Source: Trichosphaerium sp. ATCC 40318
Taxonomy: Eukaryota; Protista; Tubulinea
Direction of reading: 5' to 3'
DNA: 64,000 nt
NCBI GenBank assembly: GCA_038496445.1
Contig: JALMLS010000017.1
Span: forward strand, 1-64,000
The notes beneath the pieces are model-generated. The model searched no databases, was not told where the DNA came from, and worked only from the letters and a program-made list of their open reading frames with translations. Both the position numbers and the translations under genes were made by a program. How positions within the stretch are numbered: position 1 is the first letter of the stretch; each line of letters opens with the position of its first letter. This document shows, piece after piece, positions 1 to 64,000 of this stretch.

Positions 1-1478
1 TGACATTGTCGTAACTCATTCCAAATAGCTACTGTAAGCTTCGTAGGCCTAGTTATTGCGCTTGTTTTGTATACTTCTTGGGACTCAGATAAGAAACATG
101 CATTGGGCCTTTATAGCGACGGAGTAGACGTAAGTGTAACGATCAAACGCTAATTGACATGTTGTAGCAATGGAACAGTAAATTTCGTAGTGAATTCGAG
201 AGGTACTTTGAACTCTTATAAAACAATACTCATTGTACCAGCCTACGCAATCCGATAGCGTATGGAGATACAAAAGCTAATTTAACATTACAAAAAACGG
301 TACTACGGTGTATACACCTGTAATACTCACCCCCTTAGACAGATCCACCTACTATACCTCAATACACATATCAGGGTAATTGTTAAACGTTACAATGCAT
401 TATTTTCCTACATTTGCTTAAACACCTCCGAACTGCCTCTAACACGCAAAAGGTGCAATTTTTACGAGTACAGAACCTCTTTGGATAGAATCTTGGAACG
501 AATCTGTCATTTCACTCCCATTTACAATCGAATGTAACAAATCTGTTATTCATCAAACTGTCAGAACACCAATGTATAAAATTAAAGAGCAGGGAGTGTC
601 AAGAGATGGTATGAACACCAAAAAAAAACAGTTTTCAGCGAATTTGGCTTCTCGATTGACTTGTTTTTCTAGCTTGCGTAAAGAAAGGTGGTACGTGGAG
701 AGTAGGAGATATATGTGATATATACCATGTTGCTACTCAAATATGCGTTAAAGTAACGGTAGAAAATGGCGTCCTTAAAGCAGATGATAGGTACTTAATT
801 GTTTTCTTGCCTTTTTGCGTCGTTTTTACTGATTGTGCACAACTAGTTACCCTGTTCCTGGTTATGGTTGTGGGTTATGGTTTATACACGGAGTGAGTCT
901 ATGGCATAATGTGAATTATACTGTCATTCCAGAACCAAAAGATGGGAATATTTCAATACCATTATCAGTTACTATACGTTCATCGCATGATCCTCATTTG
1001 CTCGCTATGTACCTTACACATCACTCTCTCGATTTTGAGTATATAGATTTTGGAAAACGGTACAATTTATACTAAAGCAATACTGTTTTCTAACGTAATT
1101 GTAGGAACACATCAATTGTCTTGTTTGGTATGAAAAAACTGTGTTACAAAAGCAAAAAAAGAATCTATTCTTGACTGACTAATACTTATTTAGCTGTTGT
1201 TGCTACAGGAATAATATGTGTCATAATAATATTGGTACAAAACAAACCCACTATTTTTTAAAAAAAAAAAACACTACAAGCAGCTAAAGTAGTCGCTCAG
1301 CAACCAATCTAATGTTTTTTTCAAAAAGGTAATGTGCTGGAGATTAAAAAAGCAGATTGTAAAGTACAGTGATGTCAATGGTGGTGCACACCATACGACA
1401 AATGTAAACAATAATATTAGTTACACGGATTATGCAAACAAAACACCAATCAAGGGATCTCATTATCCACAATATTGA
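1..1478 (+). CDS. Single-pass membrane protein of unknown function, 5' end probably outside the window (multi-exon)
   Basis: Spliced exons read ...PLWIESWNESVISLPFTIEC...ACVKKGGTWRVGDICDIYHVATQICVKV...YPVPGYGCG...VTIRSSHDPHLLAMYLTHHSLDF, then a hydrophobic segment (VVATGIICVIII..VMCW) and stop TGA at 1476-1478. Introns are GT-AG. Confidence 0.6.
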
Positions 1479-1549
1479 AATGAGAAAATACTAAGAATAA
1501 TAAAAAAATCCCAAATCAAAAAAAAACTAGCTTCTTTCAGTTTTTTTTT

Positions 1550-3820
1550 CTAGTATTGATTCTCAGCCAAGTACTCGGCTAATTCATCTACGACTGTGGC
1601 ACAGTCAGGGCCTTCTATTGTTGCATCGTATGTTCCAACAACAATACAAGTGCTTGCATGCTTCATGTGCAAGCCATGCTTGGTATTCTTTGTATTTTTG
1701 GCTGTAAGTGACTTCTTGTTTATTTGCGTCACAATGTACTATTATAAGATAAGAAAAAAACATAAAATTTCAGAAGACAAAGAGAGTACCTTCTCTGACG
1801 CAAACGAAAATCCACTTTTTTTTATCTCTAGACGCCTTTGTCAGTATAAAGTATCGTCATATATGATCGTACTAAAATTATTCTTAAAGCCATCCAGGAC
1901 AGACGTTATGTCCTGTTCAGTAGGTACCATATCAGCAGTATCCCATACTACAGAAATGAGGAACCACACCAAAAGAGGATTCAGTTGCACAAGTCGTACC
2001 TAACCCATCCAAACCAAAGATTAGTCCGCTAATACAATAGCCAGTATCAGTAAGGTTTTCTTTTGCATAACCTAAAAAACTCATGCGTAAGGATACGGTG
2101 TTAGCGCAGAAAAAACGTGCCTCTCCATTCATCAGAAATATCATCTAAACCAGCTGCAAGCTTTATTTCATTTGGAGGCGCACTAAAACGCTTGTTTCTG
2201 GTACTTGTTCGTCCCGAAGATGGTTGTGATGATCTAAATAAAACACATGTTACAAAAACCACTCGTAGGCATTTCAAAAGCTACTGTGGTACCTAGCAGC
2301 GATTTTATCTCGTGGTGAAATAGCAATAGGTAGCGCTACAGCCTTTCTGCTCTTTACATCAGGTGGTGCTATTACCTTACGGTCTTGTACTGATGGTGGC
2401 ATAACTACCTTGCGATCCTTTACAGATGGTGGTATTACAACCTTTCTATTTGAAAGGGGTGGCGCTACTGCCTTGCGGTCTTTCACCGGTGGTATTACGT
2501 TACGTTGAGATGGTGAAGGTAAAGATTGACCTGATCTCTTAGCGACAGCTGCTTGTAAGTTGGCGCGACTATTAGCACGAGGTTGTATGTTTGCGGCACT
2601 AGTGTTACCGGCACCTCCAAAGCGCGACTGAGCTTCTGCTAGGCTTATAGTTCCTAGGGACTTATTTGTTGATTTGACAAGTTTGACAGTTCCTACATTC
2701 AATGTGTTAGTAGTTTAGGAATTCTGTTTTGATAATACCTTCTGTCAATGGTTCCTGCGGCTCTTTTGGTTTCGCACTTCTCTTAGGTGCTGATTCTCTC
2801 GCTGGTGTTCTACGTTGAGGTGAGGAATTTTGTGGTCGTACTGGGTGCTCTTCAGCATCAGGTGGAGCTCCATCAGGACCTTTAGAACCATCACCAATCT
2901 GGCAAGGCTCCTGTGCAATAAATCTGTTAATACACTACTAGCAGTGACAGTTCTACGTACCAAAAACTCACGCATTGGTTCTGTCGTTACACAGTCTTTC
3001 ATTGAACAAACAAGATTCAACCAATTCTGCAATGCACTATCTTCTGGTTTTTGTGCAAATTTCTTGATATCTGAGAATTTTTTAATCTTAATACCACCTC
3101 CTCGCAACGTATTATCTGTAGCAGCTAATACACGAAGACGTTTGAGATGCGAATCTACTCTAGCGAACTATTACGTAGTCAGGCATAGATATTTCTTTGA
3201 TTTTTTTATAATACATACCTGCTTCCAACGTCGAAAAACAAACCAACTTTGATTAGCTAAAATAAAAATTAAAATCATGTTTCATTTTCAAAAAAATAGC
3301 TGTAACAGTCGTACACTTTGAAACAAGCAGTTTATATAACTCCACCACCTTGTTTGTATTTGCACCGTTCTTCCGTGAGATTGTACCACACATTTCAACT
3401 GAGTACTGACCAAGTATTGGCTGCAATAAATAGAAATAAGTATAAAGAGTCAGAAATGGTAGTTTACGTTTGATGGAATCGTGACGTCTTCTTCTTTAGG
3501 CTTTTCTTTTGTACTGGCCGTACTTTTTTTTTCTGATGGCTTAGAGGTCAATTTTGGCTGCTGTACAGGCTCCTGGTACTGTTATATATTGTTTTTGAAG
3601 CGTAGTACCGTTCTTACGGGCGATGACACAACTTGTACAGGTGCAACGCTTGGGGCTTTAATACTTGTAACTTCTCCATTGCTAAACTTGCGTATCAATC
3701 GCTCTTGTTGTTTTTTAGATAATAAAGCCCATAGCTTTTCAATAACTTCTTCAACCGTTTCAGCAGCTGTTTGTATTAGTACTACACGACCATTTCAGGC
3801 GTACCCTCTAACGATTGCAT
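1550..3820 (-). CDS. PX domain + proline-rich/repeat linker + C-terminal profilin domain fusion protein
   Basis: ATG at 3820. PX-like core: QSWFVFRRWKQFARVDSHLKRL...LQNWLNLVC...MREFLEPCQIGD. C-terminus DEWRGYAKENLTDTGYCISGLIFGLDGLVWD...SGFSFASEKYIV...GLHMKHASTCIVVGTYDATIEGPDCATVVDELAEYLAENQY* matches the profilin pattern along its whole length. Frame is continuous from the PX core to the stop codon. Confidence 0.8.
2325..2500 (-). repeat. Coding tandem repeat of 11-12 aa (about five copies of R-K-x-V-x-P-P)
   Basis: VIPPVKDRKAVAPPLSNRKVVIPPSVKDRKVVMPPSVQDRKVIAPPDVKSRKAVALP in ORF 2274..2702. Confidence 0.8.
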
Positions 3821-3984
3821 AAATAACTCTTCGTGTAACAGTTAGCAACTTGCTAACGCGTTTATGATATTGTAGAGCTGCTCACACCTAAGGGTGCTGT
3901 CAAATACGTTAACAAAGTCAAATATAGTCTCAAACAGCCACAACCATTAAAACACAACTGCCAAATCCCTCACAAGTACCCACG

Positions 3985-6127
3985 ATGGCAGAAGACAGAA
4001 TGGACATTGATGATGACGCTGACTTGAACCTAAGCGTACAGGCACGTTCAAATAAACATTACACGTACTGGTTAATAATAAACATGCTAGCTGCGGCCTA
4101 TTTCAGAGGAGTTTATGTGTCCAATTTGTTATTGTTCCCTAAGCGAATGTATGATGACTGCATGTGGCCACAACTTCTGCAAGGCCTGTATTTTCGAATG
4201 TCTGAATAGAAAGCATAATTGTCCAGTTTGTAGCACTAAATCAACAAAAGAAACCCTAGTAAGAAACCACCAGGTAGATCGCGTTATTGGTAAGTGTAGT
4301 TATTTTGGTTCTTATTTTGTTGAATTTCACTTTGGGCGTTTTTAACCGAACGAAACACTGCAGCCGCGCCTAGAACCGCGATAAAATGCGTATACACATG
4401 GACTAAACGCTTTTTAGGGATTATTAAAGTGGAAAAAGAAAAAGCGAGCAAAATGTACTTTGAAAGCCTCATAAACGGCGGTGGCCCGTCATTGACAGCA
4501 TCGAATAATACAATACATCGACCGGCAAAGGAACTGTCGCCCATTGAGGGATTATTCCATAAACACATGAAAAGAAGCCTGGTGGCGTTTGAAGAGTACT
4601 ACCAGGTACAGAAAGAACGAAATAGTAGACCTATTGATTCATGTCTTCTTCTTCGCTTTAAGTTTTTTTTTTAACATTATTTTATCTTTGCTCTTCCTTT
4701 TAGATTAGCTCTAACCGTTCGTTGTTTTAGAAGCTTGAAAACAAGTTTTCAAAGTCAATTATTGCAACTAAAGAGTCTTACGCACAAGACATGGCAGCAT
4801 CAAGAAGGGAAAGTAAAGTTAATGAACTGAAAGCAGAATGCGAGGGCAAAGTCAACACATTAACGGAGTCTTTTAATATGTCAACAGAACATCTCTTAGA
4901 ATCTTATGACAAGTACGTTATAAATACCGAAAATCACGTTAGTGATAAAAAACAAAAAAAATTTGCCTTGCTAGAAGGAAAGCTTTGGTTTAACGAACCA
5001 AGGCAACTTGCTTCGTTTCTTGGCATTTTTTGTTTTCTTTCTTAATTTTTTTGCACATTCCTCCTTTGTTGTGCGTGTTTCTCCCTTTGCTAATGTTGCT
5101 TTTTGTTCAGTTATATGAAGTCTTTTGCACCTGCTCCTGACTTTTTACCTGTCACAGTTACACTTGTTGTAAAGGCAAAGAATAGAGAGTTTCAAAAAGT
5201 TGTTATAAAACCTACAGATAGTTGTGAGGAGTTAAAGAAGATTTTACTTGAAAAAATGGCAGCTGTAGGTGATCCAATAACAAAACTAACAAAAAACAAT
5301 ATTTTTGTATTACATAAACAAATGCCTGGACAGAGCGAAGCATCAGAGGTAAGAAGATTCTACAAAAGGAAAAAAAAAAAAAATCAAAAAAAAAGTCAAG
5401 ATCTCATTTCTCTATGTAGGTTATGATAGCGGATTCAAACAGGCCGTTACTACAGTACGGACCAGAACCGGGAGATTCATTTATACTGATAGGAAAATTA
5501 AAGACAAAGAGGTACATTAGCAACAGATATTTTTTTTGTTTTTTGGTGCCAATTCTGTCACTGGCTTTTGGCTTGTAGCGCGTGTGGTATCCACTTTTTT
5601 TTTGTTTCATAGCGAAAATTAATGTTTTTTTTAGTGATCAGCCAAAGATGTGCTTTAAAGGTATGTTTGGGTTTTTTTAGTATTTTGAAGTTAACGCTTA
5701 TTATTAGATGTTTTTTCAAAAAATCAAAGCGGTGACATGGTAATGGATTACTTCACATGTCGTGATTGTAAAGTAAATTGTACGTTCAACGTTTGAGGTT
5801 TTTTTTTACTAATACACTTGCTGTATTTTTAACTCACTTGTTTGATACCTAGGGATATGTAAGAACTGCGCTGAATCATGCCATAAAGAGCATAATGTTG
5901 TTGAGTATATCAGTGGTCATAAACCTACATGGGCATGCTGTTATTGCGTACGTTACAATTTACGATTTGGGGTTTTTCTTGAAAATCCTATTTTTATTTT
6001 GTAGTTTTTTTTGTTTGTTTGTTTGTTGTTACCACATGTGAGGTTCCTCCTTTATAAACCCTTACTTATTTTCTTATAGTACAGGAGTAAATGTTGTGGA
6101 CTACGTAAAAAGAAGAAGGGTAAATAG
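3985..6127 (+). CDS. RING-HC E3 ligase-like protein with coiled coil, ubiquitin-like segment and C-terminal UBR-type zinc finger
   Basis: RING: CPICYCSLSECMMTACGHNFCKACIFECLNRKHNCPVC. C-terminal exons give MDYFTCRDCKVNWICKNCAESCHKEHNVVEYISGHKPTWACCYCYRSKCC; stop TAG at 6125-6127. Confidence 0.8.
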
Positions 6128-6220
6128 TTGTAAAAAAAAAAGGAAGAAAGAAACGAGATTTCAACCCCAAGAAATGAAACTCCAATCTTTCGTTTGGATG
6201 ATAATAAAAAGAGATTTGAA

Positions 6221-9213
6221 TTAATTCTTCACTTGTGATTCATCTGTTTGTTCTTTTGTATTATCTTCAGTTTGAGTAGTGGCTTCTCCTTCGGCCTTTG
6301 GTTGATCATCTTTCGATGCTTCAGTTCCATTTTGAGCTTTCTTTGTATCTTCATCACCATTTTCTTGCTCAATAGGTTTTGGCACTGGTTTTTTTCTTTC
6401 AGGATGTTTTACTTTTGTTAGTTTAGGACTTTTTAAAGAAAATTTAAGTCCAGATCTATCATAAGTAGGTGGTGGACTCCACCACCCATAAACAGACCTA
6501 TGAAAGAGTTAATCATACATGAGGTAACTGTTTATGTATCTACTCGTACCCAATTAATGGAATAGTACGCATAACGCCATCAACGTATGTTTCGTACTCT
6601 TCTTGACCTTGAACCTGTTTTTGAGCTTTCTCTGCTTGTTTAATACTTTCTGATAGAATATCACCAATAGTTGCAAGCAGCTATACATCCAAGTAAGTAA
6701 AAAACCAAAGGCACTAAAATAGTTTCATACTGGACTCTTTTTCTCAAGTTCTACAGCTGTATCTCGGATTAAATTAACGTGGTACTCTACTTTTTCTTTT
6801 GTCAAAGGACTTGTATCCTAGTGCAAGAATGAAAGGTTAATAAAACTGATCAATGAAGAAAAAAAAATCCTCAAAATGCGTACAAGTGCTAATGCAATAA
6901 CAACATCTCCACGAAGATCTTTTGTTTGTGTATAGATTTGATGAGATTCAGACAAATGCTTGCATATCGATTCATTAAGAGTATTCACATCTGCTGCAAG
7001 TTTTTTAGGCATAGCCTCATCGCCTGTCATTACAAGTGAAGGTACATATCTAAAATCAAATACCACGTGAGATGATAAAATAGGTGAAAAAAAAAATCAC
7101 GGGAAGAAAAAAGACCAAAAAAAACAAGACGTACCGTACAGCACCAAGTCCAACAAAGTTAGGTAATTGTACGTTGTGTAAGTCCTCTTCATTTTCAACA
7201 AGTTTTTTGAAAACAGGTTGGAGTGTATAAGCGTTTTCAATTAATCCGACTTCTGTACTTAATTTTGAAATATAGCTATCAATTAGTGCTACGGTCATTT
7301 GTGGGATATTACAGCTTGCAAGTGGATGGTATCGAATGCATTGATGACCTTTGAATCTAACTAGTTCAAGATCCAAATCAATAGCTGATGTATGGTTCAT
7401 GTCATGTAGGATTTGTTCGTTTATGGCATCTAAAATGTTCTGAGGGTTCTTTGCAGTGACAGATGATCCTGTAGGTTGATAGCGGAATAACACTTGCATA
7501 GAAAAAGGAGGAGATTCAGTGATAATATGAGGGACATTTTGTAGCTTATTATAAAGATGTGAGACCTACAAAAAAGGAGTTAAGATAGCAATAATGTTGA
7601 AACGGCAAAATGAGGAAAAAAAATGCTTACCAATCGCTTTGATACTTGCATGCACTCACGGAAGTGGCTAAGTCCATTACGTTGTAATACTAACCACAAT
7701 GGTAAAGAAATCAACCCATGATCTATGAGTGTATCGACAGGCATGTTAGAGTTATCAATTGCGTTTTGAACAACTGGTTCTGGTGCTTGAACTTGTTCAT
7801 GTCTATGATTCAAATCTGATCTATAGAACACTGTTGTGATCTCATAAGACGTTGATTGAAAAAACAATGCCGAATTGAAAACAAAACTATTTGCACTTCG
7901 TATTGCAGTTAAAATATCAGGACAATCAGGGCTACTTAGTAAAATAGCGCCTTCGCTAAAAAAAGATTATTAAAATGTAAGAAAAAAAGAAGAAAAATAA
8001 TGTCATGTTTTTGACATTTGACACTTGACACTTACCCTTCAACATGAAGCCATAATTCTTGTCGTTTAGCTATATCACTGTATTTTTTTATGTCATCTGC
8101 GTCACCTCCAATTTCTGAACCGCTACGTGCTACTACAGCAAAAGGTGTATTGTCGCTTTCGTCTCTTAGCTTGGCGAGATCCTAGAAAAAAATTACATGA
8201 CAAAAAACTTCGCAAAACATCTTTTTTTTGATCAACTTCAAAAAAAAACCACTGTACCTCTGTAAGCTCTTCTGGGCTCGAAATAAAACGCAAAGAATTC
8301 AAAGGTAATCCTAAGTTTGTTATTAGAACGTATTTGAACAATGTTTAATTCCACAGCATACCAAGAAGATAAAGAGCGTGATTTAATTCCTGTCCTTTCC
8401 ACGCTAAAAAAAAACCAAGTTAACACATAAAATACACGAAATCTCTGAAACATACTAGTATACACTATAGGTAGCTTCCCCTTAAACGAACGGAATCCTA
8501 AAGTTCCATGGCTTGCGAATTTTGCACCTAACGCCTCGCGTAATGCCGACACACGAGCATCTTGCATAGTTCGTGTGTACATACCTAGGGTTGGGTACAA
8601 TTTAGCATTCACAAAAAAGAGAAGTACTGATAATGTTTTTTTGAAATATTTTCTTACCGCTCATTGCTGGTGGCAGGTTGAGGATAAAGTGGATCCAATT
8701 AATTGTTTGGCCATTTACAATCGAAGCGAACTGGTTTAACTGCGCGCTGCTCATATTTATGCGTAAATAAGCGACAAAAGCCTCTGACAGTGCAATGGCG
8801 TCAGATTGGTCATGGGTGCTACGCGAGGTTATTACAAGCGTGTTTTATAAACGTCAAACAAGATAGCGAACTAAAAAGAAAATGTACCCATCATTTAATA
8901 ACGAGTCTCCTGAGGCGATTTTTGTAATATTTACGAGTCTATCTAGCACTTCCTAGCGTGAGTGTCACGTCAATCAAACAAAACAACGGAAGTGGCTGAT
9001 TCTTTTGTGTGGGCATTACTTACCTTTATATCTACACTCTCTAACGCTGGTTGAGCTTTTAATTGTGATTTGCTGTAATGTTGTTAAAATCACTACCAGT
9101 CGCGATGACACATACCTAGCAACATTTCCCTCACTAAGAATGTGCTTTTTGAAGTAATCAAAATAATTATGTAAACCTCCTACGTCTTGTGTGGGTTCCT
9201 GCTGTTCTGCCAT
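6221..9213 (-). CDS. PDXDC1: PDXDC1-like pyridoxal-dependent decarboxylase domain protein
   Basis: Spliced motifs LWLHVEG, ANSFVFNSALFF, LPLWLVLQRNG, FVGLGAV.Y and DGVMRTIPLIGSVMGWWSPP match PDXDC1 hallmarks (WLHVEG; EGVLRQIPVVGSVLNWFSP). Confidence 0.75.
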
Positions 9214-9485
9214 GATGGTGTGAGGTGTTTGTCAATTTTCACAACAGGCGACGTGTCGCTAACCTCGCTTAGGGTTTGTACAAATAAGTCTTACACCAAA
9301 ACTGTTGATACCTCAAACTGGGAATGTCAGGCGGTATACCACGTAATCTTGCCCTGGGTGGCGCTGTGATTGTAGGTATAGGTAGCGGTACGTATGAACG
9401 TAACAACAAAACGTATTATGTAAACTTACAAAAATAATAGCTATTTACGCGTACATTCCAATGTTCGAACGTGTTAGGTGCGTAA

Positions 9486-9722
9486 ATGAGCGAAATTAAA
9501 ACTAAACAAAACAATAGAAACGAGAGAATAGCAGGTGGTTTTATTATACCGCCTGAACCCAAACAAGAGGATCCAAACGTGGCAGAATCAAACATACCAG
9601 AACAACAGGACTTGACACAATTAACAGCACCCCCGCCATCAACACCACTAAGCAGAGCACAGCGACGAGAACGAGACCTGGCACGATTAAGAGAACGCCG
9701 ACCACCAACAAGAACCTTTTAG
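9486..9722 (+). CDS. Small hypothetical disordered protein (78 aa)
   Basis: ATG-started intronless ORF with biased, protein-like composition. It fills the gap between PDXDC1 and the convergent MVP-like gene. No homology recognised. Confidence 0.4.
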   Translation: MSEIKTKQNNRNERIAGGFIIPPEPKQEDPNVAESNIPEQQDLTQLTAPPPSTPLSRAQRRERDLARLRERRPPTRTF

Positions 9723-9737
9723 TACGCAAAGTGCAAT

Positions 9738-11823
9738 TTATTTCCTTATTAATGGTAATACAAAGAAGAAGAACGATAACAGCATTGCTACGATTGCAAC
9801 AACATATGTGGCAAGGACATCTGGTTGAAACAAGTAAAAACCGGCCTAAAAATTAAGTGTCACGTGTAGGTATTTATAAACAAAAATATCCACGTACACC
9901 TTCCAGTTTTATGAAAGCTGGTATTTTTTTGACCACGTGCGCATCCAAAGGAGGCCAGTATCTGTACAAAGAATAAGTATAAAAAAATTTCACTGAGAAT
10001 GGTTTTTGTTTATATGTCAACATACTCAGTTGGTCCCACAACGAGCCATCCTAGACAGAAGTATAAGCAAGTTTTTGATTGTCACAAAGTCAAAAAATAC
10101 GTACTGGATCCACCTTTACGTGTGACAGCTCTTTTGCCTGATGTATCCTCAAAAGAAGCTAAAGCACGAACTTGTAGCGCTTCGTCCTCTTCACCATGTG
10201 TAAGCATAATATTTAAATAATTGCTTCATCGTACCGCCAAGCAAGTAAGCAGTTCGGATGCCAGCTGGAATACTCTCTCCAGGTTTCAAGAAGAAATTGG
10301 CTTCACCTTTAACAAGTCTGGAGTGGCCAAGTTGTATTTTTCCTGAGAATTAGTGAGTTTTTTTAATAGTTGGATAATATGTACCAGTTTCTGGATCTAC
10401 AGGATTTACGATAATACAGTATTGACGCTTTGTTAAAGATGTAATGGCGATTGTACGAACCAACTAACAGAAGTATTAAAAGGCTGTAAAGGAAAAAAAA
10501 CCAGAAGTGAGTTCTGCTTATGCAGATTTTCTTTGAAACTAACCTGCTCATTAACACCAACAATATGGGTTTCTTTACTTTCGTTTGTAATCAGCCATTC
10601 ATCACCAGGTTGATGCTCTTTAAAAATATCAGTAAGGTACTTATGCCAATCGACATCAAGCTTACCGTTTCCAAATTCATCAACAAATCGGTTGTTTGCT
10701 CTCATGTGTAGAGCAATCTTTTCTGTTAGAACTTGAGCTTTTACTGTCCTTACAACGACTTCATCGACAGCCGGCAGATAAGCACCGGTAGCTTTAAAGA
10801 GCCACTCTTCACCAGCCTTACGTTCGTTACCATCTCGGTCTACGAATTGTTTTCTAGCACGCAAATGGATGGCTACGAATTAGGTTATAAAACAACTTAC
10901 GTAATTCATCTCCCGTACCCTCATTAGGTTGAAGAACCACTGCTTTTATAGTGTGGACTATTCTCACTTCAATTTGTGGAATATACGTTCCAGGACCATA
11001 AAACAACCATTCCTTTCAAAATGTCAATTTTTCACAAAATGACTTTTTTTCAAGTTAAAAAGTTTACTTCTCCTGCTCTTCTTGGTACTGGTGTATCTCC
11101 CTCTGATTGTTGGGTAAATCTGTCATCGAAATCTCTGGTAGCTTGTAGCAGCAGGGCTGTATTTGGAGCCACAACCTTTAACGACTCAATGCGTCCAGCA
11201 ATTTTTTCACCTGAATAAAGCCTTAATACCGTTACAACGTACTAGTAATACATACCTGGGTATAGAGGGAAAGGTGATTGCTCTAAACGCACTTCTTTAT
11301 CACCGTGCCTTAAAGTAGCCTATTTCTTGTTATAAATGGCTCTGGACGCTAAATTTTTGTACCTGGCCGTCTTTATCAACGACTACGTCGCCTTTTTCGT
11401 CTTTCACAACAGGGTCGTTGACAATAACCTAAAAAATGTCACTGAATTGCACACTTTTGCTCTCAACGTTACGTAATGGCGAGGTGGCACAACTATTTCT
11501 TTAACAGGACCATAAACGAGTTTTTCTTCCTCTTTGCATCTAAGAAGTTAATATAAGCGTCTGAAACAATAGTTTGTACACTCAAACCGTTCGAGAAAAA
11601 TATAATTTTACTTGAAAATGAAAACCGGATTGTTTTTCATACCTGAAGGTCTTTGGACCTCTCACTACGCGCACCTATACCTGTTAACACTTGTCTTAAA
11701 AAAAACCGCGGGTGTACGTACTGTATTTGTGTTTCTGTCCAAAACATGGGCGAAATGGTATGGAGGTATCTTGTATAACAAGTTTTGAGGGTAAATGTAC
11801 GAATCTTGGTAGCTCTTGGACAT
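9738..11823 (-). CDS. MVP-like: Truncated major vault protein paralog (repeats R1-R7) with C-terminal transmembrane tail anchor
   Basis: Colinear with the MVP N-terminus: [119 protein letters not shown]. The last exon encodes [35 protein letters not shown] (TAA at 9738-9740). Confidence 0.88.
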
Positions 11824-11937
11824 GTTACTAACTTACAGTATTTTTGGAGTAGATTTGACGTTGCAACTTATCAAGTTTTTTAAGCCATACAAGCATGCAA
11901 TTTTTTAGAAAGCTATTTTATTTATTTCTTTGCTACT

Positions 11938-13396
11938 TTACACGTCATCCAAGCTATCAAGTACATCATCTACATAGAGTCAAAACGAATAAATTATTTC
12001 AATGAAGCATTTTGACACGTTGACAGTATGTTTACATATTTGCTGTCGTAAGAAAGAACATAATGTACGTTATTGAAGTTAAACAAGTTTTGAACCAAGG
12101 ATACCTCTTGGCCAGGATGCCAAGCTGCAAAAAAATTATGTTTAAATTACGTACCATCTTCCCACGTGAAGTCGTCAACAATCATGTCATTATCTTCCGT
12201 TAGATCTTGCTCTGTCATACCTAATTGATCAAGCTCATCTTTGAAATCCTGTTTCCAATTATCTACCTCCTTGTCAACATCAAAATCATCACCAATCAAG
12301 TCAGATGCGAAGGCCATATTATGTTCTTCTGATGTCTCCTGTTCTTTAGGTGATTCCTTGGGTTCTTGAGTTTCCACTGGCTTATTGGAAACCTCATCTA
12401 TTAATCAAGTTATACGAAGAGTACACCGTAACCACGTACCAGCGCTCTGTATTTCTTGTTTTTTCAAGTCTGTTTCTTCATTCACTTCCTTCGACTCTGG
12501 TTTTGCTGCGACATTGTCATCTACCTCTCCCTCTGGTTTTTTTGGTTCGTCTTGTCCTTGATCAATGAGGCCATACGCTCTCTTTAGTAAATGGATGCGA
12601 TAAAAATAATTCCTCCAAAAATCATCTTCATTTATAACACGTGGAACTACCTCAAACCTTATCTTTGCCAATTGTTTATCTTGCTTTAAAGACTCTATAG
12701 CACAAGGTAACAGAGCTTCCATATCAAATGAAAACGTATTATCTTCGTCTATGGCTTCAGATGGGCAGTTTGTTAAATTCCGCTTACTCTGAAAAAAATA
12801 AGTAAAGTTAAGAATTCAAGTTTTGGCAAGTGTCGGTTTGTACATGTGGGATTTGTAGTATATTAGCCTTTAACTGCTGCGCTATTTTTTCGTCGTGACA
12901 TTTAAACGATTCCCAAGCTGGTCGAGATACACTTGCTGCCAAAGCCCCTAGTATTGTTAACACTTATTACCACTACCCACAACGAAGACTCACTCTTTTT
13001 AGATGCCTCCTCTTCTTGTTTGCGGGTTTCATTTTCAATAATAGACTTCTCTCGTTCGATCCTAGCTTTGATAGTAGTTGTAACTTCAGAATTGGCTAAT
13101 TTATCAGTTGTGACAGCTATGGTGCGCGAAACCGTGGTGCTTGCAGTTCTTGCCACATTCCCAACGGCATTTTTGGCTCTGGAATAAAATGATGCTAAAG
13201 AGCGTAAGTAACAGCTACAAAAGCGACAAGGGCTAATTGTTACGGTACAGAAAAATCCTGAAGTCTCTGGGGGTTGTGGGTCTACTGGCTGCCCATCTAT
13301 ACATAAAATCAGTTAAATAATAAATACTCGACGATCTAAACGCTACGAACCTGCGTTTTCAAAGGCATAACCACTAATAACTTTATTGGTAGTCAT
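11938..13396 (-). CDS. BSD domain protein (SYAP1-like)
   Basis: DKQLAKIRFEVVPRVINEDDFWRNYFYRIHLLK is the BSD signature; the C-terminus is acidic. Confidence 0.85.
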
Positions 13397-13484
13397 TTCA
13401 GGTATGTACACGCATTTACATTTGAATTTAGCGAAAATAAGCGTTTTGCTAGTCAACGCAGTTATTCACGGCTTACACAAAACA

Positions 13485-13881
13485 ATGGCGCAACCTACGC
13501 CATCTGCCTCCACCAGCGCTGAGCCTATACTCAAACCTACCGATTTATACAAGTCGAAATATGGTTGGCTTGGAAACAAGCCGTTCCACGTTCCACAACA
13601 TATGAAACCTAAGTTCAGGGAGAGATAGTACGCATTTGTGCGTAAATAGAGTGAATTAACTTCTACAGTTTCGCATGGCAAATTGGATTTATCACATGGT
13701 TTACAATGATGTGGGGAATCAAAACATACTGGATAGAGGTATTTGAGAGCATTTTGGACATCAAAATCTCTAAAACGCTTTACAGGGCATAGAATTTGGT
13801 ACTGCCAAGAATTTAGATCCTAGAGGCCCTTACAACCCTAAAACCGATTCATTTGAACCCGAGAAAGCAATTAGACACTAA
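13485..13881 (+). CDS. Small single-TM protein, possibly a mitochondrial complex I accessory subunit (NDUFB2-like)
   Basis: Three exons: MAQPTP...KPKFRERYFAWQIGFITWFTMMWGIKTYWIEGIEFGTAKNLDPRGPY...RH*. The aromatic-rich TM segment is clear; the family call is tentative. Confidence 0.5.
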
Positions 13882-14159
13882 ACAAACTCACTGTATCTTT
13901 GGTATGCATTCTCTACGCGCAAGGGCTCATCTTTGTCAACTACAAACGCTTTATCCCTTGTACAATGAACCTATAAAACATTTCTCTCTTGTACAACAGG
14001 TTGATAAAATTAAATAGCTACGTGGAGCCGTAAGTATAGGTGGGGAGCGCTAATACAACGACATCAAAAGCCGTATAAAATAGCACTGACTGTGAACTCT
14101 AACTTAACCCTTTTTGTTTCATATTTTTTGATTTACACTGAGAATTGTACTACATCGTG

Positions 14160-15565
<1,406 letters not shown>

Positions 15566-15679
15566 TATTTACAAAGTAATTGTTCACATGGCGCCATCAA
15601 TGCTACACTGTGAGGAAAGATCTTGAACCAATGATCCGTTGTAATAACGGTAATAAATAAATTTGCCAATTCTCCTTCC

Positions 15680-16119
15680 CTAGTAGTCGATTATGCCGCG
15701 TTGTAGTTCTTTTGTGGATGGTGATAGCGCAAACAGTTTTCCTCTCTTGATATGTTTTGTACGCGATCTAGCTCTTCCTCTGAGGCGTGGATCGTCGTTG
15801 TCTAGATCTGTACAAAGAAAAGTAAGAAAAATGATAATGAAATTGCGTGTCATGCCCAAGAAGTCGTCATCTCGGTGTACCTACGCGAATTTAGTAGTTT
15901 ATAAACATTCTTGGCGTACACGGATTGTGCCAAGGAAGAACTGCTTCATCAACTCTCCAAAACAGCGCCAAGACCAGTATACGCCACTGAGGAGCACTGT
16001 AAACACAAAGAGGCTTACACAAATAATTTTAATCTGTTTTTTTTGGTAAGTGCTAATTACGTGTTTACTGGTACAATGCGTACTTGAGCTTGCTCATAGG
16101 AGTTGTCAAAAGTAAGCAT
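15680..16119 (-). CDS. Small hypothetical single-TM protein
   Basis: Spliced model MLTFDNSYEQAQIKIICVSLFVFTVLLSGVYWSWRCF...GIIDY* using GTACGC-donor introns. No homology recognised. Confidence 0.45.
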
Positions 16120-16300
16120 TTTATCGTTCCGTAAATGCTAACGGCAAAACCTACTTGTAGCGCCAAAGATCACTGCAGAGCTTTGTTGATGCAATGTGAG
16201 GTAATACTTGTATGCTTCAATTCCGTAATGGCAGACTCTCTTGACTAAAGGTTGACTTTTTAAAATAGGAAAAGCGTTATTGTGACCTCTTACGGGGCGT

Positions 16301-19300
16301 ATGAGCGACAAAGACGATCTAGATATCACAAAACAGAGGGGCTATGACAGATTTGCCGACGATTTTAGGTTACAGCTCAATAGCTTCGATAGAGCAAAGG
16401 AGTGGGCCGATTTGATTAAATGCTTGCAAAAACTCACAAAGGCATCAAATATGTCCAGTGTAGAAGCTTCTAATCTGTTATCTAAAGGTATTGTCGAAAT
16501 ACAGGCAAAAATTTCCCGTAGTGCCTCACAAGCGCTTGTTCAGTAAGAGGCTAGCTCAATGTTGTAATCCAGCACTCCCTTCCGGCGTACATATAAAAAC
16601 GCTTGAAATGTAAGCTATCGGTTTATCCGGTTGTAGGTGCGCGTGTTTATTAACTTGTAACGTGTAGGTATTTGCTTATATTTAAACGCATTGGACCCGA
16701 ACGCCTTGCACGCGATTTAGCACTGTACTCAACCGGGCTTTTCCCTTTATTCCAATACGCGTCAACGCAAGTGAAAGTAAGCAACACCCTTTAATTGAAA
16801 ACTTTTTTTTATTTAACTCAAGTTAGCCCGTAATTCTAGATCTCTTTGCGAAATACATAGTGCCATTAGGCGTCAACCTAATGTCAGCAATTCCAGGCCT
16901 TGCAATGGCTCTTTTACCAGGGCTGGGTACATACACTGCGTGCTGTATTCTGTATACTTATAATTATTGGTAGAGGAGCAAAACTCTGAGTATTATGAAC
17001 GAACTTTACATATTATGGAGTTAATAGTGAGAGCAACTTCAAGATCACTTTTTACACATTCTATTTGGAAAGCATTATATTTAAATCCTTCTTTACGTCA
17101 GTCAGCTGTAAATTACTTGATTGAGAAGCTTCCTGATGATGCTAAGACAATGAAAGCGATAGTGACTCAAGTCGGTAAACCTTTAATTCTTACTGCACTT
17201 AAAGCAGCTTCAAATGATGCTAATATTTTGGTGCGTCCTTTTTCAAATGACATTGTTTTTTTTTCTATTTTTTTTTTTTTGGCTTCAACGAATCGTATCG
17301 CATCTTACTACGACACATTTCGAATAAGTAGCTTTAGTTAAATGGTTGTCGCCCTTTGGTTATTTTTTATAGCTTATAATTGGTCTAGGTGCAACGTGGT
17401 ATTCTCGACATCCTAATCTCACATTTTCGTCTTGATTTTGATATTTTCATGCGAGAAGAATTAGCTAACTTGTTTGGGTCTGTTGTTCAAATCCAATTAA
17501 GAAAGGAAGTATCTCTTAACCGAAGGCTTTACCAATGGTTTATGGGCTCTAAAGCAAACAACCGGGAGTATTTTATAAAACACTCAAAGGGACCTTTACT
17601 AGCTGCAATAAAGAAAAGTTTCGATTTTGTATCAACAGAAGCAGATGCAGCAACACGTCCGTTTAAAGTTCTTATTGGTATCTTGGATAATGTATCTATT
17701 GGAGAGCTTATTGTAAGAGATATTCTTCAATTCGTCTTACAAGCATTGTACACATACAAGGACGGTTATGCTTGTTCTAACGAGGTAGGATTGTATGACT
17801 GGTCAAAGTTAACTGTTTGATTTTTTCTTTAGGTTATTGCTATTGTGAATGCTTTGTTGGATGAATTAAGACCACAAATCGTTTGGGATTTTACAAATGA
17901 TTTTATTAAAACAAGCATGGAGGGTTGTAAGAGGGATGAAGAAGTTTATGCTATCCCTCTCATTGATGCATTACTGGAAAAAATGGTAAAAATCAATACG
18001 CCTGCAGCGCAGACTCAATATTTGCCTTCTCTTGTAAACGTGATTATTGGCGGTTTCGAGGTACCTCAGATCATGTTTACTAGGCTTTTTGTTGACATTT
18101 GAATAGAACCTTGCATCTCAAGGGCACATGGGTCAACTGTTACAAGCTGAGCGATTGTGCTTACGCACAATAGGTAAAAAACGAACAATCTACCATAGTG
18201 TTTTACTGATTGTTTTAAGGAAAAATTCATCCTGAAGTGACACCATTTTCGAAAGGCCCTTCATCGGCCTCTACACCAAAACATATTCTTACAGCAACTA
18301 AGGCATATCACGCCTTTTTTGAGAAGCTCCAGAGCGTATTCTTAACGGCTGTTTGGGAAAAAGAAAAAGATGAAAAAAAGTTTGCAGTCACAGAAGCTGT
18401 AGCAGTGTTTGATATTGCTTCACAATTGCTTGTTGCTTTACACTCCCATTTTAAAATAAACCACGCTAGTGTGGGTCCTGAAAATGCAAATCAATTACCA
18501 CCTTGGTTTGTAGCTACATTGAACACAATACAAAAGGTACAAAGAGATAACTTACGTTTTTTTGCTTGTTAAGTAATTGTTTAATAGAGTAGTAATCCAA
18601 TTGTAAGCTGTCATGCTATTAGAACATTCATAGCTGTTATGAGTCTACCAGAGAATGGTGGTTTTACTTCAAAGATGCAACAATATGTTATTTATGGATC
18701 GAGACATTGTTATCAGGTTGCAAGTCAAGTGCGTACTTTTTTGCTACGAGAGTACAATGTTGTAGTTAGTTGTATTTATTGAGGTTTTAGCTTTGGCGTT
18801 TGCTTCATCCTAACCTTGCGGTCGTTCACTACAGAGCAGCTAGACTCTTTTTAGAGTTGAGTATGATATGTTCTGATGTTTGTCAAGATGTCATCTCTGA
18901 TGCATTAATTCAGTCTGATATTCATCAGCGTGTGGGAAATCTTCAACAGTTTGCATTGCTGTGGCGACTCACTGGTGAGATTGGTACCTCTTCGAGGCCA
19001 TTCTCTCGGAATCTCTTTCTTATGCTCGATGCATTATCTGAAGATGATCCAATGGCAAGATTAGCTGGTAGAACGTGGCTCGCAGATAGTATACACAGAC
19101 CACAAAGGTATAAAATTTTTTTTTCTTCATTATGGCTCTAACGCTTGTTGGTAGGATTCTAGACCCACTGTTCCTTGTTTTATTGAATAAGACAACTGCA
19201 CGTGCTAATAATATATATAGTACAGAATACGATTGTCGTCGTGTCCTTTATGTACGTGTAATCTAGTTTTGAAGCAACTAGCTAATCTTTGTTTCCTGTT

Positions 19301-22300
19301 TTAGGTATTTAAGATTCTACGAAACATTATCTCTTGTGAGTTCAGGTTATTCATGCAGCATATTATTGAAACACCTCCGTCCAGAGACATAATAGATTTA
19401 TGTAATAAGCAAGTACTCGTACAACATACACAACATGCGGAAGGTACATCAATCGGAGAGGACTTTGGGATGGATGTGAAAACATGTTTTGATTTGCTCG
19501 TTTTGGTTTCTCTTCGTTTTATTTCTGGGCAGCCACCGGATTCTATTACAAGTGGATTCAAGGCAAAAAATAACGTTGTGCAAGTACGTGATTACTAGAG
19601 ATACAATAGTATGCATTGAGTTAACCCAGAACCAAGGTAAGCGCTGCAGAATTTTTGCAGCTTCTATTGAAAAAATGATTGAGGCTTCGTTTATTACTAG
19701 CGAAATTGCTCATATTATCCATGACCCAGTATTAAAGAATCTAGCACAAGCAGTTACATCAGGAAACTTGATGTTGCAGCGCCAATTGTTATCTCTTTTG
19801 AGAACTATTGTGTACCTTGACAACTACGGTAAAGGTGACAAAGAACTAGGCTTTAAAGAGGTAAGTTAGTGCAAGATTCTTTTATGTCCTTTCGTAGTAT
19901 TAATTTCTGGAATAAGGAGGATAATGCGCAGAAGCTCAGTAGTTCTCCTATGTTCTTACAAACTGTTATTGTGGGCCTGTTGCAACCAAACACACACTTC
20001 AATATCCGGTTTTATTGGCTTGAATTTATAACATCTATACTACCGTTTATGTATAACTATCAAGGAGTGAATTGTGAGGTAGTTATTAAATGCTTATGTG
20101 AGATATTATATAACTTTGATCAAGCATATGATAGCATAACAACAAAAGTACGAACACATCATATTAAATGACGAAAAATTTTTTTTGTTGAATCGCTAAT
20201 TTCGCTCTTTAGGATATAGTGATGGTGTTAAAAGCTTTGCATGTCATTATGAAGTTAGTATTACTTAACAATGAAGTATCTAATGAAGCCGAAAAAGTTA
20301 TGCCAATTCATGAAAGCGCAACAAAAGCGATTTTGTCAAGTTTTGCTAAGGTAAGGGTTTAGTTCAACTTTACATCATTTGTTCTACTTTATTCTAAACA
20401 TCTTTGTAGATATTTCAAGTTGACAATATGCCAGCACCTCCATCTCCTTCTGAGGAAGCAAAAGAACACGTGCTACAAACACTACCAACGCTATTTTCAG
20501 CATTACTTTACGTATGGGGTAGTACACCAAAACAGGCTTCTTCAAGGGTATGTCTTTGCTGTTAACCACCCGTTTTATTGTCTAACCTTTTGTTTCAGCC
20601 TGACTTGGTAGAGACATTTTCCAGGGAGTCTTTACGTAATAGATATTGTGTACAAGATGATGTCATTAAGATATTCGAACCTATATTATTAAGTTACCCT
20701 CTGCAAACGGTGTATGCTTTAATAGAGTTGTGGCATCCTAGTAAAGGCGAACCAGTTGGATTTGGAACGAAAAAGAGTGTTGGTGATTTGAAAGAACAAA
20801 GAGTTATTCTAGTTAATATACTTCGTACAGTTGTATCTGATGAAGGGTAAGAGATTTAGCAATTGCCTTGTTGTTAATCTTAACTCTTTTTTTAAGGCTT
20901 GTTCCCTTCCTAGAGTCAATTTGTAGGACCCTTTATGCCTCTCATCAAGAAGACAAGATGAAGCGTACAGAAATAAACAAGGCTAACACCGGTATAGTCA
21001 CAATGTACGTTGTAAAGAGGCTCGATGCTTGAAAACAATCTGTTTGGTTTTTTTCCTTCTAAATTTTTTCTTTCAGTCATGCTATTGATGGTGTTGCGTT
21101 ATGGATGTTGGCTGAATTTGCTAATCAGTCAAAAATGCGTATTGGTGAACGTGAAATGACTACTGTTGCTATACTTCTAAAGGAAGCATTGTCATCACAT
21201 AACCCTTACGCACATGTTCATGCTTTGAGGATTTTACACATGTTCTTGAAGAATAGTGGACCTATTCCTAATCGCAAACTTAAACGCGATTTACAGGTAT
21301 TTAATACTGTTTTACTCTTTGATGCTTAATGTTGATAGGATATTGCTCAAAAAGTTCTTGAGACGTGCTTACGGATAGCAGGAAATAGCTTCGAAGATTA
21401 CTCTTCACAGTGGGAATTATCAGTTCAGTTTGAGCCAGCATCTCCAGTGAGGTAAGGCTTTCTTTCCGAATAATGTGAGCTTGAGTTAAATCTTTTTCAG
21501 GGCGAAAAGTTATGACCAGAATGAGACAGCAAAAACCACTTCTCGTTCTAAGCAAGGCACTCATGCCAAGGTAGAATCTGCAGGTAAAGATGTATTGAAG
21601 CAAAAAGCAATGAGGGATTTCGATAAATGTCTTCAAGTTGCTTTAGAAACATTGTTTCAAGATGACAAGGACAAAGTTGTTGTATGTAGTATAAGTCACT
21701 TCATTAGTTTTTTTTAGATAACAGTACGCTCACATTCATCTACAGGCGCTCATAAACTCACTCATACATCAATTATTACCTATTGCAAAGAAACAAAGGT
21801 ATACACTTACAGGGTTTTTTTTCTTAATTTTTTCTTCTTCAAATCGAAACTGCTGTTCCAAGTGATTATCATCAATGCTAATAGCTTTAAATTTTTAGAA
21901 ACGAGAAAGTGGGTGTACTTGCAGTTGAAGTTATACATCGCATTATTAGTTACCCACATTCTATTCGCGCATGGAAGAAGCAACTTACAGATTATTTTTA
22001 CAGTAGACAATTCTTTAGCATGCATACTGATATGGTGCCTATATGGGCTTCTATTATCAATCATGTATTCGCACAAGATAAAACAGCATTTGCAGATCTT
22101 ATGCGTACGTTTATAACATACACATAAACCAACAAAACCAAAACAAACAAGAGAACAAAAAGTCCTTATTTATTTGTTAGGTTCTATATCTAGAAGTGTT
22201 TCTGCTTTGTCTGCTACGGCCATATTCGTTAACAAGGAAGAAGAAGGTCGTGCGAGAGGAGTACATATGAGGCGTCTTGCTTTTGTACGTCACAAAACTC

Positions 22301-23204
22301 AATTGAATACAAGAACTGTTTCTGCGAAGTCTGACATTTCTACTGTAGGTGTTATTCTCTGGTGCTTATGATCAATACTCAGATGCTTTGCCAAGTATAC
22401 TAGAGAAACTAGGAGATGCATTTAAGCTAAAGAACTCATTTGAAGAAGCAACTAAAGCAGAAGTGTTCAGGTACGGCTTTCGTGTTTTGTTCTATTTATC
22501 TTTGCTTTTTCCGCATGGATGTACACTAATAGTGTTTACAAACAGGGTTCTCAGTGTTCTTCGTATTCGTGTGGATGATAGCGCCTTACGTTCATTCTGG
22601 CCTGTAATTCTAACTGAGATGATCGCTGTGCTTCAAAAAGCAAGTGAAGATGAAGCAAAGAAAGTAAAGAGTAAAGAACTCGTATTGTCTGTTATCAAAT
22701 TTCTTGATATTATGACACTACTGCCTTCTGAGCATTTTAACATGTACGTCAAGTATTCTTTTCGTTTGATTTTTCTTCTTTTGAGTGTTATAGTTCCATA
22801 CAACCTCAGAGACAAAACTAACAGTGTTCTGTAGTCACAACTGGATGTTCTCCCTTGATATGATTGATATCCCTAAATCTAGTCGTTCTTTCCTTCCGTA
22901 CCTTGATCGTATGGCTAAAAGGCGTAAGAAATTATCGATGAAGACTCTTGATAAACATACAGCATCACCGTTTATGTCTACTAAATCTTTGGCTGATTTG
23001 AATTGGCAAGATCATAAAGATGTTCTTGCTTCACGTGTTGGAGATTTCTGTAATGTTAGCTATGCTAAACAGGTGCAAGGAAACAAACTTGATTTATCAG
23101 TAATAGATAAGCATATAATGCTTGATTTTATTGACAGACAGCCACTCAAGGTGGACCAGTTTGTAATTACTAAAAGCGATGATAAAGAAACGCGCTCAAC
23201 TTAG
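16301..23204 (+). CDS. DOP1: Dopey / DOP1 family Golgi-endosome trafficking protein
   Basis: [109 protein letters not shown]. Confidence 0.93.
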
Positions 23205-23435
23205 CCAAAAAAACACCATCTAAACACCCTTAAAAATAGCATACACTATGTAAAATTCATTAATAAACCCCATTGTACAAAGGAAAACACTTAACGGGCC
23301 TTGAGAATTAAGTGGTTTACAAAAAAAACGGACTGATGTCAGTGCAGTTTTTCTTGTCATTCAATGAATTATTCCTGTTGACTTTTTAAACCGGTTTTAC
23401 GCAGCCGTATTTAATGTATTATTAGTCTAGTAAGT

Positions 23436-24590
23436 ATGAGCAGCCTATCTACACAACATAAATTACTTTTCCAAGCTATTTGGGCAAAACAGGTCATAAC
23501 AGAAGATGATTTAATAGAACTCTCTAATACTATTTGGGATAGCCTGGAAAGTGCGTTTATAGGCGTGAAAACATCTACAACACTCATATTACATTTCAGT
23601 ACCCCGCCAAGACTCTGAAGTGCTTGTATATGATTTAAATGACAAGTTAAAGCCTCTGTCGTTTGAAATACGCAAAACAAAGTAAGTTTGTTTTATTTGG
23701 CGCCAAACGCAGCCACAATGCACGTAATTCGCGCTGTTTTACGCTCGTAAACTCCAATAGTCACTTTTAAATCTGATTTCTCAAACACATTCACATTTTC
23801 TTCCAGGTCTATAGCCACAGGGCAAGTGTATTGGGCCGTAGTTAACAACTTAAATGACGTTACAGCACAACAGTTTGGAAGCTCTTTTACACATTTACAA
23901 GATCAGTATTACAAAAAAATTGTTCGTATAAACATTAATCTGTCTTGCTTTGTTTTAACGCTGTTCTATCATAGTTACATTTATTACTAAGCGAGATGGC
24001 ACCTATATCTATAACAGATGCTATCAATGAAAATCCAGCTTCAATGACAAAGAGAGAAGCAGAAGAGCAGCTATCCAAGTTTGTAGAAAAAATGCACGTG
24101 ACATTTTTTTTTTGACTTTTTCTCAAAAAAGTTGACTGGGCTTCTAGGTGGTTTGAGATGAAAGATGAAGATACTGTTACGTTAGGTGTTAGGTAGGCCC
24201 TAAAATACCAACTTAGTTTTATTATTGAATACCTCTGGTTCCGGTGGCGGAGGCTTTACAAATCTTGTGCTACAAATTCTTCAAATTCTTGAGATACAAC
24301 CCAACAGTTTTCTGCAACCCTTCGGTTTCGCTTATTTTACAATAATTCCATGCGTGGCAAAAACTTGTTCGAACTTTCTTTTACACGTGATTTGTACTCA
24401 TGGTTTTTTTTTACTTAGAACGATTGTTGAAATGAGGAATTACAAGTTTGGTGACAAGTTACTCTCTGATTTACAACAAAACTTTGGTGAAGATCGTCAA
24501 GAGGATGAACAAGATGATGAACAAGAAGATGAACAAGAAGATGAACAACCAAAAAGTGCCAGTGATGATGTATTTGAATTTGGAGATTAA
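23436..24590 (+). CDS. NSE1: SMC5/6 subunit Nse1-like (winged-helix part only, acidic tail, no RING)
   Basis: HKLLFQAIWAKQVI; LNDKLKPLSFEIRKTKSIATGQVYWAVVNNLND; MTKREAEEQLSKFVEKMWFE...VTLGVRTIVEM follow the Nse1 WH-A/WH-B pattern. Confidence 0.75.
24498..24548 (+). repeat. 12-nt coding tandem repeat (CAAGAAGATGAA-like, x4; QEDE)
   Basis: caagaggatgaa caagatgatgaa caagaagatgaa caagaagatgaa caa. Confidence 0.85.
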
Positions 24591-25540
24591 ACAAAAAAAA
24601 ACGACACAATTGCAAAAAAGAAAATTATGTACAAAAATTTGTAATTGTAATCAATGTCACTTCCTAACAGATGAATGTCTTAAAAACTCATATGTGCCTT
24701 TATCTTGACTTTTATTGATTTTCTGAACAATATCTGAGCTGTTTTTGCGACTAAATATTATGTTTCAAAAATGTTTTCGGCCTCTTTGTTAATTGAACAA
24801 CCACTTCTACATTGCCTTTCTTCCTATCGGCTGCCGAACAAGATTCCGAAATTTCATTGAATAACAGGAACAGCTTATTGCAGCACTTGTGACGAAGATT
24901 ATGTACTTGTATATATGTCATTCTTGAGTGTATTTGATTGCAGTTTGCAAAAACTATTGAAATTTCTAAACTGGCGAGAATACGTGCTTTTAAGTGATCG
25001 CAAACCCATAATTTTTTTCATTTGAAAGATTGATCTATAAAAACTCTTCAACAACATCTTACAAATGGAATGGTAAATATAATGGTGCACTATGTGTTAG
25101 AGATCCCAAGCAAAAGTTTGGTGATTGCTAAGCACGTTGTAAGTTACAGTGATTCATCGAATACTCAAACAACGGAATTTAACTTAATGTATAAGAAAAT
25201 AAAGAGAATAATAGGAGAAGAATCACTGTAATGCCATACATCGTAACATCGGAACTAATATGTTAAAAACTTGTAACATATTGGCTTCCTAACAACCCCC
25301 TCACACCTCTTAGGTGTGACTTACAAATCACTTGACGCAATCACCAATACCTTCCTTTTTATTTTTTATATCTTGATACCGATAAGAGTGATCGCTTGTC
25401 TTTCCTTTGTCAGACTAGTTCGTCACCATAGTCGTTGTAAACAAAACTTCTAGAGACAACAAAGATGTCAGTTCTCCCAGAACAAAGGGCATGGGCAATT
25501 GAAAGAACTGCAATTTTTTATTGGTGAAGCAAAACATGAG

Positions 25541-26551
25541 CTATAAGGTTGCTTTGAGTTGTTTGAAGAAATCTTCCCAGGAGATATGATCTCTTCCTGT
25601 CGCTTTCTTATAATCACTTGGAGCAGTAGCCTTGCCTTGCCGAATACCAGCATAAATACCAGTAATTACTGTACCAAAGAAATCACCTAGCTCTGCTTTA
25701 CGATCTTTTTCATACTCCTCAACAGTCATTGGCTTGTAGACAATCTTAGCATCATATGTTTCGCTCAAGTACTTTGCCAACTGACTCTGAGTGATAGCAG
25801 TACCACTCAAGTTATAAACCTTGCCGTTATGTTCGTCACTTGTAAGCATACAAGCGTAAGCGTATGCTAATTCAGGTCTTGTACAATATCCACAAAGTCC
25901 ATCAGCAGCACAATTTGTGATAGCTCCAATCTTTTTGTAAGTCTCTATGTACTCAACGTCAGGTTCAATGTAAATACCATTACGTCCAATCACCTTATTG
26001 GCATTGTTAGTTCTTTGTAAGTTAAAGAAAAATTGTAAAGGCACGAACCCATGATAATCCAGAATCTTGGATATCTTTTTCAGTTTGGCGATTACTGGCA
26101 ACAATAGGAGAAAACGCATTGTCAGTTTCTGATCCTTGAATGCTTGTGTATACTATTTTAGATACACCAGCGGCTTTAGCAGCTTCTATTACGTTTCGAT
26201 GTAACGGAATACCTAAACAGTGGAGTTTAGACACGTGTACGATAACAACATGAATGCAAGATCATTTTTATAAAAAAGGAAAGCTGCCTTAGTGATGTAG
26301 TCGTGGATGACACGTACCGCTTTTGGTTCGCCCATGCCTGAAACAAGTAATACAGCTTTAACACCCTTGAGAGACTTTTCTAGAGCTTTTCTATCTCCGT
26401 AGTCCCCTGGACGTACTTCTACACCCAAATACTCTGCCTTTGCGACTGTTCGTGCAAGAGCAACAACATGCTCCTTACCGACCTTCTTGATGACCGCCTG
26501 TGTTATTGCACCACCTAATTTACCACTCGCGGCACATACGGCAATTTTCAT
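25541..26551 (-). CDS. NmrA/QOR2(YtfG)-like atypical SDR NAD(P)H oxidoreductase, bacterial type, 2 introns
   Basis: MKIAVCAASGKLGGAI, HRNVIEAAKAAGVSKIVYTS, GRNGIYIEPD, RPELAYAYA, GKVYNLSG. Confidence 0.88.
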
Positions 26552-26814
26552 CGTTAACTTGTTCTTGTGTCGTTTTAACACTATTTTGTCCAAGTTTGAC
26601 CAAAAAACATGTGAAAAAAACAACGTTTCGGAAAAACACTCCCATTTTCGGAACATACCACATAAGACAAGGAAAAATTCCCAAAAAAAGCTAGAGCGTT
26701 GTTGAATCGCTCTCCAATTTCAGTTGAAAAATGCAAGAGACAGTGTGAATTTAGTAAGTTTCATAAATAAGACAGTTGAAACTTCGTCTTTTTTTTTGTT
26801 TTATTTTGGCTATC

Positions 26815-29800
26815 TTACATAAAATCTGAAAAATCGCAGTCTTCATAATCGTCTAATATGACATCATTAGATTGAGGAGGCTCTTCTTCTTCTAGTTCTG
26901 TTTCGTCACAAACGAGACCATTTGGCCTTAGAACTTGTTGAACTGTCTTGAAGCTGTTTTGCCTATTTCTTGCATGTGTAATGATAGACTTCCACAAAGT
27001 CAGTTGACCCAAGGCTTTAGCATTTCCCATTGCAATTAGGTGATTCTTAGCACGTGTTAAAGCGACATTAATACGGTATCCTGAGTTTAAGAAGCTACCT
27101 CCATAAGTACTACAACTTGTTCGCGTTGTACACAGTATTATAACCTCTAGGCAAAGATGTAAGAAAAATAATGTTCAACAAGAAAAAAAGACGTATGTGT
27201 ACCTTTTTCTGCACCTTGGAATGCATCTACTGTAGATACTTGAACAGATGAGGATACTTGCGTTTCAAACAGAGTACGAATGTTAGCTGCTTGGCGAGCA
27301 TCTAGCGATGAAAAAGTTAGATTATGTTTCTGTTGATAGACTATAGATAACAAAAAACTGACGTACAAAGACATATGACACCTAACTCGAATGGTTCTAG
27401 CTCTGTGTCTCTTAATAGTATTTTGGCTATCCGTACAACAGTAGTTGCTTCATATGCATTTACCCAACTACCACCTTGTTTCTGTTCTTTCCCTCTTGTA
27501 TCGGTATCGCAGAATAAAAAATGGGAAAGCCCTGGAGATAATGGTACACGCTCTTGTGCGGATTTACCATTGAGTATCTTCCCACTATAAAATAATTTAT
27601 TTGATAGAGCACATATATCTGGGTGAACTCGATACTAACAACAGGACATTAGACAATTTGTGAAATGATAAATACATTGTTGGCAATAAGAGTAGTTGGC
27701 GTTTTAAAAGGAAAGTTATTTGTCTCCACAAATGTGAAATTTTTTAGTTGTGCGTAGGGATAAATACGTATTAGGCGTACCTGAGTTCTTAACATCCTTA
27801 CATTAAGACCAGTAGCCTCAAGACGCTCAAATAAAGTCCTACCAAGTCCACACTCCTTTTGATCAACTTGTCCGCTTGTTAGTGTCTTGTGAGGACTAGT
27901 ATCTAACACTGGAGGTAATTGTTTTGGATCACCAAAAATAAGTGCACGTGATGTACAAAATTTTCCAAGAGGAAGAAGTGATAAAGGTTCAACCATTTGA
28001 GAACACTCATCCAAAATACAAATATCAAACTTATTATCATCCATGACTGAAAACGTTGATGCAGCACAAGTAACACCAACAACACGCATCTTCTTTAAAT
28101 TATCTATACGAGCACGTGTTCTACCAGCTTTAAAATCAGCCTTGAGAGAGAAAGTAAGATGAGGAAAAAACAAAGAAAAAAATGAGAATGTTTACAAAAA
28201 AGTACAAGGTTGAAAACAAATGGCGTACCAAGGCTCTTTCTGTTGCTTTTCTTTCAGCTTTTGATAAACCAGGGTCACGTAACATATCTGATAGTTCACG
28301 CTTTGTTTTGGCATCATCAGATTTTTTATGAACAGAGTAAGGCAGGACGATCTTTGCAATACGTTTTACACTACCAACACGCATAAAATCTTCAAAACCT
28401 TCAGCAAGAAGACCACATAGGATATTATCTACAGCTATATTCGTATTTGATGATATAAGAATACGTGTTTTTGTATCTCCAGTCATAGTTAAGAGTTTGA
28501 CAATCAAAATAATTAACACAACCAACAAGAAACCTAAAGAAAAAAAACTTGTTAGAAAAAAGACGTTAAAAAAAAAAAGAAAGATCACAATGGTGATTAG
28601 TTAGTAACTTACTTTTTCCCGATCCGAATACTCCCTGAACTAGTCTAATAGGTACTTTGGTATGTCCAGTAAGTAAACCAATCGTTTCTCGTAAAACAGT
28701 TTCTTGATCTTGATTTAAAGTATACTTATCAATAACACTTCGCATTTCTTCTTCAATATCAACACTTGTTTCTTTAAAAGCTTCAACAGGTATTGGTGGT
28801 TCTCCGCTATGTATACCAGATAAACACGAAAATATAGGACATGAAGAAGGTGTCATTGTATCCAAGTTATCAAGCCAACTAAACTCAGAACTAAAATTAC
28901 CAGCATGAAGTGCAAGTAAGTCTGATTTATGTTGCCCTGTTTGTAGTGTTGGTACATCACCTCCATCAAGTGCTAGTAATTCAATACCCTTTAAATATAG
29001 TCAACATTAAAGCCCTTTCAAAAACATTCATCTTCGTACATCTCCTGGAACACCATAGCATTGAGATCGTCCGATAAAAAATACAATAGAATTATTTGAA
29101 AAAAAACTTCTGGAGCTTGATACTATCCATAAATCGTCTTTTCTATACTCTCTTCTATCCATTTTAGATACACGAAGCTTCATCTTAGATGACGCTGAAG
29201 GTAATGTTAATCTTGAATTTCCAAAGCTGAAAGTGGATCTAAGCAAAGTTACGAATAAAAGATAAGAAAGGTAGAAAAATTACGTCTTTGATAGTGTTCC
29301 GCTGTGTATGTAAATGCCTTTATACTTAAGACTACTTATCTGTTTAGTTGTTAAAGCGCCATTATTAACTTGCGAACTATTAAAACATCAATAAAGCCTC
29401 AAAAAAAGGCGAAAACAAACTGTAGGTTTTTGCAAACGAGATACTACCCTCCTTGCCAACGACGTACTCACCCAGATTTCAGTTCTTGGCAAAGTCTGTA
29501 TGCTATCTTATCTGCCAACCTTACGTTAATGTGCTCTATTACCATTGCTCTTATTGCCGCCTTTGTAATAAGAAGAATACTTAGCAAAAGAGATGAAAAA
29601 CCATGGTTCGTACTTTGTACTCCTTTAAAGTCTTAAACGAATTTGGCATACGTTTCATTCTTCTTGGTGCTCCGCCACCTTTAGATTGCGCAAAACAAAT
29701 TAAGTGACTCGATGTCGAGTTATTCATTACATCTAAATGCTTCACTACTTTCTTTCGAGGAGCACTGAAGCCCTTTGTATTAGCTTGATTATTCGAACTC

Positions 29801-31166
29801 CCATTAACACTTCTAGGTACAGTAAAGCCCTTGGTACGTCGTGATGTAGGTTTCTTTAAAACTGGTTTAGCAAGAGTCTTTTGTCTCTTTGCAGGTGGCA
29901 TGGGACTTAAAGAAATAAAGTACGTCACGCAGGATTAACAAAAGGTGATAGATTTATTGGTACCTTTGTTTTTCAGGTGATGGTCTTTTTTTAGTAACAG
30001 CTGGAGGTCTTGAAAAAAGTGCCAGAAGCTCCTCATCTAATGATCTTTAGCAATACGATCTTGCGCAATAGAGTTTGGAATAACGCTTAACCAAGTACCT
30101 GTACGCTCTCGTTCAAGAATGATTGGCTTTGTGTCTATTACCATTGGCTCAGCAGCAACGTATGGTTCCTCAGTGGCGACAGAACAAGGTGGTGCTTTCT
30201 TTGGTGTTGCAGCCGCTGAAAGAATGGAAGCAAGGTCATAATCATCGTCATCTAGATCATCAAAATCATCTAGAATATCAGGTAATGAAGTAGTTGCTGG
30301 GGGTTCTGGCGCTTTTGTAGTTTTTGGCACAAATATTGGTACAGTAGGTTGTATGGCTACTAACGGCTCTGAAGGCTGTACTGGAGCGCTGATTGGTGGT
30401 GAAGGCGCTTGCATAGGTTGTATTTCGGGTGCATTGTTTTCAAGCTGTGGTTGTGGTTGCATATAATCATCTAACGTTGCTGGTGGTTTGGACACAGCAA
30501 CTGGTTTTTTCGTAGGCACTTTGAATTTTTTGAATTTTGTTTGTGCTGGTCTAGCGGTTTGAGGTGTTTGACGGCGTGATAGTCCTACGCGAGGCTTTCG
30601 TTTTACTGCCAGAGGCACAGTGGTCTTCTTTAATGGTGCTCTACAAATCATAAGGAGAACGAAAACCAAACGTCAAGATTTTCTGATTACGTTGAGTTGG
30701 TACCTTCGCAGTGGCGCGGACTGTGCCGGATCTGTAGGAGAGGAAGCAGTTGGAGCCTATCCGAAAGTGAGACTGCGTAATTGTTTATTACTTGGCTACG
30801 TACCACTGCTGCTGACGATTCTTGAAGCTGCTCTACAGTCACAAGAAATCGATCAAATTCAAGATCACTCCCTTCCTCTATTCCTGATAGTTTTGTAAAG
30901 AAATGAGATGCCACTTGCATCTTCCTTTCATCCATTAAAGTCGCCTAGTACGTCTGTTGATATTTTGAAAAATCGCGCCTCGTACCTTGCGTGTAGACGT
31001 GTTAAAATGAAGCACGCCATCTTGCCACACCTATAGCGTGTAATTAAACGTTAAACTGACGAAACAGTTTACACTTTACATCGTAGAGGCTTTTTATAAT
31101 GCCTCTGACGCGTACCTTTCGTTTTTGACGCTTGTGCTTCGTGTAGAGAACATCAAACTTGAGCAT
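26815..31166 (-). CDS. ZGRF1: ZGRF1-like protein: N-terminal DUF2439 + C-terminal Upf1-like SF1 helicase
   Basis: MLKFDVLYTKHKRQKRKVWQDGVL (DUF2439); VQGVFGSGKS (Walker A), SNTNIAVDN, ILDECSQ, GDPKQLPP, QYRVHP, STVDAFQGAEK, RINVALTRAK. Confidence 0.88.
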
Positions 31167-31311
31167 TCGCGGAATTTGACACCTACAATAACGGTGCGCT
31201 GTACCCTCTCGTACACGACAAAAGATGCAAAAAATACGATCGAGCAATAAAAACGGTGCGTCAGACTTTTTCTGGGTCAAGCTGAAGTTCATACTCTTGT
31301 ACAACTACACC

Positions 31312-32147
31312 ATGGGTAATTCACAATCAGGACGCCTTTCAAAGGAAGAATTAGAAGAGCTGCATAAACGTAGCCACTGTACGTCAGTTAAAACTGTATT
31401 TAACACTAAATATTCTCCTAGTCGATCAAAAGACGCTAAAAGAAATGTTTAAACAGTTCAAAAAAGAAACGCCACAAGGAGCAATAAGTAAAAAAGAATT
31501 TAAAGAAGTCATGAAGGCCATGGGTAATCGTATCCTAATTTAACCGTCCTAATTTTGACATCTAACAGGCGTCGCGGACAATTTCCTTCAAGAATTAATA
31601 TTTAACGTATTTGACGATAACAAGGACGGTACAATTAACTTTCAAGAGTTTGTACGGGCTTTATCAGTAATGACTCGTGGTACATCAGACGAAAAGCTTG
31701 AACGTACGCAGTTTACCCTCAATTAAAGCTTTTTGGGCGTCTAGATGTCCCAGAGCGCCTCTTTTGGGTTTTTTAAGCTTATTCTTTTTGACACTTGTCA
31801 AAGTCGCTTTTCAAATGTACGATGTTGATGGCTCTGGTCAAATCACAAAAGAAGGAATGTTACAGATTATGAAATCATTTTACAGCCTTGTTGGTCCTCA
31901 GGTTACTTTCTCGGGGAAAAGATTCGATACAGCCGAATCTCTTGTTGATGCTTTTTTTAAAGACCTTGATAGAGATAATGATGGTAAAATTTCAAAGGCA
32001 GAGTACAAAGAAGGTAAATGCGAAAATGAAATTTTTTTCTCGTTTTTCTTTCATTCCGAAATGTCATCTGACACGTGTCAAAAAAAAATAGGTGCCATGA
32101 AACATGATGATATTATTTTGGGATTGAAATTATTCAGCAAAGACTAA
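31312..32147 (+). CDS. Myristoylated EF-hand calcium sensor (NCS-1/frequenin family)
   Basis: [14 protein letters not shown]; [33 protein letters not shown]; [13 protein letters not shown]; [11 protein letters not shown]. Confidence 0.92.
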
Positions 32148-32275
32148 CTATCATTGTTGTTTACTATAACGTATCTGATGATCAGATAGATAGCTATGAG
32201 TTTGTGATATTAATGCAAACTTTAAAAAACCCAAAAAATCAACACCTGTACATTAGCAATATACAACATTTTCTT

Positions 32276-33841
32276 TTAATCTACTTCACGATTTATTGGA
32301 TCTAGATATTTTAGTCCCAAGTGTGCAAAAATATCTTGCTCTGATTCTACAAGAATAGGTTCTTTTTCTTTACCAATCCAAACCAAGTCATGTTCTAATT
32401 AAATCAGCAACCAAAATACAAAATTTCAAGTTCACGAAAAAAAAAAAGGTGTTTTCAAGTACCACTTAGTTTGTATCCTATTGTTTTAGCATAGTGTCTC
32501 ATTACTCTATTAAATTGTCCTGATCCAGTAAAATATAGTAAAGCACCTACACGTTGTACATGAGATAGGTGGCTTGCAACAACAATGGTAAAAATACATA
32601 CATGGATATTCATGTTTTGGCAACATTTTAATATCTATACGTCTATGTAAGCCACCAGGAAGTCTACATACACCTTCTCTTGTTAGCAACAGCAAATTTC
32701 ACTTCACGAGTGCGTTACCCATATATTTATGCTTTTCTCCTGTCATTTTATGTGTCAGATCGTCAGTGATTACTGAAGCATCATGTAGTGTATTGACAAG
32801 CTTTCGTAGAAGTTTTGTTCTCATCTTGTCTGATACTCGATGTGTAATTAAAAAGTCTATATCGCCGCAATCAGGTTTGCCTCTTCTATAGGACCCTATC
32901 AAGAAATGAGACATTACTTATTAACCAGTAGTTTTAGTGCTAACCACATAGTTCGGCAACCAAATCAGCGTCAATGTCTGCGCATGTGCTCTTTACTATT
33001 TCCGCTATTTGTGTTGCTTCCTCACGTGGGATTCGATGCGTAAACTCATCATAGTATTGTAAACCAATTTTTTGCTGTATAGACAAATCCAGGACTGACA
33101 CTTCTTCTATTGTACGCAATCCCTAATTGTTAAACAATGAGCACAGAGCGAACAATTTATCCAAAGTTAGATTGAAAAAGTTGGGCTTGCCTGTTCGTAC
33201 CATGCTTTTGCAGTAGCTGGTCCAACACCTTTGTGCAAGAACGTTAACGAACATACTTGAAAAGGTCATCCCTACTTACCCCAAATACCTTGAAATATAC
33301 CCATGACACGTGTTTGTTCGTCATTTTCAAGTTCTTGTGCTTTTTGAAGTTTCCCTGTATTTCGTATTTCTTCAATCTGCAAGTACTGTCATTAATCTCA
33401 CTCTATAATAGAACAGTCTCGCTTTTCTTGTTTCACACCTTTTCTGCGATACTATCTCCAATGCCTTTTAGCTCTTGAGCGTCTGCTTTTGTCATTATTG
33501 GTTTGTCCGTGTTTCTTAAAACAGTTGCAGCCTTTCTGTATGCGTAATGCCGCCACATGTCACCTCCATTCTTGTATTCTAGCATTAGGCGCTCCTTTAT
33601 TCGACTGTTAGCGTAGTAATGGTAATAGCGTTACCATGTATGCAATTAATTCGTTATTGGGATTCTCTTGCTTTTTAGTGCTATATCTTTGTTTATCCTG
33701 TCTGTACCACTTAATTAGATCTATTGGTTCTTTTTTTTGAGCATTAGCTTGTTCTGTAGTCGTATTTACGTGAGTTCCAACACAAAAGTGTCGTTTATTA
33801 CGAGAGCTCACTCTACGCCGCGCCACTGAGCGATACAGCAT
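32276..33841 (-). CDS. Family X DNA polymerase (Pol lambda/beta-like), no BRCT, Arg-rich N-terminal presequence
   Basis: 8-kDa lyase domain AYRKAATVL..LKGIGDSIAEKI; IWGVGPATA; RIPREE; GSYRRGKPDCGDIDFLI; RRIDI; LLYFTGS; LSEH. Confidence 0.9.
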
Positions 33842-33940
33842 GCTAATTCATTACTACAGGCAAATGATACTAAAAAGTCAACGTTTGTTGAATACCAACT
33901 TACATAAACTGCTAAACACACCTCTTGCGCACGTCAACGA

Positions 33941-35042
33941 ATGACAAGTAGCATGGACGTTGACAACCAGTATTTATCTCTTGAAATGCGCCACGCAAAC
34001 ACCAAGGTCGAATTATTGACGAAATATAGCTCCTAAATTAGTGTAGGCGCAAATATCACTAAACCGCCTCGCAATGCCTCGAGAAATACGTAAACACATA
34101 GCCAATAGCTTCAAAAGAAGCGCAGATCACCTCATAGCAGTAATACTACAAGATGGGACACCAATATCTCTAACAGAGCTTTGCCAACTCAAAGAATTGA
34201 AAGGAGGCGTAACTGTCGTATTTACAAACAACACAGCGGTAGACCAGGTACAAAAGCTTAGTGTTTAACCAAACAGCTCACGTTGTGGTAGACACAAGAC
34301 TCTGACGTCGTATCCAAACGGTTAGAAGCTTTATTCTCAGTACGCGCAAATTCCACCCAAAAAAAACCTGCAATAACACTTTGTACCAGTCTGAAGGTAA
34401 AGATATTATTGGTCCATTGCCAGGAGAGAGAGAAGGCGCTAATGAGGCAGCTCCAGCAGCTGCAGCAGCACCTGTTCCTGTCGCTAACGGTATAGCTCCT
34501 GGTCAGAATTACTTACGTCGGAGAATAAACTGGGAGGACTGTTATGTATTAAATCATTCAGATAATCATGGTATTTCGGCACTACAAAACGGAGGTTATG
34601 TTGAATCCGATGTTGATGGTGATATCCTTATAAATATTATATTCTCTGAGCCTGTAAAACTTTTTGCGATAAGAATCACTGGTCAACGAAATGGAAGTGA
34701 TCCAGAGAACATAAGATTATACCCAAACAAACCTAATATGAACTTTTCTGATGCACGTGTTTTAATTTTTATTTTTTGGATATTTTTGAACGAATTTGGA
34801 TTGGTGACTTTATCCAAAAAATGTTGTTTTCTCATTTTTTTCTTTTGTAGGTGGATGATACAAAGGATCGGTATGTTGTTTCAAGGGACACTTCAAAAGG
34901 AGGTATAATTCGTATTAAACGGCTTGGTGGTTTTCAGAAGGTTACATCTGTTGGCGTTTATATTGTAGATAATAATGGAGATAGAGACACAACTGTAATT
35001 ACTTCACTTCAATTTATAGGACAGACATACAGAAAATTTTGA
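33941..35042 (+). CDS. PITH domain protein with N-terminal extension
   Basis: INWEDCYVLNHSD...YVESDVDGDILINIIFSEPVKLFAIRI...PENIRLYPNKPNMNFSDA...FQKVTSVGVYIVDNNGDRDTTVITSLQFIG. Confidence 0.8.
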
Positions 35043-35225
35043 ACAAATGTTGGCCAGTACATACATCCAATAAAATGTGTTTAGTTGTATTAACGAACGT
35101 TCGTTTTTCTTGTGTCAACTTCTGGAACAGTTTGTGCTGAAGAAGGTTTGTAGTCTACTGTTTACAAATTTTGTTGCTATGTAGAAACAACAAGCATAAT
35201 TCTTCAGTGGCGAAGGGTTTTTAAC

Positions 35226-36909
35226 TTAGGAAGACTTTGGCCTTTCTACCTCTACTGTTGGGTCAAACGATGTATCCTTTATCACCCACATTCCTAAAGT
35301 GTGCATATCAGTATTAACATATATTAATTCGAGCATACCACTATCTAATCCTTCCATGTAAAAGTCTTTTGGGTATTCTACAGTTGCTCTTATCTCATCT
35401 CTGTGCTCTACAAAGAAAAAAATGTATTAGATAGAACAACACTATAAAAAAGGTGAAGTTTAGGCTTTACGTACTGCTGTGTTTATCCATGTTGTGTATT
35501 GACAATGCAATCTTGAAATAAGAATTACCATAAATAAAAGCAGCAAATATGTATCTATGAAGGGGTGTTGGTTAGCTTTTACATTTACTCTAAATTTATC
35601 TCACTGTTCGGTATATTGTCTATGAGCCTTCATCCACCGATGTGGATAATCATCTGGCACAAAGATGTCATGAAAGTGGACTATAGTACCTTCTGGAACA
35701 AGAGGTACTATAAAAGTGTACTCTAAGATTGTGTCTCCATAAGGTTGTGTAACATGAGAATTATCAATGATAAGAAAGTCACCAGGCTCTAATTGCTTAA
35801 AAACACTGACATCAACACTAATTATGACTGTAAGTACAGTAAAACGAAGTGAAAGAAAAAAAAAGTTGTACTTCTGAACTTGTTCGTTGATCACGTTGAC
35901 ATCGCCACGTAGTTCTTCTTTGATTACATTTGCTCTGTATGGTTCAATACAAGTGATTTCAGTTTTATATCCATCTTTCTTATTTGCAAGCATCGCTTGA
36001 TGAAGGACTCTTGTTGAGTGACCACTTCCAATCTCAATAATTCGTCTTGGCTAAAAGCGACGTTAGCATTACCAACTACCTACTAACACGTGCTGTTGTT
36101 GATGCAACACGTGCGTATTCACAGTTTCACACATGTTACAAGTTATTTACATACCTTGAAGTAACGTGTCATTGTGTACAATCCCCATTGATCCAGTGGT
36201 CCAACCATTCCGTTCTCTTGAAAATCAAGTTCTTCTCCGTAAGGTTTCAAATGCTCAATAAGAGCATCTTGGTCTTTATGCAGTTGTGGCCAATCATAAA
36301 TATCATCTGGTAGCAAAGCATATCGTGAAATGAGCTCTTGAGGCGATTTCTATGGCAGGATAATCAGCCCAGTTAAACTAAAAATAAGAAAAAAGTAGTT
36401 TCGTCTTACACACCTGGAAATATCGTGTTGGATTCTCATACCCAAAAACTCTATCAGCACATAATAGCACTTTCTTTGCGTCACCACATTTTCCCTTTGG
36501 TGCAATTTCCTATGTTTTTATGACAAAAATTCAACAAACGATCAAAAATGGCTGTAGCTGGAAAAGTTCACAAAGTTTTACAGTCTACCAGCAAAGTATG
36601 GAAGCGCTGGCGTTCTACATGTTATACCGGTTGATAAAACTCCTCAAAAAAGATACATAATAGCTCACGTGTCAACTCTTAAATAAATCACGTGCCTCTT
36701 GGTTTGAAGCTTCAACAAGGTTGCGCATTCGTTTTTGAAGTTTTTTAACTCTGACGCGCTCGAGTATAAGTTTCTTTTCGCAGTCTTCCAGCTTTGAGAT
36801 AAGCAACTAATAAAAACAAATCAGCGAAACGAATTTGAGTATTAAGTAAGCGTACGGTGTTCCGGTACATACTGTACATGAGTACAATCGCCGATATAAA
36901 CGTTAACAT
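35226..36909 (-). CDS. Class I SAM-dependent methyltransferase (Methyltransf_24-like) with N-terminal signal anchor and coiled-coil stem
   Basis: RRIIEIGSGHSTR, ITCIEPYR, FLIIDNSHV, GTIVHFHDIFVPDDYP; N-terminal MLTFISAIVLMYSMY. The start codon is uncertain. Confidence 0.78.
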
Positions 36910-37429
36910 AGCGAAACACTTATTCGCTCGCTAAAACGCATAATTAGATACAAATACTTGTTGTCAGATGGTGTACTACAGTCATGTTTAAGAAAGATCC
37001 GATATAACTTTTTGCGGCTTCTATTATATTATTTAAACGACCAGCAGTTGACGAGTGGTTGCAATACTAATATAGGTAGGTCTAATAGCTTGATTGACGT
37101 ACTTTGACTATAGTTTATCACGTGGCCAAACACATGTTTCGATTAGCAATCGACTGTTCTGCGTGATATATGATCACAGTAGCAGTTCACCACGTGTGGA
37201 TCACGCCTAACCAATCCTCTTCTTTAGTCTCATTTGCAGCGCGCTGCATAACATTTTTCGATGAATTGCAAAAATCGAATTGTAAAGTAATACGTTTATC
37301 TAAGTATGTCCTTTAGGTTTTCACTTGCTTACCTTATATTATAGTAAGCAATCCTATTCAGTACACCTTTGTGACTCTAAGGAAGTTAGCTTAAGCTACA
37401 GCTATGACCAACGCTGTCAAGACCTCTTC

Positions 37430-38473
37430 CTACAACTCTTCACGCTCTAACGTAAGTAGCATGCCATTTTCGTGCCACTCTTTGTGCTCTTCATTTTCCA
37501 CGCCATCAACAAACATACGTTGCACGTGAAGTTGCCCATTCAAATACCACGTTTTATATTCACCATTTAATTTACCATTAACAAACGTACACTGTGCATA
37601 TAGTTGCCCATTCTTATACCACTCTATAAATTCACCATCTATTTTGCCATTAACATAGGTACACTGGTTCTTAAGTCTACTGCTTTTACGCCATCTGTTA
37701 AACTCGCCATTCACTTTCCCATTGACATAAGTGCATTGTATCTTAAGTTCTCCAGTTTCACGCCACTCCTTGTAGTCACCGTTCTTGCTACCGTTAATGT
37801 ACATGACTTGCATCTTAAGTTGTCCATTTTCATACCATATCTCGTACGGTCCGTTTTCTTTATCATCAACACATACAAGCTTTACATAAAGTTGTCCATT
37901 TTCGTACCATTCCATGTGCTCACCGTTTGTCATACCATCTGTGTAGATACATTGCATCTGAAGTTGTCCGTTCTTATGCCACTGCTTTAGTTCACCATTT
38001 TTCTTGCCATCCAGAAAGTTAACTTTCATCTCGAGTTGGCCGTTATCATACCATGCCTTGTACTCTCCATTTTCTTTATTGTCAACGCACATATTCTGTA
38101 TACGTAGTTGTCCATTACTGTACCATTCACTGTGCTCTCCATTTTCCTTGTCATCGATGTACATACACTGCATAGCAATGTTTCCGTTGCTGTGCCACTC
38201 TTTGTAAATACCATTCTTCTTGCCCTTAAGCATAGTGTACTGGGCGCATTTTGCCTTGCTGGTAGTGTTCCAACGCAACCAAATGCCTTCTTTTTCAAGA
38301 CTATTGTTATAGTGTGTGTTTGTGGCGGCTCTTTTGGAGAGCACGTGATACTTCTTAAATATCTCCTCATTAAAAGTGCATAAATAGCGTTGAAGCTCGC
38401 GTGGAATATCTAATATAGTAGTGGGTTGTTCGTCGTTGGTAGAAAGTGATACAGAACTTGAGGATATTTGCAT
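37430..38473 (-). CDS. Intronless F-box-like + MORN-variant (YwqK-type) repeat protein
   Basis: N-terminal ILDIPRELQRYLCTF (F-box-like), then about 10-11 copies of a 24-aa unit NGEYKxWYxNGQLxxQCxYxxGKx. No introns. Confidence 0.85.
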   Translation of the reverse strand: MQISSSSVSLSTNDEQPTTILDIPRELQRYLCTFNEEIFKKYHVLSKRAATNTHYNNSLEKEGIWLRWNTTSKAKCAQYTMLKGKKNGIYKEWHSNGNIAMQCMYIDDKENGEHSEWYSNGQLRIQNMCVDNKENGEYKAWYDNGQLEMKVNFLDGKKNGELKQWHKNGQLQMQCIYTDGMTNGEHMEWYENGQLYVKLVCVDDKENGPYEIWYENGQLKMQVMYINGSKNGDYKEWRETGELKIQCTYVNGKVNGEFNRWRKSSRLKNQCTYVNGKIDGEFIEWYKNGQLYAQCTFVNGKLNGEYKTWYLNGQLHVQRMFVDGVENEEHKEWHENGMLLTLEREEL

Positions 38474-38758
38474 ATTAAAGTCAAAAAGGTCTAGAAAAGC
38501 TTGTCTGTATAGCAACCTTCAATTATTTCTATCCAAAATGTCGATAAGCGAATAGCTCGTTTATTGTCTTCAAACAAGCAACGTCCAATACAGTTTGCAA
38601 TGCGATAATCAAGCACGTCTGACCAAAACTTAGTTGACGAACGTTTGATGACACGTGGCACTTAGTTGGTTAAGGACTGACTATCATGAAAATCATTGAA
38701 ATAAAAAACCAGCAATCTTGAACATTATAATACAGGTTTAATCAAGACAATATATAGT

Positions 38759-40421
38759 TTAGTTGTTTTGTAGCGCTTTAAGTCTAGCACGCAAGTCTGT
38801 CACACTAGCATTTTTTGTGTCAACGATATCACTTGCACTAACGGTTTCATTATTTTTTTCGTATCGCCTCTTCAATCCTAATTGTTCTATGTCGCTCGCT
38901 TCTTCTTCTTTAGATACTTCTTGCACATCAGATGTATCTTCTAATGTAATCCCTAATACCATAACTTTAATTATCACCCACGTCAATAAATAAAGTAGTA
39001 CCCCATTCATTATCTTCATGTACAACTTTTTTAATCTCTTCAGGTTTTTCTTTCTTTGACCTTGTTTTATAGGTAAGCAACTGACATTTCATCATTGCCA
39101 TTAACAGCTAATGTTATTATTACGTACAGTATTTGCTTTCTTTCCTCTACCTTGAGTGACGACAGTTTCCGACAATGTGAATTACGGCATTCATCATTGG
39201 GTTGCATAACATATCGAGGAAAGAAGTCCTTCATGGAATTGTATCCCAAGTAATATGACACCTCCCCAAATGACAACAAATACCTGTACAAAGTTGTAAA
39301 TATAATAAAGAGAAGCCGAGTTCCTGGTACGTACTTTAGAGCATTTTGAACTAATAGACCAGCGACTAAACAACAGTTAGGAGATCAGGATTCGATATAA
39401 CGCCTAACCTATTCCCATAGTAGTTGGTAATGATGCTGCACAAACACCTTCACGTTTGAGTGTTTTTTCATCTATACCACTGGCAACTATCAAAGGAGGA
39501 GCACACTTAAAGTAAACAATAAGCAAATAATTAACCAACATAAATAAAGAAAAGTTTACCTGAAAACAAGCAGTTACTCCAGGAATTATAAATTGTATGT
39601 GTCCAGATACTGCGTCCTCTGAAACACCAGACTCCATCCAAGGTATATCAAGTTCTAAGCACGCTTGGTTTATTGCAACACGTGCTTCAAAATTATCAAC
39701 ACAACCGAGGACAAGCGACACAGGACTTGAACCATCTACACCGCCCTTCTTGAGGCATTTCAAAAAGTGCTCGAAATTTGCTAGTGTTGTAAGTGGTCGA
39801 ACGTTTCTTGGGTATACGCACTAGTAGTTGTAATATTGTACGTATGTGCTTCGTACTCAACATCTGGGTTAATTTCCTTGAGAGTATCTGCAGCTGCATC
39901 CGTTTTGGTCATGCCTGCTTGGCACGGCCTGAAAAACAATCTGCAAAGTCCAACGTTAAAAAATAGAACTGCCAGTAGGTCACGTGGCATTATTTTCTTT
40001 TCAAACCTACCTGTTCATGTTCGCCATTTCTACTGTATCATAATCAAACATTATTAGTTTACCAACACCACAGCGTGTCAACATTTCAGCCGCAACTGAT
40101 CCAACGCCTCCAAGGCCTACAATCGCCACCGAAAAATTGCGTATACGCTTTACACAGTATAAGACGCTTGTGGGACGGCTTTGTGGGATTTATGCGTACA
40201 TTGTAATCTTCTACAATACCCATTCGCTTTAAAGCCATCAAGCGACTATAAGAGTTAATTAAACGCGTATTATAAGATTATTACCTGTATGGGTTACTAT
40301 CAACGACTTCTGAGCTCATTTCGCCTATACGCTCTCTTGAAGAACATTTAGACGTTTCTAACTGCTTTCGAAGCGAAACAATTTCTTGTTTCAAGCGTTG
40401 AATCTCCTTTTGAGCCTCCAT
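38759..40421 (-). CDS. UBA5: UFM1-activating enzyme UBA5
   Basis: [94 protein letters not shown]. Confidence 0.96.
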
Positions 40422-40566
40422 AGCTTTATCTTTGTATAAATATGGCGTGTCAAACCGAGAAGGATAAAGTAGAACAGTTTTGTATTGGTTCAGCAAAGGA
40501 GCAACCAAATAAGTCAAACTTTCGAAAAGTCAGTTTAGGTCAGTACACGAACGCACGTTCGCCAAA

Positions 40567-43183
40567 ATGACCAGTAAAGCGCTGGAAATTTACTGCTGTG
40601 TTGTTGAGAACTACAAACCAATATTTCTTGCCCTTGCAAGCTCCCCAATAACAGAATTGCATATAGATACGAATAAAGAAGCGAATAGGAACGAAAATCA
40701 AACTCTTCTAGACGCTTTAGCGAATAAAAGCTCAAAAAATTCGTTATCAGCAACTGGTAGGGCCTTAACAAGCGACATCATCAAACAATTATTCGATCCT
40801 GAATGCGCATTCACTCGTCTATCATTTGGTTCGTTTTTCAAGCGTTTTCCTTTTATGGCTAATCATAAAGCACAGTACAATGCCACGACAATGCAGCTAA
40901 ATTATTTGCTCATATACCACCGTTATTCCTTTCGAACAGAACAATCACGAAACTAATCTTAAGCAAAAACACAATACTTCCTGACTCTCTAAAGCATATA
41001 TTTCTATCACTTGAATCAAGTCCTATAGCAGAATTGGGATTAGCATCTGTAAATTTACAGCGATCACGAGTTGTAGATACACTCTCCGAAACTGTAAAGA
41101 AACTATCGTCGACGCTAAAAGTGCTTGATGTGGGTACGTAAAATTAGAACCAACACAATCTAACCACAAATAATAAAAAAAAATCACAAAAATTTTTGGA
41201 TCTTTTTGTGTTTACTTGTTTGGCTCTAGGATCAAATGGACTTGATGATAATAGCGTCAAACTATTATGTAATGCATTGAGTGTACATGATAGTGTCATT
41301 AAAGATCTTGATATATCCAATAACGAATTTGCAAGCGAAGGATGTAAAGTACGACCAAAACCAAAAAAAAAACAAAAAAAAATCACAAAATTTTTCTCAT
41401 TAAATTGTAGGCCGTTAGTGACCTCCTTTGTGCTTCTAAATTGACTTCGATAAATTTAAGCGATAATACACTTACTGAGAGAGTGCGTTCAACCGACAAT
41501 ATTCACTTCAAACCTGACACGTTTAGTTCCTTGTCAACTTACCAGCAGTGCTTTTAATCAACACATTGAAACATCTCAAACTAGATGGCATACCTAGCCT
41601 CAACTCAAAACACCTCTCGGTACGCTACCACGCTCATTTTGACTGAGAAATCACTTACTAATATGAGTACATAGATGGTGGGTAGGGTAATACAAAATAC
41701 ACAATCACTTAAGAGTATCAGCTTAGCAAGAAACAACTTGGACACAAAAGGTGTTGCAGATATTGCAACTGCAATTGTTACAAACAAAACGCTTACTTCA
41801 CTTAACCTCAGTAATGTTGGTAATGGGTTACCTCCTCTGCCAGGTTGCTTGCATATTGTTGATTGTTTATTCTACAATACAAGTATTAAGAAGGTTGATG
41901 TATCAGGGTGGCAAGAAACATTAGAGTCAGCGTATATCCCTGAAATGATTGCTGGTACACAAGCAGTACGATGTCAATGTGTTAAGCTTTTGAAACTGAC
42001 TGATGCTATCATTGATATGGTGACAGAGTTCTATGCTGATGGTAACTATCACTTACTACCTTCGGATTACTAACCTGTTGTTTTAAATAGATCCACGGTG
42101 GCAATACTTTATCAAACAACGGACCAAGGTGAGTCTATCATGTTTGGTTTTTTGCAAATTTTATCCGTTATGTCACGTGGTACTGATGCTAAAACATTTT
42201 AGCGGGTTCCACTTATCAGAAATATAATTGCAAAGCCGACTCTTAAGTATATAAAAGATAAGGGCATTATATGGGAAGCATACACTTCAGTTGATAAACA
42301 TGACCTTCCTGGTCTTAAAGGTACTCCTTTTTTTTCTCTAGAGCCATTTAATGTATCTAATGTATTGATTTTAAGGATGTAGTTGTTGGATGCCACCTTC
42401 TCGGAGACTTAATATTCCGTTTTGTACGTATAAACTGCAATAAACTGCTTAAACATTTCGCCACTATTTTGTTTCCCTTACTCCCTTTTAGCGACACTTC
42501 TCATGTCTTCTACAAAAACTTTATTACGCGTTGGATTGGGAACTGCTACTAAGATTAAGAATTTTTACACTAAACTAGACAAGGTACAAAAAACAAAAAA
42601 CCCAAAGCGTTACAAAACTATAAAACACGTGAAAGGAGATTTTCTGTTTTTGTTTTTTTGGGTTTTTATAGAGCCAACGTTAACTTATTTCGCTTTTTAG
42701 TGGTTTGAATCAACATGTCCTAAAGAGGCTTGGGTTGTAGTATACTCATGTATTGATGTCAGGTTCAAGAAGTATGAACAATCTTAATCCTTCTGTTGAA
42801 CCTTTTTTCTCATTTTTTCCTTTTAGTGATAGATTAGTATGGGATAGTGTAATGCAACAAGGATGTGAGGTAGCTGATCATGAAAATAGAAGGGTCTGGA
42901 CATTTTTAACAGATGAATCTCTTATTCCATTTTACCAAAACTATGGATTTGAAGAGGACCCAACAAAACAGTTGATAATGAGTACGAACTAAAACTACAA
43001 CTTCTTGTTTTAGTGCTAAAAATTTATTTTGTAGAAAATGGACCAAAAGTTTTTTCTGTTGAACGTCCACCACAAGCAAAGGATTCAAAGAGTAAGAGGG
43101 TATCTACAAGATACCGTCGTGAAACTTGGTCAAAGAGTAGTGTAGGTAGCTCAGTAATGCCTCTTGTACCAGAAGAAAAATAG
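40567..43183 (+). CDS. RNI-like leucine-rich repeat protein fused to C-terminal GNAT-fold domain
   Basis: LRRs (LKVLDVGSNGLDDNSVKLLCNAL, IKDLDISNNEF, LKSISLARNNLDTKG) continue in frame into FYADDPRWQYF...GCSCWMPP...ADHENRRVWTF..ESLIPFYQNYGF...GPKVFSVERPP; stop TAG at 43181-43183. Confidence 0.75.
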
Positions 43184-43474
43184 TTTGAAGTTTTTAACAC
43201 ATCACAATAAAGTCTGTACTATACAATCAAAACTTCTGGATTTTGTTGCCGCTAGAGATTTTGATATGTTTTATCATTGATTTGTATTGCCCTAAGCAAT
43301 GGTGTTGCAAGGACTTGTAAGCAATGGGCGTGAAACCATTGGTTAATTGCTGTTTTGCTTTCTTTCATGGTCAATGTAAGAACAGCATGTGCCCGTGGCA
43401 CAAACTTGAATGAACATTACTTTATTGTGGTAAAAAAAAGGTGTAGTTTACAAGTTCCCACATTCTATTAGACT

Positions 43475-44737
43475 TTACAACATTTGCTGATACTCCCTAG
43501 TACTTTAATTAAGCTAGTGCAAAAATATACAAAGGAAAAACGTACAATCCTTGAGGTTCAGGTCGCTTAGTCCACCATACCATAAATCCAATAACGGCCG
43601 CTGCAATAATAACAAAAGCTAACACACCCACTACAACTATTGCCCAGAGAGGAAACCCTCCTAGTGTCCTTTGTTAGCAGTTTACAGCGATATCAATAAA
43701 GTACCTTTGGATTGTGAATCTTGTCCAGAGGAAGCGGAATTTGGGGCTACTGTTGTTGGCGGCAATGTAGTTGGTAGCTCTGTTGTTGGAGGCGTCGTTG
43801 TTGGTGAAGCACTTGTTGGTGATAACGTTGTTGGTGTAACTGTGGTTGGCACTATTGTTGTTGGATTTACAGTAGTTGGAGTCTCTGTAGTTGGCGGAGC
43901 GGTTGTGGGCGCATTTGTAGTCGGCAACGCTGTCGTTGGTGGAGTAGTTGTTGGTGGTAGAGTTCTTGGCGGAACAGTTGTTGGTGGTGGAGTTGTTGGT
44001 GGAACAGTTGTTGGTGGGACAGTTGTGGGCGGAAGACTTGTTGGAGGCGTTGTTGGTGGAGCACTTGGTGGAACAGTTGTTGGTGCATCGGTTGTCGGTG
44101 AATCAGTTGTAGGTGGAATAGTTGTTGGTGAAGCAGTTGTTGGTGGCGGAGGAGGGACATAAGGCGTTTCTGTACAATTAAAACAGTAGAAAACTTTTAA
44201 GCCATTCTCTATATTCTCGTCGTATCCACGCATGAAACATTTCGTTTCTGTACTTAAAATGGATACAGAGCCCAATGTAAGGACGGAAGTATTTAGCCCT
44301 GAAGGTGGCACATAACCCATGAGATTGAGCCAATTCAATGATGTCTCTTTATCGAAATTTAATTTCAAGAATGTGTTCCACTCGCTAACAACAACTGATC
44401 CCTATTAAGCGATTAAACACAGTTTATCGATTTTTTCAGAAAACAAAAACTTTTGTACGTTGGATACACTATCGCTAAGTTCATCATAAGCTGGAAACCC
44501 GCTGCTTGTGCCTTCTAGTTCTGAACCAGTTAAAAAAGGTAGCGCTTGGTCCTCTGAATGAACTGCAAAAAACCTAATACTGTGTTCTTCTGGTTCATAC
44601 GTTTTATCTGGGGCGTATATATCTTCTACGACTACGTTTAAATAGCAGGTAGACTGACCCTTTATATAAACTCTGCAATACGTAAATTGGAATGCTAAAC
44701 AAGCTAGAAACCATAGCGCTTGAACAGTGGTCGCCAT
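43475..44737 (-). CDS. Type I membrane mucin-like glycoprotein with C-terminal YxxPhi sorting motif
   Basis: Signal peptide MATTVQALWFLACLAFQFTYC; Thr/Pro-rich stalk; TM segment WAIVVVGVLAFVIIAAAVIGFMVWW; spliced tail ...PQGLEYQQML*. Confidence 0.8.
43750..44150 (-). repeat. Degenerate 15-nt coding repeat (PTTxP mucin stalk)
   Basis: PTTASPTTIPPTTDSPTTDAPTTVPP... about 25 pentapeptide units. Confidence 0.9.
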
Positions 44738-44975
44738 GATGCTTTGTTGGTTCTGTTACCTGAAGCAAAATGCTGTCTCCAAAACGGGCACAATTCTTGG
44801 CTGTTCGGGTAAAATACAATGAATCAAACAGCACGCTATATAAATATACAAAGGTGGCGGTAACAAGACCCATAGTTTGAACCACGAAGTTTCTCGTAGA
44901 CCAAAATAGGACCGTGCGATTTGGAGTAGTCGCATTCATTTAACGAGGCTAAGACATTCACTTATTCTTAACACC

Positions 44976-45633
44976 ATGAAAGCAACTACAGCTGTATTGG
45001 TTGTATTCATATCATGTGTAGCTGCACTACACTACGAGAGAATTCAAGTCAAATGCACGATGCAATTAGCTTCAGAAACTATCTACACCGAAACAAAACT
45101 ATGGCCAGATAGTGATAGTTTCATTGTATTTGACTATGCGTTCATCACGAACAATAAGCAATACAAAGAAATAGAAGACTTGTATGATTATAGAATTAGG
45201 CTACGACCAATTGAGTGGACAGTTAATGCAACAGCAGAACAATTACTAAAAGACTATATCGAGGGTGGTGCTATTTTGAAGGCATCACTAGCACCAGAAC
45301 CTTTTACTGCAAAGTATGATGTAATGCCCGGAAACCATATTTTAGACGTTATGGGCTTATTTGACTATGATACAACAGGTCTTGAAGCAGGTAAAGCCTT
45401 TCTATCTCTAGATAAAATAAAAACTAATTTCCTAATACTTTTTTTTAACAGCTGCTCCTTTAATATCCTTAAACTTGGGTTATCTTCACAGTACAGCTGC
45501 CAAAGAAATACAAATGCACTTTGACAAAAACACTAGAAATGGACTTTCCTTCACATTAACACAAACTGTACTCGTGACGAATATGACCCAATACCAGCTC
45601 CAGTTTAAGGCAATAAAGTGCTTCATTTATTAA
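44976..45633 (+). CDS. Secreted protein of unknown function (2 exons)
   Basis: Signal peptide MKATTAVLVVFISCVAA; one GTAAAG..ACAG intron; stop TAA at 45631-45633. Confidence 0.7.
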
Positions 45634-45760
45634 AATACAAGCCCTCCCATTGTACATTAACTTTTCAAGAACAAAGTTTGGTCACGTGCTTGTAGCATCA
45701 GGCTAAAGCAAACGTTGAAGACTCAAATCTGATTTTTAAGCCAGCTCATAACACTGCTTT

Positions 45761-46587
45761 TCATCTACATTTTGGGCAAGCTGAGTAACTGTAGCTTTTA
45801 AACATTGTTAGAACCTTCATATTAAACCTACAACACTTGCAATAAACCAAACTGTGAAGTCCAACCAATGTCTCCATGCCCGCAGATGTCAATTTTCTAC
45901 ACCCGATACTTGAATACCTTTAACACCTATCAACGCTCTAATACCTTCATCTGTCACTTTACAGTTTTCCAGTGATATACTGTATACTCCAGCAAGCGCC
46001 TTTATACCTTCATCCGTGACTGCTGTGTTATTCAAGTGAATGGTGTGTACACCATGAAGATGCTTAATACTTTCGTCTGTCACCTTAGTATTTGTAAGAT
46101 CAATTGTGTGAACTCCAGCAAGTTCTATTACTCCTTTGTCTGTTACACGTTTGTTATTACGTAGGTTTAATGTATGTATTCCCTTGAGACGTTGTACTAT
46201 GTCATCAGTAATAACACCACAAGTGGCAAAGTTGGCTGAACGTAGATTTGACACAGTTTTGAGCAATGTTAAGAGTGGTAGCTTGCGCCAAGGTATTCTT
46301 CTGCAGAGATCGATGTTACGTATACCCTTCAATGTACCTATCGTAAGGCAAGACTGTCTATACTTGTTGAACGTAAATAGAGAGTTTTTAACAATACCGT
46401 TGTATTTTCTCATTTGCTCCATGTCCGATGAATGCTTGGGATAGACTATCATGTAGCCTACATAATTATGGATTATTTCAGCTGTATGAGAACAAGTTTG
46501 AGCTATAGCAAGCCTGTCTCTATCTAGCATCTCGAAAATGTATGTTAATGTCTCACAAGGAAGGGTGAGGAGAGTTGCTGCCGCCAT
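45761..46587 (-). CDS. Intronless F-box + leucine-rich repeat protein with an apparent 1-nt frameshift near 45903
   Basis: LLTLPCETLTYIFEML (F-box); 22-23-aa repeats VTDxxIxxLxGVHTIxL. The annotated frame stops at 45889, but the LRR pattern continues in the shifted frame to a stop at 45761. Confidence 0.82.
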
Positions 46588-47279
46588 AGCGCTATTTATT
46601 TGGCACGTGACAAAGAAAACACAAGAAATTTCAGGTTTGAACAAATATGACCTACCAACTAGACGTACATTAGCAACTACGACAGAAAGTAGATATCACC
46701 CACTCCGCCTGGTGGAAACTACATTTCTTTTTTTGAACATCTTTTCCAATGTAAATGAACCACAATTGCTCTGCGCTTGACCCTTCCATCAGGGGCGAAT
46801 GTGTTCCTTCCTTACCGAGAAGTACTTCGTTTGCTGGTTGGTAGCCAAAGGACTGTTCCAATCATTTGCATTCCTAGTGAGCACAACATCTGAACTTAAT
46901 GAGTTGCTTGTGGTTAGTGACACACAGTTCTAACGATTAGTGAGTATTGTAGGACTTGTAACTACTTTTTGGTTGCCAACAATACTCTTATCACGTGACA
47001 GAACTGTAAACACTGAAAGGTTGGAGTGTACCGTACACTAATCTAAAATCTGCTTTATTAATTCAACTTTTATAGAATAGGGCATGTGTCATAAGGCCTG
47101 TCACTGGTTTCTACAATACCAAGTATCCTTTATGACAGTTTTAGTAATAAATGTACTATGATAAAGTTATTACCTAGCTTTCCAGAACTTCTTCCTATAT
47201 TGACTCACTGTTTGTCTCACAAACTTGAGGTTGTCAAGGGTGCTACGCTCAAAAGTTAAACCCAGCTATCAAAAAAAAA

Positions 47280-48140
47280 AAAACATACGAATAAAAACCA
47301 ATAATCTTATCACCTGACCACTCTATTTCTAGTTGGATTATGTCGTTATCATCCAAATATTGTTTTTCTGGATCACAAACCAACATGGGTACTTCTAAGA
47401 GAGCCATAAACACGAAAAATACAAGAAACAAAGATTTTCCCTTTAAAAAAAAAACAATGGACGCCGTTTTGTGGAGGTGATACCTTTAGTTTCATTATAT
47501 CTTCTTTGCATCTTGATTGACCATTTACCTCTTGTAAAATACCAAAGTTCAAAACCACCAACACACCTCAATTTAAGTCCAAGAATATCTTCCTGTGCGT
47601 CACATAGACATATTTTGTAGGTTCCATTTTGTTTTATCTCCAGATAATAAATATCAGCACGACTATCAAACCAACCACCATTACAGTAGTAACGCCTTTT
47701 GTATCCTTGTTAGTGTATCATAAAACAATACAAAAAAAAAAGGCAGTGCTGCGTATTTGGTGGTAAAAATAGACTTTTCCGAAATTTTAAGCAAGTGAGG
47801 TCACTGTGGAATCATATGTCTGATCCGCATTGAAAAGTGCATGTTACAAAAGGTTATGTAATTATTCGTTTAGGCTGATACTAGCGGAATATCACGTGAG
47901 GTGGAAAATAGAGACAGTGATTTGTCTGGAAGCTGATGAGAAACTAAGTGTCGTTTCAAAGTCAGTGAACCTAAATGAAGAGTCAGAACCTATTTATAAA
48001 TAGAAACAAGCCCACGTGGCAATGTGGTATAATATTTCTAGAGGAAGAGGATGTAGATTGTCTTCGCATAGTACATTACAATCAAAGCGTTCCATTAAGG
48101 CTTGTTTTATACTTATTGTTTGATTATATTGAGCCTAGCC
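47280..48140 (-). pseudogene. Possible degenerate F-box (+MATH-like) gene
   Basis: Fragments LHPLPLEILYHIAT/FTDFETTLSFSSASRQ (F-box-like) and LVCDPEKQYLDDNDIIQLEIEW (resembles a MATH C-terminus). I could not build a stop-free model. Confidence 0.3.
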
Positions 48141-48726
48141 TAGACTTTTGAACAGTATTTTGTTGAAATAGGTTAAGTTCTAGTGCTTTTCTGAACACCT
48201 TTCCTCTAAAGAAATTAACGTACTTTACATTAAAGTGCACACCACACACCACGATTAATCTCACTGTTTGCATGAAGCATCATTCCAATCTCACCATTAA
48301 AAACAATGTGATTTCTTTAGTTATCACTGAAAAAAAAAACTCAAGCAACTGACTTGTACCTCCTCACTGCACATGGTACATATCTCTTCTCTCCGTAATA
48401 TAAATTAAAGGTACAATACTATTTAGCTTATAGGTTTTTCAAACAAGAGGCGAGTGCTACACTTCGATTAAATGGTATCGCTGTTTGCATCAAGAGGCAA
48501 ATCCATCTCTTGTTTTTAATCATCAAAACTCTTCACAACATGTGCCTCCGTATCTGTTGTAAGCAATAAAAAGACAAGTACCTATTTACGATATGATTGA
48601 TGCGTCCAATAAAATACATTGTGACAAACATCACGAATAAACGACGCAAGTTACATCTAAGCTTTTGGTCATACAATCGCGCTGAAAAAAGGTTTCAGAG
48701 AAAAAACGACAGAATTTCGCCACACA

Positions 48727-49696
48727 ATGGGAGACGACGCGTGGGAGGATGTGTTGAAACAAATAAACGCGGCCACGACCAGCTATATACCCGCAGAGCG
48801 GGAAGATGTATTTAGAAACGAAAAACGTTGGGCTTTCACAGTACGCGATGTACTTTCACCAGAAGAATGTAATGCGATCGTGAAACTCACAGAAAGTTTG
48901 GGTACTGGTTTTTATGCATCTGGTGACTAAATTAGCTTAAAGGCTACACAGAGAACATTAAAGGCCAAGAACGGTATCGCACTAACTATTCATACCGCGC
49001 AGAGCTCCCTGGACTTGCGAAAGCAATGTTCAATCGTTTAAAAGGTCCAACAAAAAGCAACACGACTTCCTTCAAAAACTTAATGTTTACAAGGTTCTGT
49101 ACCATCAAAACTAGAATTAAAAGATCCTTGCCCTGGAGTTTGGGAGTTATCAGGTTGTACAACTCATGTAAACTTTTCTCGATACCATCCTGGACAATTT
49201 ATAAATGCTCATCTTGACAGCTTCTACAAAACGGATAATGACAACCGTACCTTCTTTTCAATCTTGGTTTACTTGTCCAACAACCCGGAAAGTGGTGCAA
49301 CATCATTTATTGGAGAAGATGATAAAGTAGTATCACGTGTTAGACCATCTGAAGGTACCAAAAGGAAAAAAACACTAAAAAATTTACTGATTTTTTTTCC
49401 TCTTAGGACTTTCTCTCATCTTTGATCATCAACTTAAACATGCCGGCGAGAGTTTGGATAAGGGTGTGAAGTATTTAATGTTCTTGAATGCAACATATAC
49501 ACGTGTCATACGTCCAGAAACAGAAGATTTTAAGAAACAATGTGCAGCGGAAGATTTGGTCGATCAAGCAGGAGCATGTGAAGCTGTGGGCGATTTTAAA
49601 CAAGCAATACAACTCTATAAGAGAGCTTGGAAGAAATGGCCTGCTTTAGAAGGAAAGGACTACTACAGTACGCCGTTACACATAATGCATGTATAA
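48727..49696 (+). CDS. 2OG-Fe(II) oxygenase (prolyl-4-hydroxylase-like) with C-terminal TPR/MIT-like helices
   Basis: VRDVLSPEECNAIV; RYHPGQFINAHLD (HxD); ILVYLS..GATSF; LIFDHQLKHAGE..GVKY. Confidence 0.85.
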
Positions 49697-49934
49697 ATAA
49701 AGCACAAACGTGTTACCTTTTTTTTGGCTTCTCCAACTTGGAGCTACACAATCTGGTGCCGTAAATTGAAAATTTAATAGACTAGATCTAGTAATCATCG
49801 ATATTCTCAGTTTTTTTTAATCTCAGAATAAGAAGATTCGCTACTACTTCACACAAGTCATTGTTTTCAATGAACAGTTTTTATCGTTAAGTACAAAGCC
49901 CAATCAACAATTTAAATACCAAATTAGTTGTACA

Positions 49935-51039
49935 ATGCTCATGTTTGGACCAAAACAGTTTAACGTTAAAAGTTTGGCACTAGATAATGCTAAAGTGCTT
50001 ATTGTTGGCATGGGTGGAGGATGCGATGTAATGGGTGCTTGGGCGATGGCTGAGCACTTGCAACCTATTTTCCCAACAGCTACGATATACTACGCAAATA
50101 CCAAGCGGTACGCGCTTACGCCACCCACTAAGAATACTAAATCGCTGAAATATCAACAGAAGAGTGAAAGAAAACGATTTAACTCAAGTATCGCCCCATA
50201 TCTACAAAATACCAACTATGGTAGTTCCCATACAAGTACAACGCCCATTCCATCACTTTGACGCCTTATCGTGTTTGTAGGTAGGTAAAGTAACTTACGG
50301 CACAACAGCAGTATCGAGGTCGGTGCCAAGAGGGCCAGATGATAGGTATGAGCGTTTACTTCAACGTATTAAGAGAAATGTAACGTTTTGTGTAAAGTCC
50401 ATGGATCTTAGTTCTACCAAAAGCAAATGAAGTCGAGCGTCTACACCAGATAAACAAGGAACTTTGTAGTCACAAATTTGACGTTATTATTGGCGTAGAC
50501 AACGGTGGTGATTCGTTGACAGGTGGAATGGATGCTGATAAACGTGATGAGGAAATGATGGCTGTATTGCGAAATGTAGGAGCTAAATTTTATCATTTTG
50601 TATTTGGACCAGGTACACAACATAATCACATGTGTTTTTTACTTTTTGTCTTACTTTTGTTTCACAAACCACTTAGGGTGTGATGGCGAATCATCTCAGC
50701 AAGATATGATTGATAGCGTACAAGCACTAGAGAAGAGAGGAAACTACTTAGGACAGTTCTCCTTGGAGCCACTTACGGATAACTTCCGAAGTGTGACAAG
50801 CAACCTACAAAAGAGAACACCTAACATTATCCTACAAGGGTTCGACGGAGGATTACCAACAGTAGAAAAAGATGGTACGCAACCTTGGCTCTTTTTTTTT
50901 TATCGAAAACGTCTTTAACGTACCGTTTGTTATTCAAGGAGTTGAACTAATGAGAATACCGAGAATGTCAGATCCCGAAATACCAAGAGAGTGGCTAAAA
51001 ATATCACTTGTGTTTGATTACGATAAATCAAAGCTGTAA
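49935..51039 (+). CDS. DUF1152 family protein
   Basis: VLIVGMGGGCDVMGA; DVIIGVDNGGDSLTGG; FGPGCDGES. Confidence 0.75.
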
Positions 51040-51345
51040 ATTCTCCATGAACGTTTTCTTAGATTTTCTGTGAAGATGAAAAGTCAACAACAAAATAAGT
51101 TGTATCAATACACTGCCCTTGATGTTACCAACTCTTCTTCAGATTGTTCTCTGAGATTGATGATGTGCTGATCTAGTGGCCTCATGGCAGCCCACTGATG
51201 CCAACTATCACTTTTTGCCAGTAGGTTTTCTGACAATCCCGATTTAGACATTCATTCGGTTAAACTATTTTCCCGCGTTTATCAAACTTGTACACTTTTC
51301 TTTTTATAACAAACATCGACAGGAGATTCATGGGATATTGATTCT

Positions 51346-53662
51346 TTAAGGTTTATGAACATAAGGTTGAAAATTTACAGCTTTGACGGGTTTTAAGTTT
51401 GAAGCAGCAGGAAACGACATATTAGCGCTTTGTAGCCTTGTTGCGCCCGAAAAATCAGCGAATGGAGGTAGTACCCGAGCCCCTACTGTTGTTGTTGCTC
51501 TTATTGGTATCATAGCCTTTGGCTTGGTGACTGCGGGCACAACACAAGCTGGTGTTGGTGGGTGGAAGTATTGAAGGATATATTTCTGAGTTTCTTGAAG
51601 TGCTTGCACTTGGCGAGTTAAGCGATCCACGTGACCAAGAATCATACCTAATTGATCTAAAAAAGCAAAGGTATCAGCAAACAAGGCGTGCTACATAAAT
51701 ACTTCGTACCTTTTGAGCTAAAGCTATTCTCATTTTCTACTACATCAGCATCCATACTATCAATTGATGAAGTTCCAAATCGCGATTGTTGCTGTTCTGG
51801 TTCTTTGTGATGCCTAAATGAGTAGTGTGTCATACCATTTGATAGATTTACAGCCTGTGGTTGTGAGCCTAAGGGTTGAATTTAGTGGTTTCTAATGAAA
51901 GAAAAGCGACAGGCGTACGCCTTTTTGTTGGTGTATCTTGTTTTCTCCACCAATATTGTGCTATACTACGTGTATCATCGCTGCTACCACTTTTACTAAA
52001 CGCGGTTCTGTCGAGCTTGTATACTATCTTCCCGTCAAGTTCTTCTTTGACTATACCATAGATTTGTCGGTACTTTGACCAACCTGTTAATAAGACTGTT
52101 AGCTAGATATTCAAACAACCGAGGCATACTTGTTCTGTACAATGTGTCTCTTCTACCGACATAATTCTTGAATTGTTCTAGACCAAACAGTGAGTACAAG
52201 AAGGAGCAACTAAAGATAAAACGTGTACATACCATCATGTAAAGCGAATGTATTTTCTGTTTCCCAATGACCAACTACGCCAGCTTGGAGTTGAGTGTGA
52301 AGCCATACAAGAAACGGTTGACGCTAAAAGAGAAAACAAAATAAACAAGATATACATCACATTGTATACTCACTTTCATTTTTTCGGATTGCATACTTGA
52401 TGGCTTTACTGTTGTTGATACAGTGTTGAGCTATTTTTCTGTGAAAAAGAGTTTCAAAAAATTACGTGTATACGCACGTGAGGAGCTATTACAAAAGCTT
52501 CCGATTTTGTTTTCTTGTAGCACGCAAAAAAGTGTTGTTGATTAAGTGGTGATGTGATACTAGAAAACAAAATAGCGTCAACATGAGGCACGTATAAACT
52601 TTTGTTAGTGCGACGTACAGTATTTCTACAGTGATGCGAAAAGCTACAGAGCAAAGTTCGGCTTTTAAATTACGGCAAGGTATTTCATTGCCAGTGCTAT
52701 CTACAATCTTGAAGTGATCAGGGCTAAAGTCATCCATTTTTCTAACATAAAAAGTGGAAACTTACTTCCAAATCAGTAAATGGGTTGGGTATGAAAAAGG
52801 TAATGTACATTTTGGGGATGCATAGTAGCAACGTGTTCCAAACTCATTAACGTCAGATTTATCATCTAGAGATACCACCTAAGTAGTTTTCATAAGATTT
52901 TATTACGAGTCTCTATCTAGAATACCAAAAAAAGCTACAGAGTAACAGAAAGAAAAACAATTTTTTATGAGAATATCGGGAAAATTATTATACCGTAAGT
53001 ACTGGTGTAGATATAGGTGGGAATAATGTAACATCTGTAAGCTCATTTCGTGGTTTTTTAGCTGTTCTATCAGACTGTACACTTTGTAAAATTGGTTGTA
53101 GTTTACGCTTCTTCCCTTGAGGCGTTTCTTCGAATCTCAGATGAACAGATGCAACACCATTATCTGTGCTATCAATATCATTCGAACTTTCCTTCTTACT
53201 ACCAGGGCTCGATAATATAATATCCAACTTTAGACCTTGTCCTGCAACAAAGCCAGAACAATACTGGCTGGGATGAGTTCGAAATTCGAGCGTTATGATC
53301 ATTTTAGTATCATGGCACCGGAATTCTATGCATTCGAATATTTGGTTATCGGCCGTTTCTTTTAGCAACGGTTCACCCGAAAGAGACCTAAGTTTAAAGT
53401 TTGGCACTAGCTGGGCGTGATGCCCACGAACTAACCCCAATTCAAGCGTTGTAAACTTGCGGTTGTTAGGTGAGTTAGATATTTGCACAACATTCGGTTT
53501 AACCACAACTTGTCTATTTGTTCGCGTAAGAATTGATTTTGTTACGTTTTTTGTTCAAATTCCAAAGCTTAATTAGTGGTTTTGTTTTCCATAATTGCAA
53601 CAAGCTCGCAGTAGGGTTATAGGGTTAATAGCGTACTTTACTACACCAGAGAAGCTTGACAT
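51346..53662 (-). CDS. Putative transcription factor with divergent HSF-type DNA-binding domain and coiled coil
   Basis: Exons join in frame from MSSFSGVVK through ORFs 52988..53506 and 52489..52737 to PFLVWLHTQLQAGVVGHWETENTFALHDEQFKNY...SWSKYRQIYGIVKE...YKLDRTAFSK, and later HVDRLTRQVQALQETQKYILQYF. Confidence 0.55.
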
Positions 53663-54107
53663 GAATGCCTCCGGTTCGTCTAGTGATACAGCAGTGGAGA
53701 GAGTACGCAGGTGAGCGCGGTTGGGCTTCGTAGGCTCTTCTTAAGAAATGAACAACAATGGCCGGTAAAAGCGTCATTACTTACCTAAAGGTTGCACATT
53801 ACCTTTATACGTGGCCTCCCACGTCACTTTCATGAGCAGTACGAATTTGTGCTTAAGAAAGGAATATTTAAGTGGTGTGTGTGCTACACGCGCACTTATG
53901 ATATGTCCAAAACTGGTGAACAATTCAACTATCGTAACTTGCGTATGTCATTCGGTTTAGCCTATTTTCTTAACAATCTAGAGAATGACACTTTTGGATT
54001 CTATTTACTTGTTTTGTACATCAGACAAACTACATACATTGGGTATTTAGCGTTGTTCTTCTTTTTTAACTTTTCCCCGCTCCTGAAAGATTGTGAGTAA
54101 AAGTACC

Positions 54108-54724
54108 TTACAATGTCGTAAAACGTACTATGATCTCGCCCATTCGCTTTGCTGCAGCTCGTACAGTCTCCTCATGTTTTACAATGCGATCGTACGCAGC
54201 AGCTTTTTTGTTACCAGCAAACGAATGGCAAACTATCAATGACACCTATCACAATTATAAAGACTGTCAATTTCTTGCAGTTAGAATAACCAACCTGATT
54301 ATCTGTTGGATACGAGCTCATGACAGAGTTCTTTCCTCTCAAATGCATCACACCGACACTATCTTCGCCCAGAGCCTTTGCTGGTCGTTTGTTAGTGCAT
54401 AGAATAATAATTAAATTGTAGATAGTACAAAATTGTAGAGCTGCAGCTTGTAGTTTTATAGCCATGGTGCCGAGCTCCTCGGATACTTTAAACTCATCGT
54501 CTTTCTTCTTTGTGAAGGTGTATGCGCTGTTTCATTGGTAAATTACAGTTGGTTTTATGTTTGTAAAATAGACAGCTGAAAACGTACACAACCTGATGCT
54601 CGTAGTCTACTAAGCCTGCTTTTAATGTTTCTGCACCAAAGCACGCAATCAACTGTTTGAATTGTGCGTCAATCTCTTTTTTTACCTTCTTCCTATGTTT
54701 GCCGGAAGCTTGTAGCTGGCCCAT
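54108..54724 (-). CDS. Small protein, possible Roadblock/LAMTOR-like fold
   Basis: Spliced: MGQLQ...QFKQLIACFGAETLKAGLVDYEHQVVAYTF...LQAAALQFSKALGEDSVGVMHLRGKNSVMSSYP. The helix-strand pattern suggests Roadblock; tentative. Confidence 0.45.
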
Positions 54725-54949
54725 TATTCCATTCGCTAATTATTGAATCAACTAAAATTGCCCTGCAGCAATACAGCTTGCAATGAACTCACCAGTAACT
54801 GAAAACCAATCAGTTAACGCCCGTCACCTCCTGAACACCAAATAATAAAAACAACAAAGCAGTAAAATAAAAAGGCAACACTTTTGCGAAGTTTTTTCAT
54901 AGCGAAACGACTATTGACTGACACCTTGCTTCGTTTAGACACTAGCATT

Positions 54950-57900
54950 ATGTTGGCAAGAGCAGCTACACTCTCGAGAGTAGCGACATACCGTCGTAGA
55001 GTTAACACTCAAAAGCGCACGTAAGACCACTCCTACAAGCTAGAGAGCTTAATAGTACATAGATACAACACCTCCAAGGTCACTTTGGGAAATGTGCCAT
55101 TCTCACGTCTAGACAAAGAGCATTTCGTTGATGATGTATACTCTAAGATGCAGACCAATATCGACGCTGTTAGAGAGCGCTTAGGAAGGCCTCTTTCACT
55201 TGCTGAAAAAATATTGTACGGCCATCTTGATCAACCAAAGACCCAAGATATAAACCGCGGAGAGTCATTCTTGCTTTTGCGCCCAGATAGAGTTGCCATG
55301 CAAGGTACGCCGTTTTCGTATGTTCATCAGCTTACCGTTACGCCGTAGACGCCACCGCCCAAATGGCAATGCTTCAATTTATATCCTCAGGAAAAAAGAA
55401 GGTCGCTGTACCATCGACTATTCACTGTGATCACTTAATTGAGGTGCGTATTATTCGCTCGCTATTACCCCTGACGCCATAAAGGGCTACAAAGGAGCAA
55501 AGAACGATCTCGCCAAAGCCAAAACAACAAATAAAGAGGTTTATGACTTTTTGAGCACAGCAGGTGCCAAATACGGTGCTGGGTACTGCTTACTTTCGCT
55601 ACAAATAATTATCTAATACGGGCTAATAATTTTTTTTCAAAAGCTTTTGGAAACCAGGATCAGGTATTATCCATCAAATCGTACTAGAAAACTATGCGTT
55701 CCCAGGCGCTTTGATTATTGGGTACACCATGAAATATTTTTTAAATGAGGCCTAAATGATCAATTTAGAACTGACTCTCATACACCAAATGCCGGTGGTC
55801 TCGCTACTTGTGCTGTAGGTGTTGGTGGTGCTGATGCTGTAGATGTCATGGCGGGCTTCGCTTGGGAATTGAAAGCACCTAAAATCATTGGTGTTTACTT
55901 AACTGGAAAGTTGTCTGGATGGACATCTCCAAAAGATATCATCCTTAAAGTTGCTGGTATCCTTACAGGTACGCACTGTTATTATGATCACTGTAATCCT
56001 CATTTGCGCGCATAGTCAAGGGAGGAACAGGCGCAATCGTTGAGTACCACGGACCTGGAGTTGATTCCATCTCTTGCACTGGTATGGCAACTATTTGCAA
56101 CATGGGCGCAGAAATCGGTGCTACCACATCTATTTTCCCATACAACACCAGCATGCAACGTTACTTGAAGGCTACAGAGCGTGATAGCATCGCTGATGCC
56201 GCTGATAAATTTACTGCCATCCATGGGTACTACCTTTCGCTGCGAGGAAAGTTTTTCCTAATTTTTTGAATAGACCAGATAAGGGCTTTAAATACGATCA
56301 ATTGATTGAAATCAACTTGGACGAACTCAAACCACATATCAATGGACCTTTCACACCTGATCGTGCTTTCCCACTTTCAGAATTTAACGAAGCTGTCAAA
56401 GAAAACGGATGGCCAGAAAACATCTCTGCTGGTCTTATCGGCAGGTATGTGCAATACTCTTCAAATGTTTGTTCTCTTTTCTTTTTTTTTTTCTAATGTT
56501 GACTAGTTGCACAAACTCTTCTTATGAAGATATGGCTCGTGTCACTTCTCTTGTAAAACAAGCTAGTGATGCAGGTCTCAAGGCAAAGGTTCCTTACACA
56601 GTAACCCCTGGTTCAGAGCAGGTAAATTTTATTTCAATTAAAAAAAAACCCAGTAATTTTTTGTTCCTTTTCGACTTTACCTTGTCTAACTATTTTCTAA
56701 AGATTCGTGCTACCATGCAACGTGATGGTATGGTTGACATCCTCGAGGGTGTTGGCGCTACTGTACTCGCAAACGCTTGCGGTCCTTGCATTGGGTAAAA
56801 TAGCGTTTTGAACACAACCATCTAACTTTTGTCAAAATAGACAATGGAAGCGTGATGACGTAAAAAAAGGAGAGAAAAACTCTATCGTAACTTCTTACAA
56901 CCGTAATTTTGCCGTACGTCATAGCACGTCTATTTTTAAATTTTTTTGACGCGAGTTTTTGTACAGAAACGTAATGATGGTAATCCTGGTACACATGCTT
57001 TTGTAACTTCCCCAGAAGTTACTACTGCTATGGTATTTAGCGGACAACTTGGTTTCAACCCTGAAACTGACAGCATCAACGGCTTCAAATTCTCAAGGTG
57101 AGAAATTTTATTTTTGACTGGTGTTGTAATTTTACTTACTCTTTATTAGTCCTTTCGGTGATGAATTACCTAAAGCTGGTTTTGACCCTGGTGAGGATAC
57201 ATACCAAGCACCACCAGCTTCTGGTGATGGTGTTGAGATCAAGGTTGATCCAAAATCTGACAGATTACAACTTTTGGAACCATTCAAAGCTTGGGATGGC
57301 GAAGACTTGAAAGAAATGACAATTTTGATCAAGGCTAAGGGCAAGTGCACTACTGATCACATCTCTGCCGCAGGACCATGGCTCAAGTATGTAGCAAACT
57401 ATCTCTGACAAACTGTGTATTTACCGTTTGTTTTCGCCTTTAGATACAGAGGACACTTGGACAACATCTCCAACAACTGTTACATTGGCGCCACTAACGC
57501 AGCTAACGACCAGGTTGGTAAGGTAACGAACGCTGTTACTGGCGAGACTGGTAATGTACCAGATACCGCACGTTTCTACAAAGCACAGTACGTTTTTAAA
57601 CGAGTTTGAGCAAACTATTTTTTTCTACCTCCAGATCCGACTTATTTTTTTACCAGGGGTATTAAATGGTGTATCATTGGTGATTCCAACCTCGGAGAAG
57701 GTTCTTCACGCGAACACGCTGCATTGTACGCACTTTTATTTCTTTTTTTCGAAATTTTCTTTACTTTGAAGACTAATCTTCTAAATAACAGGGAACCACG
57801 TTTCTTGGGCGGTTACGCTGTTATCGTCAAATCTTTTGCTAGAATTCACGAGACAAATCTTAAAAAGCAGGGTATGCTTCCATTGACATTCGCCAACGAG

Positions 57901-58134
57901 AGCGACTACGATAGAATCAATGCTACTGATAAGGTCTCCATCTTGGGATTGGACTCCTTTGCACCTGGTAAACCACTCACTGGTAGAGTACACACTGCAT
58001 CCGGTGAGACATACGACATTGTATTGAATCACAGTTTCAACGACGTAAGACACTCTTCAAAGGCTTTTTTCTGACATTTTTTTTAGAACCAAATTGGTTG
58101 GTTCAAGGCTGGTTCTGCTTTGAACGCATTTTAA
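54950..58134 (+). CDS. ACO2: Mitochondrial aconitate hydratase
   Basis: [89 protein letters not shown]; Arg-rich presequence. Confidence 0.97.
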
Positions 58135-58265
58135 TTATTGGTTTCTATTTCGCAGAGATAATTGTAGAGAAACGATATTCAATAAACAAACAAAACACCT
58201 CTTTTTTCAGCCCACAATTTATTTCTTTTTTTCTGCTACAAAGTAAGTGAGTTTTTTACCATGTA

Positions 58266-58430
58266 TTTACGTCTTTGTCCCCGGGAGATAAACCTTACAC
58301 GATGATCCTCCTCGAGAAGTGTTTGGCTTGCTAATACCCATTCGACATACTCTACAGGGCGTACTTCTTCGGAACGTGCGTCCTATTTTTTGGATGGTTG
58401 GCTTGGCCTACTTTGCCAAGCTTTACGGCC
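58266..58430 (+). ncRNA. U4atac: U4atac-like spliceosomal snRNA (minor spliceosome)
   Basis: Order of elements: 5' CGTCTTTGTC-ccc-GGGAG (complementary to the U6atac segment CUCCC..GACAAGGAUG); 5' stem-loop with kink-turn-like ATGA-TC..GA-GA; stem-I element TGCTAAT (58329-58335); strong hairpin 58356-58384 with UUCG loop; Sm site ATTTTTTGG (58385-58393); terminal hairpin GCTTGGC/GCCAAGC. Confidence 0.8.
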
Positions 58431-58686
58431 TTATTATAAAAAAAAAACTGCAACAAAGCGAGTCTGAAATCTCTTTGCGATAGCACTTATAATTTGTGGC
58501 TACACGCTTTGATTTATACCTCAGAAGCTTGTCGTTGTAGGTTAGCCTAGTTCTATGAGGTTTTAACCCTTGTACGAGAAGACAATAAAGTTGATAAAAA
58601 GCAAGTTGAATAATGTGCGAGTTTTCGGCAAAGCGCGCGTAAATTGCGCCATTTTTTATTCTACTACTCTTTAAACAACGCCCAAC

Positions 58687-59445
58687 ATGAACAAGGAAAA
58701 CATGCAACAAGTTATGAACCAGCAAATCCTAAAGGCTGGCATTGAACTCGAGAAACAACTCGATGCTCAATTAGATACTCTAAATAATCTCACAGCCGAT
58801 GATATGGATGCCCTACGCCAAAAGCGATTGCGCCAAATGAAACTACAATACAAACAAAAACAGGTATTGTTGTACCTTATATCGCGTTCCTGTACTAATC
58901 TATGGCTATAGAGCTGGTTGGCACAAGGCCATGGAGAATATTCTCGAGTTGATGACCAAAGAGCCTTTTTTGATGCTTGTAAAAAGAGCAGACGCGTCTT
59001 ATGTCACTTTAGTCGTAGTTCTACAGAGTATGTCGCTAATTTTTCACGTTTTTGCGCCAAAAAGTTTGTACTTACTCCAAATAGACGCTGTCGTATTGTA
59101 GACAAACACATGGCAATTCTCGCTGAGAAACACATTGAAGCAAGATTTATTTATATTGATGTTGAAAAAGCTCCATTCCTCGTTACAAAGTACGCACAAC
59201 ACTACCACGACTGAAATTAACTTTATTGTAAGACTAAAAGTGTGGATGCTGCCTTCAGTCATTTTCTTTAAAGATGCCATCCTTGAAGACCGTATGGAGG
59301 GTTTTGATAAGGTAACCTCACACCACTTGACATGTTTAACATTTTTTGTTAACCTCTTTGTTAGTTTGGCGGTATTGACGAATTTACCACTGAAGATATG
59401 GAGAATTACTTGGTGGGTTCTGGTGCTTTGATTAATAGAAAGTAA
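58687..59445 (+). CDS. TXNDC9: Phosducin-like protein 3 / TXNDC9
   Basis: LRQKRLRQMK..WLAQGHGEYS..FFDACKKSRRVLCHF...RCRIVDKHMAILAEKHIEARFIYIDVEKAPFLV..LKVWMLP..GFDKFGGIDEFTT. The 3' end may extend through one more intron to about 59572. Confidence 0.9.
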
Positions 59446-59711
59446 GGGACGTGGTTGGTTGTCTGAGAAAAGAACAACCAAAAACGCTATAAAAACATAA
59501 AAAAAACCAAAAAGAAATTTATGTGGAACATTAAAACCGTTGCACTCGTGTACTTATAGATACGATAAATAAACTCGCTAAAAAGTAGTGCGTTGTATGG
59601 CACTGCGCGTAAGCGTTAAAATTATTATGCGTTCAATGTAATTTTTCGATTTGTGGCTTTTTAAGACAATTGACTTGTTTTGTGGTTAACTTGGCCCAGT
59701 ATTAGCACCAT

Positions 59712-61097
59712 ATGAGCCAAATTCATGCGTATGCGAATACCAGTGAACCATGGAGCGATGGTAAGGTTACGGCGTTACATAGTATTGTAATACTGTCTGG
59801 AAGCTTTTCAGTACGTATTACGCTGTAATTAAATTATGTACTGACATATTCAACGGGTTATTGGCACTTCGCTCATATTTTGCTCCTACGCCTTTTTTCC
59901 AGAGCTAAGAACGAATGTTAGAAAGTTATTAGTATACCTGTCCCTTTGCGATTTTATAACAGCTCTTGGAAACGCAATAGGAGTTGTTTTACGCATGGTA
60001 GGCCAAGACAGTACGCTGCAAAATTTTTTTGCTAACGATTAACATTCAAAGTTGCTTTATTTGTCCGAGAACTCTTCTAACGCGCAACCATAGTCACTAA
60101 AGAGGGATGCATAGTCCAGAGCTTCTTTACAACTTATTCATCTATGGGCTCCTTTATGTGGACTATAGCAATAGCAGTATATCTCTACTTGGCGGTATCG
60201 CGTTTAAGAAGGTACTAGAGAGCTCAAAAGCCTTTATCTCTGAGCTTCAGCGAATTCCATTTGGAATTGAAAAAAAAAGTATTTACCTATTTTTTAGCGC
60301 TACAAAGGTGTCTATTCGCCTATTCCATGTAGTCTGTTGGGGTGTTCCCTTACTGATCATGGTCGCTGCTGTTTGCTTCGGTGCTCTTGGCTCAAGTAGA
60401 TACAGTGGTACTGCTTATCATAACATTTAAAGTTGTACTTCGGTTTTAACACGTGATAGGTACTGTTGGCTGGTGTTGGATTGTAGATAAGCCTAGATAT
60501 GGTACAATAGATAATATTATAATACAAGTGCTAATAAATCGTAGGTACTTTAGTCATGTGGCAAGTAATAGCTGGGAAAGGCATTGAAATGTACCAGACT
60601 CTAGTTTTCTAATATCTAATGACACTTATCAGATCCTCGTATATTTTGACACCTGTTCTATACTTTCTTACAAAGAGAAGACTTCCAAAGCGCAGTACCA
60701 GTCCTAGCGAGTTGCATACTATCAAAGCGAGAGCAAGTAACATCGCAGTTGGAGCAGATCGTAAAATGATTTTGGTTCCACTTGTTTTTGTTTTGGTACT
60801 TTTGGTACTACTTTTGCTTGCTGACACACTTTGCCTTAAAGCTGCGTATGTGGGGTACACTACGATGGGTACTTGAAACGGTGGCGCCACATGTACATGT
60901 AGATAAGTGGTACTGGCTGGCTGTGTTCCAAGGATTTGGCGATAGTGGTCAAGGTGCATTAGTTTTGCCAAAGTCTTAGCTAAATAACATTCTCAGGTTG
61001 GGCAAATGCTTTATTGTTCGTTATATTCACAGCAAAAGTAAGAAATAAAATGTTCACGTGCGGGAAGGTTAGGCCTGCGTACGGTGAGATACAATAG
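59712..61097 (+). CDS. GPR157/cAMP-receptor-like 7TM GPCR
   Basis: PELRTNVRKLLVYLSLCDF, CIVQSFFTTYSSMGSFMWTIAIAVYLY, FHVVCWGVPL, VGWCWI, AGKGIE, ADRKMILVPLVFVLLRMWGTLR, QGFGDSGQGWANALLF. Confidence 0.88.
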
Positions 61098-61233
61098 TGT
61101 AGTCATAATAAAAAAAAATGTACAGTAACAATTTCAACAATGTCAAAAAAAAATTTTACTTGTAAGTTAGAATTAAATGAGTTAAGTTGTGCTTCAGCAG
61201 CTATCACAGTACAGTGATGGTAGAAACTCGCTA

Positions 61234-63529
61234 ATGTTGACTTGTAAACTATTGCTGGCGCGTGGTTGTACTGTAAATGGCCATAAAGAAGATAAACGGC
61301 ATAAATCGAGTCCATCGCGATGCGTGCGCATGTGTAGTACTACAGCGACGCATACAAGCGAAAACATAAAAAAGTTGACACAAGAAGAGGCAAAACTTAT
61401 ATCACAGCCTTTACTACAGGTAATCAAGCGTAAACAATAACTCTTTTAACTTTTCAGGCGTTAGAACAGGTTAAAAACAAACAAATTGCGCCAAATCAAC
61501 TCACCAAGCTTTGCTTGATGCGTGTCGCTCAAACTAAGCAAATGGGGCATTATACAAGCAGCATCAAGGAAGAAGGCGGCAATTTGGCATCTGACACTTC
61601 AGAAGGTTCTATAATTGATGACAAAATCGGTCTAACGTGTAATAGACACTAACAACGGGCTTTCAAACATTCCAATAGCAATCAAAGACAATTTTTGTAC
61701 AAAAGATGTAGCGACAACATGTGCTTCCAAAATGTTGGCAGGTAAGCGAAATACAACGCTCATAAGCTACTCACAAATATCAGAATTTGTTCCTGCCTAT
61801 GATGCAACTGTATGCAATAGAATAAAAGAGCAAGGTGGCGTGGTACGACAGCATTAAACCCTTTAGCAAGATTGACTGCTATAAGATCATTGGTAAAGCC
61901 AATATGGACGAGTTTGGAATGGGGAGTGCCAATATTTACTCGGTACATGGACCAGCTGTCAACCCGTGGTCTGAGAGTTCTGGTAAGATTAAATCACTGT
62001 ATTTCCCTTTTAAGTTCTTGTAGATGCTCCACGTGTTACAGGAGGGAGTAGTGGAGGTAGTGCAGCGGCTGTAGCCTCATCTAGTTGCTTTGCGTACGTT
62101 GTCACTAAGTCCTTTCTCTCTTTGATTTTGACAATTCTACAGTGCTCTTGGAAGCGACACAGGTGGTTCTGTGCGTATGCCAGCAGCACACTGTGGAGTA
62201 GTTGGACTTAAACCATCTTATGGACGATTATCTCGGTAAGGGCTTAACACTAAGTTTGGTGTAATCATGATAATCTTTTAGTTATGGTCTAATTTCTTAT
62301 GCGTCGTCTATGGATACGCCTGGAATAATGACACGGTCAGTTGAGGATGCTGCTTATATGTTAGGTATGTTATCTTCAATGGTTTCATGTAACCCTTATT
62401 AATATTTATTCCAAACAAACAGACATTTTAAGCGGACATGATCCAAATGATCCTACATCAATTAATGTACCCAAAACGGAGTACTCCCAGAGTTTAACAC
62501 AAGATACACAAATAGACTTGAAAGGCGTTACCGTGGGTATACCTATTGTGCGTACATTTTACAAGTAAGAGAATGCTAATATAGTCAAGGAATATAATAT
62601 TGAAGAGCTTGATGACGAGATAAAACAGGCATGGGAAGGAGCTATTGAGAAATTACGTCAACGTGGAGCAAGTATTGTAGAAATATCTTTACCACATACA
62701 AAAGATGCATTATCAGCATACTATATCTTGGCACCAGCTGAAGCAGCATCAAACCTATCAAAATATGATGGCGTTCATTTTGGTACAAACTAATCTTGCT
62801 TTTTTCTTGTTTTGTTTATTCTTGGTAATACAGGTCATCGTGAAGAAGGCAAGACTTATGAAGAAATTGTACGCAACACGCGAACAGAAGGATTTGGATC
62901 TGAAGTAAAGAGACGTATCATTGTGGGTAACTACGTACTCTCCCGGAAGTACGCTGTCACGTGTTCAAAAAAAAGCAAGTTTGTTGACCTTTGGAATTTT
63001 ATAGGTTGTATGACTCTTATTACAAACAAGCACAAAAAATAAGACGCCTTGTACAAAACGACTATACGCAGGCATGGGAAAATGGTGTCGATGTCATTCT
63101 AGGACCTACAACTCCTACAACTGCTCCATTGCTAAAAGATGTCACAACAGTACGTTTTACAGTAACCAAATTAATGAGCATAACTAACTTGGGTGATAAG
63201 GCTAGTGAAGCTAATCCAGCCTCAATGTACGAAATGGATATTTTTACTGTTCCAGCAAATATGGTAAGCAAGCAATTACATAGCTCCGAGTTGTTTAATG
63301 CTTTATGTAGGCAGGTATACCTGGTATATCTGTACCAGTAGGATTGAGCGCTAATGGATTACCAATCGGATTGCAATTACAAACAGAAATGCTTGGTGCG
63401 TACAAAAGAATCTTATCATGGTTAGCTGACATTTCTGACTTATTAGGTGAGGACAAGTTATTCAATCCTGCACGTGTTATAATGGAAGATTGGAATCAAG
63501 ACCACTATACGCGGCTTGCACAATTATAA
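61234..63529 (+). CDS. QRSL1: Mitochondrial Glu-tRNA(Gln) amidotransferase subunit A
   Basis: [91 protein letters not shown]. Confidence 0.93.
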
Positions 63530-64000
63530 TAAAAACAGGAACATTTGAAAAGTCCATCCTTTTAAGTGTCTGGGAAATTTACTGAAAAAAAGCCGTTAAG
63601 TGTTGTTTTGGTCGTAGTTTTGACTTGATTGCCATCAAACACTTGTTATTATGGCATCTAACAAAGGTTCACGCCTAATTACTGCTTTCCAGCTCTAAAT
63701 CATCCTAGTTGACTTTCACTCAATGGTTGTACTCTACGGTGGTAGGGATAACGTTAATATAGTCAAATTAGCGCCTAGAGAGATATTTAACAATAAACAT
63801 GGACATTTTCATCACGACGACATTGTCAACTGTAATTTCGGGGACAGAGTATGTAAAAACGCTATTACCAAAGGATAACAGATTATAGTTAGAACCAAGA
63901 AAAGGAAAGGGTTGGCTGGTCATTTTGCCACTCTCGCCGCTTCTTTGGCGCCTTGGATGCAATCGGCGCACCGAAATATTATACACAGCGGATATTGGCA

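Follow-up and report, generated by a model that had tools for sequence, protein, structure and literature searches.

Profilins are among the most conserved single-domain actin regulators. Their recruitment to membranes is normally indirect, via phosphoinositides or proline-rich partners. For instance, formin FH1 domains, VASP, and members of the WASP family recruit profilin non-covalently, through poly-proline tracts. We examined a locus in a 64,000-nucleotide stretch of DNA from Trichosphaerium sp. ATCC 40318 (hereafter the window) that may follow the same logic: profilin or profilin-actin would be concentrated at a site of actin assembly on a membrane. But in formin FH1, VASP, and WASP-family systems the two parts are separate molecules, whereas here a candidate membrane-binding domain and profilin would be a single polypeptide. 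We found no relevant description of a PX-profilin combination in the literature. Most likely, the protein consists of an N-terminal region of 84 residues, a PX-like domain (amino acids ~85-208), a tether of 223 residues, and a profilin domain (amino acids 432-559). We give a probability of about one half to the reading as a whole, in which one 13-exon gene would encode ~559 residues and tether a PX-like domain to profilin.

On the minus strand of positions 1550-3820, we assembled 13 exons into a single reading frame of 559 codons (Table 1). Both the start codon (ATG at 3820) and the stop codon (TAG at 1552-1550) were located, and the coordinates given in a first-pass annotation of this DNA proved exact. 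That annotation also described one reading frame. This is correct once 12 short introns are spliced out, but the frame is not contiguous in the DNA. The introns are 38-59 nt long (11 are GT-AG and one is GC-AG), with consensus donors of the GTACG type and CTRAY branch sites. Other profilin genes in this genome have similar GTACGT-type donors and longer introns (~60-165 nt). FRRWKQF, FLEPCQIGD, and EWRGY each cross a reconstructed splice junction.

Table 1. Features of the putative PX-like/profilin gene, with codon-usage scores in the model frame where these were reported for individual exons
Feature	Position	Strand	Content	Coding score
Exon 1 (mini-exon)	3805..3820	-	MQSLE + 1 base; ATG 3820; donor GTACGC	
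Exon 2	3618..3766	-	aa 6-55; N-terminal, amphipathic-helix-like	+17.7 (other frames -12 and -46)
Exon 3	3468..3572	-	aa 56-90; Lys/Pro/Ser-rich spacer; phase 0 at both ends	+10.5
Exon 4	3315..3420	-	aa 91-126; presumed beta1-beta2 of PX-like domain	+6.8
Exon 5	3219..3256	-	NQSWFVFRRWKQ; presumed beta3; RR(Y/F)-type motif R134 R135 W136	
Exon 6	2961..3167	-	aa 139-207; presumed alpha-helical half of PX-like domain; ends ...EFL	
Exon 7	2739..2910	-	aa 208-265; start of linker, basic, disordered-looking	+27.6
Exon 8	2293..2692	-	aa 265-398; main linker exon; within a 142-codon open frame	+46.8
Tandem repeats	2328..2492	-	five 11-residue repeats, PPxVKDRK(A/V)Vx; aa 332-386, within exon 8	
Exon 9	2121..2233	-	end of linker and initial profilin residues, ...DDISDEW434R + first base of G436	+13.9
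Intron 9	2072..2120	-	49 nt, GC-AG (AG|GCACGT), CTAAC branch site, T-rich acceptor	
Exon 10	2000..2071	-	profilin positions 6-27 (YAKENL...GLDG)	
Exon 11	1873..1947	-	profilin positions ~29-54, including W461	
Exon 12	1790..1827	-	profilin positions ~55-67; IKKSGFSFASEK	
Exon 13	1550..1738	-	C-terminal half of profilin (positions 68-126); stop TAG 1552-1550	
Shared upstream region	3821..3984	.	164 nt, between the profilin-fusion gene and a divergent RING-finger gene	

A 12-exon model with a 197-nt intron was dropped when we found an in-frame exon (3572-3468) within that intron. With this exon (exon 3) in the model, the long intron gives way to one of 45 nt and one of 47 nt. Exon 1 is the least certain part of the model. 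The frame of exon 2 stays open for 10 codons upstream, without an ATG, and exon 1 was included because it is the only way to supply one. It is followed by a 38-nt intron with a TACTAAT branch site.

Joined together, the exons give one uninterrupted frame with coding character. The codon-usage score for the whole model is +174 bits, while the two alternative frames score -301 and -403. Every exon of at least 70 nt scores positive in the model frame, while the introns do not. Similarly, all 13 exons are open in both alleles, and four of the five exonic differences between the alleles are synonymous (one of these is in exon 7). The alleles differ at 0.30% of positions in exons, 0.68% in introns, and ~1.4% in the surrounding 9.9 kb. 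The coding score and the mostly synonymous differences favor a genuine gene over a chance pattern. (We rejected the idea that the second copy, on C8, is a paralog. Over its whole length, C47:1-9916 can be aligned to the last part of C8, at 98.6% identity, so this is an allelic pair or an assembly overlap.) All searches for homology, families, and folds were run exon by exon; the joined exons were used for frame continuity, residue numbering, and composition.

The C-terminal domain is a complete but divergent profilin in which the poly-proline groove still has its aromatic residues. Exon 13 alone matches the Pfam profilin family (PF00235) with 45.1 bits (E = 1.3e-11; the gathering cut-off is 25 bits), and a profilin profile search of the genome gave 43.1 bits at this locus. 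With a profile built from 106 profilins, hmmsearch placed the exons in order: exon 10 at positions 6-27, exon 11 at 33-53, exon 12 at 58-65, and exon 13 at 68-126. The scores were 9.0 bits for exon 10, 2.8 bits for exon 11, and -1.0 bits for exon 12, which is not significant; the length of exon 12 is an exact fit to the gap in the profile. In a search of PDB sequences, the top matches for exon 13 were plant profilins. The ESM Atlas gave no useful neighbors for the profilin exon. Thus, two statements of the first-pass annotation hold up: the C-terminal profilin fold is complete, with exons 10-13 spanning profile positions 6-126, and the residues that bind poly-proline are retained (W434, Y437, W461, Y553, and Y559). 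A caveat is that the presence of W434 hinges on the GC-AG splice.

We then compared this domain to canonical profilins, such as the 126-residue profilin from the same genome (C202/C410). All 126 profile positions are covered here. Trp3, Tyr6, Leu11, Gly24, Gly27, Trp30, the LA(D/E)YL helix, and the C-terminal Tyr are shared, and exon 13 is ~30% identical to the canonical paralog. In contrast, Asp8, Gly13, and Ala31 are substituted, and the actin-contact loop is altered (YGKK becomes TAKNTKNTK, with a 3-residue insertion). Canonical profilins are standalone proteins of ~14 kDa that start with Met-Ser-Trp, whereas this one would be the last part of a protein with 559 residues and, in the favored model, has no Met of its own. 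Its intron positions are also unlike those of the standalone paralogs.

Is the profilin joined to the upstream half? This depends on intron 9. From its sequence we infer that intron 9 is spliced as a GC-AG intron, hence that there is a single polypeptide, and we think that the PX-like half and the profilin are probably joined in this way. Apart from its C, the donor agrees with the local consensus at all positions. The PX-linker-profilin architecture that the first-pass annotation proposed is the most parsimonious gene model, but the independent start that it named as evidence to the contrary does exist: intron 9 contains an in-frame ATG-AGT (Met-Ser) at 2084, which would give MSFLGYAKENL... 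If intron 9 were retained, the upstream frame would end 6 codons on, at a TAA at ~2101, 17 nt before this ATG. The locus might then have two products, namely a PX-like/linker protein that stops just past exon 9 (or past exon 8, in the case of intron 8 retention) and a separate, divergent profilin of 129 residues whose transcription would start inside the upstream gene. The isoforms may also coexist. We consider the two-product arrangement quite unlikely, despite several points in its favor. The Met-Ser is at the canonical spacing from Tyr6 and its frame is open into exon 10, four other profilin loci in the genome are standalone with their own ATG, and GC-AG introns are rare in general. The profile scores of the N-termini are about equal (4.0 bits for the internal start versus 3.0 bits for the fusion). 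However, position 3 is Trp in all 106 aligned profilins; the fusion splice puts W434 there, while the internal start would place Phe there. The fusion is favored because only its splice supplies this invariant Trp and because exon 9 resembles coding sequence when read in the frame of the fusion, with a score density equal to that of the other exons. Furthermore, the TTT-TTA codons that would follow the Met-Ser resemble the pyrimidine tract of an acceptor, and with an internal start it would be by coincidence that intron 9 has a donor, a branch site, and an acceptor. Since, without splicing, just 17 nt would separate the stop of the upstream frame from the internal ATG, there is no space for a separate promoter. 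The ATG at 2084 has C at -3, while the three standalone profilin starts that we read have A. WRGY also occurs within a single open frame in an F-box-profilin paralog.

The N-terminal domain, which the first-pass annotation also read as PX-like, is harder to place. Pfam's PX family (PF00787; gathering cut-off of 21.6 bits) gave no match at E ≤ 10 in any exon scanned. (Exon 5, with 12 amino acids, is below the 20-residue minimum and was outside the scan.) A six-frame scan of the genome with PF00787 gave 36 candidates, none of them at this locus. So the family models did not recover the domain, either exon by exon or across the genome, and what stands of the claim is a set of weak but mutually consistent signals. 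When exon 5 was compared to pieces of PX domains from the same genome, phmmer gave 10.0 bits (E = 3e-4, in a small set), and the best partner was KWTIFRRYKQF on C2. Against a profile of these own-genome PX domains, no other exon scores as well as exons 5 and 6, which are also in the correct order: exon 5 aligns at positions 3-13 and exon 6 at positions 66-93 (8.1 bits). R134-R135-W136-K-Q-F aligns with RRYKQF of these domains, with Trp in the place of Tyr or Phe. Exon 6 does not contain the RRW motif, yet its nearest neighbors by language-model features are PX clusters: in the ESM Atlas, the three best matches (0.88-0.89) and all of the ten best family-bearing matches are PX. By hhalign against the own-genome PX pieces, exon 6 had P = 0.005 over its last 26 residues, at a probability of just 7%.

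Other searches returned less. A phmmer search with exon 6 against 1.84 billion representative proteins gave two matches (a PKD-domain protein and a repetitive protein) and no PX. It gave no self-match either, so proteins of this genome are absent from that library. Exons 4 and 6 had no meaningful matches among PDB sequences, and the AlphaFold model of exon 6 on its own was not usable (pLDDT of 52). Exon 2 had no match in Pfam. Exon 4 also had no family match in Pfam, and is presumed to be part of the PX-like domain from its position and pattern.

As in PX proteins and sorting nexins (PF00787; for example SNX3 and p40phox), there is an Arg-Arg-aromatic-x-x-Phe motif at the presumed beta3/alpha1 junction. 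There are ~70 residues from this motif to the terminal ...FL, and the C-terminal half, presumed helical, has an L..WL pattern, again as in those proteins. Unlike them, this one is not detected by Pfam from its single exons and has Trp instead of Tyr or Phe in the motif; no PsiPxxPxK loop is seen, and helix 2 has no Arg in what is a weak alignment. Also, unlike in sorting nexins, there is no BAR, SH3, or other partner domain. Overall, we infer a PX fold for the N-terminal domain; its identity as PX is weakly supported.

Even if the fold is PX, would it bind PtdIns3P? Canonical binding by PX domains requires four key side chains, and human PX domains that are missing any of the four all fail to bind PtdIns3P (PMC6449406). 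Many of those bind no lipid whatsoever (PMC6449406). The same study defined the PPK loop (PsiPxxPxK), which lies between PX helices 1 and 2. In exon 6 there is no PxxP, and the corresponding stretch is GGGIKIKKF. The Arg column of helix alpha2 is Glu in the weak alignment to the own-genome profile. Two of the four PtdIns3P-binding side chains thus appear to be missing, and canonical PtdIns3P recognition by this domain is not predicted. The proposal that the protein is targeted to endosomes or phagosomes is unsupported, given the failure of the Pfam PX test and the apparent loss of these two side chains.

What might the protein do instead? The PX-like domain has a pI of 9.9 and the tether has a pI of 11.0. 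The domain and its polybasic tether might keep the protein attached to a membrane that is acidic or carries phosphoinositides. There, the tethered profilin could capture proline-rich actin assembly factors, actin monomers, or both, and local actin assembly would be raised. As for the tether, the internal proline repeats that had been reported are there, as five 11-residue units with a 33-nt period (TRF found 2.2 copies at 2373-2444), but the prolines are in PP dipeptides only and this is not classical poly-proline. The longest run of prolines in the linker is two, and we considered it unlikely that the linker is a ligand of its own profilin. Delivery of G-actin, as had been suggested, is conjecture, given that the linker has only PP dipeptides and that the actin-contact loop is altered.

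Another reading is that the fusion is real but that its N-terminal domain does not bind lipids, being either a small alpha/beta domain with no relation to PX or a degenerate, protein-binding PX fold, similar to the human class of PX domains that do not bind lipids. The product would then act as a soluble adaptor, with its profilin domain as the reader of proline-rich partners. This seems unlikely to us, but the missing Pfam match, the lack of relatives for exon 6, and the PPK loop and helix-2 Arg that were not seen are all consistent with it, as is the behavior of human PX domains that are missing one key side chain (PMC6449406). On the other hand, the RRW motif, the L..WL....FL pattern, the spacing, and the language-model neighbors indicate a PX fold, and with pI values as high as these, acidic membranes are favored even without a specific pocket. 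Or, the gene might be a young, lineage-specific by-product of gene fusion, with poor or incorrect splicing and scarcely any function, if any at all. We found no orthologue of the fusion gene in a word search with exon 8, in the HMMER search of 1.84 billion representative proteins with exon 6, or in metagenome scans. (The exon 8 linker had no relative in the word search, and exons 6 and 13 had no relatives in two metagenome scans.) This is consistent with a by-product, and with no orthologue found the architecture cannot be shown to be conserved. The start codon in intron 9 could likewise be a relict. But the 13 exons that are open in both alleles, the mostly synonymous exonic differences, the lower divergence of exons than of introns and surroundings, and the intact key residues of the profilin make this very unlikely. 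A PX-like/profilin fusion, perhaps held on a membrane, is our preferred reading, but the claim is not yet secure, as both a presumed GC-AG splice and a weakly PX-like domain underlie it.

There is precedent for profilin fusions in the same genome, in the form of three loci with F-box plus profilin (one on C131 and two on C10). Like the gene studied here, they encode larger proteins that end in a divergent profilin, and one of them shares WRGY. They differ in that the N-terminal partner is an F-box, not a PX-like domain, and in that Trp30 has been lost in two of the three. The PX-linked profilin is nearer to the canonical paralog than to the F-box-linked profilins, so the fusions look independent. 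It is a tentative and somewhat doubtful idea that profilin is a reusable module in this organism, with one copy tethered to a membrane-binding PX-like domain and three on F-box handles for ubiquitin ligases. If so, then the profilin groove would serve to read proline-rich or actin partners in general, and would be used once at membranes and three times in protein degradation. Together with the F-box-profilin genes, a PX-profilin fusion would imply that evolution can turn the profilin fold into a modular domain for recognition. It would also be a ready-made experiment on how the local concentration of profilin affects actin assembly at endomembranes.

Upstream of the fusion gene is a RING-finger gene on the plus strand, with its ATG at 3985 and a RING domain that is confirmed by Pfam. 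The region that the two genes share is presumably a bidirectional promoter.

The PX-like/profilin gene is a real, coding, lineage-specific gene. It lies on contig C47, whose first 64 kb form the window; the contig belongs to a eukaryotic assembly of 70.3 Mb in 642 contigs. The first-pass annotation had described one reading frame; on the minus strand, no single open frame spans the whole interval, but the frame is continuous once 12 introns are spliced out. The resulting model has 13 exons and 559 codons, and its ATG (at 3820) and TAG (at 1552-1550) match the originally proposed gene limits exactly. (A 12-exon version with an odd 197-nt intron was dropped, as those 197 nt hold an in-phase, coding-like exon, now bordered by a 45-nt and a 47-nt intron.) We scored codon usage with a training set of 32 long open frames from elsewhere in the genome. 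The model frame scores +174 bits, versus -301 and -403 for the remaining two frames; every exon of at least 70 nt scores positively in the model frame, and the best-frame scores of the introns range from -6 to +5. The introns are 38-59 nt long and mostly fall between 45 and 59 nt (11 GT-AG and one GC-AG), nearly all have a CTRAY branch motif near the 3' end, and their donors are mostly GTACG(T/A) rather than GTAAGT. GTACG-type donors also occur elsewhere in the genome, in other profilin genes. The introns of the standalone profilin paralogs, in contrast, are longer (about 60-165 nt) and at other positions.

Positions of features in the PX-like/profilin gene and of related loci in the same assembly
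Feature	Contig	Position (strand)	Detail
PX-like/profilin gene	C47	1550-3820 (-)	
Added exon	C47	3572-3468 (-)	
GC-AG intron	C47	2120-2072 (-)	linker/profilin junction
Exon 10	C47	2000-2071 (-)	profilin profile 6-27, 9.0 bits
Exon 11	C47		profilin profile 33-53, 2.8 bits
Exon 12	C47		profilin profile 58-65, not significant
Exon 13	C47		profilin profile 68-126, 39.6 bits
RING-finger gene	C47	3985-4345 (+)	zf-C3HC4_2, 34.6 bits
Overlap with C8	C47	1-9916	98.6% identity
Overlap with C47	C8	814136-823999	tail of C8
PX-like/profilin gene	C47, C8		matched in genome profilin scan
Canonical profilin	C202	3832-4209	126 residues, intronless
Canonical profilin	C410	21093-21470	126 residues, intronless; score identical to C202
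Standalone profilins (n=3)	C2, C30, C63		introns, own ATG
F-box upstream of divergent profilin	C131	48704-49700	F-box-like (Pfam), 30-37 bits across the three loci
F-box upstream of divergent profilin	C10	561927-562900	
F-box upstream of divergent profilin	C10	482300-483417	

Database and family searches were run exon by exon. Judged from its sequence, the C-terminal half is certainly a profilin. Against Pfam Profilin (cut-off 25), the last exon by itself reaches 45.1 bits, and the closest solved structures by sequence are plant profilins. In a profile built from 106 profilins, which were collected with the genome's canonical profilin as the query, the matches of exons 10 to 13 follow the profile order. 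The domain is complete, as the first-pass annotation had proposed, and its counterpart of the canonical YGKK loop carries a single 3-residue insertion. The poly-proline groove also keeps its aromatic residues (W434, Y437, W461, Y553, and Y559). Three near-invariant residues (Asp8, Gly13, and Ala31) are substituted.

We then considered whether the two halves form one polypeptide. The linker/profilin junction is the gene's only GC-AG intron, and this intron contains a candidate independent start: an ATG at 2084, in frame with exon 10, that would give MSFLGYAKENL..., which closely resembles the canonical N-terminus MSWQAYVDNSL. An independent start of this kind is what the first-pass annotation had named as evidence against a single gene. 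The profilin profile does not separate the rival N-termini (3.0 bits for DEWRG from the fusion, 4.0 bits for MSFLG). Nevertheless, we favor a single fused polypeptide over two products, with a probability of roughly 75%. All 106 aligned profilins carry Trp at position 3, a residue that this gene gains only through the fusion splice; a start at the internal ATG would place Phe there, and its Phe-Leu codons (TTT-TTA) are the acceptor's pyrimidine tract. The intron itself is 49 nt and in phase, with a perfect CTAAC and a donor (AG|GCACGT) that fits the local GTACGT consensus apart from the C. Exon 9 scores on par with other exons for codon usage in the fusion frame, and if it is left unspliced, its frame reaches a stop just 17 nt upstream of the internal ATG, which leaves no room for a separate promoter. 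Finally, an F-box-profilin paralog reads GGWRGY inside one open frame, which also argues for the fusion. The ATG-AGT-TTT-TTA-G within the intron (Met-Ser-Phe-Leu-Gly) is in frame with exon 10. Its Met-Ser may be left over from a profilin gene that formerly stood alone, whose Trp-Gln codons may have become the pyrimidine tract, or it may be the start of a minor isoform.

The PX assignment of the N-terminal half is the weak point of the proposed architecture. Pfam PX does not match exon 4, exon 6, or any other exon of at least 20 residues (exon 5 has 12), even at E ≤ 10, and the locus is absent from the 36 candidates of a six-frame PF00787 scan of the genome. A phmmer search with exon 6 against 1.84 billion representative proteins gave two matches, both non-PX, and no self-match; PDB sequence searches with exons 4 and 6 found no relative. 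Exon 6 folded singly is unreliable (pLDDT 52). On the other side, exon 5 (NQSWFVFRRWKQ) resembles the beta3 motif KWTIFRRYKQF of the genome's own PX domains (10 bits, E 3e-4 in a small set). With a rough profile made from PX pieces of the same genome, exon 6 (8.1 bits, positions 66-93) and exon 5 (6.2 bits, positions 3-13) are the top two of the 12 exons scanned, in the correct order. An hhalign comparison of exon 6 with these PX pieces also speaks for PX (P=0.005), but with a probability of just 7%. The ESM-Atlas neighbours of exon 6, an exon that lacks the RRW motif, are all PX clusters (0.88-0.89, a level that the tool rates as a lead only). Canonical PtdIns3P binding needs four side chains: an Arg-Tyr pair, the PsiPxxPxK-loop Lys, and a helix-2 Arg (Chandra et al., PMC6449406). 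Here, the pair is Arg-Trp, exon 6 has no PxxP, and a weak profile alignment places Glu in the helix-2 Arg column. Given these failed searches, weak signals, and mismatches, we call the domain PX-like without assigning it to the family, and we do not predict endosomal PtdIns3P targeting. A PX fold is fairly probable, and the PX reading plausible but unproven.

The linker (residues 209-431) is very basic (pI 11.0) and 13% proline. The internal proline repeats noted earlier are real (five tandem 11-residue units, PPxVKDRK(A/V)Vx), but no proline run exceeds two, and the repeats are not of the poly-L-proline type, the classical profilin ligand. As for function, we infer a protein that would be kept on acidic membrane by its basic PX-like domain together with its polybasic tether. 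There, its profilin module would bind actin monomers, proline-rich factors of actin assembly, or both. Actin binding is a candidate function only, as the contact loop is altered.

Our genome scan for profilins gave 17 exon-level matches. The two canonical copies are probably alleles. At the F-box loci, the F-box is a few hundred bases upstream on the same strand, the divergent profilin domain has two exons, and Trp30 is lost in two of the three. The PX-linked profilin is nearer to the canonical paralog than to the F-box-linked ones, so the fusions look independent. The best relative of the canonical profilin among 5.8 billion proteins is just 60% identical, which implies that this organism's own proteins are absent from the public collections searched. 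We found no orthologues of the PX or linker parts in any protein or metagenome collection searched, and our literature searches turned up no account of a PX-profilin protein.

The gene is also on contig C8 (99.4% identity). The alignment between the start of C47 and the tail of C8 runs the full length of both stretches, so this copy is allelic or an assembly overlap, and a paralog is ruled out. (Features within the overlap are counted twice in the assembly.) The copies differ at 5 of 1680 exonic and 4 of 591 intronic bases; four of the five exonic differences are synonymous, in what is a small polymorphism test.

The RING-finger gene is transcribed divergently from the PX-like/profilin gene. 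Their ATGs are just 164 nt apart, which suggests a compact bidirectional promoter.

What the first reader, a model, noticed from the sequence alone, without database searches (positions are those of the whole stretch)
9738..11823. Tail-anchored major vault protein paralog: candidate membrane dock for vaults
Seen: the spliced protein is colinear with MVP repeats R1-R7 up to [27 protein letters not shown] (compare canonical YVP..VEVVE.R.AIPLDENEGIYV). It then ends in a ~21-residue hydrophobic helix plus RK* ([26 protein letters not shown]), encoded by its own cleanly spliced last exon. No sequence for R8-R9, shoulder or cap helix lies before the next gene. Known: MVP is soluble, and the cap helix drives vault assembly while R1-R2 form the waist contacts. 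Inference: a hydrophobic helix followed by a few basic residues and a stop is typical tail-anchor topology, so the vault repeats would be displayed on the cytosolic face of ER, nuclear envelope or mitochondria. There they could co-polymerise with or tether true vaults, or form a membrane-bound ring. The intact frame over more than a dozen introns argues against a decayed copy. I cannot exclude that such paralogs are already catalogued in other protists.
Basis: partly seen in the sequence, partly recalled or inferred. Interest (0 to 1): 0.85.

Follow-up and report, generated by a model that had tools for sequence, protein, structure and literature searches.

The report
Membrane-anchored short major vault protein
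This is a real, expressed gene for a shortened major vault protein that keeps the seven N-terminal vault repeats and ends in a membrane anchor; it belongs to a conserved, apparently undescribed family found across amoebae, and could explain how vault particles attach to the endoplasmic reticulum.

Summary
Observation confirmed. A minus-strand gene (11823-9738; 15 exons, 14 GT-AG introns, 438 aa) encodes MVP repeats R1-R7 and the first strand of R8. It then ends in a 24-residue hydrophobic helix followed by RK and a stop. Spliced RNA contigs from four runs (three samples) support all 14 introns, including the last. One contig runs unspliced to the stop codon. No R8-R9, shoulder or cap sequence exists anywhere in the 64 kb.

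It is not a decayed copy. I found 77 non-redundant proteins with the same architecture. They include proteins from Acanthamoeba, Balamuthia, Arcella, Pyxidicula, Flabellula, Rhizamoeba, Clydonella, Paradermamoeba, Luapelamoeba and four dictyostelids. A Pelomyxa protein also falls in the clade, but its C-terminal end looks mis-modelled. In a tree, 58 of them form one clade apart from full-length MVPs (support 100/100). Of 35 members with a tail of 6 or more residues after the helix, 26 end in -[DE]L, an ER-retrieval-like signal. Only 4 of 364 other proteins do. The window's protein lacks this ending.

I found no paper describing this family. A 2026 cryo-ET study reports Dictyostelium vaults sitting on ER and nuclear-envelope membranes with no known anchor. 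The match is suggestive but untested, and D. discoideum may lack this paralog. Membrane topology is well supported by inference. ER location is moderately supported. Vault docking remains a hypothesis.

The parts
9738..11823 (-). Complete coding region of the tail-anchored MVP paralog (15 exons, 438 aa, stop TAA 9740-9738)
   Evidence: Model built. All splice joints are seen in RNA contigs of four runs.
11824..11845 (-). Short 5' UTR. The RNA contigs start at 11832-11845.
   Evidence: Contig ends and adaptor loose ends.
11722..11823 (-). Exon 1: a roughly 10-residue N-terminal extension plus the start of repeat R1 ([11 protein letters not shown] motif)
10666..10872 (-). Exon 8, the longest exon (R4-R5); used as the search query
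   Evidence: Pfam Vault E 1e-19. 504 library hits.
10026..10050 (-). Exon 13 (25 nt), end of R7 (RWLVVGPTE)
   Evidence: Joints 9961|10026 and 10049|10104 are present in all four runs.
9898..9961 (-). Exon 14: [21 protein letters not shown], the last strand of R7 and the linker
9738..9845 (-). Exon 15: a remnant of the first R8 strand (AGFYLFQPD), the transmembrane helix, RK and the stop
   Evidence: Joint 9844|9897 is present in all four runs. The X4 contig is contiguous from 9844 to 9738.
9747..9818 (-). Codons of the predicted transmembrane helix (residues 413-436)
   Evidence: KD19 maximum 2.91. The equivalent segment of relative P0187 is modelled as helix 410-432.
9737..9742 (-). AATAAA hexamer overlapping the stop codon, a likely poly(A) signal implying a very short 3' UTR
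   Evidence: Read directly from the sequence. The X4 contig ends at 9738. Its function is inferred.
9722..9765 (+). Intron of a plus-strand transcript that runs antisense through the last exon (GTACGC..ACAAAG). It is not part of the MVP-like mRNA.
   Evidence: The joint 9721|9766 was deduced from record offsets of the X1 and X3 contigs. The intron ends were read.

Best explanation
The gene encodes a bona fide tail-anchored membrane protein. About 410 residues fold as MVP repeats R1-R7 and face the cytosol. A single helix at the extreme C-terminus (residues 413-436, then RK) is inserted post-translationally into a membrane, most likely the ER or nuclear envelope.

The protein belongs to an old paralog family, called TA-MVP here, found throughout Amoebozoa. 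The family lost R8-R9, the shoulder (SPFH) domain and the cap helix, and gained the anchor.

The repeats stay 39-57% identical to mammalian MVP. I therefore think the protein presents a vault-wall surface at the membrane. It would either dock the open rim (R1 waist) of a canonical half-vault, or pack side by side into a membrane-fixed partial barrel.

Shown here: the gene, its splicing and expression, the architecture, its conservation, and that it forms one clade.
Inferred: membrane insertion (about 0.85), ER location (about 0.6 for the family, less for this member), and vault docking (about 0.3).
For: - Gene model with intact frame and 14 canonical introns, each confirmed by spliced contigs in four runs from three samples.
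- Vault repeats by Pfam.
- Nearest relative P0187 (61% identical) aligns to MVP residues 5-377. It folds with pLDDT 94 into beta repeats plus a terminal helix 410-432. It superposes on murine MVP R1-R7 (3GNG, TM 0.86) and on human vault chains at 2.2 A rmsd.
- 77 non-redundant proteins share the junction motif followed by a 17-32 residue hydrophobic helix and a 0-23 residue tail. 26 of 35 with tails of 6 or more residues end in [DE]L, against 4 of 364 other proteins.
- Tail-anchored (58 rows) and full-length (35 rows) proteins split on one branch with support 100/100.
- Named members span Tubulinea, Discosea and Evosea.
- In the Acanthamoeba and Heterostelium genomes the gene stands alone, with no R8-to-cap sequence within 6 kb. 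Nothing of that kind occurs in this window either.
- No signal peptide or second hydrophobic segment.
- PMC13100048 reports vaults standing upright on ER and nuclear-envelope membranes, with about 50 nm exposed including the equator, the lower cap unresolved and no membrane motif known.
Against: - No experiment shows membrane insertion, location or MVP binding.
- This member ends in RK and lacks the -[DE]L ending, as does its whole Tubulinea subclade. Its target membrane is therefore less certain.
- The cap helix that drives MVP self-assembly is missing. This role of the cap helix is recalled from the vault literature and was not checked here.
- R1 waist residues are only partly kept. Against the mouse interface listed in PMC2752026, D39/R42 become E/K and A6/I7 become L/L, but E4, E5, I36 and R37 become Q, N, R and C. 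There is also a roughly 10-residue N-terminal extension.
- A search with the Heterostelium protein found orthologs in four dictyostelids but none from D. discoideum. The cryo-ET observation may therefore not involve this family.
- Contigs carry no strand information, and a plus-strand transcript overlaps the last exon.
Confidence: 0.55

Rival explanations
1. The protein is a tail-anchored scaffold that works without vault shells. The R1-R7 array would recruit ligands of MVP repeats (PARP4-like enzymes, signalling or ubiquitin-pathway proteins) to the ER, or would form its own assembly unrelated to canonical vaults.
For: The assembly domains (shoulder, cap helix) are absent. One dictyostelid member carries an N-terminal CUE ubiquitin-binding domain. 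First-stage notes report PARP-like genes in this genome (unchecked). Human vault structures with PARP4 bound to the cage exist (9bw6).
Against: High conservation along all seven repeats, not just one binding site, suits lattice packing better than a single ligand site. No ligand is known for amoebozoan MVP repeats.
Confidence: 0.25
2. The protein is tail-anchored but sent to another membrane (mitochondrial outer membrane, peroxisome or Golgi) and not to the ER.
For: This member and its subclade have no luminal tail and no -[DE]L. The helix is followed by two basic residues. From general knowledge of tail-anchor targeting, this pattern can favour mitochondria.
Against: The helix is long (24 residues) and very hydrophobic (KD 2.9), which from general knowledge favours the ER route. 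Sister subfamilies carry ER-retrieval-like ends.
Confidence: 0.13
3. The hydrophobic C-terminus is not a membrane span. It could be, for example, a degron or an aggregation-prone read-through of a truncated copy that happens to be expressed.
For: The tail sequence itself is poorly conserved; only its hydrophobicity and position are kept. The last exon overlaps an antisense transcript.
Against: The position, length (17-32 residues) and hydrophobicity of the helix are kept in 77 proteins across Amoebozoa. A compartment-specific signal follows it in many of them. This is the usual conservation pattern of transmembrane anchors.
Confidence: 0.05
4. The gene is a decaying truncated duplicate or an assembly or annotation artefact.
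For: It lacks half of a normal MVP.
Against: The frame is intact over 14 introns. The RNA contigs show no differences from the genome across the gene in any of the four runs. The clade of orthologs is monophyletic. The same stand-alone gene occurs in two other genome assemblies.
Confidence: 0.02

Closest known systems
Canonical major vault protein (rat/human MVP; PDB 4V60, 9bw5)
   Same: Repeats R1-R7 are colinear and 39-57% identical per repeat. The predicted fold of the nearest relative superposes on vault chains at 2.2 A rmsd.
   Different: There is no R8 (beyond its first strand), R9, shoulder/SPFH domain, cap helix or cap ring. A C-terminal transmembrane helix takes their place. The family forms a separate clade.
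Recombinant murine MVP R1-R7 fragment (residues 1-383; PDB 3GF5/3GNF/3GNG; PMC2752026)
   Same: It covers almost exactly the same span as the cytosolic part of this protein. It is the best structural match (TM 0.86).
   Different: The fragment is a laboratory construct. Here nature has produced the same cut and joined it to a membrane anchor.
Membrane-associated vaults seen by cryo-ET in Dictyostelium discoideum (Geissler et al. 2026, PMC13100048)
   Same: The location is the cytosolic face of the ER or nuclear envelope. The attachment lies at a fixed barrel height below the equator. The cap on the membrane side is missing from the density, and no anchor is known. A ring of R1-R7 plus helices would look like this.
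   Different: The authors place the contact at the shoulder of an intact MVP. No short paralog is mentioned. I found no D. discoideum ortholog, so the link is untested.
Membrane-anchored SPFH cages (stomatin, prohibitin, erlin, flotillin, HflK/C)
   Same: They are relatives of the MVP shoulder domain that form rings on membranes through terminal helices or lipid anchors (as reviewed in PMC13100048).
   Different: Those proteins anchor through the N-terminal side and use the SPFH and helical domains. This protein has lost exactly those domains and anchors through its C-terminus.
Tail-anchored ER proteins with a luminal HDEL-type end (for example yeast Sec20p; from my own knowledge, not checked here)
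   Same: A single C-terminal helix is followed in many family members by a short tail ending in -[DE]L.
   Different: The cytosolic domains are unrelated. The window's own protein has no such ending.

Membership tests
Major vault protein (vault shell subunit) | N-terminal MVP repeat domains (Pfam Vault, Vault_2) | tested here: met
   Exons hit PF01505 (E 1e-19) and PF17794. The relative P0187 aligns to MVP residues 5-377 and matches the R1-R7 structures.
Major vault protein (vault shell subunit) | Repeats R8-R9 (Pfam Vault_3, Vault_4) | tested here: not met
   No tblastn match beyond about MVP residue 390 in the window. Family members lack PF17795 and PF17796.
Major vault protein (vault shell subunit) | Shoulder (SPFH-like) domain, PF11978 | tested here: not met
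   The protein ends 27 residues after the junction.
Major vault protein (vault shell subunit) | Cap-helix coiled coil and cap ring | tested here: not met
Major vault protein (vault shell subunit) | Assembly into 39-fold half shells | not testable with these tools
   No multimer modelling or experiment is available here.
Tail-anchored membrane proteins | A single hydrophobic helix within about 30-40 residues of the C-terminus | tested here: met
   The helix spans residues 413-436 of 438. KD19 is 2.91.
Tail-anchored membrane proteins | No N-terminal signal peptide and no other transmembrane segment | tested here: met
   Maximum KD19 elsewhere is 1.01, and 0.17 at the N-terminus. This rests on a hydropathy scan only; no dedicated predictor was available.
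Tail-anchored membrane proteins | Post-translational insertion with the N-terminal domain in the cytosol | not testable with these tools
   Inferred from the position of the helix.
ER residents with a K/HDEL-type retrieval signal | C-terminal -[KH]DEL or a close variant on the luminal side | tested here: not met
   The window protein ends ...LIRK. Among relatives, 26 of 35 with tails of 6 or more residues end in [DE]L.
TA-MVP clade (defined in this report) | Branches inside the clade of short, anchored MVPs | tested here: met
   Careful tree: tail-anchored versus full-length split at 100/100. The window groups with the Flabellula, Pyxidicula and Arcella paralogs at 100/99.
TA-MVP clade (defined in this report) | Junction motif E-x-(L/G)-x-(L/F)-Y-x-F-x-P directly followed by the helix | tested here: met
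   The window has [12 protein letters not shown] followed by the helix. The family consensus is shown.

The most novel reading that the evidence does not exclude
TA-MVP could be the missing membrane anchor of vaults. A ring of these proteins, held in the ER or nuclear-envelope bilayer by up to 39 C-terminal helices, would pair through R1 with a normal half-vault. The result would be the upright, cap-less, membrane-bound particles seen by cryo-ET. This would create an enclosed cytosolic chamber over a defined membrane patch. Vaults would then be, at least in amoebae, partly a membrane organelle.
Probability: 0.2. Interest if true: 0.92.

Novelty: new variant of a known kind. Interest (0 to 1): 0.78.

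Why it matters
Vaults are among the largest and most conserved eukaryotic particles, and their function is still unknown. In 2026 they were first seen bound to ER and nuclear-envelope membranes, with no membrane-binding element identified (PMC13100048).

A conserved, expressed MVP paralog that keeps exactly the wall-forming and rim-forming repeats, and swaps the assembly half for a membrane anchor, gives a concrete candidate that can be studied genetically. The candidate can be tagged, knocked out and imaged in tractable amoebae such as Acanthamoeba and some dictyostelids.

Even if it does not dock vaults, it shows that MVP repeats were re-used as a membrane-displayed module. It also supplies a natural counterpart of the R1-R7 laboratory fragment.

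It matters for annotation as well. These proteins are currently labelled 'major vault protein' and would be counted as evidence for extra vault subunits.

Tried and rejected
1. Pseudogene or misassembly was rejected on RNA support, conservation and the same locus type in two other genomes.

2. Onward splicing to shoulder or cap exons was rejected. No such sequence exists in 64 kb. Two contigs (X1, X3) do continue beyond exon 15, but through a joint (9721|9766) whose skipped stretch is GT..AG on the plus strand. This belongs to a convergent antisense transcript merged by the assembler, not to the MVP-like mRNA. I could not see the 18 joints that the reads tool left unlisted.

3. I considered a short isoform of a full-length gene. 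A 477-aa Clastostelium sequence in the same cluster as an 883-aa MVP turned out to be the C-terminal half of the canonical protein, not an anchored form.

4. The one 'full-length' row inside the anchored clade in the first tree (P0028, 696 aa) looks like a fused or read-through model. I left it out of the second tree.

5. I tried to retrieve the window's own protein as a database entry. The spliced sequence has no reference and I did not type it. Exon 8 served as the query, and relatives served for folding. The model is therefore of P0187 (61% identical), not of this protein.

6. I tried to learn whether D. discoideum Q54T29 (DDB_G0282033) is of the anchored type. [quoted passage not shown] Its length is not given there, and no paper in the library mentions it.

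7. A profile search meant to list more named anchored members was swamped by full-length MVPs.

8. I found no coherent ORF for the plus-strand antisense transcript.

Full report
**The gene.** The interval holds a minus-strand gene. I rebuilt it by hand from the three-frame translation. It has 15 exons between 11823 and 9738 and 14 introns of 42-103 nt, all GT..AG. Most donors read GTA(C/T)G. The frame is intact and gives 438 aa.

Single exons, given by reference, hit Pfam Vault (exon 8, E 1e-19) and Vault_2. The protein ends with a 24-residue uncharged stretch (residues 413-436), then RK and TAA. The 19-residue hydropathy maximum there is 2.91. Nowhere else does it exceed 1.01, and the N-terminus is hydrophilic. 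There is thus one hydrophobic helix, two residues from the C-terminus, and no signal peptide. That is the definition of a tail anchor.

**Expression and splicing.** Four public runs hold the sequence. Laid on 6500-12400, their contigs carry every one of the 14 joints with the skipped ends CT..AC on the plus strand, that is GT..AG for this gene. This includes 9844|9897 before the last exon, in all four runs. No run shows a base difference inside the gene. The X4 contig runs contiguously from 9844 to 9738, the last base of the stop codon. An AATAAA hexamer overlaps the stop (9742-9737), which suggests a very short 3' UTR.

The X1 and X3 contigs instead pass from 9766 to 9721. From the record offsets this joint is exact. 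The skipped 44 nt read GTACGC..ACAAAG on the plus strand, so they are an intron of a plus-strand transcript that overlaps the last exon in antisense. Contigs have no direction, so the assembler has merged two convergent RNAs. This is not onward splicing of the MVP-like mRNA. I could not inspect 18 joints that the tool did not list.

**Absence of the missing half.** tblastn with four full-length MVPs (three amoebozoan, one animal) finds the R1-R7 exons and nothing credible for residues beyond about 390 in the whole 64 kb. The downstream neighbour (about 7950-9060) is an unrelated minus-strand multi-exon gene.

**It is a family, not an accident.** A whole-library HMMER search with exon 8 gave 504 hits. 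Many of the best are 380-480 aa long. Locally I found 77 non-redundant proteins, counting this one. In each, the MVP alignment stops at a conserved motif (consensus E-x-L-x-L/F-Y-x-F-x-P; here [12 protein letters not shown]). A hydrophobic helix of 17-32 residues follows directly, with only 0-23 residues after it. Canonical MVPs read AIPLDENEGIYVRD-KTGKVR at the same place and continue for more than 400 residues.

Named members come from these taxa:
- Pyxidicula operculata and Flabellula baltica (two paralogs each);
- Rhizamoeba saxonica, Arcella intermedia, Clydonella, Paradermamoeba levis and Luapelamoeba hula;
- Acanthamoeba castellanii (L8GWT3), Balamuthia mandrillaris and Pelomyxa schiedti (C-terminal end probably mis-modelled);
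- the dictyostelids Heterostelium album, Acytostelium subglobosum, Synstelium polycarpum and Tieghemostelium lacteum.

This covers Tubulinea, Discosea and Evosea.

**Phylogeny.** The tree uses 93 sequences over the shared N-terminal region (IQ-TREE, LG+C20 PMSF). The 58 anchored proteins and the 35 full-length ones fall on opposite sides of a single branch, with ultrafast bootstrap 100 and SH-aLRT 100 (quick versions). Amoebozoan full-length MVPs (Echinamoeba, Echinostelium, Clastostelium, Ceratiomyxa) sit with the other full-length proteins.

The window's protein groups (100/99) with one of the two paralogs of Flabellula and Pyxidicula and with Arcella. Its nearest relatives are P0187/P0263 (61% identity, metatranscriptome) and P0180. 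This suggests a tubulinean amoeba as the source. The tree is unrooted, so it shows one origin of the architecture but not when the duplication happened relative to other eukaryotes.

**Independent genomes.** In the A. castellanii and H. album assemblies the gene stands alone between unrelated genes. No R8-to-cap sequence lies within 6 kb on either side. A. castellanii also has a full-length MVP (L8GQU5, cited in PMC3762200), so the two types co-exist. First-stage notes on this genome mention another MVP gene with a SAP domain, a PARP4-like gene and a vault-RNA-like candidate. I did not check them.

**Structure.** I could not submit the spliced protein by reference. I therefore folded the nearest relative, P0187, with an alignment of 37 family members plus five exon translations of this window. 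Mean pLDDT is 94. The model is all-beta up to residue 407, followed by one helix at 410-432.

Foldseek places it on murine MVP R1-R7 (3GNG/3GF5, TM 0.86 by target) and on chains of human, rat and rabbit vaults at about 2.2 A rmsd over about 388 columns with 50% identity. By sequence, P0187 residues 9-394 match MVP 5-377. The crystallised R1-R7 construct is residues 1-383 (PMC2752026).

Per repeat, the window protein is 39-57% identical to a bat MVP in R1-R7 and 14% after the junction (repeat limits recalled from the rat structure paper).

**Where it goes.** Among the 35 family members with 6 or more residues after the helix, 26 end in -[DE]L (KDEL, KKEL, QQEL, KSDL and others). Only 4 of the 364 other proteins in the set do. 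For a tail-anchored protein that end is luminal, and a K/HDEL-like end is the classical ER retrieval signal (general knowledge). This points to the ER, which is continuous with the nuclear envelope, for much of the family.

The window's protein and its subclade end at or just after the helix (here RK), so for them the target is inferred only by kinship and by the long, very hydrophobic helix.

**What it may do.** The literature search found no description of an anchored MVP. It did find Geissler et al. 2026 (PMC13100048). In D. discoideum tomograms, 14 of 999 vaults stand upright on the cytosolic face of the ER or nuclear envelope. About 50 nm of the roughly 75 nm particle is visible, including the equator. 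The membrane-side cap is not resolved and the bilayer is continuous and locally thinner. The authors state that no membrane-associating motif is known for the vault.

A ring of R1-R7 units anchored by C-terminal helices and paired through R1 with a normal half-vault would give that picture. This is inference only. The authors place the contact at the shoulder, and their resolution (14 particles) cannot separate R7/R8 from the shoulder.

Two points count against the link.
- My search with the Heterostelium protein returned four dictyostelid orthologs but none from D. discoideum.
- The R1 interface residues listed in PMC2752026 are only partly conserved here (D39/R42 to E/K, A6/I7 to L/L, but E4, E5, I36, R37 to Q, N, R, C), behind a 10-residue N-terminal extension.

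One open lead remains. A third D. discoideum 'major vault protein', Q54T29 (DDB_G0282033), is significantly enriched in their MVPA proximity labelling (log2 fold change 1.09, q 4.7e-7). I could not find its length.

**Verdict.** The gene is a member of a conserved family across Amoebozoa that databases call 'major vault protein' and that, as far as I could search, no paper has recognised as a membrane-anchored class. I file it as a new variant of a known kind. Its function as a vault dock is a testable hypothesis, not a result.

Noticed in passing
window 9515-9721 and 9766 onward (+ strand), intron 9722-9765: A spliced plus-strand transcript runs antisense through the transmembrane-helix exon of the MVP-like gene. 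It is seen as a 9721|9766 joint in contigs of two independent samples (X1, X3). I found no convincing ORF for it. A 78-codon ORF (9486-9719) stops at the splice site.
   Followed up: partly
window 11938-12400 (- strand): The upstream gene on the same strand has a 185-nt intron (11970-12154) and stops at 11940-11938. That is only about 93 nt before the start of the MVP-like transcript, so gene spacing here is very tight.
   Followed up: no
window ~7950-9060 (- strand): The downstream neighbour is an expressed multi-exon minus-strand gene (CT..AC joints at 7954|8036, 8581|8655 and others). It was not identified.
   Followed up: no
L001:3001-4263 and L002:3001-4263 (ENA metagenome scaffolds): An intron-less 420-aa anchored MVP (P0394) falls inside the TA-MVP clade. 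It sits on gene-dense, 35% GC scaffolds next to ankyrin-repeat and kinase ORFs. It may belong to a giant virus or an amoeba-associated microbe that captured the gene.
   Followed up: partly
protein P0368 (Synstelium polycarpum), residues 27-67: This dictyostelid TA-MVP carries an N-terminal CUE (ubiquitin-binding) domain (25 bits, cut-off 21.1). This hints at a link to ubiquitin-dependent ER quality control. It comes from a single gene model that could be a fusion.
   Followed up: partly
L004:6001-8295 (Acanthamoeba castellanii KB007974.1): In A. castellanii too, the 3' end of the TA-MVP gene overlaps a convergent gene (DNA_pol_A_exo1 family, 7953-10390 on the other strand). This resembles the antisense overlap in this window and may be coincidence.
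   Followed up: no
supplement of PMC13100048 (row Q54T29): An uncharacterised third D. discoideum 'major vault protein' (DDB_G0282033) is enriched in MVPA-TurboID labelling but is not discussed in the paper.
   Followed up: partly
proteins P0163, P0344, P0338 and others: Full-length MVP homologs of cyanobacteria and other bacteria ('colicin uptake protein') cluster close to amoebozoan full-length MVPs in the tree. Daly et al. 2013 already noted this.
   Followed up: no
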